A stretch of 42,951 nucleotides of DNA from assembly GCA_964540835.1 (NCBI GenBank), contig CAZIOA010000001.1:1-42951 (forward strand). The letters are read 5' to 3'. The notes beneath the pieces are model-generated. The model made no database searches. It saw only the letters and a program-made list of their open reading frames with translations, and was not told where the DNA came from. Of the stretch, positions 1 to 42,951 are shown piece by piece (positions within the stretch are counted from its first letter, which is position 1; each line of letters begins with the position of its first letter). This stretch comes from an uncultured Candidatus Saccharibacteria bacterium. Its GTDB lineage: Bacteria; Patescibacteriota; Saccharimonadia; Saccharimonadales; Saccharimonadaceae. The position numbers and the translations under genes are program-made.

Positions 1-1108
1 AGAAGCCTAGGTCGAGAGGATCAGCTAAGGTGAAATCTGGCACGACGTTTTCAGCGATGTCATCGACAACGGCTTGAGCTGGTGCAACAGGTGTCTTGTT
101 CCAATTAGGAACGACATCTTCAATGATCTGCTTCTGCACTTCTGCACGTCGAACAGGTTCTGGAACCGGTGGCGGTGGGGGTGGTGCGGGTTGATTGTAA
201 TGTGGGTCATTAGCCGGATTGTTCGGACCTGCAATTACGTCGAAGAACGCTTCTCCGATAGGAGGCACGACGTAACCAGCGGCTTCGATAGCCTTTGTGA
301 TCGCATCGCGATCACCTCCATAAATTTCATTGATCACACCGAATTTATCAACAAACGTCACGTGTGGTTCGCGCGGATCAGGAATACGGTGGTTCTGAGG
401 GATGGTCGAAACCATCGCTATAAGTGCGCCAATATCAAGACCCTGCGAACCGCCATTTGCCCAAAAATCGTTGATATCTAATCGATTAATCGTACCTGGT
501 AGCTGTGGTGTATCCAACGGTATGCCTACCATATCTTCCATGATTGGTTTCAATATAGGTTCAAACGTTCTCTTTAGCGGATGATTCAGGATGCCAGTGA
601 CACCATACCCATCACCATTGCGGACAACCTCTACGTTACCCGGTAGCGCGCCTCCGCTTTCGCGGGCAATCTGTGCGGCTGCGACGTTACAGACGGCTGA
701 GCCAAGCGAGAAGCAATCCAGGCGAACTTTCTCGTCAAACTTGTTTGCTCGCCAGGCGTCAACAACTTTCGGAGCGCCGTCAGCGATGGATTGATCCATT
801 CGGGCTGGACCCCCTATGCCAAATACTGCAATCGACGCTGGGTAGTGGATGCGCATGTTGTTGTCGTTCGGATCATAGCGTCCTTGCTGCATGGCAGCAT
901 CGACTGGCAGCTGGCTTGTCGGATCAGCATTACCGCCGACATAGATATTTGTCTCGTCGGCGTGTGCGGCGCCTACACCAAAAACTGCCGCGGTGCTCAC
1001 GCCTACGACAGCGACGGCTTTCGTACCCAGACTTTTTAGTTTCGAACTTTGTTTTTTCTCATTATGAGAAACTAAACCACCTTCAAAGGCCGCCTTTAAC
1101 CTGGCCAT
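1..1108 (-). CDS. Secreted serine hydrolase, PE-PPE/cutinase-like alpha/beta fold, with proline-rich region; C-terminus lies outside the window
   Basis: My own translation of the minus strand from the ATG at 1108-1106. The frame stays open to position 1, so it is absent from the ORF track (no stop in window). MARLKAAFEGG...KAVAVVGVSTAAVFGVGAAHA (signal-like), IYVGGNADPT, IHYPAS, RLDCFSLGSAV (nucleophile-elbow-like xSxG), then NQPAPPPPPPVPEP. Same architecture as the next two genes. Confidence 0.75.
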   Translation of the reverse strand, partial: MARLKAAFEGGLVSHNEKKQSSKLKSLGTKAVAVVGVSTAAVFGVGAAHADETNIYVGGNADPTSQLPVDAAMQQGRYDPNDNNMRIHYPASIAVFGIGGPARMDQSIADGAPKVVDAWRANKFDEKVRLDCFSLGSAVCNVAAAQIARESGGALPGNVEVVRNGDGYGVTGILNHPLKRTFEPILKPIMEDMVGIPLDTPQLPGTINRLDINDFWANGGSQGLDIGALIAMVSTIPQNHRIPDPREPHVTFVDKFGVINEIYGGDRDAITKAIEAAGYVVPPIGEAFFDVIAGPNNPANDPHYNQPAPPPPPPVPEPVRRAEVQKQIIEDVVPNWNKTPVAPAQAVVDDIAENVVPDFTLADPLDLGF

Positions 1109-1365
1109 ATGATAACCCCTATCTGCCCGCCCATTACAAGTTGTGCGGCGAGCGTATCGCACCGCTAGGCAAAAGTCAATGTGAAATATTTCACACTTTT
1201 TATAGGGGTAATTTACTCGGCTAACAGATTACGAGACGAAATAAAACGCATATGCTCATTTACCATCTCTCAACAGATAAGGAAATGTAATGAATGCAAC
1301 AATGTTTTATTGACAACAATGCACATAAATTGTGTGGATATATTGCTTATGTTTACTGTAGTGAC

Positions 1366-1394
1366 AAAATCCGACAGCGTTGCTGCCGGATTTT
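1366..1394 (-). terminator. Rho-independent terminator downstream of 1432..3216
   Basis: Minus strand reads AAAATCCGGCAGC-AAC-GCTGTCGGATTTTGT: a 13-bp stem (one G.T pair) running into a T-run. Confidence 0.7.
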
Positions 1395-1431
1395 GCATCG
1401 CTTTTAGCGAGATATCGCGTACACCGTGCGT

Positions 1432-3216
1432 CTAGCGTGCAGGCGCGAAGTTGCCCATGAAATCGTTTACCTGATCTACGATCTGATGCACAGGAGCTGG
1501 TGCTTCCGGTGGCGGAGGAGGAAGCTGGAATGCCGGTGCCGGTGGTGGCGGTGGTGGAGCAACTGGTGCAGGCGCAGGTGGCGCTACTTCTACGGGTGCT
1601 GGTGGTGGCGGTGGAGGCGGTGGAGCCACTTCCACGGGTGCAGACACTGCTGGTGCAGGTGGTAGCTCTACAGCAGGAAACGCTTCTTTTGCAACCTCTA
1701 CTGCTTTGTCGACAAGCTCTTTGACGGTAGGTTTGGCTGCTGGCACCTCAATGGGCACCTCTGGCGCTTGCGGTGGTGCTGGGACAAAATCCTCGACAGC
1801 ATCTTTCACTGCATTAACCGTGTCCTCGATGACTTCTTGAGGAGTAGGGAGCTCGGGAGTTTTAGCTTTTGGTGCCGCGGCAGCAGGGAGCGCATTTTTG
1901 AGCGCTTGAGGCACATCGAGTGGCGGCAGTACGTTCATATTTACCGTAGGAACTGACTCAGGCCGCAAGACAGAGTTTGGAATCTGCGCGATTTGATTCA
2001 GGTTGTGCTGCAACGAGTTCAAGCCATTTTGAATCGTCAACCCGGTATTGTGCAACGCTTGTCCAGGATTCATGATGGTGTTTTGTGTGCTGAAAAGCGC
2101 CTCGGCGACCATGTTTGGTACTTTGTTGACGAGTTCTAGCCCGAAGTCCACGAGAACACCAGGTACAAACCGAGTCATGACCCAGAAGAGATTTCCCGTG
2201 TTTAGCTGCTGATCCAGCGCGCGGGCAAACTCATCGACGGCGCACTGTCCGTTGACTTCAGGCAATCCGTCACGACCATTGTTGATCGGGAAGGCACAGT
2301 TCGCTGCTTTGTTCCAGTGGTCGTTGACATACATGCCGTTTGCCGCCGCTGCCTGTACGAGCGGATGAACGCCGACATCGTAGCGGAAGTGGATGACGCC
2401 ATACTCGTCCTGCCAAACCATATCCGGATTTCGGTCATGTACCGCATGAGCGGGGCTGGCACCTGTCGCGACGGCCTGCCACAAATTGCCGACCAAGTAT
2501 TGGTTCGCGCCGTTGCCCCAGATGTCGTTTTGCGACGAATGTTCATGTGAGCCTGGAGGAAGCATGGCGTTCATATCAACACCGGCAAGTGCCGCCCACG
2601 GCTCGCCAACCTTGCCCGGCAGACTGTTCCAAAAACCAGTCGAACTGGCTGGACCACCGTAGGAAACGACGAGTACATTTGGCGGTAGCACACCACCATG
2701 CTCACTGGCGATCATATGACCAGCGCGAGCGGCAGCGTCGGCTCCGAGCGAATGACCAACGATAAAGACTGGTTCGCCTCTACTGATTGCGCCACGTGAT
2801 GCTTCGACAGCTCTTACCGCTCCCTCCTCAGAGCATATCTTCATGCGGGCGACATCTGCGCAATACTCGATAGGTACGACGTTGTCTCCGGGACGAATCC
2901 AGCCTTCATGGTGCAGCTGGCCGATTGTACCGCTTGCATTCCAATCACCAAAACCACCTATCACATATTTGTTGACGGCGGAAAGATCAATCTCGTACGA
3001 TTTTGCCACCTCTTGCACGCTTGTTTGCGGTTCGCTCTCAGACGACGCCAGCATGCCGACGCCAGCCGTGACGACTATAGGCGCTACAGCAAGAGCCCCT
3101 AAGCTCCTGAGTGTATCGAGTTTGCTTCTCGGTTCTTTGTCATGGTTAGTAGAAAAACTTTCAAGCCCTCGTATAGTCAGCGCTTGCTCCCCTGAGGCAG
3201 ACCTTTTTTTACCCAT
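1432..3216 (-). CDS. Secreted or anchored lipase/esterase-like alpha/beta hydrolase with poly-proline C-terminal tail
   Basis: 594-aa ORF. N-terminal hydrophobic anchor (LGALAVAPIVVTAGVGMLA), classic nucleophile elbow VGHSLGA, and a tail of about 130 aa rich in PPPPPPPP/APAPV repeats. Block LDQQLNTGNLF is shared with 3369..5885. Confidence 0.85.
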   Translation of the reverse strand: MGKKRSASGEQALTIRGLESFSTNHDKEPRSKLDTLRSLGALAVAPIVVTAGVGMLASSESEPQTSVQEVAKSYEIDLSAVNKYVIGGFGDWNASGTIGQLHHEGWIRPGDNVVPIEYCADVARMKICSEEGAVRAVEASRGAISRGEPVFIVGHSLGADAAARAGHMIASEHGGVLPPNVLVVSYGGPASSTGFWNSLPGKVGEPWAALAGVDMNAMLPPGSHEHSSQNDIWGNGANQYLVGNLWQAVATGASPAHAVHDRNPDMVWQDEYGVIHFRYDVGVHPLVQAAAANGMYVNDHWNKAANCAFPINNGRDGLPEVNGQCAVDEFARALDQQLNTGNLFWVMTRFVPGVLVDFGLELVNKVPNMVAEALFSTQNTIMNPGQALHNTGLTIQNGLNSLQHNLNQIAQIPNSVLRPESVPTVNMNVLPPLDVPQALKNALPAAAAPKAKTPELPTPQEVIEDTVNAVKDAVEDFVPAPPQAPEVPIEVPAAKPTVKELVDKAVEVAKEAFPAVELPPAPAVSAPVEVAPPPPPPPPAPVEVAPPAPAPVAPPPPPPAPAFQLPPPPPEAPAPVHQIVDQVNDFMGNFAPAR

Positions 3217-3322
3217 AGTCTCCCGTATCCCCCTTTTATTGGTTATGGTAGAAGACTATTATGGTTTTACAACAATGTCAATATTAGAACGTTGTAAAAA
3301 CATGTGTTTGCTGTCACATATT

Positions 3323-3350
3323 AAAAACCCACTCTGTCAAAGTGGGTTTT
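3323..3350 (-). terminator. Rho-independent terminator downstream of 3369..5885
   Basis: Minus strand reads AAAACCCACT-ttgacag-AGTGGGTTTTTAAT: a 10-bp stem plus T-run. Confidence 0.7.
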
Positions 3351-3368
3351 CGGCTGTGGAAAACTCCT

Positions 3369-5885
3369 TTAGTTAAATAGGTCGAAACCGACAGCAGGCG
3401 CAGATGGAGCGCTCACGGCAGGTGCCGATGGTTTCGGCACTGGAATATCAAACTTCGGGAGGGACGGTGCAGGTAGTGAATGTGCCGGACTTGGGGTGAA
3501 TTGCTTGACTATAGAAGGGAGTTTGAACGATGGAAATGCTGGCGCGGGTGCTGGCGGTGGCGCGGGTGCTGGCGGCAGCTCTACGACTGGCGGCTTTGGC
3601 GGTGGAGCGACGCGCACAGGAGCAGGCGCTGGCGCGGGTGGTATATATACCGGCTTGGGCGTTTCTAAGCGAGGCGGCTTCGGAGTATCTGCAACGACAG
3701 GCTTTGGCTGCTGTACCGGTTTAGGTGACGGAACTTCATAGGCTGGCGCATCGATGACACGTGGCGGAGTTGGGTCCGGGATCGAATGCACGGGCGGAGG
3801 AGTGATGGCAATCCTATGCTCCACGATGTCGTTGAGCGACTGGCGAGCAGGCTCCGCAGGGGATTTAGGAGCATCCACAGGGGGAGGTGTTTCTACTCGT
3901 ACATGCGTCGGAACGCTATTTGGCTGATCGTCAAGGATATCACTCGCCAGCTGGCCTAGCGATGCCAGTGAGTGTTGAGTAGTTTGTTGTGCCGGGTGAG
4001 GAGCAGTTTGTCGCGAGGCATTGGCAGACGCTAACTCTTGAGCAGTCATGGCGGCATATTGGATGAACTGATCGGCAATCATATTGAGCTCACGACCGAA
4101 GTCCATGCCAGTGTACTGTTTGATCTGGTCTCTCGCCGTGTTGACAACGAAGTTCTTGCCGTCACCAAGTGCGTTTTCGATGACGTGATCGACTTCGCCC
4201 ATGAGTTTGTTGATTTCGCCCATAACAGTGCTAAATGCACGTTGAGCGGCATTAAACTTCGTCAATGGGTCGACATTTGGATCATTGATAATCGCAGCGG
4301 CTTCACCGACAGCGCCTGCCATATGGTTAAAGCCATTCCAGCTATCATCCATCAGCTGCTTCCACGGCTCGGGCATATTCGCTACCAATGTCTGGAAGAA
4401 ATTGCCGGTACCAAACTGCGCGTCAAGTGCCTTGGCTCCATAATGTAGCGCTTCACGAACATTTGCTTCCGGTGGCGGTGCGTTCGGATCGTCATTGCGC
4501 GGAAAGAGGGCACGGAGCGCTCGATTAGCACTCTCGGTGTCCATGATCCTGATACCAGCCCTTTCAAGCGCATCAACGACCCATTCGTTTTCGCGGTGAG
4601 CAACCCAGTGCTCGATGCCGTTCGCATCCTTAAACATCGTCCATGTCACGCTCGGATCATTGCGATCAGGCACCTCATGAGTGCCGTGAGGAATACCGGC
4701 GATGCTATACATGAGGGAAGTAAAGCTTTCGTTGCCACCACTGGCATATGGGTCACGATCATTGTAGAACATGCGTATCTTCGCGCCAGGAGGAAATGCT
4801 TGCTCACCACCCGTGTCGCGGAGACCGATTAACCCCGTGCCGAGTTTGCCCCAAGGACTCTTATCTATACCCTCGGCTCCTTGCGGCCCACCGATCATAT
4901 CGATCGTCAGGTCGCCTGGCCACTTGTTGCCATTTTGCCGATATACGTCCCAGGCAAAATCCTGCCCGGCATACGTACCGAATGAATAATAGATGAAGTG
5001 CGCGTGTTCGCCGCGCGACTGGGATTCCTGGTATCTTGCCATGGAGACTGCCGAGCCCTCTTCAATCGACGTTTCTGGTGATCTAAAGGGGTTACCGATA
5101 CCCATATCGGCAGACCAAGTCATACCTTCGTCACGATTACCAGGAGCGTAACCTTTGGCGTCAAACTCCGGCATAGGAGCCATGACCTGGGTATTGCCAC
5201 CCATACCGTAAGACCTGGTCGTCACCACTGCGTGCTCTATCGTGCCCACTGAAGACGCGTATGAGACGGCAGCATTTTTCGCTTCGCGATCTGGCTTGTC
5301 GGCATGTACGCCACCAAAGAGTACTACGCCAAGCGCCGTGCCACCAGCAAGCACGGTCGCCATGGCTTTTGGCGCTGCGTCAGACGCCAACTCCTGTAAA
5401 CGAGCGGCGGAGCGACTAAGCGCCTTTTTCGTCCTCGTCGACAGTGGATCTTCATCGTTGATTTTAGTCTTTTCGCGTCTCTCCATGCGCGCCTGCAGCA
5501 CAAGTGTTCGCTCCTCTATAGTGTGCTCGCGATGATTCTGCCATTTATTTTGTGCAAAAGTGTAGGCATTTTCGGCCGCCACCACGAGGTTGCCACGAAC
5601 CTGTACGGCTTTTTCTCGAACATGTGTCAGCGATTCAGCGACACCCGCCGCGACCGCGTGCCGATAGTCGACCGGCTCATCCGAGTTTTTATCGAAGTCA
5701 AATAAATTTTCTTCGACCTCCTCACCGCGAAGGTATTTATAGATAGATTCGAGAAACAAGTCACTACCGAGGTCATCCAGCCCCTCTTCCGAAGCGAGAT
5801 ATTGCTCCATTTCTCGATCATGAGTAGCCAAGGCATCTAACGATACTTCAACCTCTGTCTCAGTTGTTACTAAACCTCGACTCAT
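3369..5885 (-). CDS. Membrane-anchored paralog of the poly-proline-tailed hydrolase family (possibly degenerate nucleophile)
   Basis: 838-aa ORF. Charged N-terminal region of about 170 aa, one TM (AMATVLAGGTALGVVLFGGV), core with YYSFGT elbow-like motif and LDAQFGTGNFF block homologous to 1432..3216, and a Pro-rich tail of about 200 aa (PAPAPAPV, PPAPAPPPAPAPAF). Confidence 0.8.
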   Translation of the reverse strand: MSRGLVTTETEVEVSLDALATHDREMEQYLASEEGLDDLGSDLFLESIYKYLRGEEVEENLFDFDKNSDEPVDYRHAVAAGVAESLTHVREKAVQVRGNLVVAAENAYTFAQNKWQNHREHTIEERTLVLQARMERREKTKINDEDPLSTRTKKALSRSAARLQELASDAAPKAMATVLAGGTALGVVLFGGVHADKPDREAKNAAVSYASSVGTIEHAVVTTRSYGMGGNTQVMAPMPEFDAKGYAPGNRDEGMTWSADMGIGNPFRSPETSIEEGSAVSMARYQESQSRGEHAHFIYYSFGTYAGQDFAWDVYRQNGNKWPGDLTIDMIGGPQGAEGIDKSPWGKLGTGLIGLRDTGGEQAFPPGAKIRMFYNDRDPYASGGNESFTSLMYSIAGIPHGTHEVPDRNDPSVTWTMFKDANGIEHWVAHRENEWVVDALERAGIRIMDTESANRALRALFPRNDDPNAPPPEANVREALHYGAKALDAQFGTGNFFQTLVANMPEPWKQLMDDSWNGFNHMAGAVGEAAAIINDPNVDPLTKFNAAQRAFSTVMGEINKLMGEVDHVIENALGDGKNFVVNTARDQIKQYTGMDFGRELNMIADQFIQYAAMTAQELASANASRQTAPHPAQQTTQHSLASLGQLASDILDDQPNSVPTHVRVETPPPVDAPKSPAEPARQSLNDIVEHRIAITPPPVHSIPDPTPPRVIDAPAYEVPSPKPVQQPKPVVADTPKPPRLETPKPVYIPPAPAPAPVRVAPPPKPPVVELPPAPAPPPAPAPAFPSFKLPSIVKQFTPSPAHSLPAPSLPKFDIPVPKPSAPAVSAPSAPAVGFDLFN

Positions 5886-5960
5886 AAACAGTATTCATAT
5901 TAGCATGTATTTTGACTTTTGTCAATTTTAGTGCAAAGCATTTACGGTATAATGATACAG

Positions 5961-7265
5961 ATGACAAAAAAGAAGCTCCCAGAGGTGACACTTACGCTTG
6001 ACCGTATCATCGGCGGCGGGCAGTGTATCGGCGATTTGGAAAATGGCAAAAAATGTCTCGTATGGGGCGGTCTGCCTGGTGAAGAAGTGCGCGTGCAGCT
6101 GACGAAAAAGAAGTCGTCGTACGTCGAAGGGTACGTAACAGAGGTGATGAGGCCATCATCCGAGCGTATATCGCCACGCGACCCAGATGGCTACCTCAGT
6201 ACCAGCCCATGGCAGATCATGCAATTCGAGGCCGAAGCGCACTACAAATCAGCATTGATCGAAGAAGCGTTTGAACTGCATGACATGGTCCTACCGCAAC
6301 CGATCACTGTCTGGAGCGACGAGGTAGAGTACGGCTACCGCAACAAGGTAGAGTACAGTTTTTGGTACGACACCGAGAAAGAAACGTTGGATCTGGCGTT
6401 TTTCCGCCGCGGCACACATGGTAAAATCGCCGTCGACGGTACAAGCCTCGCAACCCCTGTCATTAACAGGGTAGCCCACGATGTACTCGCCGAACTACGC
6501 AAGCTTAAGGTCGATGGCCGAAGTTTGAAAACCCTTCTCATCCGAAGCAATCGCGCTGGAGAAGTCACCTGGCAGCTCTACGTCAAAGATGAGGATTTCG
6601 ACGCTGAAGCGGTACTCGCAAGTACCATCTCGCCAGAGGTGATTTGCGCCGAAGTAATCTACTCGAACCCCAAATCGCCAGCCAGCGTCATCACCAAGCG
6701 GCTCGGCGCGACCAGCGATAACATCCTGACCGACACCATTTTGGACGTACCATTCCGCTACGCAACCGAAGGATTCTTCCAAATCAATCTACCAGTTTAC
6801 GAGCAAGCCCTGACAGATATGAAAACATGGATTGAACCAAACAAACCAGTTGTTGATTTATACAGTGGTGTCGGAACGATTGGCCTCACCATCGGTGGAA
6901 CTGATGTGGCACTTATAGAGATGAACGAACATGCCGTCCGCGAAATGGAGCGAAATATCGTAGCACTCGGCAGGGTAGCTGAGGCAAGACCGATTCTGGC
7001 TGCCAGCGAGAATGCACTTGACCACATCACTGGCGAGGCAACAGTCATCGTCGATCCGCCGCGCGCCGGGTTGCACGAAAAGGTCGTCGCGAAACTACTT
7101 GAAACTGCACCTCAGCGCATCATCTACCTTAGTTGTAATCCTGTCACCCAGGCCCGCGATGTCGCCAGACTAGCCGAAAAGTACGGCATCCGCCACCATA
7201 TGGGCTACAATTTCTTCCCCCGAACACCCCATATCGAACACCTCGTTATCCTTGACAAGTTCTAA
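5961..7265 (+). CDS. RNA (uracil-5)-methyltransferase, RlmD/RumA/TrmA family
   Basis: TRAM-like N-terminus plus class I SAM methyltransferase motifs VDLYSGVGTIGL, VIVDPPRAGL, YLSCNP. The ORF track starts at 5919, but TATAAT at 5947-5952 makes the in-frame ATG at 5961 (MTKKKLPEV) the likelier start. Confidence 0.85.
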   Translation: MTKKKLPEVTLTLDRIIGGGQCIGDLENGKKCLVWGGLPGEEVRVQLTKKKSSYVEGYVTEVMRPSSERISPRDPDGYLSTSPWQIMQFEAEAHYKSALIEEAFELHDMVLPQPITVWSDEVEYGYRNKVEYSFWYDTEKETLDLAFFRRGTHGKIAVDGTSLATPVINRVAHDVLAELRKLKVDGRSLKTLLIRSNRAGEVTWQLYVKDEDFDAEAVLASTISPEVICAEVIYSNPKSPASVITKRLGATSDNILTDTILDVPFRYATEGFFQINLPVYEQALTDMKTWIEPNKPVVDLYSGVGTIGLTIGGTDVALIEMNEHAVREMERNIVALGRVAEARPILAASENALDHITGEATVIVDPPRAGLHEKVVAKLLETAPQRIIYLSCNPVTQARDVARLAEKYGIRHHMGYNFFPRTPHIEHLVILDKF

Positions 7266-7314
7266 AAATACTTCATAATTCATCCCGTTCACACCCTTCG
7301 ACATAGGAGTTTAC

Positions 7315-7761
7315 GTGAAGTTCCATGAAACTGTCATGATTGGGGCCATGCTAACCTTTAAGTCCATGCAGGCATCACTCCAGACCGCCGAACTGCTGAT
7401 AAGCGCACCCTATATCTCGCGAGAGACAAAAGTTCGCGCCGACCAGTTCGTGCAGCACTGTGTCAATCAGATGCAACCGTTTACACAGGCGCTCATCGCC
7501 AGTGAGCCGCGACAGCTTGATGGCAACCTGGAGCTGTTGCTATATAAGCAGGACATTCCAGGCTATCGCGCCACGCAAGAGCGCCTATGCAATGTCAAGG
7601 CAGAGGTTAGTATGCTCAAGGACCTCCACGACGACATGAAGCAGAGTGGCCATCAACTGAGAGCCCAAGTCCTCAGTTTGCCGCTTTTGCTCGGCAAGCT
7701 CCAGATGTGGGCCGTACAGCGCCAGCTCACCAAGATCTACGCCGGCGCAACTCTGTCGTAG
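7315..7761 (+). CDS. Hypothetical protein (148 aa)
   Basis: GTG start preceded by AGGAG about 7 nt upstream. No motif recognised. Confidence 0.5.
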   Translation: MKFHETVMIGAMLTFKSMQASLQTAELLISAPYISRETKVRADQFVQHCVNQMQPFTQALIASEPRQLDGNLELLLYKQDIPGYRATQERLCNVKAEVSMLKDLHDDMKQSGHQLRAQVLSLPLLLGKLQMWAVQRQLTKIYAGATLS

Positions 7762-7854
7762 GGTGACACACCCGCCGCTCAATCTCGCCCGCGAATATCC
7801 GCAGGCTCGAGAATGAGTCGGCGGGTATTTGCTTTTACGAGGTGTCCAGGAGCC

Positions 7855-8343
7855 TCATGAGGTCTTGATACGACGATACGCGAACTTGACGGACATGCGC
7901 CAGTTGCCACGCGCGTCCGTGTCAAACTGACGAATTTCGCCGTCAGGAATCTCACTTATCAACACCAGTCCGGGATTATACGGTGCAAGCGTACGGTAAT
8001 AGACAAGGTCCTCAGGCAAGATATGACTCCGACCAGGGAATACGTTTCTGACATGCTCGCGGCCGATATCATCGAAGTAATGTGGCTGGCCTTTCGGTGG
8101 AACATACAGCTCAGCCTTGAGCCCCATGCGAGCGATGAACTTTTTGATATCGCCAAGCGTCAGGTTAGATTGCGCGGTGATGTATGTAAACAATTGCTTC
8201 TTCGAAGTCAGAAAAACAGTCGCCACGGCAGTACGACTCACGGGCACCTGTCGAACGATGACACTATCGATCTCTAGAGCTAGCCCGAATTTCTGCTTGA
8301 CTGTCCGCTCAAGATCAAAATCATCGAAAATTTCATCACTCAT
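7855..8343 (-). CDS. Hypothetical protein (162 aa)
   Basis: The ORF track extends to 8673, but that part is antisense to the patatin gene. The internal ATG at 8343 (MSDEIFDDFDLER) has a TATACT box 10 nt upstream. No motif recognised. Confidence 0.55.
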   Translation of the reverse strand: MSDEIFDDFDLERTVKQKFGLALEIDSVIVRQVPVSRTAVATVFLTSKKQLFTYITAQSNLTLGDIKKFIARMGLKAELYVPPKGQPHYFDDIGREHVRNVFPGRSHILPEDLVYYRTLAPYNPGLVLISEIPDGEIRQFDTDARGNWRMSVKFAYRRIKTS

Positions 8344-8479
8344 AATTAGGTGAAGTATAGCATATAATAGACAATCCTTATTGTTTATGCCGTAATAATA
8401 CCTCGTGTTTGCTAAAATTTCGCTTTGTACTATAGTGTTACCAATATTCATGTAAATCCGGGTGGTTGCTGGAGGTAAT

Positions 8480-9331
8480 ATGGCAGGTCTTGAAACCAAC
8501 AAACACAATACGCTTTCAACCGTACTTGGAGCAGGCGGTCCATTTGCTATCGCATACAACTCTGGTATATGCATGGGGTTAGGCGAGAGGGGAATCAATC
8601 TCCGCGAAGATGATGGACCTATAATCGGCACCTCCGGCGGGGCTTGGACGGCTGGTTTCATCGTTACCGACAAAACAGAAGAAGAAGTCGAGGCAATCCC
8701 TCCTGTCGAGTTCCCAAATCGTGAAGAAGACTACCTGCTGGATATGGGCGAGAAGGTCTTTGGTGACGCGCGCTCTGCTCGTATAGGGAGCGTCGTCCTG
8801 CGACTACCGTCAGTCAGAAGACTCCTCCCAGGCAGAGAGGTGCTTTGGGATGAGAATATCACTATCGGGCAGAAGGCGGCGGCTACCTCTGCCATTCCAG
8901 TCGCATATCGTAACGTCAAACTACGGGGCAATCGATATATAGACGGCGGCTCAACCCTGTCGTTTACCCATGCCGACCTGGCACCAGCAGCAGATCATCT
9001 ACTTGTCGTTGCTGCTCTCGCTCGACACTCCAAGTTATCTCTGGGACCGCTCAAGGATCCTTCTCTCGTAGGTCGCCAGTTAGAGCTCAGAACCAAGTAT
9101 GAAGCTCGACGGTGGGAGAAGAAGTATCAAGGACAAACCGATATCATCATGCCAACTCCTGAAATAGGCGGGCTTGTCGAACGTTTCTCCGATCTATTCG
9201 TCAAGAAAATCGCTCGACGGGCATATGACATGGCTATCGAGCAAGCACATCAAGCGGTAGAAGAGCGCCCAAGCCTGGCTGCACTTGCCGAAAAAATGAC
9301 TCAAAAAGCCGCACAGGCCCAACAGACGTAA
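8480..9331 (+). CDS. Patatin-like phospholipase
   Basis: Oxyanion-type GAGGPFAIAY, nucleophile GTSGG (GxSxG) and catalytic-Asp motif IDGG. ATG at 8480 lies 5 nt after GGAGG (ORF track GTG at 8462). Confidence 0.8.
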   Translation: MAGLETNKHNTLSTVLGAGGPFAIAYNSGICMGLGERGINLREDDGPIIGTSGGAWTAGFIVTDKTEEEVEAIPPVEFPNREEDYLLDMGEKVFGDARSARIGSVVLRLPSVRRLLPGREVLWDENITIGQKAAATSAIPVAYRNVKLRGNRYIDGGSTLSFTHADLAPAADHLLVVAALARHSKLSLGPLKDPSLVGRQLELRTKYEARRWEKKYQGQTDIIMPTPEIGGLVERFSDLFVKKIARRAYDMAIEQAHQAVEERPSLAALAEKMTQKAAQAQQT

Positions 9332-9354
9332 CAACTGCGTTATAATATCCAGTA

Positions 9355-12300
9355 ATGGATTTTGAGACACGCCTGAACAAGCTGAACGAAGATCAGCGTG
9401 ATGCGGTCGATACTATCGACGGACCGGTGCTGGTGATCGCCGGACCGGGAACCGGCAAAACCGAGCTGCTCAGCATGCGCGTCGCGAACATACTACGGCA
9501 AACCGACACGCTGCCCGAAAACATCCTCTGTCTGACATTTACCGAAAGTGGCGCAGCTAACATGCGCGACCGTCTGACGCGATTTATCGGACAGGCGGCC
9601 CATGACGTCAACATCGGTACGTACCACGCATTCGGCGGTGATCTGATCAAGCGATTTCCGATGTATTTCATGGAGTCACGACTCCAGAGCCCTGTCGATG
9701 ATCTCGGTCAACACCAAATACTCGAAGCCATTATTGACAAGATGAGCTACTCAAACCCGCTCAAACAGACACGCCACCATCTGGGTGACCTGAAAAGTAC
9801 GCTCAGCGAGATCAAGCGTGCGCTGCTATCGAGCGACGACCTCCGCCAGATCGCTACTGAAAATACAACCTTCATCCAGGAAGGTAACCGGGATGTCGCC
9901 GCGATATTCGTTAACTTCACGACTATGCCACGTAAGCTTGAAAAAGCACTGCCTTATTTCGAAAACACGCTTACCGCTATCGAGAAGCACGTCTCTGATA
10001 GTACGCATGAACACATTGTGCCCCTCGCGAACATTGCCCACAAAGAACTTCGTGCCGCGCTAGAAGAAGCGCAGGAAAAAACCACGCCGCTCACGACATG
10101 GAAAAACAAATGGCTCGCAAAAGATGCTGGCAATAAATTTATCCTGGCTGGCGAGCTGGAAAACAGACGAATCAACGCACTGGCCGACGTCCTCGATCAG
10201 TACCAAAAAGCGCTGGAATCGCGTGGACTCTATGACTTTGACGATATGATTATCCGATCCATCCAGGCACTTGAGCGGCATGATGATTTGAAATTCACAC
10301 TACAGGAACAGTACCAGTACTTACTCCTTGATGAGTTCCAGGATACCAACGCCGCGCAACTACGTCTCGTGCAGCTTCTCACGGACAATCCTGTCCACGA
10401 AGGTCGCCCAAATGTCATGGCAGTTGGTGATGACGACCAGGCTATCTATGCCTTTCAGGGCGCCCAGTATTCGAACATGTTGGACTTTCACAGGGCGTAT
10501 CGTGACGTTCATGTCGTCAACCTCAGCCGGAACTACCGTTCGCACGCTGACATCCTGTTAAGCGCGCGCAATGTCGCCGAGCAAATCGCCGAACGTCTGC
10601 ATCATAAGTTTGATGACATGACGAAGACACTCGTCGCATCCAACCCTAATCTGCCCGAAAAAGCCACCATCTCTCGCAACGAATTTCTCAGCGGCATCGC
10701 GCAGTACGATTGGATCGCGCACCAAATCAAGCGGCTTATCGACGACGGGGTAGAGCCGCGCGAAATCGCCGTCCTGGCACCCAAGCATCGACAGCTTGAA
10801 CCACTCGTGCCATATCTCAATGCGCTCGATATACCAGTACGTTACGAAAAACGCGAGAATATCCTGGAAGCGCCAGTCGTCACGCAGCTGCTCGCCATGA
10901 GCCGTCTCGTGCTTGCTATCAAGAGCGGACAGAACGCCCTGGCAAACTCATTGTGGCCTGAGGTACTGAGTTATGATTTTTGGAATATACCGACGCATAT
11001 CATCTGGCAGCTTGCGTGGAAGGTGAGTGATTCCGATGACGACAGCTACAACTGGAACAAAGCAGTACTGGACGAAGACGTCTGTCGCGAGCCAGCGCTG
11101 CTTTTCCTGTCACTCGCCGGGATGAGCGAAGGTGAATCACTGGAGACTATGCTTGACTACCTGATCGGCACATCTCCTGTGGACACGCATGAGGAGTCTC
11201 TACCGTCCATTCGTTCACCGCTCCGCGAACACTACACCGGTCAACAGGCACAAGCAAATAATCCGCAACTATTCTATGAAACACTATCTCATCTGAAGAT
11301 ACTGCGCGAAAAACTGCGTGACTATCAGCAAACGCATGATCGTGCCCTGACGCTCGCGGACCTGATCACGTTCATCGATATGTATCATGCGGCCGAGCAG
11401 CAGATGATCAACACCAGTCCATACAACCAGGACGCCAATGCCGTGCAGATCATGACGGTGTTCAAAGCGAAAGGACTGGAGTACGAGCATGTCTTCCTGC
11501 CAAGCTGCACAGATGAAGTATGGGGCGGCTCATCACGTGGTAATTCCAACAAGCTGACACTGCCGCCAAACCTTGCGCCGATCCGCCACGCTGGCGCGAC
11601 TGACGATGAGCGATTACGCATCTTGTTCGTAGCGCTGACACGCGCCAAATTCGGCCTCTATATGACCAGCTACACGCAGAATTACAATGGCAAAGCGACG
11701 AAGCGACTGAAATACCTGGACGAGCAAGACCAAGGCGACGATACGTTCCGTAGCATGATATTACCATCCGAATCGCAACTGGTACTTGTCGACGATCGCT
11801 CGACTCCGCCTATAGAGAGTCTGGAGCTCGACTGGCGAGTGCGACACTCCGACGGCATCGCCGTCGCGAATCTCCGCGCGCTACTCGAGGATAGGCTACA
11901 GAAATACAAGCTCAGCCCGACGCACCTGAACTCGTTTACCGATGTCATGTACGGCGGACCGGTGAGTTTCTACTACAACACGATACTCCGTTTCCCTCAG
12001 GCTCCGACGCTTGCGAGCCAGTACGGCAACGCCATGCACGAAACCATGGAGTGGATCCAATACCGCGTCGATGAGTCCGGGACGGTACCGACACTCGACC
12101 AGACTGTCGCTGAATTCACCGAGCGGATGAAGGCCAAGAAGCTGCCGGAGCAGCAAGAAACACTGGAGGTCGAAAGGGGAGTGGTAGCGCTATCTGCGTA
12201 TCTGTCACAGCGTTCGCACATATTCAAGCCTGGCGACAAAGCAGAGCACAACTTTGCTCGCGAAGGCGTGGTTATCGATGACGTATATATGAGCGGTAAA

Positions 12301-12693
12301 ATCGACCGCATGGAAATCGACAAAGAGAAGAAAGAAATCGTTGTCGTCGACTATAAGACCGGCAAAGCCTTTGACCGCTGGAAATCCGATGCCAAGCTAC
12401 ATAAGTACCGCCAACAACTCTACTGCTACAAGCTGCTTATCGAGAGCTCACACACGTTCGTAGGCTACAAAGTCGTCGAGGGGCGTCTCGAGTTCCTGGA
12501 GCCAGACGAGACGAACAATATTCACTCATTGTCACTGGCGTTCGACGACGAAGAGCTAGAGAAGAACACACGACTCATGAAACTCGTCTGGCAGCACATC
12601 CATGACCTGTCATTCCCAGACACTTCCGACTATGACGAGTCGCTTACAGGCATCAAACGATTCGAGCAAGATTTGCTCGATGGTAAAATATAA
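9355..12693 (+). CDS. UvrD/PcrA-type SF1 DNA helicase fused to a C-terminal PD-(D/E)xK (RecB/AddB-like) nuclease
   Basis: Walker A GPGTGKT and motif II DEFQDT. C-terminal DRMEI...VVVDYKTGK...YRQQLYCY nuclease signature. 1112 aa. Confidence 0.85.
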   Translation: MDFETRLNKLNEDQRDAVDTIDGPVLVIAGPGTGKTELLSMRVANILRQTDTLPENILCLTFTESGAANMRDRLTRFIGQAAHDVNIGTYHAFGGDLIKRFPMYFMESRLQSPVDDLGQHQILEAIIDKMSYSNPLKQTRHHLGDLKSTLSEIKRALLSSDDLRQIATENTTFIQEGNRDVAAIFVNFTTMPRKLEKALPYFENTLTAIEKHVSDSTHEHIVPLANIAHKELRAALEEAQEKTTPLTTWKNKWLAKDAGNKFILAGELENRRINALADVLDQYQKALESRGLYDFDDMIIRSIQALERHDDLKFTLQEQYQYLLLDEFQDTNAAQLRLVQLLTDNPVHEGRPNVMAVGDDDQAIYAFQGAQYSNMLDFHRAYRDVHVVNLSRNYRSHADILLSARNVAEQIAERLHHKFDDMTKTLVASNPNLPEKATISRNEFLSGIAQYDWIAHQIKRLIDDGVEPREIAVLAPKHRQLEPLVPYLNALDIPVRYEKRENILEAPVVTQLLAMSRLVLAIKSGQNALANSLWPEVLSYDFWNIPTHIIWQLAWKVSDSDDDSYNWNKAVLDEDVCREPALLFLSLAGMSEGESLETMLDYLIGTSPVDTHEESLPSIRSPLREHYTGQQAQANNPQLFYETLSHLKILREKLRDYQQTHDRALTLADLITFIDMYHAAEQQMINTSPYNQDANAVQIMTVFKAKGLEYEHVFLPSCTDEVWGGSSRGNSNKLTLPPNLAPIRHAGATDDERLRILFVALTRAKFGLYMTSYTQNYNGKATKRLKYLDEQDQGDDTFRSMILPSESQLVLVDDRSTPPIESLELDWRVRHSDGIAVANLRALLEDRLQKYKLSPTHLNSFTDVMYGGPVSFYYNTILRFPQAPTLASQYGNAMHETMEWIQYRVDESGTVPTLDQTVAEFTERMKAKKLPEQQETLEVERGVVALSAYLSQRSHIFKPGDKAEHNFAREGVVIDDVYMSGKIDRMEIDKEKKEIVVVDYKTGKAFDRWKSDAKLHKYRQQLYCYKLLIESSHTFVGYKVVEGRLEFLEPDETNNIHSLSLAFDDEELEKNTRLMKLVWQHIHDLSFPDTSDYDESLTGIKRFEQDLLDGKI

Positions 12694-12719
12694 ATCACGG
12701 CACGACCTCTTTGTAGCTG

Positions 12720-12748
12720 TTGACAATTTACGAATACAGATGTATCAT
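12720..12748 (+). promoter_or_regulatory. Sigma70-type promoter driving the non-coding region 12.75-13.2 kb
   Basis: TTGACA (12720-12725), 17-nt spacer, TATCAT (12743-12748). No credible ORF follows. Confidence 0.6.
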
Positions 12749-12864
12749 ATTGTCAGTACAGAGTGTGTGGCGGATATCGTAGGAGTGTCTCGTAGGATAT
12801 CCGCTACACACTTCCTGTCGAACATACTAGTGATGTGCTAGTGATATGGGAGTTGTCGCACACC

Positions 12865-13009
12865 GCGGATGACAATGGCAACCTTGATTTATTCCTAAGC
12901 GGAGACGTGATAATCGCACCGGGAGGGGCTCATCCCGGGAATTGCATCATGACTCTTTACAGGAAAGCATCTTGCTTTCAGGGCGCGGGTTCGATTCCCG
13001 CCATCCGCT
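12865..13009 (+). ncRNA. tRNA-like / tmRNA-TLD-like RNA element, unclassified
   Basis: GCGGG-TTCGATT-CCCGC T-arm (12985-13001) is followed directly by CATCCGC, which is complementary to GCGGATG at 12865-12871. CCTTGA (12882-87) can pair with TCAGGG (12978-83) next to the T-arm. No D-arm or anticodon arm could be drawn, and 145 nt is too long for a tRNA. Confidence 0.4.
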
Positions 13010-13123
13010 CTTTTTGAGCAAGGTACGCTCTTGATTAGTGCACCAAGGACACCAATCAAGAGCATCTGGAGTCGCAGGCTAGAAGACCCTTGAGGTACTG
13101 CTTCGAGGAAGCCTCCTCCACAT

Positions 13124-13199
13124 GGGGGACGCGCTGAGCGCTTACGGGGTCAGCTCAGCGCGTCCCCCGCCCGTCGCATACATGTGACGGGCACTTTTT
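13124..13199 (+). terminator. Tandem hairpins ending in a Rho-independent terminator
   Basis: GGGGGACGCGCTGAGC/GCTCAGCGCGTCCCCC (16-bp stem, 13124-13168), then GCCCGTC-gcatacatgt-GACGGGC followed by ACTTTTTA (13169-13199). Confidence 0.6.
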
Positions 13200-13249
13200 A
13201 TATCTGCATAATATAGCTCTAGTATTTACGTATAATGAGAGAAGGCTTG

Positions 13250-14428
13250 ATGAAGAATTTTTGGGACACGCTACCACGACCATTTTTTGTACTGGCTCCT
13301 ATGGAGGCAGTGACTGATGTTGTGTTTCGTCATGTCGTGGCAGCCGCTGCGCCGCCCGACGTATGGTTTACTGAGTTTACCAACGCGACCGGCTGGGCGC
13401 ATGCAGGCGACAAGGCGATTGGTGAGCGATTGGTGAAAACGGACGACGAGAATCCGATTGTCGCACAGCTATGGGGAAGTGATCCGGCATCAATGAGCAA
13501 GCTTGCCAAACACTGTAAAGAGCTCGGCTACCATGGTATCGATATCAATATGGGATGTCCCGACAAATCAGCCGTCAAGAGCGGCGGAGGAGCGGGTATG
13601 ATCATGAATCCAGAGAATGCGGCTGCCATCATAACGGCAGCGAAAGAGAGCGGACTACCTGTCAGTGTAAAGACTCGTCTGGGTTACAGCAGGGTTGATG
13701 AGTGGCGAGACTGGCTGGCGCATCTGCTGAGACAAGACATCGTGAACCTGACGATACATCTCCGTACCAAAAAAGAGATGAGCAAAGTGCCAGCGCATTT
13801 CGAATTGATACCAGAGATCAAACAACTTCGTGACGAAATAGCGCCACAGACCTTTTTGACGATCAACGGCGATATCATGGACCGCGCGCACGGCATGGAG
13901 CTGGTCGACAAATACGGCGTCGATGGGGTAATGATAGGTCGCGGTATCTTTCACAATCCGTTCGCTTTTGAGAAAGTGCAGCACGAACCGTCCCGTGAAG
14001 AATTGCTTGGTCTACTAAGACTTCATCTGGATTTGCACGACCATCATGACAGTGTATCCCGCATTTCACACCTGGATGAAGCGCAAGGCGCCATTGAAGC
14101 ACGGCACGAACCGTACAAAAGGTACGGTGGAGTGAGTACTAGAGATGACAACGCAGCGATTCGCCAGGAGCCACCAGCGCAGGTAGCTGATGCTGCCTGG
14201 CAGGGTGGCGGTGTGAAAGGCGGGCGAAAGTTTGATCCGCTCAAACGTTTTTTCAAGGTGTATATGCATAGCTTTCCCGGAGCCGCAGAACTGCGAGATC
14301 AACTCATGCATACGAAAGACACTCAGGAAGTTCGCGCGGTTCTTTCTCAATTCTCAAGCATCCCACGACCCACGCGCTTGGATGCAGTACAAGGCGCTGG
14401 TGAAGCACGCAGCGAGTCGTATAGATAA
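13250..14428 (+). CDS. dus: tRNA-dihydrouridine synthase (Dus family) carrying an in-frame repeat-element insertion and a repeat-encoded C-terminus
   Basis: FVLAPMEAVTD and GIDINMGCP Dus motifs; C-terminal helical-domain sequence RKFDPLKRFFKVYMHSFPGAAELRDQL. ATG at 13250 follows GAGAAGG. The ORF-track ATG at 13235 overlaps the TATAAT box. Confidence 0.85.
   Translation: MKNFWDTLPRPFFVLAPMEAVTDVVFRHVVAAAAPPDVWFTEFTNATGWAHAGDKAIGERLVKTDDENPIVAQLWGSDPASMSKLAKHCKELGYHGIDINMGCPDKSAVKSGGGAGMIMNPENAAAIITAAKESGLPVSVKTRLGYSRVDEWRDWLAHLLRQDIVNLTIHLRTKKEMSKVPAHFELIPEIKQLRDEIAPQTFLTINGDIMDRAHGMELVDKYGVDGVMIGRGIFHNPFAFEKVQHEPSREELLGLLRLHLDLHDHHDSVSRISHLDEAQGAIEARHEPYKRYGGVSTRDDNAAIRQEPPAQVADAAWQGGGVKGGRKFDPLKRFFKVYMHSFPGAAELRDQLMHTKDTQEVRAVLSQFSSIPRPTRLDAVQGAGEARSESYR
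14064..14218 (+). repeat. Palindromic repeat element, copy A (inside the dus coding frame)
   Basis: Closing inverted repeat TTTCACACC/GGTGTGAAA. Internal hairpins CCGTAC-aaaag-GTACGG and CAGGTAGC-tgat-GCTGCCTG. Collinear with copies B and C. Confidence 0.85.
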
Positions 14429-14532
14429 TACGACGAGCGAGTACTGGAGCCAAGCAACGCAGTAATGAGCCAAAAGCACTGCAGCGCAGCGGTCTGTGAC
14501 CGCTGGCAGGCAGTGCAGTGCGTGGTCGTGGG
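14362..14532 (+). repeat. Palindromic repeat element, copy B (spans the dus 3' end and stop codon)
   Basis: Closing stem CCCACGACCCACGC/GCGTGGTCGTGGG. Hairpins GTCGTAT-agata-ATACGAC and GCACTG..CAGCGGT-ctgtg-ACCGCTG..CAGTGC. Very similar to copy C. Confidence 0.85.
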
Positions 14533-15492
14533 TTAGATAGGTAGGTTGATAAAGCTAGTCAGGCTACCCAGCAGACCCGACGCATTGCCAGCCATACCGT
14601 TTGCTATGCCGATCTGCGACGTGATTGCGGAGAATGAACCCATCAACCCACTCAAGCCCCCCAGACCGCCGAGCATACCGCTCAGATCGCTGATATTTCC
14701 AAGGTTGCCCAGATTGCCCAAGCTACCAAGACCGCCCAGACCGCCCATCATGCCGCTAAATGTCGCGACGAGCGCCATGACCAGCGTGATCGATGAAGCA
14801 AGTATAGACCCGATGGTAGTCATCATGGTAGAGATATTGTCAAGCTGAGACTGTGCGGAGGTGACGACTCCTTCGCCGTTAAGATTCAAGTCCACGCAAG
14901 TGCTTTTGTCCGTGTTGCCAGACAAGCACTTCCTGATTTTTGCTATTTGGCTCTGTAGCCCTCCGGCAGTTTTCTTGAGCTTGTCAAATACGCCAGACAA
15001 GCTCTCTATCGCTTTGGTTACGGCCGCTTGTACGTCCGTCAGTTGCGTGATCTGGAACTGCGCGTCGATATTCTTGGCAAGCGACTTCAAGTCACCCAGT
15101 GACATGGTGTTCGTGACTTTTTCCTGCATGGCTTTGAGCTGCTCAATGACTTTTTCGATGAACTTTTTGACTTTGTCTTTGAACTCGCTCGGCAATGTGT
15201 CTTTGTTTTTTGTGGTGTCTTTGTCGTTCAGGCCCTTTACCTGAAACGTTGTGCCGTTGCTGCTGATATGGATGTCTATGCTCAGGCTTTTTCTTGTTTT
15301 TTCGAAGTTTTCCAGACGGCGATCAATTTCTTTGAGCACCTTCTGCTTGAGCTCTTTGACTGCCTGCGTTTCGGCAGCGGCTTGTGCGTTTACCGTGGCT
15401 ACTGGCACCGATACAGCCAACAACATACTCATAAATAGCAGTGCGCATGCAGATACGGCCCTTGATGTGAAACGGGGGAGAGTGATATTCAT
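14533..15492 (-). CDS. Secreted coiled-coil protein with Gly/Leu-repeat hydrophobic C-terminus (hypothetical)
   Basis: Signal peptide MNITLPRFTSRAVSACALLFMSMLLAVSVPVATVNAQA, long K/E-rich helical region, and a C-terminal GGLGGLGSLGNLGNLGN...GGLGGLSGLMG tract. Confidence 0.65.
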   Translation of the reverse strand: MNITLPRFTSRAVSACALLFMSMLLAVSVPVATVNAQAAAETQAVKELKQKVLKEIDRRLENFEKTRKSLSIDIHISSNGTTFQVKGLNDKDTTKNKDTLPSEFKDKVKKFIEKVIEQLKAMQEKVTNTMSLGDLKSLAKNIDAQFQITQLTDVQAAVTKAIESLSGVFDKLKKTAGGLQSQIAKIRKCLSGNTDKSTCVDLNLNGEGVVTSAQSQLDNISTMMTTIGSILASSITLVMALVATFSGMMGGLGGLGSLGNLGNLGNISDLSGMLGGLGGLSGLMGSFSAITSQIGIANGMAGNASGLLGSLTSFINLPI

Positions 15493-15493
15493 C

Positions 15494-15793
15494 CTAGTCT
15501 CCTAACTTTACTCTGTTTTTACTATCGTCAAGCGCTGCCTCGGCCGCTTCTTGGGCGTCTTTTGACTGCTCGATGCTCGCCTCGAGCGTCGCGAGATTTT
15601 GCTTCGCTTCGTCAGCCGAAGTGACCGACGCTTCCGAAGTGTTTGCCTGTCCCGTACTGTTCGCGCTACCTTCTTCTGGCGCCGCAGAGCCAAATACGAT
15701 ATAGAGCGCAAGCGCGATGACGATAAATACAGCAGTGACAGTGCCGACGATGAGCCACGCAAATCGTCGAGAAGATTGTTCTGTTTTGTCCAT
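15494..15793 (-). CDS. Small single-pass membrane protein (hypothetical, 99 aa)
   Basis: TM WLIVGTVTAVFIVIALALYIVFG followed by an acidic tail. The stop lies 1 nt from the start of 14533..15492 (same operon). Confidence 0.55.
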   Translation of the reverse strand: MDKTEQSSRRFAWLIVGTVTAVFIVIALALYIVFGSAAPEEGSANSTGQANTSEASVTSADEAKQNLATLEASIEQSKDAQEAAEAALDDSKNRVKLGD

Positions 15794-16035
15794 TTGTATC
15801 CCTTGCTACTGTTTGTTTTTATCTGTTATGCGGCGATTGTAGCATAAGCGTGAACACTTCGCAAGTTTCTAGTTCAGCTATCTCAAAAAAGTAATGGTTG
15901 CAATCAAAAAAAAGTAGGAGTATCGTAAAAACTTGGCAAAAATAAATCAAGGAAATTATGTCGCACCACGAACAGTTGACACAACGCGAAAACAACATCA
16001 ACGAACCGATACAACGAAAAATAGGAGCAACGACG

Positions 16036-17007
16036 ATGCATAGCGCAGAAGTGCCAATAGCAATTTATGAAATATCTGAGTTATCAGCCGAAAGACAGGC
16101 GACATACTCTGAGAGGGATCGTACTCAACGCTGCTTCTGCCTCTGCGGTGATGATAGATGCCTCACAGCGGAATCAACCGATGCGCTTAAGCGCGAGGGT
16201 GCAGCAAGCCCAGACAATGCGCTACGCGTCTTTGGCGGCGCGCAAGGAATAGCGCACATTTTTGCTGTCTCCATAGCGGCTCAATATGGCAGACAAAAAC
16301 TACAGGAAATTACCGACGGTGACTTCGTTGGGTTCATCAAAAATGTGTCAACTCGCTGCGACGAGTTGGGCTTCATCGCATGCAACCATAGCGCAGATAA
16401 AAATGAGGAAGATCGCTGCAATGTCAACCCCAGCAGCAAAAACGGTATTGGCTGCGCACGTTTAGCAAATGCCCAGACAGTAGCAGAATTGAACTATTCT
16501 GAAGACATCATAAAGCTAGGCAAAAATGAAGAGAGAGCGATTTTTACCGCCTCTGACGACTCGTATATAGACACGATAGCGACCGCGAATCAACATATTG
16601 TTTCCGTATTTACCAACGAAGGTCAAAAAACATTTAACGCTGGTCGTAGTGAACTGATAGCCGCAGGCTCTCCTGTCGGACTCGTTACCGGCGCGCACGC
16701 TCCAGCAGACGAGACAGTCGTTGCACTGAACTTTCACCCCAACAAGGTGAGTAATCCACGCATGGCATATGAACGAAACTTGGCGTTTTATGATATCGAC
16801 GTGACACAGGTTGCGGAATTGGTCATGAAGCTACAGCCAGAACTGAACCTACAGCCACGCATTATCTTTGAAGCTATACTACAAGACGTACGCGCTACTC
16901 GAAAAGCACTCGCAGCATCGGAAAACAAGTCACCAGAAGATCTGAAGATTGAGATATACGGTCGCGCAGAAGACGGACTAGCATACCTCAACTCAATCAC
17001 TAATTAG
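16036..17007 (+). CDS. Hypothetical Cys-containing protein (323 aa)
   Basis: ATG at 16036 lies 8 nt after AGGAG (ORF track start 15958). No motif recognised. Confidence 0.5.
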   Translation: MHSAEVPIAIYEISELSAERQATYSERDRTQRCFCLCGDDRCLTAESTDALKREGAASPDNALRVFGGAQGIAHIFAVSIAAQYGRQKLQEITDGDFVGFIKNVSTRCDELGFIACNHSADKNEEDRCNVNPSSKNGIGCARLANAQTVAELNYSEDIIKLGKNEERAIFTASDDSYIDTIATANQHIVSVFTNEGQKTFNAGRSELIAAGSPVGLVTGAHAPADETVVALNFHPNKVSNPRMAYERNLAFYDIDVTQVAELVMKLQPELNLQPRIIFEAILQDVRATRKALAASENKSPEDLKIEIYGRAEDGLAYLNSITN

Positions 17008-17065
17008 TCACTGTATGGCTTGATAGCGCTAGGTCTTGCGCAAAATAACATTTGTTGAGCTGAGC

Positions 17066-17490
17066 CTACAGTCGACGACGACGACGCTGCAAATCAGCGA
17101 CCTTCAAGCGTACCGCATGACGATCAACGAGCTGGCTGGCTTTTTCGAGCTCTACCTGATCCTTGGCGCTTTCGCGCATTTTCATGGCGCGGTCGAGCGC
17201 AGCTTTGGTTTCTGCCTCTATGATATCCTCGCCGCTGTCAGCCTCGTCGACAAGTACCTTCAGGCTGTCCTGAGATACTTCGATCACGCCGCCGGTAATG
17301 GCGTAGTAGTGCAGGTGCTCATTGCTGTCGATCTTGTTTCTGCGCACAGCAATCGCGCCCGGCACGGCGATGCTGATCAGCGGTTCGTGACCGGGAAACA
17401 CCGCAATTTCACCATCTGCCGTCGGCAAAATTACTTCATAGACATCTTCGTCTACTTTAGTCCCGAGCAATGTGACTAACTGAAACTTCA

Positions 17491-17491
<1 letters not shown>
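17066..17491 (-). CDS. atpC: F1 ATP synthase epsilon subunit
   Basis: MKFQLVTLLG...GEIAVFPGHEPLIS is typical of epsilon. The GTG start overlaps the atpD stop by 1 nt. Confidence 0.9.
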
Positions 17492-18972
<1,481 letters not shown>

Positions 18973-19022
18973 TTATGTGCTCTAGTCCTTCTTGCTCAGC
19001 GTTTCGGTCGCTAAAGTCTCGC

Positions 19023-19409
19023 TCATGTCGTCGCCTCCTCGCCGCCGCTGATTTGAAAGTTGCCAGCCAGTACATCCGATAGTTTCCGCCGTGGCTTGAT
19101 TTTGGGCTTGATACCACGCTTGCGGTTATAGTCCTCCTTCGCCCAGCCATAGAGGTTACGGACATCTTCACCATTCAGTCCGGTCTCGTATTCAACCTGT
19201 AGGATTTTAAGTATCCTTGCCGGACTATAATCCTGGTCGATAAACTCCTGACGACGTTGCTCGTATATAGCAAAGAGGTTCACGTCGTCCCTCTGCTCAA
19301 AGTCTGCCTGAAGCTCCCTGAGGTACTTAGGTAGCTTCTTGATATAACCAAAGTCCTGCTCCTTTTTGACGGGAAAACGAGTTAACTCCGGTTGCTTCTC
19401 GGTCATCAT
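19023..19409 (-). CDS. Unknown 128-aa hydrophilic protein embedded between atpG and atpD
   Basis: The start ATG overlaps the atpG stop (ATGA). Highly charged, no TM. The last 10 codons copy the atpG 3' end (ISGGEEATT vs ISGGVEAMK). Confidence 0.6.
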   Translation of the reverse strand: MMTEKQPELTRFPVKKEQDFGYIKKLPKYLRELQADFEQRDDVNLFAIYEQRRQEFIDQDYSPARILKILQVEYETGLNGEDVRNLYGWAKEDYNRKRGIKPKIKPRRKLSDVLAGNFQISGGEEATT

Positions 19410-20275
19410 TTCATCGCCTCCACGCCGCCGCTGATTTCGGCGAGTTCCTGTGTGATCGCGCTCTGGCGGGCTTTGTTCATGGCGAGCGTCAGGTCATCGA
19501 TCAGGTCGCTGGCGTTGTCGGTCGCGTTTTTCATGGCGAGCATACGCATGATGTACTCGCTGGCACGGGCTGTAAGCAACGCGTGGTACACTTGCGCCTC
19601 GACGAGACGATACGTCACAGCAGCCAGCACTTCCTCGGCACTTGGCTCAAATGTCGCTTGGCGGACAGCTTCGCTCACCTCGGTTTTTTCAAACCCGGCT
19701 GGCAATATACGCTGCACCGTCGCCTCTTGCTTGACGGTCGAAACAAATTCGGTAAACACGATATCGACAGCATCGACGTCGCCGTTCTCAAACGACTCTA
19801 CCGCAGCGTCGACAATCGCGCGCAGCTGGTTACCGGCTGGATCGTCGGGCAGATCCTGGTATGCGGCAGTAACCTGTGTGTCTTTGAGCCTTGAAACGAA
19901 ACGGTTAGCACGACGACCGACGGCTATGGTTTGGTTTTTTATGCCAGCCGCATCGTCGTCGAGCAACTGTCGGGCGTAGAGTTTGAGTACGTTGGCATCG
20001 TATGCACCAGCAAGACCTTTGTCAGTCGCAATGACGATGAGCATGCGGCTTTTGATCTTGTCGCGCCTTTGAAACAGCGGATGTCGATCAGTTTCGCCCT
20101 GCGCAGCAAGGTGGGTCAGGATCTCACGTGCAGCGGTCGTGTATGGACCTGATGCTTTTTCGGCTTCCTGAGCCTTGCGCATCTTGCTAGCTGCCACAAG
20201 TTGCATGGCCTTGGTAATCTGCTTGGTCGATTTGACCGAGCGGATACGGGTTTTGAGCGCGCGGGTACTAGGCAT
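19406..20275 (-). CDS. atpG: F1 ATP synthase gamma subunit
   Basis: MPSTRALKTRIRSVKSTKQITKAMQLVAASKMRKAQ N-terminus and ITQELAEISGG C-terminus are typical of gamma. Confidence 0.95.
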   Translation of the reverse strand: MPSTRALKTRIRSVKSTKQITKAMQLVAASKMRKAQEAEKASGPYTTAAREILTHLAAQGETDRHPLFQRRDKIKSRMLIVIATDKGLAGAYDANVLKLYARQLLDDDAAGIKNQTIAVGRRANRFVSRLKDTQVTAAYQDLPDDPAGNQLRAIVDAAVESFENGDVDAVDIVFTEFVSTVKQEATVQRILPAGFEKTEVSEAVRQATFEPSAEEVLAAVTYRLVEAQVYHALLTARASEYIMRMLAMKNATDNASDLIDDLTLAMNKARQSAITQELAEISGGVEAMK

Positions 20276-20615
20276 CCTTAACCTCCCGAGCTACTTTACC
20301 AAGTGCTTCCTGTTTTGCGCGTCTTTGATTCTTTAGAAATTTATGAGATGGAACCGGAGTGTACTTTGAGTAAACGCCACTCCGACGCATAAGCCGCTCC
20401 GTAGCTGTCACTCGTTTTACCTCATCAGCTGTGTCTGTGTTATCTATCGCGCTAAACACCGCGCGTGCAGCTTGTCGATCAGCCAGTGTTTCATCGATAT
20501 CATCATTGGCCGCAGGCGCCTCGCGGTTCACGCGTCCACGTGCAAGCAGATCGGCATCAGCGCGGGCCCATCCGTCCAGCATTTCCATACTTTCGTCCGA
20601 CAAGTGTTCGGTCAT
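20268..20615 (-). CDS. Unknown 115-aa acidic/basic protein embedded between atpA and atpG
   Basis: Starts 3 nt after the atpA stop and overlaps the atpG start by 8 nt. No TM and no recognisable motif. Confidence 0.55.
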   Translation of the reverse strand: MTEHLSDESMEMLDGWARADADLLARGRVNREAPAANDDIDETLADRQAARAVFSAIDNTDTADEVKRVTATERLMRRSGVYSKYTPVPSHKFLKNQRRAKQEALGKVAREVKDA

Positions 20616-20618
20616 TGT

Positions 20619-22154
20619 CTACCCTTCGAATCCTTTCGCTACAGCTACGGCGACTTTCTCGAGCAATTTGGCTGTTTTGGAATCGTCAGTTATCTTTTCG
20701 TCGCCCTTGTTGAGTTCCTGCATGTCCTTTTTGTGGTCGGTCCATAGGCGAGTGAGTAGGGCAGTCTGCGCGTCCTTGATCTTGCTGACGGCAACTTTGT
20801 CGAACGCACCGCTGTTGACCGCGTAGATAGAAGCGACTTGCTCCCAAACGCCAAGAGGACTGTACTGAGGCTGCTTGAGCAGCTCTGTCAGGCGCTGACC
20901 GCGCTCGATCTGGCTCTTGGTCGCTTCGTCCAGGTCGCTACCGAACTGCGCAAATGACGCAAGTTCGCGGAACTGTGACAGGCCAAGTTTCAGGTGAGAG
21001 CCAACGGATTTGACAGACTTCGTCTGCGCGTCACCACCGACACGGCTCACAGAAAGACCTGCCGAGATAGCTGGGCGGATACCCTGGTTGAAGAGGTCTG
21101 TCTCCATGAAGATCTGACCGTCGGTAATAGAGATAACGTTGGTCGGAATGTATGCAGAAATGTCACCAGCCTGCGTCTCGATGATAGGCAGTGCAGTGAG
21201 TGAACCTGCGCCCAGGTCGTCAGACAATTTCGCAGATCGCTCCAGAAGGCGAGAGTGTAGATAGAAGACGTCGCCAGGGAAGGCTTCGCGTCCCGGTGGG
21301 CGGCGGAGCAGCAGTGACATCTGGCGGTAGGCGACAGCGTGCTTGGTTAGATCGTCGTAGATGATGAGCGCGTGTTTTTTGTTGTCGCGGAAGTACTCGC
21401 CCATGGCAGTACCAGCGTATGGCGCCAGGTAGAGTAGGGAGGCGGGGTCAGACGGACCAGTCGCGACGATGATGGTTTGATCCATCACGCCTTCTTCTTT
21501 CAATCGTTCGACGAGGCGGGCGATTTTCGACAGTTTCTGGCCGACAGCGACGTAAATGTTGACGACGCCGGTCTTTTGGCGGCCTTGGTTGATCATGGTA
21601 TCGATCGCGATAGCCGTCTTGCCAGTCTGGCGATCGCCGATAATAAGCTCACGCTGGCCACGACCGATAGGGAACATCGCGTCGATCGCCATGACACCGG
21701 TCATCATAGGCTCGTGGACGTGCTTACGACCGAGGACGCCGATCGCTTCACGTTCAACCAAGCCTCGGTGTTTGGTCTTGATAGCAGGACCGCCATCGAG
21801 CGGACGACCAAGCGGATCAACCACGCGGCCGAGGAGCTCTTCGCCCACGGGAACGTCCAGAATCGTGCCCTTGAGCGTCACTTTCGCGCCAGCTGCAACC
21901 TCTTCATCGCTGCCCAACAGCACGGCACCGATTTCGTCTTCGTTCAGGTTCAAGGCAAATGCTTCGACCGTACCGCTCTTCGTTTCGATAAGCAACACTT
22001 CGCTCGCACCGGCACTGCGAAGGCCGTACACCCAAGCCACGCCGTCACCGACGCGGGTGACGATACCGACGCTTTCCAAATCGCCAGATACTTCGAGTGC
22101 GGCAATCGCATCGCGGAGATCCTTGCTGAGTTCTGTAACTGTTAATTCTGCCAT
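20619..22154 (-). CDS. atpA: F1 ATP synthase alpha subunit
   Basis: Walker A GDRQTGKT; 511 aa; typical alpha sequence throughout. Confidence 0.95.
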
Positions 22155-22163
22155 TTTTGCTCC

Positions 22164-22553
22164 TTATATCTTGCTTGCTTTCAATTGATTCAGTCGACGC
22201 CTCAGTGTCGTATCCAGCTCGCGGCCAGCCGCGCTCACGCGCACGCCTCCCAGTAAGCTATCATCGACGGACTCTCGCATCACCACACGCTCGGCGTTCA
22301 TGGTTTGCGCCAAAAATGAAGCAATCGCGTTCTTCGTATCATCACCAAGCTTCCGACTGCTGTGTAAATCAGCCACGACGAGACCTCGTTCAGCAAGCGC
22401 AGCCTCTATGTCGCGAACAATCAAATCCATTTCGTTCTCGCGGTGCGTCTCAGTCAAGTATGCCGCCAGTTGTTTGATGACATTACGGCCAGCCAATAAC
22501 TCGTCAGCACAATACGCCGCGATTTTGCGTCGGGACAACTTGGCTCCAGCCAC
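22164..22553 (-). CDS. atpH: F1 ATP synthase delta (OSCP) subunit, short form (129 aa)
   Basis: Position between atpF and atpA. C-terminal DDSLLGGVRVSAAGRELDTTLRRRLNQLK matches the delta C-terminal pattern. About 50 aa shorter than usual. Confidence 0.75.
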   Translation of the reverse strand: MAGAKLSRRKIAAYCADELLAGRNVIKQLAAYLTETHRENEMDLIVRDIEAALAERGLVVADLHSSRKLGDDTKNAIASFLAQTMNAERVVMRESVDDSLLGGVRVSAAGRELDTTLRRRLNQLKASKI

Positions 22554-23095
22554 TACGCTTGCTCCTTGATTGCCGCGGCAATGATTTTTTTGTCGACGCT
22601 CTCGCTTACTGTTTTGCCGACGACCTTTTCGGTTGCAAGAGCAACTAGTTCAATCGTGTCGTTGTGTAGCGTCTTGCGAGCAGCGATAACGTCTTTTTCA
22701 AGCTGCTCATGTGCGTCCTTGACGATCTTGTCCGCGCGAGCCTTGGCTTTTTCTTCGCTTGCCGCGATCATGGCATTTGCCTCGTCTTTGGCCGTCGCGA
22801 CGATATCCTTTGCTTCGGCGCGCGCTTCTTTGAGCAGCTTGGCTATATCGTCTTGAGCGGACTCTGCTTTGGCTTCAGCTTCCTGAGCAGCTTTGACGCT
22901 TTCCTCGATTTTTGCCTGTCGGTCGTCAACTGCCTTGATTAGTATCGGAAAAACCCATTTACCCAGGACAAACACGAGGATCAGAAACGCGATGGCTTGA
23001 AATAGCAGCATCTGACCATTGATGCCCAATGAGCTAAGGATGTCGCCTGAAGCGCCCTGTTCCGCAGCTGCAAAATTATATAGAAGATTCGTCAT
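22553..23095 (-). CDS. atpF: Fo ATP synthase b subunit
   Basis: Single N-terminal TM (LLFQAIAFLILVFVLGKWVF) plus a long A/E/K-rich helix. Operon position. Confidence 0.9.
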   Translation of the reverse strand: MTNLLYNFAAAEQGASGDILSSLGINGQMLLFQAIAFLILVFVLGKWVFPILIKAVDDRQAKIEESVKAAQEAEAKAESAQDDIAKLLKEARAEAKDIVATAKDEANAMIAASEEKAKARADKIVKDAHEQLEKDVIAARKTLHNDTIELVALATEKVVGKTVSESVDKKIIAAAIKEQA

Positions 23096-23115
23096 GCAAC
23101 TCCTTTTATATCTAT

Positions 23116-23334
23116 TTAGCCTGCGACCGCGCGCGCGATAAACGCGACGACGATACCGATGATAGCCAGTGAGTCAGCAAAGACGATGGCGGTGATCATC
23201 AGCGTGCGGATTTCACCAAGTTTTTCTGGGTTTCGACCAAAAGCACCAAGCGCTCCGCCACCGATAACACCGATACCTACTGCCGCGCCTAGTGCTGGAA
23301 GGGCATAAGCTAAGACAAATGCTAACTGCTCCAC
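23116..23334 (-). CDS. atpE: Fo ATP synthase c subunit
   Basis: 72-aa two-helix hairpin with GxGxGxG-like packing motif (VGIGVIGGGALG), a polar loop (RNPEK) and a carboxylate in helix 2 (FADSLAI). GTG start 8 nt after AGGAG. Confidence 0.9.
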   Translation of the reverse strand: MEQLAFVLAYALPALGAAVGIGVIGGGALGAFGRNPEKLGEIRTLMITAIVFADSLAIIGIVVAFIARAVAG

Positions 23335-23383
23335 AATATTTTCTCCTTTAGTTTATTACTTTAAATTATATATTATATCGTTA

Positions 23384-23507
23384 CAACCTGCACATTTGAG
23401 TGCAGTTCGGGATGAAAAGCGAGCACCGCAGCGAAGACGTACACAAAACGTACGGCGAAGCGAGGAGACGGAGCTTTACATCCGAAATGCGCCAAATGTG
23501 AAGGTTG
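23384..23507 (+). repeat. Palindromic repeat element, divergent short copy D (atpB-atpE spacer)
   Basis: Closing stem CAACCTGCACATTTG/CAAATGTGAAGGTTG (14 of 15 paired) and GGATGAAAAGC/GCTTTACATCC. The central GCACCGCAGCGAAGACGTAC-acaaaac-GTACGGCGAAGCGAGGAGACGGAG aligns with the left half of copies A-C. Confidence 0.6.
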
Positions 23508-23511
23508 AACA

Positions 23512-24366
23512 TCATTCTGTCTGGACAGCCGCTTTGTTACGGATATCAGCAGATGAATGATCGTCAGAAGTGATGTCGTGCGCATCCTCAAGCACCGTGT
23601 GGCTCTCTACTGCCAGTGCCGTGAAGATAACGGTCAGGATAAAGAACACGTACGCCTGGACAAAGCCGATAAACAGCTCAAATAGCAGGAATGGCGGCAA
23701 CGCGACGACAGCGACGTAACTCGTCAAGACTCCAATGATGACGAGGAGGATCTCACCAGCGAAACAGTTGCCAAACATTCGGACGCTCAGCGCCGCGTAT
23801 CGTGAGAATTCTCCGATAAACTCAAGGACACCTTCGAAAGATCCGATCGGATCCTTGATCGGATTGCGGAAGTATCGTTTCAGGCTGCCAATGGGACCAT
23901 GCACGCGCAACGCGTAGTATTGCACCATGATCAGCACGATGATCGCGACCGCAAACGTGAAGTTCAGATCAGCCGTGATCGCGCGAAGTACTGGCGCATC
24001 GTTCCAAAAGATCGAGTCGAGTCCCGGCAACACGCTCATCCAGTAACCAGCCAGCATGAAGAAGAAGATCGTCAATGCAAGCGGTGCGACCTGGCGAGCG
24101 ATCTTTTGGTCTGGGATGACGCTATACACCTGACCGAGCATGCCTTCAAACGCCCACTGCACGAGTCCGACGAAACGATTATAGCGACCGTTTTTGACCA
24201 TGTAGGCGACGTAGCCTAGCACGCCAAAAAGCACGATGAGACTCAGTCCGCCAGTCAACAATGAGTTCGTGATCGGAAACCCGCCGATACTAAACAACTC
24301 TTGTGAAGCGACGTGGATCTCGATCCCGCCTGACGTAGACGCAAAATTACTCAACATACTCATCAT
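23512..24366 (-). CDS. atpB: Fo ATP synthase a subunit
   Basis: Multi-pass membrane protein with a conserved-Arg region (YAALSVRMFGNCFAGE) and an acidic C-terminal extension of about 35 aa. Confidence 0.9.
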   Translation of the reverse strand: MMSMLSNFASTSGGIEIHVASQELFSIGGFPITNSLLTGGLSLIVLFGVLGYVAYMVKNGRYNRFVGLVQWAFEGMLGQVYSVIPDQKIARQVAPLALTIFFFMLAGYWMSVLPGLDSIFWNDAPVLRAITADLNFTFAVAIIVLIMVQYYALRVHGPIGSLKRYFRNPIKDPIGSFEGVLEFIGEFSRYAALSVRMFGNCFAGEILLVIIGVLTSYVAVVALPPFLLFELFIGFVQAYVFFILTVIFTALAVESHTVLEDAHDITSDDHSSADIRNKAAVQTE

Positions 24367-24644
24367 TAATTACCGCTACTTTGCTCGTTTGCTTTCTTAT
24401 ATTGCTGCCTGACTAGCAGTGTCGTCACGACGATACCCACCGCCAGGCCGCCGACCGCGTACCATGGCTCAGTATCTGCCATGCTATCGATCCAGAGACC
24501 CAGGAGCGCCCCTCCGAGCGTAGGGACAAACATCCGCCACGTCGTATCCGCCGCTATCATGAACAATAAAACAACCGCTGATTTTTGTGGCGGTGTCTCC
24601 TTGTCGTCGCTTTTTTTCGCAGCGGCAGCGCTCATTACTAACAT
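24366..24644 (-). CDS. AtpZ/AtpI-like small membrane protein at the head of the atp operon
   Basis: 92 aa with two predicted TMs; overlaps the atpB start by 1 nt. TTGTCA-17-TACAGT promoter directly upstream on the minus strand. Confidence 0.6.
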   Translation of the reverse strand: MLVMSAAAAKKSDDKETPPQKSAVVLLFMIAADTTWRMFVPTLGGALLGLWIDSMADTEPWYAVGGLAVGIVVTTLLVRQQYKKANEQSSGN

Positions 24645-24710
24645 ACTGTAACAGAGAAAATTTTAGTTGACAAGAGGACTGTGCCGGTTTATTTGAGATA
24701 CAATTGAGCT

Positions 24711-24917
24711 ATGCCTCGCAGAAACCATAAACCACCTAAATATATTCGCTACAGCCCACCTATGAACGAACGGGCAAAGACCCGTTATCGCAACAAGAAA
24801 GACGCCGAAAAGGCAGCTGAGATGCAGATGTTGATCGTACCAAGCCTAGAGTTGACGGTCTACCAGGGAATAGATGGTGGATGGTATCTGACTCGCCGCA
24901 AAAATTCTCATGATTGA
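24711..24917 (+). CDS. Small basic hypothetical protein (68 aa)
   Basis: TACAAT box ends 6 nt upstream of the ATG. K/R-rich N-terminus. No motif recognised. Confidence 0.45.
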   Translation: MPRRNHKPPKYIRYSPPMNERAKTRYRNKKDAEKAAEMQMLIVPSLELTVYQGIDGGWYLTRRKNSHD

Positions 24918-25004
24918 CTTTTTTGCCACTAGATACTATGATTTAGGCACTTCATGGCGGTGGGGCAGAAGTACATTGACAAGCAGACAGACACAAGGTG
25001 AGTT

Positions 25005-25198
25005 ATCGCTGCGCCACTTCGCGCGCACCGGTATCTCATCTTGTGTTGGTAAGAATACACAAGCGGGGGAGACCCCGAGGACAATCGCCTGTGAGAACCG
25101 GAAGGAAGCGCGATGCGAATCGCAATCCCAAAGGGCCGGGCGATAGTCTCGGTCAAAACACGCCAATTCGATACCGAAAGGAATGGGGTCTGACAATC
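25005..25198 (+). promoter_or_regulatory. Structured GC-rich 5' leader of the acyl-CoA dehydrogenase gene (candidate cis-regulatory RNA, unclassified)
   Basis: Hairpins CTTGTGT/ACACAAG (25040/25057), CGGGG-GAGA-CCCCG (25064-25077) and GCGAT-GCGA-ATCGC (25110-25123). Long-range helix CCGAGGACAATCGCC (25075-89) with GGCGATAGTCTCGG (25139-52). No SD in front of the ATG at 25199. Confidence 0.35.
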
Positions 25199-26494
25199 AT
25201 GGCCGACAACATTTTTACCCTGTTAAGTCCAGATCAGTTGGAACTGCTGGAAGATGCAGGCAAGGAAACGGCAACATTCTCCATGGAACCTCCGGAGTTC
25301 GCGTCCACTTGGGCCCAATTTGTCGGCGATTTCGCCGACAGGGTGATTGTTCCCGTTGCCCGTGACTACGACGAGCGGGAGGCGTTCCCGATCGAGGTTG
25401 TGCAGGAGGCAGCGAAGGAGGACATTTACGGCATCCTGCCGCTGCTACTCGCCCAGGCTGAAAAGTCCGGTCTCTTCTTGCCGGAGATGGTGAGGGCGCT
25501 GTTCAAACGCGATCCGGGGTGCGGCATGGCGATCATGGGCTCGGCACTCCCTGCCGCTGCAGTCCAAGCCAACGGCACTCCCGAGCAAATTCTGGAGTGG
25601 GTGCCGCAGCTGTATGGCACCAAAGAGGACATCAAGATCGGAGCGCTCTGTGTGACCGAAGAGGGTGCTGGCTCGGATGTGTCGAAGCTGCGAACTCGAG
25701 CAGTACGCGACGGCGACGATTGGGTCATCACCGGCAACAAGATGTTCATCACCAACGGCTCGGTGGCCGACATGTATGTCGTCGTGGCAACTGTCGATCC
25801 CGAACTAGGGGCTCGCGGTCACGCCAGCTTCATGGTGCCGCGAGACACCAAGGGTGTGGAGCCGGGCAAGAAATCCGACAAATGTGGGATCAAGGGCAGT
25901 GACACGTCACCGGTGTACTTCGATAACGTGCGCATCCCTCGTGAAAACCTGTTGGGTGGAGAGGGTGCGCTCGAGGATAGGCTCGCCAAGGCTCACGAAG
26001 TACAGAAAAACCCGAACGCCCACAGTGGTGGCAAAAATCCCGCCATGGCGACCTTCGAGGCAACTCGCCCTCTAGTGGGGGCGATGGCAGTCGGTGTCGC
26101 CGAAGCTGCGCTGGAGTATGTGATAAACTACGCCAAGACACGCGAAGTTTTCGGCTCAACACTCGACGCCAAGGAGATCACCGCGGTGAAGTTTGCCAAT
26201 ATGGCCACGGAGATCGAATGCTCCCGGCTGTTGGTCTGGCAAGCTGCCTGGATGGCGAAAAACGGCAAGAAGTTCACGCGAGCCCAAGGCTCGATGAGCA
26301 AGCTGAAGGCAAGCGAGACTGCCGTGAACGTGACTCTGGAAGCCATCCAGATCATGGGCGGTTACGGCTTCATGCGTGAGCATCCCGTCGAGCGGTGGCA
26401 CCGCGATTCGATCATCATGAGGATTTTCGAGGGCACCAGCGAGATCCAGCAGCTGGACATCGCCGGAAAGCTCACGGGTCAACGTGTCCGCTAG
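25199..26494 (+). CDS. Acyl-CoA dehydrogenase family protein
   Basis: EEGAGSDVSKLRTRAVRDGDDWVITGNKMFITNG and RIFEGTSEIQ are typical ACAD blocks. The ORF track starts at 24998, but the first 67 codons are low-complexity leader; MADNIF at 25199 is the likely start. Clearly higher GC than neighbours (55-68% in 60-nt samples I counted). Confidence 0.85.
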   Translation: MADNIFTLLSPDQLELLEDAGKETATFSMEPPEFASTWAQFVGDFADRVIVPVARDYDEREAFPIEVVQEAAKEDIYGILPLLLAQAEKSGLFLPEMVRALFKRDPGCGMAIMGSALPAAAVQANGTPEQILEWVPQLYGTKEDIKIGALCVTEEGAGSDVSKLRTRAVRDGDDWVITGNKMFITNGSVADMYVVVATVDPELGARGHASFMVPRDTKGVEPGKKSDKCGIKGSDTSPVYFDNVRIPRENLLGGEGALEDRLAKAHEVQKNPNAHSGGKNPAMATFEATRPLVGAMAVGVAEAALEYVINYAKTREVFGSTLDAKEITAVKFANMATEIECSRLLVWQAAWMAKNGKKFTRAQGSMSKLKASETAVNVTLEAIQIMGGYGFMREHPVERWHRDSIIMRIFEGTSEIQQLDIAGKLTGQRVR

Positions 26495-26637
26495 CACCGC
26501 CGTCACAACAACTGAATAACGATTTCATGCGAAGTGATAGGTGGGCGGCTCAGTATTCTTACCCCGTCTGCTTGTCACTTTCGCTTCCGTGACTGCGTGG
26601 TCGCGCTGAAGAGTCCAAAAGGACGAAAAGCGAAATA

Positions 26638-26666
26638 TTGACGTATAGTCTCAAGAGGACTACTAT
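26638..26666 (+). promoter_or_regulatory. Promoter of 26673..27836 (leaderless type)
   Basis: TTGACG, 17-nt spacer, TACTAT; the ATG begins 7 nt after the -10 box. Confidence 0.6.
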
Positions 26667-26672
26667 TCACGC

Positions 26673-27836
26673 ATGAAGCTTAAGCGTCATGTCGATGCGT
26701 TTTTGGACAACACACAGTCGTCTGGAAGCTACTATCTTGGCGCCGATTCTTTTGACGCTCTCACTACAGGTTCGCTCCAAAAACTTGCGTCACTTCAGTT
26801 TCGTTTGCGCGCGGGTCGACTTCTGCTATCCCGAAACGCAGATGACAGACGAGCTGTCAGTCATATAAACAAGGTATTTCACGAAGATGATCTACTGTAT
26901 ATAACAGCTAAGCAGGATGGTTCCGGGGAGCTGCAGCGACCCATCACGCAGCAAACCAAGATCGTGCGATGGCTTGCGACCGCATCACAAAAAGACATAT
27001 CGACATTTCATAAATGGAACAGGGAGCGCACGCAAGATCTGCAGCTGGCACTAGGTCGCGATAGACCGGAAATAGTCGGCAAAGCCATGGAGAAAACCCA
27101 TGAGCTCGCTGATATAGGGCTGTTTCCAAAGTTCGCACCAGCCGTGATGGAACATGCGGTAAACAACCACTCGCTCGTTGCCATGGACACATTTATGAGC
27201 GCTGGACTGTACAGGGTCGGGTTTTGCTCCGACCATGAAGTCGCACTAGCAAATTTGTACGAAGACAAACTCAGCCTGGTAGGCGGCTCGGATGAACTCA
27301 ACAGGGTACCGTATCACGAATATTTGCATGCTGCTGGTAATGATCGTGGGTTTTTCAGAGGACTATACACACCCCTGTGGGTATTGCGCCCGCTGGAAGA
27401 AGCATTTGTCGAGCATGCGACCATGGTAGCATTGACAGATGAGCCGAAACGACCAGAAACAATTCACCCACAGGCTCGTACCGATGCCTCCGGTATCAGC
27501 GGAAGCTACTATCAGGAGAGAAGGCTCCTCGACTCGATCGTTAATCATACCGATATAAGTATCGAACAGCTAGGCGAAGCCTACTTCACGCCCCAGGGCA
27601 CAGAACGAGGCGACATGATACGCGCCGACATAGAGAGAAAAATCGGCAACTACTTTGTGTCTACTCAGAATTTTTTTGCATTCGTCGACAAATACGAAAA
27701 GTCAACTTTAAAGAAAAGAGACGAACTCATCACTAATGCCATTAATCAAGTTGAAGATGGAGGAGGCTTCCGATCTGACGAGCCACTGTACAGGAAAGTC
27801 TGGAGACCGCTGTCAAAGCTGCTGGTATACTCATAG
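26673..27836 (+). CDS. Hypothetical protein with HExxH zinc-metallopeptidase-like motif
   Basis: VPYHEYLHAAG (HExxH) with downstream acidic EEAFVEH as a possible third ligand. 387 aa, no signal peptide seen. Confidence 0.55.
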   Translation: MKLKRHVDAFLDNTQSSGSYYLGADSFDALTTGSLQKLASLQFRLRAGRLLLSRNADDRRAVSHINKVFHEDDLLYITAKQDGSGELQRPITQQTKIVRWLATASQKDISTFHKWNRERTQDLQLALGRDRPEIVGKAMEKTHELADIGLFPKFAPAVMEHAVNNHSLVAMDTFMSAGLYRVGFCSDHEVALANLYEDKLSLVGGSDELNRVPYHEYLHAAGNDRGFFRGLYTPLWVLRPLEEAFVEHATMVALTDEPKRPETIHPQARTDASGISGSYYQERRLLDSIVNHTDISIEQLGEAYFTPQGTERGDMIRADIERKIGNYFVSTQNFFAFVDKYEKSTLKKRDELITNAINQVEDGGGFRSDEPLYRKVWRPLSKLLVYS

Positions 27837-27902
27837 TACGTACACCTTGCATACGAAATGCATTTTGATATACTAAGTATAGTAAATAGAGGGATAATTA
27901 TC

Positions 27903-28175
27903 ATGAGCGACGCAAAACCACAAGTTACAATCTATAGCACCACGTGGTGCGCGTTTTGTCACACCGAAGCACAGTGGCTCGACCACCTAGGCGTCCCGTA
28001 CGTCAAAAAGGACATCGAACAGGACAAGGAGGCATATGAAGAGCTCATGCAGAAAAGCGGTGGCAACTACTCAGGCGTGCCCGTCACCGATATCGCTGGC
28101 GACCTCATTCTCGGCTTTGACCGCCCCAAACTCCTTGACGCGCTCAAAACACACAACCTCCACCCGTCTGCTTAA
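27903..28175 (+). CDS. Glutaredoxin/NrdH-like small redox protein
   Basis: VTIYSTTWCAFCHTEAQWL (CxxC) in a thioredoxin-fold context. ATG at 27903 follows GAGGG (ORF track 27858). Confidence 0.8.
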   Translation: MSDAKPQVTIYSTTWCAFCHTEAQWLDHLGVPYVKKDIEQDKEAYEELMQKSGGNYSGVPVTDIAGDLILGFDRPKLLDALKTHNLHPSA

Positions 28176-28239
28176 CTAAAGTGCTTATTGCTAATATTCT
28201 GCCGATAGCGTATATTCCGTCTTATCACGGAGTATCGCC

Positions 28240-29865
28240 ATGGGTAATCATGAAACCGAAAAATATGACGATTTTGAGACGATAGAGGGTGAGTCGGTCA
28301 TCGTTTGTATTGACGGCGTATCCAAGATCGAAGAGATGTTCGGTTCCGAATCGCTCTCAGCCCCGACAAATCTAGAAATTGAAAAAGACGTCAACTGGCC
28401 TCGACCGACAAAAAGCATGTCAGTCGAGCTGCTGCCGCTCGAAACAGATATCGACGGGGCGACCCTCGCTACGCGATCAATCAGTACAACGCTAACGTTT
28501 CCAAAATTCAAAGAGATTCCAGATGACGCGCTTGTATCATTCATAACGAATCGCCTCCACGAGGAAACGGGGATACACACGGATTTTTACCCGACGATTC
28601 ATGATGGCGACCACATGGAACACTGGATTTGCGCGCATGATGAATACGCCCTCGTATTTCAAATGCGGAGCAAGGAAAATGAACTATCGCTCCGCGCGTA
28701 TTCTGAGTATGACGATGTACCGGACAAAGATCAGATCAATAGACGTAAGTTGCAGCTGTTCTACATAGCTTCCACGCTCGCGCTCGACGCGTTGGCCAGC
28801 CAACTACCAAATCAAGAAATGAACACACAACGAACTCTCATACGCATTTCTCCTCCTGAAATTAATGAGGAGGGGTTAGAGCAAGAGACAGATGAAACCA
28901 ACGAGCCGGAGGACGCACCTGGAAAGGAATTGGAATTGTGGGTCGGTGAGGAAGAAGCGCCTATAAGGGAGCTGCTTGGACGACCATTTGATACCATCGG
29001 TGGACTGACGCTCGCCAAAGAAAAGTTACTCGAAATAGGTCTCGCATGGACATATCCCGAACTCGCCAAAGAATACGACATACAGCCTTCGCACTTCGTC
29101 CTCCATGGCCCTCCCGGTACGGGCAAAACCTCGCTCATAACGGCCTTCGCCGAAGAATTCGACGCAGAGCTTGTCGCAAAGCCTTCAACCACAATCGTGA
29201 ACGCTTATCTCGGTAAATCAGCCACGAATCTGGCCGACGCATTCAAAGAAGCAACTGACAAGGCAGAAAAGCAAAGAGTCCTATTGTTTTTTGACGAAAT
29301 CGATTCGTTAATAGGAAATAACAGCAAGCAACACCGCGAATACGGCCAGGTAGTAAATACGTTCAAACAGGAACTCGATAATCTAGCCAAATCGCCACAC
29401 TGCAGGAACGTCATCGTAGCGGCAGCGACAAATGCCGATATACAAGACCTCGAACCTGCGATCGTACGCTCTGGCAGGATCGAACCGATTCCCGCGCCAG
29501 CGCCAAACGAAAAAGAGCGCATAGATATCTGGTCGCGACTTATCTACACGTCCGAAGATATCAAAAGAGAAATCGATGCGGTGCAAAACGACAAAGATGA
29601 CGACGAAGAGCTGGTTGCCGCCAGCAAACTGAACCCGTCTCGCTTCGACAAAGATATCGATATCGGCAAACTTGCCAAATTGACCGAAGGAAAAACCGGA
29701 GCCGACTTCGTACAGATTTTGAAACGGATCCGCGTCAAAAAGTTTCGTCAAGCAGTCGGGCTCATAGCTTCGGGCAGACAAATAGAGCATGACGAAAATC
29801 CCCACGTCAAACTCATCACGCAAGTCGATATCGAAGATGCTATACGAACGTTTGGCGTGACTTAG
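28240..29865 (+). CDS. Classical-clade AAA+ ATPase with a unique N-terminal domain of about 270 aa
   Basis: Walker A HGPPGTGKT, Walker B LLFFDEIDS, second region of homology ATNADIQDLEPAIVRSGRIE. Single AAA module. Confidence 0.85.
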   Translation: MGNHETEKYDDFETIEGESVIVCIDGVSKIEEMFGSESLSAPTNLEIEKDVNWPRPTKSMSVELLPLETDIDGATLATRSISTTLTFPKFKEIPDDALVSFITNRLHEETGIHTDFYPTIHDGDHMEHWICAHDEYALVFQMRSKENELSLRAYSEYDDVPDKDQINRRKLQLFYIASTLALDALASQLPNQEMNTQRTLIRISPPEINEEGLEQETDETNEPEDAPGKELELWVGEEEAPIRELLGRPFDTIGGLTLAKEKLLEIGLAWTYPELAKEYDIQPSHFVLHGPPGTGKTSLITAFAEEFDAELVAKPSTTIVNAYLGKSATNLADAFKEATDKAEKQRVLLFFDEIDSLIGNNSKQHREYGQVVNTFKQELDNLAKSPHCRNVIVAAATNADIQDLEPAIVRSGRIEPIPAPAPNEKERIDIWSRLIYTSEDIKREIDAVQNDKDDDEELVAASKLNPSRFDKDIDIGKLAKLTEGKTGADFVQILKRIRVKKFRQAVGLIASGRQIEHDENPHVKLITQVDIEDAIRTFGVT

Positions 29866-29968
29866 CACACCCTGACCGCCACTGAGACTTGCCAATACAA
29901 CAACTAGACTATATTGCTATAATATGATATAGTTATACCAGTCCCATTCATATACGAAGGGAGGGACG

Positions 29969-30190
29969 ATGACAGAAGCTGGTATACATCTGATGGCAAG
30001 TCTATTTGGAGCATTCATCGGAACTCTTGCCATAATCATGCTCGTGATCATGGTGGTAACGGTCATGGTGAAAGTGGTAGCAAGAGTCGCCACGATGATG
30101 GGATTCGATCAGCTTGAGTTCAGGATGAACTACTGCGTGCCTGAGGGCATCAAGGAAGCGGAGAAGTACGCAAACTCTCCCGCATCCTGA
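29969..30190 (+). CDS. Small membrane protein (73 aa) between the AAA+ and Pup-ligase-family genes
   Basis: Strong RBS GAAGGGAGGG 4 nt upstream. Hydrophobic residues 8-45, polar C-terminal tail. Confidence 0.6.
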   Translation: MTEAGIHLMASLFGAFIGTLAIIMLVIMVVTVMVKVVARVATMMGFDQLEFRMNYCVPEGIKEAEKYANSPAS

Positions 30191-30208
30191 CCGCTACATC
30201 TACCAACG

Positions 30209-30295
30209 CCCCCGTCTGCACCTCGCACCAATTCACGACGTTGCACAATCCAGTTGGGATTGTCGTACTCGGAATTGGTGCAGGTAGCGCGGGGG
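30209..30295 (+). other. Extended RNA hairpin / possible terminator or attenuator
   Basis: GCACCAATTC (30225-34) pairs with GAATTGGTGC (30272-81). Inside it are ACGAC/GTCGT and CAATCC/GGATTG pairs, and outside it CCCCCG/CGGGGG, followed by TCTCTCTTTTTGG. CTGCACC (30216-22) can alternatively pair with GGTGCAG (30277-83). Confidence 0.5.
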
Positions 30296-30376
30296 TCTCT
30301 CTTTTTGGCTCTTTCTCTCAGTGGTAACAAATAGGCTATTTTATATTTGCGCCTATACGCGTATAATGTGCCCTCA

Positions 30377-31804
30377 ATGAAGGGACTTGGGAGAAATACA
30401 ATCGATGATTTCCGGTATGGCGTACCGGAGCGTGCGTTTGGCAGCGAAGTCGAATACACGCACCGGAGGGAAATCGTGCAACCGTTTAAAGATCGCTACC
30501 TTGACGCACCCGAATCCCAGCTGATTTTTTATGTTTCGCCTGAATACGCGGTTGCGCCAGGCAGGAATCATCATGACAGTGTGATCACGAGGAACGGCGG
30601 CGAACTGTATCTTGACTTGACATCACTGGAATTCGCGACACCGGAATGCCGGACACCAAGCGAGCTGGTAACGCATGAACGGGCTGGTGAAGTGATCGTC
30701 GCAGATGTCGTCGACCGACTATCGAATCACTTCGGCACGAAAGAAAAAGTTTTCAAACGAACCGGTTATGTGGACACCGTGGTGGCCGACAAGCGATTCA
30801 GTCAAGACAGTATTGGATATCACGAAAGCTATACAAGCATGAACGAATTCACGACACACTCGGCGTCGACAGCATATGGCAAGGAAACAAAAAAGCTCAA
30901 GGAGGCGCAGTGCTTATGTGATTTTCTCGCGCTTCGAAAACTAATCGACGGCGCGGGAATGGTAGCAAATAATCATTTTTCACTAAGCCAAAAAAGTCGC
31001 GCGATCAACTTCAATTACTACCGAAAAGAAGGCGTGAGAGGTGGCACGAAAGAACCTTTTTACATAAAATCAAGCCGTCTGGAAGTGAGGGCTGGCGAAA
31101 ACAGCAAATCCGACTGGGCAACCGAGTTTACGTTCGGGGTGACATCGCTCGTGCTACGCCTGCTCGAACATCAGCGGTATCCCGAACATTTAATGCTTCG
31201 AGACGCAAACGATGCAGCGCGACGAGTTGCCAGAACTCCCAATGCGGCAGTCGCACTGCAGTCCGGAATAACCATGCGTGCAATCGACGTCCTGAAAGAA
31301 ATCGTCGAAGAAGCATACGCGCTCGCAAGCGCATACCCGGATATGCCCGAGTATGAAGAAAAGGCGTTTCAGGACTTCCAAAAATTCTATGCCGACATGC
31401 ACCGGATCAGCTTACGTGATCACGATGTCAAGGCCCTTGCAGATCGAATCAACTGGGCGGCGAGGTTCGACTTTTTGGTCAAGGCTGGGGCGACTTACGA
31501 TACGTTTACCGCATCAGATCTCAATCAGATCAGCCACGATCTAGTGTGGGATCGAATCGGCGAAAAAGACATCGCCCGACGCAGACTGAGCAAGTTGGGG
31601 TTGACTGCACTGACAGCTGACGTGCTAGGGCCACCGCAAACCCGCGCAGCCACGAGGATTAAGATAGCTGGCAATCTATATAAAGAAGATAACCTGCGAT
31701 CCGTCGAATGGTTCAAGGTGACGCCAAAGACTGGTGAACCCCGACTACTGGGCGGTCCACTAAATACTCAAGCCACATGGCCAGACGGCAGCCTCGTCGA
31801 TTAG
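30377..31804 (+). CDS. Pup-ligase/deamidase family protein (PafA/Dop-like carboxylate-amine ligase)
   Basis: FGSEVEY, NGGELYLDLTSLEFATPECRTPSELVTHERAGE, GYHESY, LIDGAG, LSQKSRA, RLEVRAGENS and PPQTRAATR are collinear with remembered PafA/Dop blocks. ATG at 30377 lies 9 nt after TATAAT (ORF-track TTG at 30347). Confidence 0.8.
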   Translation: MKGLGRNTIDDFRYGVPERAFGSEVEYTHRREIVQPFKDRYLDAPESQLIFYVSPEYAVAPGRNHHDSVITRNGGELYLDLTSLEFATPECRTPSELVTHERAGEVIVADVVDRLSNHFGTKEKVFKRTGYVDTVVADKRFSQDSIGYHESYTSMNEFTTHSASTAYGKETKKLKEAQCLCDFLALRKLIDGAGMVANNHFSLSQKSRAINFNYYRKEGVRGGTKEPFYIKSSRLEVRAGENSKSDWATEFTFGVTSLVLRLLEHQRYPEHLMLRDANDAARRVARTPNAAVALQSGITMRAIDVLKEIVEEAYALASAYPDMPEYEEKAFQDFQKFYADMHRISLRDHDVKALADRINWAARFDFLVKAGATYDTFTASDLNQISHDLVWDRIGEKDIARRRLSKLGLTALTADVLGPPQTRAATRIKIAGNLYKEDNLRSVEWFKVTPKTGEPRLLGGPLNTQATWPDGSLVD

Positions 31805-31819
31805 GCTATACTGGATACG

Positions 31820-32662
31820 ATGAGTAAAAAATCCATAATGCTCGCCAGTGGAAACGAAGTTATTTACTGGTCACATCATGACGACAAGAAGCCGACGCTT
31901 GTGCTCGTGCATGGGTTCACCGGTTCTCACGAGGGGTTTCAATATCTCGTGCCACTACTAAAAAACTTCCGGGTGATCATCCCTGATCTGCCGGGATTTG
32001 GCGTCAGCCCGCTACCGCACGACAGGATAACGCTGGCGCATCTGGGGAAACTGCTGGCTGAGTTCATCGACGCGCTTGATCTCAAAAAGCCACCGCACAT
32101 CGTTGGTCATTCCATGGGCACGCTCGTTGTCGCGGAGGCCGTACGACAGCGACCGGAAATAGCCGCCAAAAAACTCATCCTCATCAGTGCGGTACCGTCA
32201 CCGATTGGTATCGCTGATATGCGACGAAGCGGGGCGGCGCTCAGCCAGCTCTATTACACGGCGAGTCACCGCTTACCGGTCATCGGTTCGAAACTGGCAA
32301 CAAGCAAGAAACTGACGCGACTCAGCACCCACCTGATCATGACGACAAAAGACAAAAAGTTACGACGAGATATACACGGACATCACTTCAATAACCTCAA
32401 CTACATCAGTGATATTGGCTGGTACCGACGGCTCTACAAACAGATCAACCGTACTGGCATCAGTCGCTACCACGAAGCATTCAAGCCATACGACGTGCTC
32501 ATGATAAACGGCGACAAAGACGCCGTCACGCCACTTAAACACCAACGTAAAACCGCCAAGCTGCTAGGTGCTACGCTTGAAATCATCCCTGGCGTCGGCC
32601 ACCTGTCACACTACGAAACCCCAGATCAATTAGCCCTCAAGATTAGGCAGTTTTTGCGCTAG
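31820..32662 (+). CDS. Alpha/beta hydrolase (esterase/lipase-type)
   Basis: LVHGFTGSH oxyanion region, GHSMGT nucleophile elbow, C-terminal GVGHL His region. TATACT box 7 nt upstream of the ATG. Confidence 0.85.
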   Translation: MSKKSIMLASGNEVIYWSHHDDKKPTLVLVHGFTGSHEGFQYLVPLLKNFRVIIPDLPGFGVSPLPHDRITLAHLGKLLAEFIDALDLKKPPHIVGHSMGTLVVAEAVRQRPEIAAKKLILISAVPSPIGIADMRRSGAALSQLYYTASHRLPVIGSKLATSKKLTRLSTHLIMTTKDKKLRRDIHGHHFNNLNYISDIGWYRRLYKQINRTGISRYHEAFKPYDVLMINGDKDAVTPLKHQRKTAKLLGATLEIIPGVGHLSHYETPDQLALKIRQFLR

Positions 32663-32786
32663 ACAAATCCTTTTGTCTTCACTCACGGTACTAAAAGCGA
32701 AGTGCAGCCATGTTTTTCCCGCCGCCGTGGCGCGAGAAAAACATGACGCGTAACGGTGCCTTGAGAGAACGGCGAAAGGATTTGTC
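32662..32786. repeat. 125-nt palindromic intergenic element between convergent genes
   Basis: Outer stem GACAAATCCTTT/AAAGGATTTGTC (12 bp perfect) and inner stem CATGTTTTTC/GAAAAACATG (10 bp perfect). Fills the whole spacer and overlaps the last base of the TAG stop. Confidence 0.7.
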
Positions 32787-32791
32787 GTAAG

Positions 32792-33967
32792 CTAGTTATC
32801 ATTCTCTGCGATGACTTCTTGGTAAACTTTCTCGAACTGCGGTATGACATTTCGGACATCATGCTTTTTCGCGATCTCAAGACTTCGCTTGCCATACGCC
32901 TGGCGTCGCTTCGGATGGTCGAGTAGCTGCATCAAAGCTTCCGCCATCGCTTCGACGTCATCGACGTCGATCAGGTAGCCATTCTTACCCGTCAAACACA
33001 GCTCGCCAAGCGCGCCCGCGTCGACAGCAACGACCGGTTTGCCGCTCGCCATTGCTTCGAGCATAGCCAGACACTGCAGCTCAGTCGGCGACGGCATAGC
33101 ATAGATATCTCCCACGCGATGAAGCTGCTGTAAATCATCATCAGAAACCAAACCAGTAAATGTCACGTGATCATCAAGACGCAGCGTGCTCACCAGCTCA
33201 CGCAAGCCCTCAGATGCATTGCCTGCGCCAACGATCAGAGCATGAAACTCCTTGCCAGACCAGTGCAACAACTCGAGCGCCTGCACCAGGATGTGGATAT
33301 GCTTTTCCTCGTCGAGCCGACCGATATAGCTGATGATAGGCTTACCGCGTGGTATATCAAACTTAGCGTAGATTTCATCATCTGGCTTGAGAGGTTTGAA
33401 GCGATCCAGATTGATACCATTGCTGATCGCGACAGCCGGTGCTTCGATTCGCGACAAATTAAATAGCCCCAGCGCTGATTCCGTCGGCATGATGATGCGC
33501 TTCGCGCCCTTGTATAGCAACGATCCGTACTCAGTCAAAATATAGCTGAACGGTCGCGAAACCGGCGCGAGAATCTTGATATTTTTTACCATGTTGTCCG
33601 GCATGACGTGGTTGGTCGCCACCACTGGGATACCGCGGTGCACGGCGGCTCTCAACATGCCGATACCTACCGTGAACTGCGTGTGCACATGCACGACATC
33701 CGGCTGAAACTCGTCGAGGATTCGCCGCATCTCTCGATCATACGTCACTGAAACGCGGAAATTTTTGCGAAAGTACAGACCAAACGACCGTATACGCATG
33801 ATGCGATAATTTTCGTCAACCTCCTGATAGCCGCGACCAGTCTGTGACGGCGCAACGACCATGACATCATGCCCCTGAACACTTAACCCTTGTGCGAGCG
33901 TGCGACATGCCGTGGCAACACCGCTCTTCATCGGCCAGTGCTGGTCGTTTGCAATGAGGATACGCAT
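32792..33967 (-). CDS. Glycosyltransferase family 4
   Basis: MRILIAND...GVATACRTLAQGL N-terminus and an E(x7)E-type region (PTELQCLAMLEAMASGKPVVA). Confidence 0.85.
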   Translation of the reverse strand: MRILIANDQHWPMKSGVATACRTLAQGLSVQGHDVMVVAPSQTGRGYQEVDENYRIMRIRSFGLYFRKNFRVSVTYDREMRRILDEFQPDVVHVHTQFTVGIGMLRAAVHRGIPVVATNHVMPDNMVKNIKILAPVSRPFSYILTEYGSLLYKGAKRIIMPTESALGLFNLSRIEAPAVAISNGINLDRFKPLKPDDEIYAKFDIPRGKPIISYIGRLDEEKHIHILVQALELLHWSGKEFHALIVGAGNASEGLRELVSTLRLDDHVTFTGLVSDDDLQQLHRVGDIYAMPSPTELQCLAMLEAMASGKPVVAVDAGALGELCLTGKNGYLIDVDDVEAMAEALMQLLDHPKRRQAYGKRSLEIAKKHDVRNVIPQFEKVYQEVIAENDN

Positions 33968-34004
33968 TTGATTGCCATTATACCATGGTCAAGCCTGGCA
34001 CAAT

Positions 34005-34160
34005 TTTCACACTTGGATGCAGTACAAGGCGCTGGTGAAGCACGGAACGAGCCGTATAAACAATACGGTGAAGTGAGTACTGGAGCTAGTAACGCAGTAA
34101 TGTGCCAAGAGCACTGCGGCGCAGCGGTCTGCGACCGCTGGCAGGCAGTGCGGTGTGTAA
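34005..34160 (+). repeat. Palindromic repeat element, copy C (divergent promoter region)
   Basis: TTTCACAC...GTGTGTAA ends. Hairpins CCGTAT-aaaca-ATACGG and GCACTG..CAGCGGT-ctgcg-ACCGCTG..CAGTGC. Near-identical to copy B. Confidence 0.85.
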
Positions 34161-34181
34161 ATTGTGGTAGAATAAGGGCAA

Positions 34182-34481
34182 ATGGGCAGTTATCATCCCT
34201 TTTTAAAAGCAATTCCGTACACCATTATTTTTTTTGCGATCGTACACCTGCTACTGAGCTTTTTTTATAGCATCTTGCACGGCGATCCAGACATAGCCAA
34301 CATGTTCCACGTACTTGGGTTCGATCTGTTTTGGCCCGAAATCGGCAAAGGTGGTCTCAACGCGCTCATCAGCGCCACGGTCGTCGCGCTTACTGGCATC
34401 GCTGCCGCGCTTATACTACGTTGGCGCGATCGACAGGCAGACCGCTTGCGCGAATCAACCAAACGTAAAGCAAAACAATGA
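34182..34481 (+). CDS. Small membrane protein (99 aa, hypothetical)
   Basis: Two hydrophobic segments and a basic C-terminus. Overlaps the next gene by 4 nt (ATGA). Confidence 0.55.
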   Translation: MGSYHPFLKAIPYTIIFFAIVHLLLSFFYSILHGDPDIANMFHVLGFDLFWPEIGKGGLNALISATVVALTGIAAALILRWRDRQADRLRESTKRKAKQ

Positions 34482-35551
34482 CTCTTTTTGACGCACGTTA
34501 TATAAACGTCGATTTCCATGATGGCATCAGCCGCTATACGACCGAACTCGGCAATGCGCTTGCTCGTCATACGCCGATAACGTTCATTATCTCCGACAAA
34601 GCACAGTTGAAGTTCCTCCCTGAAAATGCCGAGTATGTACAGTTGCATCCAGTTACCTCATGGCGAGAACCGCTTTCAAGTTTGTGGCTCAACAAATTTC
34701 ACCCGGATGTCGTCATCTCGCCCCTGCAGACTATCGGCTCTGCCGGTCGAAGGTTCAAACTGGTGCTGACGCTGCATGATTTGATTTACTACAAACACCG
34801 CACGCCGCCGCCACAATACAGCCAACTGCTACGACTCGGCTGGCGACTCTACCACCTAACATATGTACCTCAACGCCTGACACTCAATCGCGCCGACTTG
34901 GTCGCAACCGTTAGCGAGACGAGCAAGCGTGAAATCCTGGAAGCAAACCTCACCAAACGTCCGGTCGTCGTGGTATCGAATGCTGCTCGTGATCTTTCTG
35001 AGTACCTAAACAAACCGGTCACTCAAGGAGACAAACCACCGAAAAACCTTATCTACATGGGCGCGTTCATCCCGTACAAAAACGTAGAGACGCTTATCCG
35101 TTCACTAGCATATATTCCTGGTGATCGAACACTTCATTTACTCAGCCGTATCACGCCGGAGCGCAAGGCACAGCTCATGAAGCTCATACCAGAGAACGGC
35201 AGTGTCGTATTTCACGGTGGCGTCAATGACGAAGAGTACGCCAACCTACTGGCGGACGACGCGATCATGGTCAGCGCGTCAAAGGCCGAAGGCTACGGCC
35301 TGCCGCTCGCCGAGGCATTGAAGCTCGGCGTACCCGCAGTCGTGAGCGACCTCGAGATCTTCCGCGAAGTAGGGGGAGACGGCGCACTCTACGCCGACCC
35401 GGACAGCCCGCAGGATTTCGCCGCCAAAATTGCAATGCTCGACAGCAAAAAAAACCGCGAAAAACTCGTGGCCGCAGGCAAAAAACACATTGATAAGTTT
35501 AGTTGGGACGACTCAGCTAAAGCACTGCTTGACGCCATAAAAGATCTCTAG
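34478..35551 (+). CDS. Glycosyltransferase family 4
   Basis: C-terminal EGYGLPLAEALKLGVPAVVSD (E(x7)E) motif; 357 aa. Confidence 0.8.
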   Translation: MTLFDARYINVDFHDGISRYTTELGNALARHTPITFIISDKAQLKFLPENAEYVQLHPVTSWREPLSSLWLNKFHPDVVISPLQTIGSAGRRFKLVLTLHDLIYYKHRTPPPQYSQLLRLGWRLYHLTYVPQRLTLNRADLVATVSETSKREILEANLTKRPVVVVSNAARDLSEYLNKPVTQGDKPPKNLIYMGAFIPYKNVETLIRSLAYIPGDRTLHLLSRITPERKAQLMKLIPENGSVVFHGGVNDEEYANLLADDAIMVSASKAEGYGLPLAEALKLGVPAVVSDLEIFREVGGDGALYADPDSPQDFAAKIAMLDSKKNREKLVAAGKKHIDKFSWDDSAKALLDAIKDL

Positions 35552-35560
35552 ATATGCTTT

Positions 35561-35586
35561 GAGCCCCGACCATACGGTCGAGGCTC
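35561..35586. terminator. Hairpin between convergent genes (possible bidirectional terminator)
   Basis: GAGCCCCGACC-ATAC-GGTCGAGGCTC: 10 bp with one mismatch, no clear T-run. Core resembles the hairpin at 38179-38200. Confidence 0.45.
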
Positions 35587-35600
35587 TTAGCACCTCTCAA

Positions 35601-36539
35601 CTACTTCTTGTTCAGATTGAACCCCCAGGGGATGTTGTCCAGCAAAGCGATCAGCCACTTCTCGGGCATCTGCGCGAACGCATTGTGTGGCGTCTCCACC
35701 TCGACGGCGTTGAAACGCACGCCCGCTTGGTAGGCGGCATGCTCCCACTTGTCAACTTCCGCTGGCTGGTCCAGCGTACCGTTATTCCACGTGCAGTAGT
35801 AGTACTGAACCCACGCGAAACTCCGCAGCTTGTCCGGTGTCAGCTTGCAGGCACTCATGTGTGCTGTCTGTCGCGTGAACGCGCTGATGGAATAGCCGAA
35901 CATGTCACGTCGGGCCTTGCGCTTCACAGCCTCCTTGTCCAAGCCATCCTGGATCTCGTCGTCTTTCGGCGGCTGATTGAGCAAGAAGTACTGAACAGGA
36001 AGGACGATCAGGTTAATGACCGATAGACCGACCAGACCGAGGGGCACGAACCACCGCAGGACCCGAAACACAGGCCCGCCGATGTTGCCACCGGCCTTCA
36101 GGTTCTCCGAACCGGCGACGCCATCGAACACGATCAGCCCTGGCTTTAGCTGATCCGGCGCGATTTTGCGAAGCCACGCGCCAGTATCCAACGCAACCGA
36201 CGCTCCCAGCGACACCGCTACAAGCACGTCTCGGTGGCAGCTGGAGCGCTGCCGTCGCTTGTTGTTGGCGATATGCATCGCCAGGACACGCTTGTTGATG
36301 GTCGGCGAATACAACCAACGGCCCCAGTTGACGTAGTACAGCTGACCCCAATCGCGAATTGCTCGCGCGATGGGCGACAGCTGGTTCTTAGACTCCGCCA
36401 ATACGCCGGGGATGACGTACAATCCCCGGTCGTGGTAGTGCGGGTTGTACCGCCCTTGCTTGACCGTCAAAAAGCCCGGCACACAGATGCGCAGGGCAAT
36501 GTCGAGCAGCCATAGCAGGACCACTAATTGTGCCCACAT
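35601..36539 (-). CDS. GC-rich membrane-associated hypothetical protein, possibly alpha/beta-hydrolase-like
   Basis: N-terminal TM (WAQLVVLLWLLDIAL), VAVSLGASVALD elbow-like motif and a second TM (FVPLGLVGLSVINLIVLPV). ATG at 36539 follows AAGAGGTG. About 60% GC in a sampled 60-mer. Confidence 0.6.
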   Translation of the reverse strand: MWAQLVVLLWLLDIALRICVPGFLTVKQGRYNPHYHDRGLYVIPGVLAESKNQLSPIARAIRDWGQLYYVNWGRWLYSPTINKRVLAMHIANNKRRQRSSCHRDVLVAVSLGASVALDTGAWLRKIAPDQLKPGLIVFDGVAGSENLKAGGNIGGPVFRVLRWFVPLGLVGLSVINLIVLPVQYFLLNQPPKDDEIQDGLDKEAVKRKARRDMFGYSISAFTRQTAHMSACKLTPDKLRSFAWVQYYYCTWNNGTLDQPAEVDKWEHAAYQAGVRFNAVEVETPHNAFAQMPEKWLIALLDNIPWGFNLNKK

Positions 36540-36659
36540 GGGCGCCACCTCTTTCGTTGTAGTAGTTGTACAGGTGCGGAAGCACCTGTACCTCAGGCAC
36601 TCATAAGCATATCATATCATATCATAAATATAACTTTTTTACAAGATTAACAGAGGTGG

Positions 36660-37364
36660 TTAGGCGCTGATGGTCGTACCGACAGGCTCGCCAGCGATAG
36701 TACGGGCGATGTTGTCCTCCTGAAGCAGTTCGAACACCACGATTGATTGATTGTGATCCTCTGCCAGAGCGATGGCGGCTTTGTCCATGACTTGGATATT
36801 TGGATCCTCGACGGCTTCTCGGAGGGTGATGTGCTCAAGTTTTCGAGCTTCTGGGTTGTGCTGAGGATCGCTATCATATACGCCATCAACTTTGGTTGCC
36901 TTGAGGATAGCGTCACAATCAAGCTCCAGCGCCAAACTGACAGCCGCCGTGTCGGTCGTCAGGTAGGGTCGGCCTATGCCTCCAGCGACGACCACGACAC
37001 GGTTTTTCTCCAAATGGCTGATGGCGCGCCGGTGCGTGAACTGATCGATCACTTGATCGGCTTTGATATTCGTCACGGCACGCGCGGATACGCCGTGCGC
37101 ATTGAGCACGTCGACCAGCGCGAGCGCGTTCATCATCGTCGCGAGCATGCCGATATTGTCTGCTGTCACGCGTTGCACGCCACCACCTGTCAGTTGCGCT
37201 CCGCGAGCATAGTTGCCACCGCCAATCATGATGATTATCTGGCTATCGTGGACTTTTTTGATTTCACTGGCGATCCAGGCAGCGCGCTCAGCGTCAAATC
37301 CGCCGTCGAACTGCCCCTGTAGCTGCTCGCCAGAAAGTTTTAGAAGAACTCGTCTGTAACTCAT
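36660..37364 (-). CDS. pyrH: UMP kinase
   Basis: RVLLKLSGE, IMIGGGNYARG and the overall amino-acid-kinase pattern. Confidence 0.95.
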   Translation of the reverse strand: MSYRRVLLKLSGEQLQGQFDGGFDAERAAWIASEIKKVHDSQIIIMIGGGNYARGAQLTGGGVQRVTADNIGMLATMMNALALVDVLNAHGVSARAVTNIKADQVIDQFTHRRAISHLEKNRVVVVAGGIGRPYLTTDTAAVSLALELDCDAILKATKVDGVYDSDPQHNPEARKLEHITLREAVEDPNIQVMDKAAIALAEDHNQSIVVFELLQEDNIARTIAGEPVGTTISA

Positions 37365-37406
37365 ATCCGTATAAGTATACCACCTCTATCCGCTATAATG
37401 AGATGA

Positions 37407-37904
37407 ATGGCAAACAAAAAATCTCCCAAGCGACCATCTGCCAACCAACGAAATATCGTCAATCGCCGAGCGCGGTTTGACTATGAGCTGGGCGACGAGC
37501 TCACCGTCGGCTTGAGCTTGACGGGACCCGAAGTCCGTGCCGCGCGCGACGGACACGTGCAGCTCAAGGGTTCGTACGTGCAGGTACTCAAGGGCGAGCT
37601 CTATCTCCAGGGCGCTAGCTTCAGCCTGAAGCTCAACGAACGCGGCCAGCCCGGCGCGCGCAGCATCGACACCAGTCCGCGCAAGCTACTGGCGCGCCGC
37701 AAACAAATCGATGAACTGATTGCGCGGAAACAAGATGGCATGACGATCGTGCCTACAAAACTCTTCACGACAGGACGCTATATCAAACTCGTCATCGCTA
37801 CCGGCAAGGGCAAAAAGCGCTATGACAAACGGCAAGTTTTGAAAAAACGTGCCGAAGAGCGAGATATCAATCGAGCTCTGAAATCCCATAGGGATTTGGC
37901 ATAG
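37407..37904 (+). CDS. smpB: SsrA-binding protein SmpB
   Basis: NRRARFDYEL, KGSY and a basic C-terminal tail KKRYDKRQVLKKRAEERD. TATAAT box 7 nt upstream of the ATG. Confidence 0.95.
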   Translation: MANKKSPKRPSANQRNIVNRRARFDYELGDELTVGLSLTGPEVRAARDGHVQLKGSYVQVLKGELYLQGASFSLKLNERGQPGARSIDTSPRKLLARRKQIDELIARKQDGMTIVPTKLFTTGRYIKLVIATGKGKKRYDKRQVLKKRAEERDINRALKSHRDLA

Positions 37905-37991
37905 TGTCCATTATGGCAATCGAGCGGTTAGCGAGATTGTATGCCGAACCAGAGAACGCCAGTAACTACTAAAAATAGCGTTCTCTGCGTG

Positions 37992-38066
37992 AAGCTATAT
38001 AAACGCCAAGCATTAAAGAAGCGTGACGAAGAGCGCGAAGCTCACCGTGCCATGAAATTTCATTAG
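37992..38066 (+). pseudogene. Duplicated remnant of the smpB 3' end (C-terminal tail)
   Basis: KLYKRQALKKRDEEREAHRAMKFH* vs smpB KRYDKRQVLKKRAEERDINRALKSH. About 70% nt identity over 66 nt, in frame. It lies within a 41-codon ORF, 37941..38066. Confidence 0.65.
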
Positions 38067-38214
38067 GAATTTACTATCAAGACTCTGTGATGTGTATTGA
38101 TTCGGCAAATCACACGCGACTACCGAGACTCCTTTGCTCTAATATCCAGACGATGAATGATGAGGATTATCGGGGGAAGGCCCGACCGTACGGCCGGGCC
38201 AGTTCTCACACCTC

Positions 38215-38580
38215 CTAGTCGTGACTCAACGTGTCGTGCCTGGGGGCACGCTTTCTCCTGCCACCAAACGCAGCTGTTTGGTCGAGATCTTGTGTCCTGC
38301 CTTTGCCGCTGGCGTATATGATGGTCTGTCGCTTTGCATCAGGGTGGTGAAAACACGCGATCTTCAACCTTTTGTCCCATGTCGTAAGCGGATGTCGGTA
38401 GATAACCACGCTTGTGCCTTCCGGGATAGTGATGCGGTTGCCATCGCGACACCTAATCACCGTTTTTTTCTCAATCCGACGCTCGCAATTCGATTGGCTC
38501 GTATCTTTGATGCTACTGCCAAACTTATGCGTACCAACAAGCTGCACCAGCAGGTCGAGCACGGGAACTACATTGGCCAC
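38215..38580 (-). CDS. Hypothetical protein (121 aa)
   Basis: GTG start 9 nt after AAGGA; no motif recognised. Hairpin GGCCCGACC-GTAC-GGCCGGGCC lies just downstream (38179-38200). Confidence 0.45.
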   Translation of the reverse strand: MANVVPVLDLLVQLVGTHKFGSSIKDTSQSNCERRIEKKTVIRCRDGNRITIPEGTSVVIYRHPLTTWDKRLKIACFHHPDAKRQTIIYASGKGRTQDLDQTAAFGGRRKRAPRHDTLSHD

Positions 38581-38685
38581 AGGGGGTTTCCTTTCGGTAG
38601 GGTGGAGAACTGTTATAGTATAAGCTTATTGACGCCAAGAGGATGTAAAAAACTTCACAACGCGCGTATCTGATACACTAGATAC

Positions 38686-39477
38686 ATGAAAGTTTACTCC
38701 TGGAATGTCAACGGCATCCGCGCTGTCGTAAAAAAGGGTGAGTTCGCCAAGTTTATCGAAGCACATCAGCCCGATATCCTGTGCCTCCAAGAGACAAAGG
38801 CCCGCCAAGAGCAAGTAGAGATCGACCTGCCGGACTACTATGAATATTGGAACAGCGCCACCAAAGGCGGCTATAGCGGCACGGCGATTTTCAGCCGCAC
38901 TCCAGCACTAAAAACCGTGCCGAATATTCCTGCGCACATCGCCGAGAAGTACGAGCTCGAGGACACTTATGGCGACACCAACGCCGAGGGCAGAGTGCTT
39001 GCCGCCGAGTACGAAGATTTCTGGGTAGTCAGCGTCTACACACCGAACAGCAAGGGCAAGCTGGAGCGGCTGGGGCTGCGCACGGAGCAGTGGGACAAAG
39101 CGTTTCTGGAATACATGAAAGAGCTCGAGAAGCAAAAACCCGTGATTTTCTGCGGCGACCTAAACGTCGCGCACAAGGAAATCGACCTGGCGCGACCAGA
39201 AGCCAATCGCTTCTCGCATGGCTTCACCGACGAGGAGCGCGCCGGGTTCGATGCCATCGTCGACGCCGGATTTATCGATACGTTCCGCTTATTCAACACC
39301 GAGGGCGAAAACTATACCTGGTGGACTGCCTGGGCCAACGCCCGCGAGCGCAATGTCGGCTGGCGCATCGACTACGTCGTTGTCAGCGAGTCTCTCGCCG
39401 ATCGCATCGCCTCCGCTGAAATTCATGCCGACCAAATGGGCTCAGACCATTGCCCGGTCAGTATTGAAATAAATTAG
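38686..39477 (+). CDS. xth: Exodeoxyribonuclease III (AP endonuclease, EEP family)
   Basis: MKVYSWNVNGIRA, LCLQETK, GDLNVAH, SDHCPV. Confidence 0.95.
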   Translation: MKVYSWNVNGIRAVVKKGEFAKFIEAHQPDILCLQETKARQEQVEIDLPDYYEYWNSATKGGYSGTAIFSRTPALKTVPNIPAHIAEKYELEDTYGDTNAEGRVLAAEYEDFWVVSVYTPNSKGKLERLGLRTEQWDKAFLEYMKELEKQKPVIFCGDLNVAHKEIDLARPEANRFSHGFTDEERAGFDAIVDAGFIDTFRLFNTEGENYTWWTAWANARERNVGWRIDYVVVSESLADRIASAEIHADQMGSDHCPVSIEIN

Positions 39478-39541
39478 ACTATCTGGCAAAATATACCCAT
39501 TCCATCTGTGAGTGGACGATCTTTTATGGAAAGGTGATGCG

Positions 39542-40204
39542 ATGCCGCTTTTGCGAAAAGCACCAAGTTTTGACCCGTACGACAAGCTTGCTCACAATTA
39601 CCTCCACGCTTACTACGTCACTGGGCCAAAACTCCCGAAGCGCCGTATCATGCGGCAAGTCCTACGTGAGGGGGTGGAGGATGGAAGAATCTGGTCCATC
39701 ATACGTGCCAGTCGTGTCCGACAGTTAGTCAAGGGTCACACCGTCGTGATTATCAACGCGCGGTCCGACATACGGATCAAATATCTCATCGAATCGTCAA
39801 CAGTCGAATCGATTCGCGTATTTGCCCGGTGGCTTTACGATCAGCTCGATATCGACGGGTCTTACTTCGATAGGGTACACCGTATCTTTGACAACTACAT
39901 CGAAGCTACAGACGGGGTATACCAGCTCTGCTTGGCAGACCGGTTTAAGCCGAGCGAACAGCTGCTGCAAAAGCTTTGCGATGCGGGCAAAGCGTGTTTC
40001 GAGCAACTGCGCCCGATTTTCGAGGAAGACCTCGCAAGGCAACGTGCGGCTGCCATAGAAAGAGCCATTGCAGAAAAAGCCAAGCAAGCAGTTCTGCAAG
40101 AGGGCAAAAAGCACATCACCAACAGCAAGGTCGCCATGGCCGTCGAGGATATCGATACATTCATCTACGGTCATCGGGGCCTACCCAACATCACGCCACC
40201 ATAA
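39542..40204 (+). CDS. Hypothetical protein (220 aa)
   Basis: ATG at 39542 follows AAAGGTGA (ORF-track GTG at 39512). No motif recognised. Confidence 0.5.
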   Translation: MPLLRKAPSFDPYDKLAHNYLHAYYVTGPKLPKRRIMRQVLREGVEDGRIWSIIRASRVRQLVKGHTVVIINARSDIRIKYLIESSTVESIRVFARWLYDQLDIDGSYFDRVHRIFDNYIEATDGVYQLCLADRFKPSEQLLQKLCDAGKACFEQLRPIFEEDLARQRAAAIERAIAEKAKQAVLQEGKKHITNSKVAMAVEDIDTFIYGHRGLPNITPP

Positions 40205-40216
40205 CTGAACAGAGCG

Positions 40217-40256
40217 AAAACGCCATTCAGTTCACTGGGTGGCGTTTTCATTTTGC
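40217..40256 (+). terminator. Rho-independent terminator (repeat copy 1)
   Basis: AAAACGCCA-ttcagttcactggg-TGGCGTTTTCATTTTG. The surrounding 55 nt or so recur at 41920-41972. Confidence 0.7.
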
Positions 40257-40341
40257 AACTTATTTCATCTGTAAAAGAAGACTTCTTTTTCTGTTGACTT
40301 TTACTGTTGAGGGTTTAACCTTTTTACTCTTTTAATCGGAG

Positions 40342-40370
40342 TTGACATATGTATGTAGTGCTGTTATAAT
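40342..40370 (+). promoter_or_regulatory. Perfect-consensus sigma70 promoter with no ORF behind it
   Basis: TTGACA (40342-47), 17-nt spacer, TATAAT (40365-70). Confidence 0.7.
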
Positions 40371-40376
40371 GATAAT

Positions 40377-40955
40377 GTCTGTGGTTGAGGTGACTCCTAC
40401 AGGTACGTTAAAAAGTCAATTCGAGAACAGTGAATAATAGTTCTACAGCGTAGCTTCACCGACATGTTAATCAACGTGTGAGTGAAGCTACGTTGTAAAG
40501 TCTGGGCGTAGTGAGTAGTCACTGTTTGATTCCAAAGAAGAACCAACAAACTACTCGACAGTCTCAGTCGAAGTCTTATGCTAAATCTTAGTCGCAGCCA
40601 AGTCTGAGTCGAAGATTAGTCCAAGGCTAAGTCTGGGGAGGCGTTTCTCATTCCCCCCTGCCTTCTGCACCGCTCTGCATCATCGCTTCCTGGCGTCTTT
40701 GCATCTCTGCAGCGAGCAACAATTGAATATGTCCGGTCTCCCACCCCCCGAGGAGACCGAGGGCCACCCTCAGGCCTACCGCTAGTAACGACAATCGGTG
40801 CAAACCGAAGAGGGTATCCGCAAACCCCGCGGTGTAATATGGGCAGCGTGGCCGACGGGCCCCTTCGGGCTATTCGTGCATGGCCTGTCGGCCACGCTGA
40901 TTTACTTAGTTCTCTTTGGCTTTTGGCCGCTCCTCGTGAGCGGCTTTTTGCTTTT
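40377..40955 (+). ncRNA. Candidate structured non-coding RNA of about 0.58 kb, unclassified
   Basis: Consensus promoter upstream. No ORF of 60 aa or more on either strand. Several long perfect stems (40449-40491; 40733/40751; 40844/40887). Canonical terminator GCCGCTC-ctcgt-GAGCGGC-TTTTTGCTTTT at 40926-40955. Confidence 0.5.
40559..40640 (+). repeat. AGTC-rich direct repeats (two units of about 41 nt) inside the candidate ncRNA
   Basis: AGTCTCAGTCGAAGTCTTA (40559) and AGTCTGAGTCGAAGATTAG (40600). Eight AGTC tetramers within about 75 nt. Confidence 0.7.
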
Positions 40956-40973
40956 CTGACATGTCGATATTGA

Positions 40974-41093
40974 CCTGAGTCTCAAAACCTCAACGAAACG
41001 AGGCTCAAGCGACTGTAACCCCAGAAATTACGTCGCTAATTCGTGAATTTCTGGGCGTGAAAGGGCCTCGTGAGTGAGGTTATGAGGCTCAGG
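40974..41093. repeat. 120-nt imperfect palindrome upstream of the 41143 gene promoter
   Basis: CCTGAGTCTCAAAACCTCAACGAAACGAGGC (40974-41004) vs GCCTCGTGAGTGAGGTTATGAGGCTCAGG (41065-41093). Inner perfect stem CCCAGAAATT/AATTTCTGGG. Confidence 0.65.
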
Positions 41094-41142
41094 GGATATT
41101 GTTCTTGACGTTTGAATGATTTTGTTATAAATATATTACTTA

Positions 41143-41889
41143 ATGAATATGAATCCAGGACTGCGCCACCGACTAGAGAAACTGAAAGACTCTCGTCGTC
41201 ATTATTCTCCAGTTAATGACGAGCTGCGAAACGCGACCATGACGGCGCTACTCGGTCCGCATTGGGTCGGAATACCACAGATTACAGATGACATCATCTC
41301 TACAGCAGCATCGGAAGACAACGCGAAAAAGCTTATCCCGCTCGTGGAAGAGGGTCATCCAGTAGGCGAAGAACAATGCGAAGTAGCGACAGCCGAAGCA
41401 ATCATCGATGGAGTGGAACGACGCAATTTTATCACTTGGTCTCAACACCCGAAAACTGGCCACCTGCGAGCGATCGACAGCGAAGGCCTCGGCACGCATA
41501 ACTTCATGCACTGCACGCCTGATGACGTACCTATGCTGCGTCGGGCAGGATTCAAAGCACTCACACTCGTCCACGTCGTCACCCCAGGAGAAGTCTGGTG
41601 TGACGAAATTGAAAAGCATGCCGACGATCCGGACTTCAGCGAAAAGATAGATGAGTCGCTCGATATGCTAGAGTATCAGCGCAATGAAAAATCGTTGCAA
41701 AAAATCGTCTATCTTCCCGCCGAAGACAGGCGTCAGAAAATCGCTGACACGCTGCTCGCGCTTCCACGGCGAAAGGCATCTGCTCACTATAGAGAAATTA
41801 TATACGACGATTCGTACTACCGCTGCGTGGAGGAGATGTTCCGTATCGCGCTGCAGTCATTTTCATACTCACCACAAACCACTGCATAG
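41143..41889 (+). CDS. Guanylate-kinase-like paralog with degenerate P-loop (hypothetical)
   Basis: Collinear with 42028..42831 (ERRNFITWSQHPKTGH vs ENRQLLNWSLNKTGH; MLRRAGFKALTLVHVVTPGEVW vs MMRKAGFATLKVVYAVTPAQIW), but it has GPHWVGIPQ in place of GATRAGKST. Confidence 0.6.
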   Translation: MNMNPGLRHRLEKLKDSRRHYSPVNDELRNATMTALLGPHWVGIPQITDDIISTAASEDNAKKLIPLVEEGHPVGEEQCEVATAEAIIDGVERRNFITWSQHPKTGHLRAIDSEGLGTHNFMHCTPDDVPMLRRAGFKALTLVHVVTPGEVWCDEIEKHADDPDFSEKIDESLDMLEYQRNEKSLQKIVYLPAEDRRQKIADTLLALPRRKASAHYREIIYDDSYYRCVEEMFRIALQSFSYSPQTTA

Positions 41890-41936
41890 CAAGAGCAGGC
41901 TCAGGCGCGCGACATCCAAAACTCAACAGAGCGAAG

Positions 41937-41972
41937 ACGCCATTCGACCAGGGTGGCGTATTCAATTTGCAA
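41937..41972 (+). terminator. Terminator-like hairpin (repeat copy 2)
   Basis: ACGCCA-ttcgaccaggg-TGGCGT followed by ATTCAATTTG. About 85% identical to 40203-40258. Confidence 0.55.
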
Positions 41973-42027
41973 TGCATCAAAACATAAGCATTTTTTATCA
42001 TGCTTCGGCTGCGCTACAATCATAAGC

Positions 42028-42831
42028 ATGAATTTTTCAAAGGAAATGGTCGCAAGACTTGAAGAGCTTGGCGTGTCGAATCGCACGATAGAAAAGCTTG
42101 ATCAGCTGGAAACCGAGCGCGAAAGTTACGGGTACGGGGGCGGTGAAATGCACGGCAAGCACTTCATGCCGTTTGTCGGCGCGACGCGCGCGGGCAAGTC
42201 GACGACTATCGAGCCCATGATTGAAATCGGGCGCGAAGAACTGGGTATCGACATCGCTGAAGTCGGCTCAACTGTCACACGGAAGCGCCGACCAAATGAC
42301 CCTGCCGACTACATAACCGCCGACGAAGGAATGACACACGATGGCATGGTTGAACTTATCGAAAACCGCCAGCTACTGAACTGGTCGCTAAACAAAACCG
42401 GGCACATCTATGGCGGCCAGCCGAGCAATTTCGCTGCGAAATACAACCTCCAGCCATTCCTGCCAGACAGCCTGAACATGATGCGAAAAGCCGGTTTCGC
42501 CACGCTCAAAGTCGTCTATGCCGTGACGCCGGCACAAATCTGGCGCAAACGTTTCCCCGAAAGGGCGTCGAACGCGGACACTAAGGGCAGACTGCACGAA
42601 GCGCTCGATTCACTGCAATTCGGCATGAGCCAGCCCGACATAGTCCGCTACGTCAACCTACCAGGCGACGAAGCGCTACAGAAAGCCTCGCGTACGCTGA
42701 TAAAAATCCTCCAAGCGGAGGAAGATTGGAAACTGACCCGTGAACTCGAAAGTGAGCTTCCGCCCGGCTTTTACCTGCACGGCCGCGGCATGCAACGAGT
42801 CGCGCGTACGCTTCTCCGCGAAGCCGAATAG
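42028..42831 (+). CDS. P-loop guanylate-kinase-like protein
   Basis: GATRAGKST Walker A; STVTRKRRPND resembles the guanylate-kinase S/TTRxxRxxE block. TACAAT box 7 nt upstream of the ATG at 42028 (ORF track 41953). Confidence 0.65.
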   Translation: MNFSKEMVARLEELGVSNRTIEKLDQLETERESYGYGGGEMHGKHFMPFVGATRAGKSTTIEPMIEIGREELGIDIAEVGSTVTRKRRPNDPADYITADEGMTHDGMVELIENRQLLNWSLNKTGHIYGGQPSNFAAKYNLQPFLPDSLNMMRKAGFATLKVVYAVTPAQIWRKRFPERASNADTKGRLHEALDSLQFGMSQPDIVRYVNLPGDEALQKASRTLIKILQAEEDWKLTRELESELPPGFYLHGRGMQRVARTLLREAE

Positions 42832-42848
42832 CGTATACTATAGGTGTT

Positions 42849-42951
42849 ATGGACTTATCGTTCTGGAGACGGCAGGAGCCGGGCAGACCACTGTACCCTG
42901 ATATCGAGTGGAGCAAACCAGAGCAGCGCGGACACGCGGGCAAGCTCGGAA
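42849..42951 (+). CDS. 5' end of an ORF running out of the window (possibly NAD(P)H-hydrate dehydratase/carbohydrate-kinase-like)
   Basis: TATACT box, then ATG at 42849: MDLSFWRRQEPGRPLYPDIEWSKPEQRGHAGKLG, open to the window end. The functional guess rests only on the GHAGKLG pattern. Confidence 0.35.
   Translation, partial: MDLSFWRRQEPGRPLYPDIEWSKPEQRGHAGKLG

What the first reader, a model, noticed from the sequence alone, without database searches (positions are those of the whole stretch)
28240..31804. Orphan pupylation-like module: AAA+ ATPase, tiny membrane ORF and a PafA/Dop-family ligase, with no Pup or proteasome gene in view
Seen: 30377..31804 is collinear with blocks I remember from PafA/Dop. 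These are FGSEVEY (cf GIETEFG / GTEVEYG), NGGELYLDLTSLEFATPEC..LVTHERAGE (cf [29 protein letters not shown]), GYHESY (cf GCHENY), LIDGAG, LSQKSRA and PPQTRAATR (cf PPQTTRARL). Upstream, 28240..29865 is a classical-clade AAA+ protein (Walker A/B, ATN..LEPAIVRSGRIE) with an unrecognisable 270-aa N-domain. A strongly RBS-driven 73-aa membrane ORF and an 87-nt hairpin lie between the two genes, and an alpha/beta hydrolase follows. Known: PafA/Dop plus the Mpa/ARC AAA+ unfoldase form the Pup-proteasome pathway of Actinobacteria and Nitrospirae; the related UBact systems sit in a few Gram-negative phyla. In those cases the tag gene (ending GGQ/GGE) and usually prcAB are adjacent. Inference: no ORF ending GGQ/GGE and no proteasome subunit are visible here. 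This may therefore be a proteasome-independent, possibly membrane-linked tagging or amidoligase system with an unidentified substrate or tag.
Basis: partly seen in the sequence, partly recalled or inferred. Interest (0 to 1): 0.8.

Follow-up and report, generated by a model that had tools for sequence, protein, structure and literature searches.

The report
Orphan Pup-ligase homologue in Saccharibacteria
A tiny-genome bacterium (Saccharibacteria) carries an intact relative of the enzyme that actinobacteria use to tag proteins for the proteasome. No tag or proteasome gene lies nearby, and the neighbouring unfoldase-type ATPase sits beside it only in this genome, not as a conserved partner.

Summary
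All the sequence observations are real. The gene at 30377-31804 is a true Pup_ligase family member (Pfam PF03136, 137 bits against a cut-off of 25). It keeps the GxExE motif and the catalytic Asp. The gene at 28240-29865 is a classical AAA+ ATPase with an unrecognisable N-domain. The 73-aa ORF, the 88-nt hairpin and the following alpha/beta hydrolase are all present. No Pup, UBact or proteasome gene is in the window.

The "module" reading does not hold. In 19 other Saccharibacteria ligase loci, none has the AAA+ gene within 9-10 kb. In five AAA+ loci, none has the ligase. Both genes, together with an HExxH protein, an acyl-CoA-dehydrogenase-like gene and purF, are optional occupants of one variable slot. 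That slot lies around an anchor glutaredoxin gene and upstream of an alpha/beta hydrolase gene.

In the window, a terminator-like hairpin and a separate -10 box lie between the AAA+/ORF pair and the ligase. The 73-aa ORF has no homologue among 1.84 billion representative proteins.

The ligase belongs to a Saccharibacteria-restricted clade that is neither PafA nor Dop. It lacks the Dop loop and has a diverged target-binding loop. It is most likely a proteasome-independent carboxylate-amine ligase with an unknown partner. This is a new variant of a known enzyme family and of moderate interest.

The parts
26673..27836 (+). 387-aa HExxH protein. It is an optional occupant of the same variable region and a possible zincin-like metallopeptidase. 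It is not a proven partner of the ligase.
   Evidence: No Pfam or NCBIfam hit. The family has only 13 clusters. HEY[LI]H..G.DRGFF and, about 25 residues later, EEAFVEH are invariant. The AF2 model has pLDDT 79 and pTM 0.79 and has no significant PDB fold match. The gene is present in 11 of 17 ligase loci, and also in L093, which has no ligase.
27858..28175 (+). Glutaredoxin-like gene. It is the conserved anchor of the syntenic slot. The true start is probably the ATG at 27903.
   Evidence: PF00462 at 8.5e-13. It is present directly upstream of the AAA+ or of the ligase in essentially every related locus.
28240..29865 (+). Classical-clade AAA+ ATPase with a single AAA module, Cdc48/p97-like, and a family-specific N-domain of about 250 aa.
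   Evidence: PF00004 at 96.7 bits. The best NCBIfam hits are CDC48 and PAN; pup_AAA scores only 58.7 against a cut-off of 504.75. The motif set is conserved in 26 homologues. In the AF2 model (pLDDT 78), only the AAA module matches p97 at E about 1e-16. The gene follows the glutaredoxin gene in 5 of 5 other loci.
29969..30190 (+). 73-aa hydrophobic orphan ORF with a strong Shine-Dalgarno sequence. It is either specific to this lineage or spurious.
   Evidence: GGGAGGG lies 4 nt upstream of the ATG. A promoter-like site is at 29905-29933. No tblastn hit in any fetched locus. A phmmer search of 1.84 billion representatives found only the ORF itself and one low-complexity hit.
30208..30308 (+). 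88-nt imperfect hairpin (30208-30295) followed by UCUCUCUUUUUGG. It looks like an intrinsic terminator that closes the AAA+/ORF73 unit.
   Evidence: MFE -54.4 kcal/mol for the 121-nt segment 30195-30315; z-score -6.37; 0 of 200 shuffles fold as well. The sequence is unique in the window and absent from all 93 loci. Its function as a terminator is inferred.
30340..30367 (+). Promoter-like TTTATA-16-TATAAT. The -10 box ends 9 nt before the ligase ATG, which implies a separate and probably leaderless transcript.
   Evidence: It is the best promoter-like site in 27700-32000, matching 10 of 12 positions. No Shine-Dalgarno sequence precedes the ATG. In the window, 13 of 35 genes have a TAnnnT box ending 4-10 nt before the start codon, against a background of 6.8%.
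30377..31804 (+). 475-aa Pup-ligase-family (PafA/Dop, glutamine-synthetase-fold) carboxylate-amine ligase of a clade found only in Saccharibacteria.
   Evidence: See Best explanation for details.
31820..32662 (+). Alpha/beta hydrolase, a backbone gene of the syntenic region. It starts 15 nt after the ligase stop but has its own TATACT box.
   Evidence: PF00561 at 3.4e-27. It is present in ligase-plus and ligase-minus loci alike. Its upstream sequence is shown.

Best explanation
**What the ligase is.**
- The gene at 30377-31804 encodes a functional ATP-dependent carboxylate-amine ligase of the Pup-ligase (PafA/Dop) family.
- It belongs to a clade restricted to Saccharibacteria that is orthologous to neither PafA nor Dop.

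**How it probably works (inferred from the family chemistry).**
- It binds ATP and Mg in the beta-sheet cradle.
- It phosphorylates a glutamate-type carboxylate of a partner that has not been identified.
- D80, acting as a base, helps an amine attack the acyl-phosphate to form an amide or isopeptide bond.
- It lacks the Dop loop. Its equivalent of the PafA target-binding loop is rebuilt. It therefore probably acts as a ligase on a different donor/acceptor pair, with no proteasome involved.

**How it relates to its neighbours.**
- It is its own transcription unit.
- The adjacent AAA+ gene is an independent Cdc48-like unfoldase family, widespread in Saccharibacteria, that always follows the glutaredoxin gene.
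- The two genes are neighbours here only because both occupy the same variable slot.
- The 73-aa ORF is an orphan and is not a component.
For: **Shown: family membership and intact active site.**
- Family membership rests.
- R19, G22, E24, E26, N73, G74, Y78, D80, E85, T88-C91, G147, H149, Y152, R187, G192, G194, Q205, R234, G240, W360, D388, P420, T422, R423, R427 and W445 are conserved in both canonical PafA/Dop and the Saccharibacteria clade.
- D80 aligns with PafA D64. The D64N mutant is catalytically inactive (bioRxiv 10.64898/2026.04.10.717840).

**Shown: the enzyme is not a Dop.**
- The distance from ExE to the catalytic Asp is 56 residues. In the loci examined it is 61-62 in UBact-type PafA and 90-97 in Dop.
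- The Dop loop distinguishes Dop from PafA (PMC7947786).

**Shown: a separate clade.**
- In a neighbour-joining tree the Saccharibacteria ligases form their own clade (70% bootstrap), outside the PafA and Dop clades.
- The paralogue pairs arose by duplications within the lineage.

**Shown: canonical positions are changed.**
- Positions that are invariant in canonical enzymes differ in the clade: R76E, H83S/T, H236E and D131Y.
- In the target-binding loop, the PafA R201 and R207 equivalents are E218 and T224, and the D208 equivalent is K225.
- R201A and R207A nearly abolish pupylation.

**Shown: no tag or proteasome nearby.** No Pup, UBact or PrcAB gene is found in the window or in 26 Saccharibacteria loci. 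The same searches recover UBact in 42 and PrcAB in 44 canonical loci.

**Shown: gene context.**
- No other ligase locus (0 of 19) has the AAA+ gene, and no AAA+ locus (0 of 5) has the ligase.
- A hairpin and a separate -10 box lie between the AAA+/ORF pair and the ligase.
- ORF73 has no homologues.

**Inferred:** the reaction chemistry, the ligase direction of the reaction, and terminator and promoter function.
Against: - No partner, tag or substrate was identified, so the reaction is extrapolated from PafA.
- Only about +/-10 kb per related genome could be read. Co-occurrence of AAA+, HExxH protein and ligase at the level of whole genomes is untested.
- The optional genes of the slot (possible peptidase, unfoldase, ligase, next to a redoxin) all have a protein-quality-control flavour. 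That could reflect a functional link rather than chance.
- The tree is a rough neighbour-joining tree and contains no actinobacterial sequences.
- The ligase structure was not modelled, so the Pup-binding groove was not examined.
Confidence: 0.6

Rival explanations
1. AAA+ unfoldase, small membrane protein and ligase, perhaps with the HExxH protein acting as the protease, form one proteasome-independent tagging and unfolding system.
For: - All four genes sit within 5 kb on one strand.
- Canonical loci also place an AAA+ gene next to a Dop/PafA gene.
- The AAA+ has an intact pore loop and Arg fingers.
- The HExxH protein is present in 11 of 17 ligase loci against 1 of 6 ligase-minus loci.
Against: - The adjacency is unique to the window: absent from 19 other ligase loci and from 5 AAA+ loci.
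- L093 has the HExxH gene but neither the ligase nor the AAA+.
- A hairpin and a separate -10 box lie between the genes.
- ORF73 has no homologue.
- The AAA+ lacks the Mpa hallmarks.
Confidence: 0.15
2. The enzyme has left protein tagging. It ligates a small-molecule amine or carboxylate, as glutamine synthetase and gamma-glutamylcysteine ligase do. It would make a metabolite or a cell-envelope modification.
For: - No tag gene is nearby.
- Several canonically invariant residues are replaced, and the protein-target loop is rebuilt.
- The superfamily includes small-molecule ligases (PMC7947786).
- Glycosyltransferase and hydrolase genes lie downstream.
Against: - The full-length architecture of about 475 aa, including the C-terminal domain with its PPxTRA motif, is retained.
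- The downstream genes are backbone genes that are also present without the ligase.
- No biosynthetic partner tracks with the ligase.
Confidence: 0.15
3. This is an ordinary split pupylation or UBact system. The tag and prcBA genes, and perhaps a Dop, lie elsewhere in the genome.
For: - Only 43 kb of the genome is visible.
- Some relatives carry two ligase paralogues that NCBI names ligase and amidohydrolase.
Against: - Canonical systems are tightly clustered in 44 loci.
- None of the 26 Saccharibacteria loci holds any such gene.
- The paralogues are lineage-specific duplicates, and both lack the Dop loop.
- Scores against the PafA and Dop equivalog models fall far below the cut-offs.
Confidence: 0.07

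Closest known systems
PafA, the Pup ligase of Actinobacteria (PDB 4b0t, 4bjr), and the PafA-type ligases of UBact loci
   Same: - Same Pfam family and same full-length architecture.
- GxExE motif, catalytic Asp in the beta3/4 loop, HE(N)Y, the R187 and R234 columns, and the C-terminal PPxTRAxxR motif are shared.
- No Dop loop.
- NGG...YLD...E[YF]ATPEC signature.
   Different: - 94 bits against a cut-off of 551 on the PafA equivalog model.
- It forms a separate clade.
- R76E, H83S and H236E replace canonical residues.
- In the extended (alpha) loop, INTRDEPHAD is replaced by GGTKEPF, and the equivalents of R201 and R207 are lost.
- No Pup/UBact, proteasome or Mpa gene nearby.
Dop, the depupylase/deamidase (PDB 4b0r, 9cku)
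   Same: Profile similarity is equal to or slightly better than that to PafA (1.9e-27), and the catalytic core is the same.
   Different: - It lacks the roughly 40-residue Dop loop: spacing of 56 residues against 90-97.
- It lacks the NGAR.Y[NH]DHAHPEY signature.
- 64 bits against a cut-off of 492 on the Dop equivalog model.
[quoted passage not shown]
   Same: They are orphan-like family members outside Actinobacteria and Nitrospirae, and their function is unknown.
   Different: - Different phylum. Candidate-phyla-radiation bacteria are not mentioned in that survey.
- The Planctomycetes proteins partly align with the Dop loop, and this clade does not.
- No direct comparison was made here.
Mpa/ARC, and Cdc48/p97, PAN and FtsH-type classical AAA+ unfoldases (for the 28240 gene)
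   Same: Classical-clade AAA module with a second region of homology, an aromatic pore loop and Arg fingers. The closest fold is the p97 D1/D2 module.
   Different: - A single AAA module.
- A new alpha/beta N-domain instead of the coiled-coil plus OB domains of Mpa or the double-psi barrel of Cdc48.
- The C-terminus is FGVT (FGR in homologues), not GQYL or an HbYX motif (the GQYL and HbYX motifs are recalled from memory).

Membership tests
Pup_ligase family (Pfam PF03136; PafA/Dop carboxylate-amine ligases) | Score above the Pfam gathering threshold over most of the model | tested here: met
   137.3 bits against a cut-off of 25, covering model positions 66-440 of 441. The clade profile matches Dop and PafA chains at 1e-24 to 1e-27.
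Pup_ligase family (Pfam PF03136; PafA/Dop carboxylate-amine ligases) | N-terminal GxExE strand and a catalytic Asp in the beta3/4 loop | tested here: met
   G22, E24 and E26 are invariant. D80 aligns with PafA D64 and Dop D95. Position 64 is Asn in the inactive 4bjr construct.
PafA (Pup--protein ligase, TIGR03686) | Equivalog score above the curated cut-off | tested here: not met
   94.2 bits against 551.3.
PafA (Pup--protein ligase, TIGR03686) | Conserved extended (alpha) loop that binds protein targets, with R201 and R207 essential | tested here: not met
   The loop aligns, but INTRDEPHAD becomes GGTKEPF. R201 aligns with E218 and R207 with T224.
PafA (Pup--protein ligase, TIGR03686) | Genomic association with pup or UBact and with prcBA | tested here: not met
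   None in the window or in 26 related loci. The same searches are positive in 42-44 canonical loci. The rest of the genome was not visible.
Dop (depupylase/deamidase, TIGR03688) | Equivalog score above the cut-off, and a Dop loop of about 40 residues | tested here: not met
   64.3 bits against 492.3. Spacing from ExE to Asp is 56 residues against 90-97 in Dop.
Mpa/ARC proteasomal ATPase (TIGR03689), for the 28240 gene | Equivalog score above the cut-off | tested here: not met
   58.7 bits against 504.75. CDC48 and PAN models score higher.
Mpa/ARC proteasomal ATPase (TIGR03689), for the 28240 gene | N-terminal coiled coil plus OB domains, and a C-terminal GQYL docking motif (features recalled from memory) | tested here: not met
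   The AF2 N-domain is a mixed beta-sheet and helix fold with no Pfam hit. The C-terminus is ...IRTFGVT. The N-domain could not be fold-searched on its own.
Classical AAA (PF00004) | Walker A and B motifs, second region of homology with sensor-1 and Arg fingers, and pore loop | tested here: met
   96.7 bits. G290-K296, E353, A396-T397-N398, R410 and R413 are invariant, and Y/W-hydrophobic-G is conserved.
Conserved AAA+/ligase gene module | Adjacency or co-occurrence recurring in related genomes | tested here: not met
   Absent from 19 other ligase loci and from 5 AAA+ loci. Whole-genome co-occurrence could not be tested.

The most novel reading that the evidence does not exclude
Saccharibacteria have re-purposed a PafA-like ligase for a new, proteasome-free conjugation chemistry that uses a tag or acceptor unlike Pup or UBact. 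One conceivable donor is a protein tail ending in Glu. The optional genes of the same slot, namely the Cdc48-like AAA+ with its novel N-domain and the HExxH zincin-like protein, would be its unfoldase and protease arms. This window would then be the one genome seen so far that has the complete set in one place.
Probability: 0.15. Interest if true: 0.8.

Novelty: new variant of a known kind. Interest (0 to 1): 0.45.

Why it matters
Pupylation is regarded as a proteasome-coupled system of Actinobacteria, Nitrospirae and the UBact phyla. Here a conserved, catalytically intact PafA-like clade occurs in ultra-small episymbiotic bacteria and shows no tag or proteasome in about 470 kb of related loci. 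This points to a second use of the enzyme fold, either a new protein tag or a new amide-forming reaction. No paper in the searched library links Saccharibacteria with pupylation. The result also gives a caution: adjacency seen in one genome looked like a module, but comparative synteny shows that it is a shared variable slot.

Tried and rejected
- **The "GATase" gene beside the ligase in relatives, as a possible Ntn-hydrolase partner.** It is PurF, an amidophosphoribosyltransferase.
- **The roughly 95-aa ORF next to PurF, as a possible tag.** It is a membrane protein ending in NNQP.
- **The conserved 68-aa ORF (24711-24917) and the glutaredoxin, as possible tags.** Both are present without the ligase, and neither ends in Glu or Gln.
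- **Clustering all ORFs of at least 30 aa by presence in ligase-plus versus ligase-minus loci.** No small ORF is specific to ligase-plus loci.
- **Foldseek on the AAA+ model.** Only the AAA module matched.
- **Foldseek on the HExxH model.** Nothing was significant.
- **PADLOC defence models.** The only hit was a generic AAA match to IetA.
- **The hairpin as a repeated element.** It is unique in the window and in all loci.
- **Paper searches.** Several timed out before later ones worked.
- **First tree attempt.** It timed out.

Full report
**Organism and setting.** The window comes from a member of Saccharibacteria (Patescibacteria/CPR). All close homologues of its proteins come from Saccharibacteria or Patescibacteria assemblies. 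Gene order is shared with the complete 1.13-Mb genome CP060232.1 and with many metagenome-assembled genomes. The shared order is: the ATP synthase operon on the minus strand, a 68-aa ORF, glutaredoxin, alpha/beta hydrolase, a GT4 glycosyltransferase, a second GT4, an amino-acid kinase, and SmpB.

**Checking the observation.**
- The 475-aa product of 30377-31804 scores 137 bits on Pfam Pup_ligase, against a cut-off of 25. It scores far below the curated PafA (94 against 551) and Dop (64 against 492) equivalog cut-offs.
- A 27-sequence profile of its clade matches solved Dop and PafA chains over nearly the full length, at 1e-27 to 1e-24.
- The AAA+ protein (28240-29865) has a complete classical-clade motif set. 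Its N-domain of about 250 aa has no detectable relatives in Pfam. In a pLDDT-78 model, only the AAA module aligns to p97/Cdc48.
- The 73-aa ORF has a GGGAGGG ribosome-binding site.
- The hairpin at 30208-30295 is very stable: -54.4 kcal/mol for the 121-nt segment 30195-30315, with a z-score of -6.4.
- No ORF ends in G[QE] at a plausible place. No proteasome domain occurs in any sizeable ORF of the window.

**Is it a module?** Comparative synteny says no.
- I read 19 other Saccharibacteria loci that carry a ligase of this family: L001-L006, L010-L020 except L013, and L088-L090, some of them near-duplicates.
- Where the upstream flank is on the contig, the ligase (one or two copies) sits just downstream of the glutaredoxin gene. 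In no locus is the AAA+ gene within 9-10 kb. This includes the window's nearest ligase relatives, L088-L090.
- The AAA+ family has about 25 clusters of 500-535 aa with the same N-domain. It lies directly after the glutaredoxin gene in all five loci examined, and none of these has a ligase.
- The HExxH protein accompanies 11 of 17 ligase loci. It also occurs in L093, which has neither ligase nor AAA+.
- The region around the glutaredoxin gene and upstream of the hydrolase gene is therefore a variable slot. It holds any subset of an acyl-CoA-dehydrogenase-like gene, the HExxH gene, the AAA+ gene, one or two ligase genes, and purF. The window happens to hold four of these five.
- Within the window, the hairpin and its U-tract follow ORF73. 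The best promoter-like site of the region, TTTATA-16-TATAAT, ends 9 nt before the ligase ATG.
- A -10-like box 4-10 nt before the start codon occurs at 13 of 35 genes, against a background of 6.8%. Leaderless, gene-by-gene transcription therefore looks common in this genome.
- ORF73 has no homologue in any locus or among 1.84 billion representative proteins.

**What the ligase is.**
- Residues conserved throughout canonical PafA/Dop and the Saccharibacteria clade include the GxExE strand, Y78, D80, E85, the TPEC motif, H149, Y152, R187, Q205, R234 and the C-terminal PxTRxxxR motif.
- D80 aligns with PafA D64. D64 is the proposed catalytic base, and the D64N mutant is inactive.
- PafA works like glutamine synthetase. 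It phosphorylates the gamma-carboxylate of the C-terminal Glu of Pup, and a lysine amine then attacks.
- Dop is distinguished by a loop of about 40 residues, and PafA by its alpha/extended loop that contacts targets.
- In the loci I fetched, Dop-type genes show NGAR.Y[NH]DHAHPEY and an ExE-to-Asp spacing of 90-97. PafA-type genes show NGGRLY[LI]DMGH[LI]EY and a spacing of 61-62. The Saccharibacteria clade shows NGGE[LM]YLD..LE[YF]ATPEC and a spacing of 56-61. The clade is therefore PafA-like and has no Dop loop.
- It also departs from both types at positions that are invariant in them: R76E, H83S/T, H236E and D131Y. In the target-binding loop, INTRDEPHAD becomes GGTKEPF, and the equivalents of R201 and R207 are lost. 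Alanine substitutions at R201 and R207 nearly abolish pupylation.
- A bootstrapped neighbour-joining tree places all but one of the Saccharibacteria ligases included in one clade (70%), outside the PafA-type and Dop-type clades. The exception, L032, branches beside the canonical clades. The two-copy arrangements appear to be lineage-specific duplications, and the window protein groups with L088-L090 at 85%.

**Tag and proteasome.**
- From the canonical loci recovered in the same scan, I extracted 33 distinct UBact sequences, which end in RYRQR[ST]G[QE], together with PrcA and PrcB. These are found in 42-44 loci of Verrucomicrobiota, Poribacteria, Nitrospirota, Fraserbacteria and others.
- PrcA and PrcB searches find nothing in the window plus 26 Saccharibacteria loci, 473 kb in total.
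- No small ORF tracks with the ligase.
- I could not read whole genomes, so a distant tag gene is not excluded.

**Most likely mechanism.** This is an intact, independently transcribed PafA-like ligase. It activates a glutamate-type carboxylate with ATP and couples it to an amine, on a donor/acceptor pair that differs from Pup and its targets, without a proteasome (confidence about 0.6). The chemistry is inferred from the family. The independence from the AAA+ gene is shown by synteny. Three rivals remain:
- a real AAA+/HExxH/ligase proteostasis system whose parts are scattered in other genomes (0.15);
- a small-molecule amidoligase (0.15);
- a split canonical system (0.07).

**Comparison with the literature.** A RefSeq-based survey reports PafA and Dop in Actinobacteria and Nitrospirae. 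[quoted passage not shown] It does not mention candidate-phyla-radiation bacteria. No paper in the searched libraries combines Saccharibacteria with pupylation terms. NCBI already names clade members "PafA2 family protein", so family membership is recognised by automatic annotation. The clade's distinctness and its orphan status appear not to have been described.

**Verdict.** This is a new variant of a known enzyme family. Interest is moderate (0.45), because no partner or function is yet in hand and the proposed module dissolves on comparison.

Noticed in passing
window 24988-25160 (+); also L001 about 6108-6290 and about 6855-7040, L003 about 5395-5590, L005 about 5385-5580, L011 about 6810-7000: A conserved non-coding element of about 180 nt lies upstream of the acyl-CoA-dehydrogenase-like gene. 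In L001 it occurs twice, the second copy before an unrelated 142-aa ORF. It has long invariant blocks. RNAalifold predicts 54 pairs, 6 of them with compensatory double changes (-67 kcal/mol). It has no Rfam family. It is a candidate riboswitch or leader RNA.
   Followed up: partly
window, start regions of 13 genes, for example 9355, 30377, 31820, 33967(-), 34182, 37364(-), 37407: A TAnnnT (-10-like) box ends 4-10 nt before the start codon at 13 of 35 genes, against 6.8% at random positions. These genes have no Shine-Dalgarno sequence. Leaderless mRNAs therefore look common in this genome, while the internal ATP synthase genes keep Shine-Dalgarno sequences.
   Followed up: partly
window 26673-27836 (+): An HExxH protein family with only 13 clusters, all from Saccharibacteria. 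It has no Pfam hit. The model is confident (pTM 0.79) and has no significant PDB fold match. The invariant HEYxH..G.DRGFF motif, followed about 25 residues later by EEAFVEH, suggests a new gluzincin-like peptidase.
   Followed up: partly
window 23512-24366 (-); orthologues in 14 other loci: ATP synthase subunit a carries a hydrophilic, His/Asp-rich C-terminal tail. The tail ends in Glu in 14 of 15 Saccharibacteria loci (...AAVQTE...TAASTE...LVTQHE). This holds whether or not the ligase is present, so there is no correlation with the ligase, but the conserved tail is odd.
   Followed up: no
window about 25199-26494 (+): An acyl-CoA-dehydrogenase-like gene with all three ACAD domains occurs in an organism thought to lack fatty-acid metabolism. 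It is variably present in the same slot and is preceded by the structured RNA element described above.
   Followed up: no
L019 8613-11371; L028 1734-3170; L032 9968-11371: More distant orphan Pup-ligase homologues occur in Candidatus Saccharimonas (a tandem pair, one copy with a Dop-like NGARLYYDMAHSEY motif but no Dop loop), in Levyibacteriota and in another Saccharimonadales genome. None has UBact or PrcAB nearby.
   Followed up: partly
L021-L027, L031, L037, L040, L043-L045, L052, L053, L065, L080, L081, L084, L085: Many Verrucomicrobiota loci (Chthoniobacterales, Prosthecobacter, Spartobacteria) carry a single PafA-type ligase with no UBact, PrcAB or second ligase in the sequence fetched. 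Orphan PafA-type genes may therefore be common outside candidate-phyla-radiation bacteria too.
   Followed up: no

Follow-up and report, generated by a model that had tools for sequence, protein, structure and literature searches.

Positions 40298–41022 of the window, by which we mean the whole 42,951-nt stretch of DNA that was analysed, form a 725-bp cassette that is present in the window and missing from sister-strain contigs in the Logan collection. Within the cassette a perfect promoter, about 580 nt of hairpin-rich sequence and an intrinsic terminator follow one another on the + strand. The anatomy of this sequence and its polymorphism in the population are matters of direct observation. 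The explanation that we favour, although only tentatively, is that the cassette may be a noncoding transcription unit that is self-contained, accessory and confined to this strain. This reading is favoured because the promoter is unique, the terminator is one-way, the + strand folds better than its complement, no credible ORF is present, the RNA carries a non-random and unique array of AGUC motifs, and the cassette is absent from the sister-strain contigs. It is disfavoured by the lack of any homolog, by a folding z-score only about 2 SD below background, by a predicted closing helix whose stability is within chance, by a weak gene-like GC periodicity in frame 1 of the 3′ half, by the possibility that the array is a relic, and by the fact that loss of the cassette is tolerated in sister strains. 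We infer from the sequence that a transcript exists, that the RNA itself would be the functional product and that the array may bind something.

The extended sigma-70 promoter, TTGACA-17-(TG)n-TATAAT at 40342–40370 on the + strand, matches the consensus at 12/12 positions including the TG extension, in agreement with the perfect consensus reported in the earlier note. It is the sole perfect site in the window, in which sites with at most one mismatch number two as against 0.08 expected. Leaderless genes are common in the window, their -10 boxes resembling TATAAT and lying 6–9 nt ahead of the ATG, and these boxes argue that the promoter type is native to this genome. Transcription is predicted to start near 40377 and to end at a predicted intrinsic terminator at 40925–40955, also on the + strand, which would give a transcript of about 579 nt (40377–40955) with a minimum free energy of -231 kcal/mol. 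The terminator reads GGCCGCUC-CUCGU-GAGCGGCU followed by UUUUGCUUUU in the RNA, or GGCCGCTC-CTCGT-GAGCGGCT and then TTTTGCTTTT in DNA letters; its stem-loop occupies 40925–40945 and is followed by TTTTTGCTTTT. It is strong, is predicted to act in one direction only, and is the canonical terminator that had been noticed on first reading. The best antisense promoter in the region scores 8/12, and none scores higher. The unit is probably transcribed strongly and independently from the + strand, and it is from the promoter alone that we infer the high expression proposed in the earlier note.

The roughly 580 nt between promoter and terminator do not look coding. The statement that 40205–41142 contains no ORF of at least 60 aa was borne out: the largest ORFs inside it measure 53, 51 and 50 aa, and the only ORF reaching into it from outside is a spurious one at 39976–40335 that is out of frame in the upstream gene. 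No Shine-Dalgarno (SD) sequence lies within 4–12 nt of the start of any ORF longer than 12 aa in the region, and the codon-usage scores of the region are below those of real genes, falling in the lowest 0.3–14% of real in-frame windows. When the six-frame peptides were concatenated and compared with 5.8 billion predicted proteins, none of the frames yielded a relative. Ten ORFs were also looked up exactly; both searches were aimed at spurious ORF calls from homologous DNA, and the second was as negative as the first.

Almost all the features described in the earlier note were found where it had placed them. The hairpins that it lists are all present on the + strand, and some of them are longer than had been described. 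A long imperfect hairpin of 23 bp with a 2×2 internal loop lies at 40444–40497 (base-pair probability 0.96–0.99); its arms are 25 nt each with 84% complementarity. It is followed at 40512–40557 by a hairpin formed by GAGUAGUC and (G)ACUACUC with inner stems. Beyond the AGUC array is the C/T-rich tract that had been noted at 40640–40720, which in the RNA is C/U-rich and A-poor (C 32, T 24, G 16 and A 9 of 81 positions; 69% pyrimidine). A GC-rich 8-bp hairpin, CGGUCUCC/GGAGACCG, with a C-rich loop then occupies 40734–40759 (probability 0.99), and a short hairpin with a GNRA-type loop, CGGU-GCAA-ACCG, occupies 40795–40808. Further on is a near-perfect stem of 17–18 bp at 40844–40899 around GCCC-CUUC-GGGC (probability 0.98), with arms of 18 nt that are 94% complementary and a U-rich stretch after it. 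The folding z-score of the predicted transcript is -7.1 for the + strand versus -3.8 for the - strand. The background of this genome for 579-nt windows is -1.9 ± 2.3, and the score of the target (about -7) is only about 2 SD under it; 2 of 34 background windows scored at or below the -6.3 obtained for the target itself in the same run, one of the two overlapping the target. A 22-bp helix is predicted to close the RNA by pairing 40411–40435 with 40900–40924, and its stability is no greater than that of the best duplex of shuffled segments.

The most distinctive module of the cassette is the AGUC array, which is non-random and has no equal in the related DNA. The AGTC-repeat block mentioned in the earlier note resolves into 13 hexamer units of the form AGUCNN at 40560–40635 on the + strand, of which 8 are perfect, 3 carry one mismatch and 2 carry two. 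AGTC occurs 11 times in the RNA as against 1.8 expected, and its reverse complement GACT occurs once. The autocorrelation of the array is 0.49 at lag 6 versus 0.14–0.24 at lags 2–5 and 7–10, and it peaks also at lags 11 (0.39) and 12 (0.46). Eight AGTC motifs are found within 80 nt, a density that never exceeded four in 5000 shuffles, and in 1.43 Mb of Saccharibacteria DNA, searched on both strands, the array is the only 120-nt window with at least six. The array is predicted to pair with itself via G-U pairs. A scan of IMG/VR with a looser hexamer-array pattern returned only microsatellites and coding dipeptide repeats, for example (QS)n in viral contigs, and because AGTC hexamer arrays elsewhere are mostly of these two kinds the array in the cassette could be a relic.

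The population evidence comes from short Logan contigs (runs SRR118438xx). Ten of these carry the orphan gene that lies upstream of the cassette. Over as much as 1430 nt they are 100% identical to the window, ending at 40297, and from there they pass straight into sequence equivalent to the window from 41023. Contigs L001–L008 show this jump (in L008 with 93% identity over 73 nt beyond it), and another contig, L090, starts exactly at the equivalent of 41023 and carries the 248-aa gene found downstream in the window, in a form that is 77% identical, without the 292-aa gene. Promoter, RNA and terminator all lie within the missing 725 bp, as do 67 further bases, and to the right of the cassette the haplotypes diverge sharply. 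The left junction falls between the two copies of a tandem 13-nt duplication, CTTTTTCTGTTGA|CTTTTACTGTTGA, at 40285–40310 on the + strand, which was the only repeat reported by Tandem Repeats Finder. The right junction cuts a hairpin element at 41006–41064 that forms the core of a 120-nt imperfect palindrome (40974–41093; z -6.7) spanning the junction. In the window the element is whole, and a copy of it at 83% identity with compensatory changes in the stem is found in a related locus (L010, 4517–4575) between two convergent genes. Since the junction cuts an element that is intact in both of these genomes, deletion in the sister strains is likelier than insertion in the window, and the most likely history is that the sister strains lost the cassette by deletion. 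Its absence from near-identical strains means that the cassette is dispensable, and the RNA that it would encode is not a housekeeping RNA.

The organism and the synteny of the region were established by a scan for SmpB and by gene order. The scan of species-representative genomes yielded 80 loci, nearly all of them from Candidatus Saccharibacteria, the closest being L010 with 84% SmpB identity. In the window, the SmpB gene (37407–37904) lies about 2.5 kb upstream of the cassette and an exonuclease III family gene, xth (38686–39477), lies between the two. The order smpB, xth, a variable segment and a conserved next gene (from 42834 onward in the window) is kept in 70 of the 80 loci, the shortest variable segment being 3 nt long and the longest 3483 nt. 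The site of the cassette is a hypervariable island with xth on one side and the conserved downstream gene on the other. In the window the island holds a gene for a 230-aa orphan protein, the RNA cassette, a 248-aa gene and a 292-aa paralog. The sole match of the 230-aa protein among 5.8 billion proteins is itself, and the 248-aa protein has one relative, at 77% identity. The 292-aa protein is 24% identical to the 248-aa protein and carries a Walker A motif; among its weak NCBIfam and PHROGs matches the best is to guanylate kinase (PHROG, E=4e-4), and a sequence search of the PDB gave no match. The two downstream genes are best described as guanylate-kinase-like P-loop paralogs. None of the three island proteins matches Pfam or PADLOC, and their NCBIfam matches are far sub-threshold. 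None of the neighbouring proteins within the 43-kb window received an assignment as RNA-binding. The P-loop family is present in 14 of the 80 loci and the RNA cassette in none of those 14. A search of the island in the 70 relatives for an analogous cassette found that the largest ORF-free stretch there is 278 nt.

Relatives of the cassette were sought widely. Rfam 15 gave no match at gathering score anywhere in the window, and a scan of 40150–41200 at E<=10 under permissive filtering gave nothing beyond chance matches that were driven by the terminator or of the miRNA/snoRNA kind, the best of them being JA04 at 32.9 bits versus a gathering score of 81. Searches by blastn of phage and plasmid collections found no match to the cassette. 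A search of the 80 smpB loci with blastn and nhmmer (1.4 Mb, covering ±10 kb around smpB) found a single 16-nt chance match. Other intergenic stretches of the window show 70–80% nucleotide conservation in these same loci, which indicates that the method is able to see conservation at such a distance. Three exact patterns had no match in IMG/VR; of two exact patterns searched in JGI metagenomes one had none and the other had four chance 18–20-mers with unrelated flanks. Literature searches on structured RNAs of Saccharibacteria, on AGUC repeats and on the SRA run returned nothing useful. As none of the searches gave a homolog, nothing speaks for covariation or for selection on the structure. 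The earlier note had named the lack of conservation beyond this genome as grounds for giving up its proposal, and within the available collections, sister strains included, no such conservation was found. Judged by these searches, the cassette is an orphan and does not represent a new class of conserved RNA.

The RNA is none of tmRNA, RNase P RNA, SRP RNA and 6S RNA, whose signature motifs the earlier note had not found. A tmRNA is marked by a tRNA-like domain (T-arm GGUUCGAnUCC, acceptor stem with G-U, 3′ CCA context) together with a tag reading frame. Both ARAGORN and the Rfam models were negative for tmRNA, and the T-arm is absent; at default settings ARAGORN found no tmRNA or tRNA in the window, and when the threshold was relaxed to 80% its sole report in the target was a spurious antisense tRNA. 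The sequence UAGUC-GCA at 40589–40596 resembles the surroundings of the resume codon in E. coli tmRNA. From there the frame runs for 63 codons to a double stop, which far exceeds the normal length of a tmRNA tag. Similarly, AAAGUCUGGGC at 40497–40507 has 10 of 11 bases of the CR-I core of RNase P RNA, a molecule recognised by its conserved regions CR-I to CR-V, which form P4, and by a match to the type A or type B model. At E<=10 none of the RNase P models gave a score, and RNase P RNA can be rejected because an essential RNA could not be absent from sister strains. The cassette is neither SRP RNA nor 6S RNA, for which Rfam gave no match. A type III toxin-antitoxin RNA of the ToxI kind consists of tandem repeats of about 34–40 nt directly ahead of a gene for an endoribonuclease of the ToxN/AbiQ type; here no such repeats are found, the downstream genes are guanylate-kinase-like, and PADLOC returned nothing. 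Insertion sequences, MITEs and group I or II introns were likewise rejected, there being no target-site duplication or terminal inverted repeats, no match to an intron model and no second copy in the window, the related loci or the searched collections.

An alternative explanation is that the cassette is relic DNA, namely a decayed leaderless gene or imported DNA that has kept its promoter and terminator and whose transcript, if any, is functionless. We regard this as unlikely, although as the most probable of the alternatives. An ATG at 40375 lies 4 nt past the -10 box, nearer than in the leaderless genes of the window, and it opens 20 codons in frame 1, the same frame as two open stretches in the 3′ half. 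Both of these segments show a weak gene-like GC periodicity (about 0.6/0.48/0.66 by codon position), in an order like that of real genes, and frame 1 ends with a TGA inside the terminator. The period of the AGTC hexamers resembles that of the coding (Q/K-S)n repeats seen elsewhere, and a relic would also fit with a sequence that is unconserved, dispensable in sister strains and located in a hypervariable island. Against this, a count from the translation gives 8 stops in the 195 codons of frame 1 across the unit, which by our own estimate is about the random expectation, so that the cassette is no recent pseudogene. The low codon-usage scores and the lack of protein similarity in any frame also speak against it, and a 12/12 promoter, a perfect terminator and near-perfect hairpins of 17–23 bp would be unexpected after neutral decay. 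Considerably less probable is the possibility that the unit is a small-protein mRNA like those of type I toxins (hok/sok-like), in which the 3′ part would encode a hydrophobic peptide whose start is sequestered in a hairpin. The candidate, which we consider only in this context, is a 53-aa ORF at 40798–40959 on the + strand with a GTG start enclosed by the hairpin at 40795–40808 and a stop in the T-run of the terminator. It has a charged N-terminus and a hydrophobic C-terminal part of 32 residues (19-residue Kyte-Doolittle mean up to 2.0), and its codon score is intermediate, at the 10th percentile of real genes and the 97th of out-of-frame windows. The cassette resembles type I toxin mRNAs in being a long folded RNA with a small hydrophobic ORF near its 3′ end and a start buried in structure, and in its strain-variable intergenic location, which is typical for such loci. 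It differs from them in that the ORF overlaps the terminator and has neither an SD sequence nor an ATG, whereas a real small gene in the window has a strong SD. In terms of the features of a type I system, the small hydrophobic ORF was found, and translation signals and a gene for an antitoxin RNA were not, no antisense promoter exceeding 8/12. The ORF is encoded largely by hairpin arms and by the T-run of the terminator, and its hydrophobic residues come from these sequences. HMMER, run in full against 1.84 billion representative proteins, assigned it to no family, its single match being a chance one to a repetitive protein of 1665 aa, and no homolog was found among the 5.8 billion proteins. 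A toxin mRNA would, moreover, account neither for the AGUC array nor for the 420 nt that lie upstream.

The cassette could also be thought to function as DNA, as the remnant of a mobile or recombining element whose hairpins and repeats act as recombination sites or REP-like palindromes; we consider this improbable. In its favour, the cassette is a discrete 725-bp indel whose left junction lies in a tandem duplication of 13 nt and whose right junction is spanned by a palindrome of 120 nt, the core hairpin at 41006–41064 is a repeated element, and the Logan contig that starts exactly at the junction suggests a branch in an assembly graph. Speaking against it, no target-site duplication or terminal inverted repeats flank the segment, and no recombinase, transposase, integrase or intron signature was found at the cassette, Rfam intron models included. 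A self-blast of the region found no second copy in the window, and none was found in the 80 related loci or the searched collections. The strand asymmetry of AGTC and its 6-nt spacing suit a single-stranded nucleic acid rather than duplex DNA. The last alternative is the one that the earlier note had put forward, that of a structured RNA in the manner of the large ornate RNAs. The part of this proposal that concerns anatomy stands, in that the unit is an independent, non-coding and hairpin-rich one on the + strand. The suggested likeness to conserved large ornate RNAs is not supported, and membership of such a class, whether new or a divergent form of ROOL, GOLLD, OLE, raiA or HEARO, is now close to refuted and very improbable in our estimation. 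The cassette is like these RNAs in its size of about 0.6 kb, in its many stable hairpins, in being a stand-alone unit from promoter to terminator and in its location in accessory DNA. It is unlike them in having no match to a covariance model even at E<=10, the proposed scan for these five families included, and in having no conservation, whereas what defines the large ornate RNA classes is a conserved and covarying structure shared by many genomes. Its absence from sister strains and from the 70 same-locus relatives points in the same direction. Strong predicted folding, even together with a perfect promoter and a terminator, does not suffice to nominate a large ornate RNA.

The accessory noncoding transcription unit that we favour bears a resemblance to the strain-specific orphan sRNA and ncRNA genes of genomic islands, which likewise have their own promoter and terminator, contain no ORF, are found in one lineage and are dispensable; island-encoded sRNAs are typically several times shorter than the RNA of about 580 nt proposed here. 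In such a unit the promoter would start transcription near 40377, the transcript would fold into a series of stable hairpins and end at the intrinsic terminator, and the RNA may then act in trans as a stable, abundant molecule. The 13 AGUCNN units could serve as repeated sites for an oligomeric RNA-binding protein, making the RNA a scaffold or a sponge comparable to the TRAP-binding triplet arrays or to RNAs of the CsrB type; alternatively, the array may simply be a wobble-rich hairpin. The mechanism that we consider most plausible, with a low probability of its own, is that the array is a platform offering many sites to an oligomeric RNA-binding protein. The array resembles the TRAP-binding arrays of 11 (G/U)AG triplets in the Bacillus trp leader and the GGA arrays of CsrB/RsmZ in having about a dozen motifs of 3–4 nt in one orientation. 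An RNA of the TRAP type carries nine to eleven (G/U)AG triplets 2–3 nt apart. Read from the sequence, 11 of the 13 units carry an NAG triplet with spacers of 2–3 nt, which places NAG every 5–6 nt over about 76 nt. Unlike in TRAP targets, the motif is AGUC, only three of the triplets are GAG or UAG with the rest AAG or CAG, and the array is predicted to pair with itself. The array lies 290 nt from the terminator, which argues that it is not an attenuator, unlike the TRAP leader. A bolder version, to which we give only a slim chance, is that the cassette encodes a new lineage-restricted large ncRNA of these ultrasmall episymbiotic CPR bacteria, with an AGUCNN array that would wrap an oligomeric RNA-binding protein, titrate it or else bring about self-assembly of the RNA, and which would be gained and lost as a cassette in a hypervariable island that may serve host or phage interaction. 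If real and functional, the RNA would be among very few ncRNAs described in Saccharibacteria and other CPR bacteria, with an unusual hexamer-repeat module, and would provide a case of an RNA gene that is presence/absence cargo between near-identical strains.

The earlier note had also described the window as otherwise tightly packed, which is not the case. Other gaps of 416–781 nt between long ORFs exist, and one gap, at 29866–30346, holds a small ORF of roughly 70 aa, as translated by hand, that is led by a strong SD sequence.

The segment of the window that separates xth from the next conserved gene (39478-42833) is a hypervariable island, as seen when it was compared with L010, L011 and L012, three of our set of 80 Saccharibacteria smpB loci, and with L090, a Logan contig of the sister-strain type. 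Across 70 relatives the length of the island ranges from 3 to 3483 nt. Divergent guanylate-kinase-like P-loop genes are present in the island in 14 of the 80 loci and orphan genes are also frequent there. Even near-identical strains differ in this segment by whole genes, as in the case of L090, which lacks the 292-aa gene.

The same terminator-like hairpin (GAAAACGCCATTCAG...CTGGGTGGCGTTTTC) lies 3′ of successive genes of the island, at 40205-40258 and at 41916-41972 of the window. It is 90% conserved in L010, the locus closest to ours, at 12544-12590, where the hairpin has been taken for the N-terminus of an ORF. Another hairpin element (CCCAGAAATT...AATTTCTGGG), some 60 nt long, is found at 41006-41064 of the window, enclosed by a 120-nt palindrome (40974-41093), and at 4517-4575 of L010. 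The intergenic positions that it occupies in these two Saccharibacteria genomes are unrelated to each other, and the stem changes between the two copies are compensatory (CCTTG...CAAGG). It appears to be a small repeated element of the palindromic or terminator type.

The window has a second long gap without an ORF, at 12694-13234. It contains a promoter close to consensus (TTGACA-17-TATCAT, 12720-12748), a hairpin at 12758-12818 that is very stable (folding z-score -6.3) and a terminator (13169-13192). Between hairpin and terminator the sequence GCGGGTTCGATTCCCGC at 12985-13001 makes a textbook T-arm, after which come CATCCGCTC and a T-run, and the predicted fold of 12898-13009 resembles a long-arm tRNA-like molecule. 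Rfam gave no match for this gap. ARAGORN made no call for the tRNA-like stretch at default settings, and only at the 80% threshold did it call an odd tRNA or a permuted tmRNA. The gap may hold an unusual tRNA-like or tmRNA-like gene.

Most of another apparent gap, 29866-30346, whose minus strand gave a folding z-score close to -7, is taken up by an ORF of roughly 70 aa by hand translation (29969-30190) that includes a hydrophobic stretch. This ORF is preceded by a strong SD (GGAGGGA) and followed by a stem (GCACCAATTC...GAATTGGTGC) and a T-run. In three further intergenic stretches (23134-23371, 34010-34155 and 24523-24657), 70-79% of the nucleotide sequence is conserved in Saccharibacteria loci other than ours; for one of the three, the position in L010 (19415-19558) is non-syntenic. 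No sequence in the window or in L010 reached an Rfam gathering score; the three stretches may represent either small genes or ncRNAs that are conserved.

Throughout the window, many genes lack an SD and carry a TATAAT-like box 6-9 nt 5′ of the ATG, for example at 9355, 31820, 32792 (minus strand), 37407 and 38686, which implies that leaderless mRNAs are widespread in this Saccharibacterium. Other genes of the window have strong GGAGG-type SDs.
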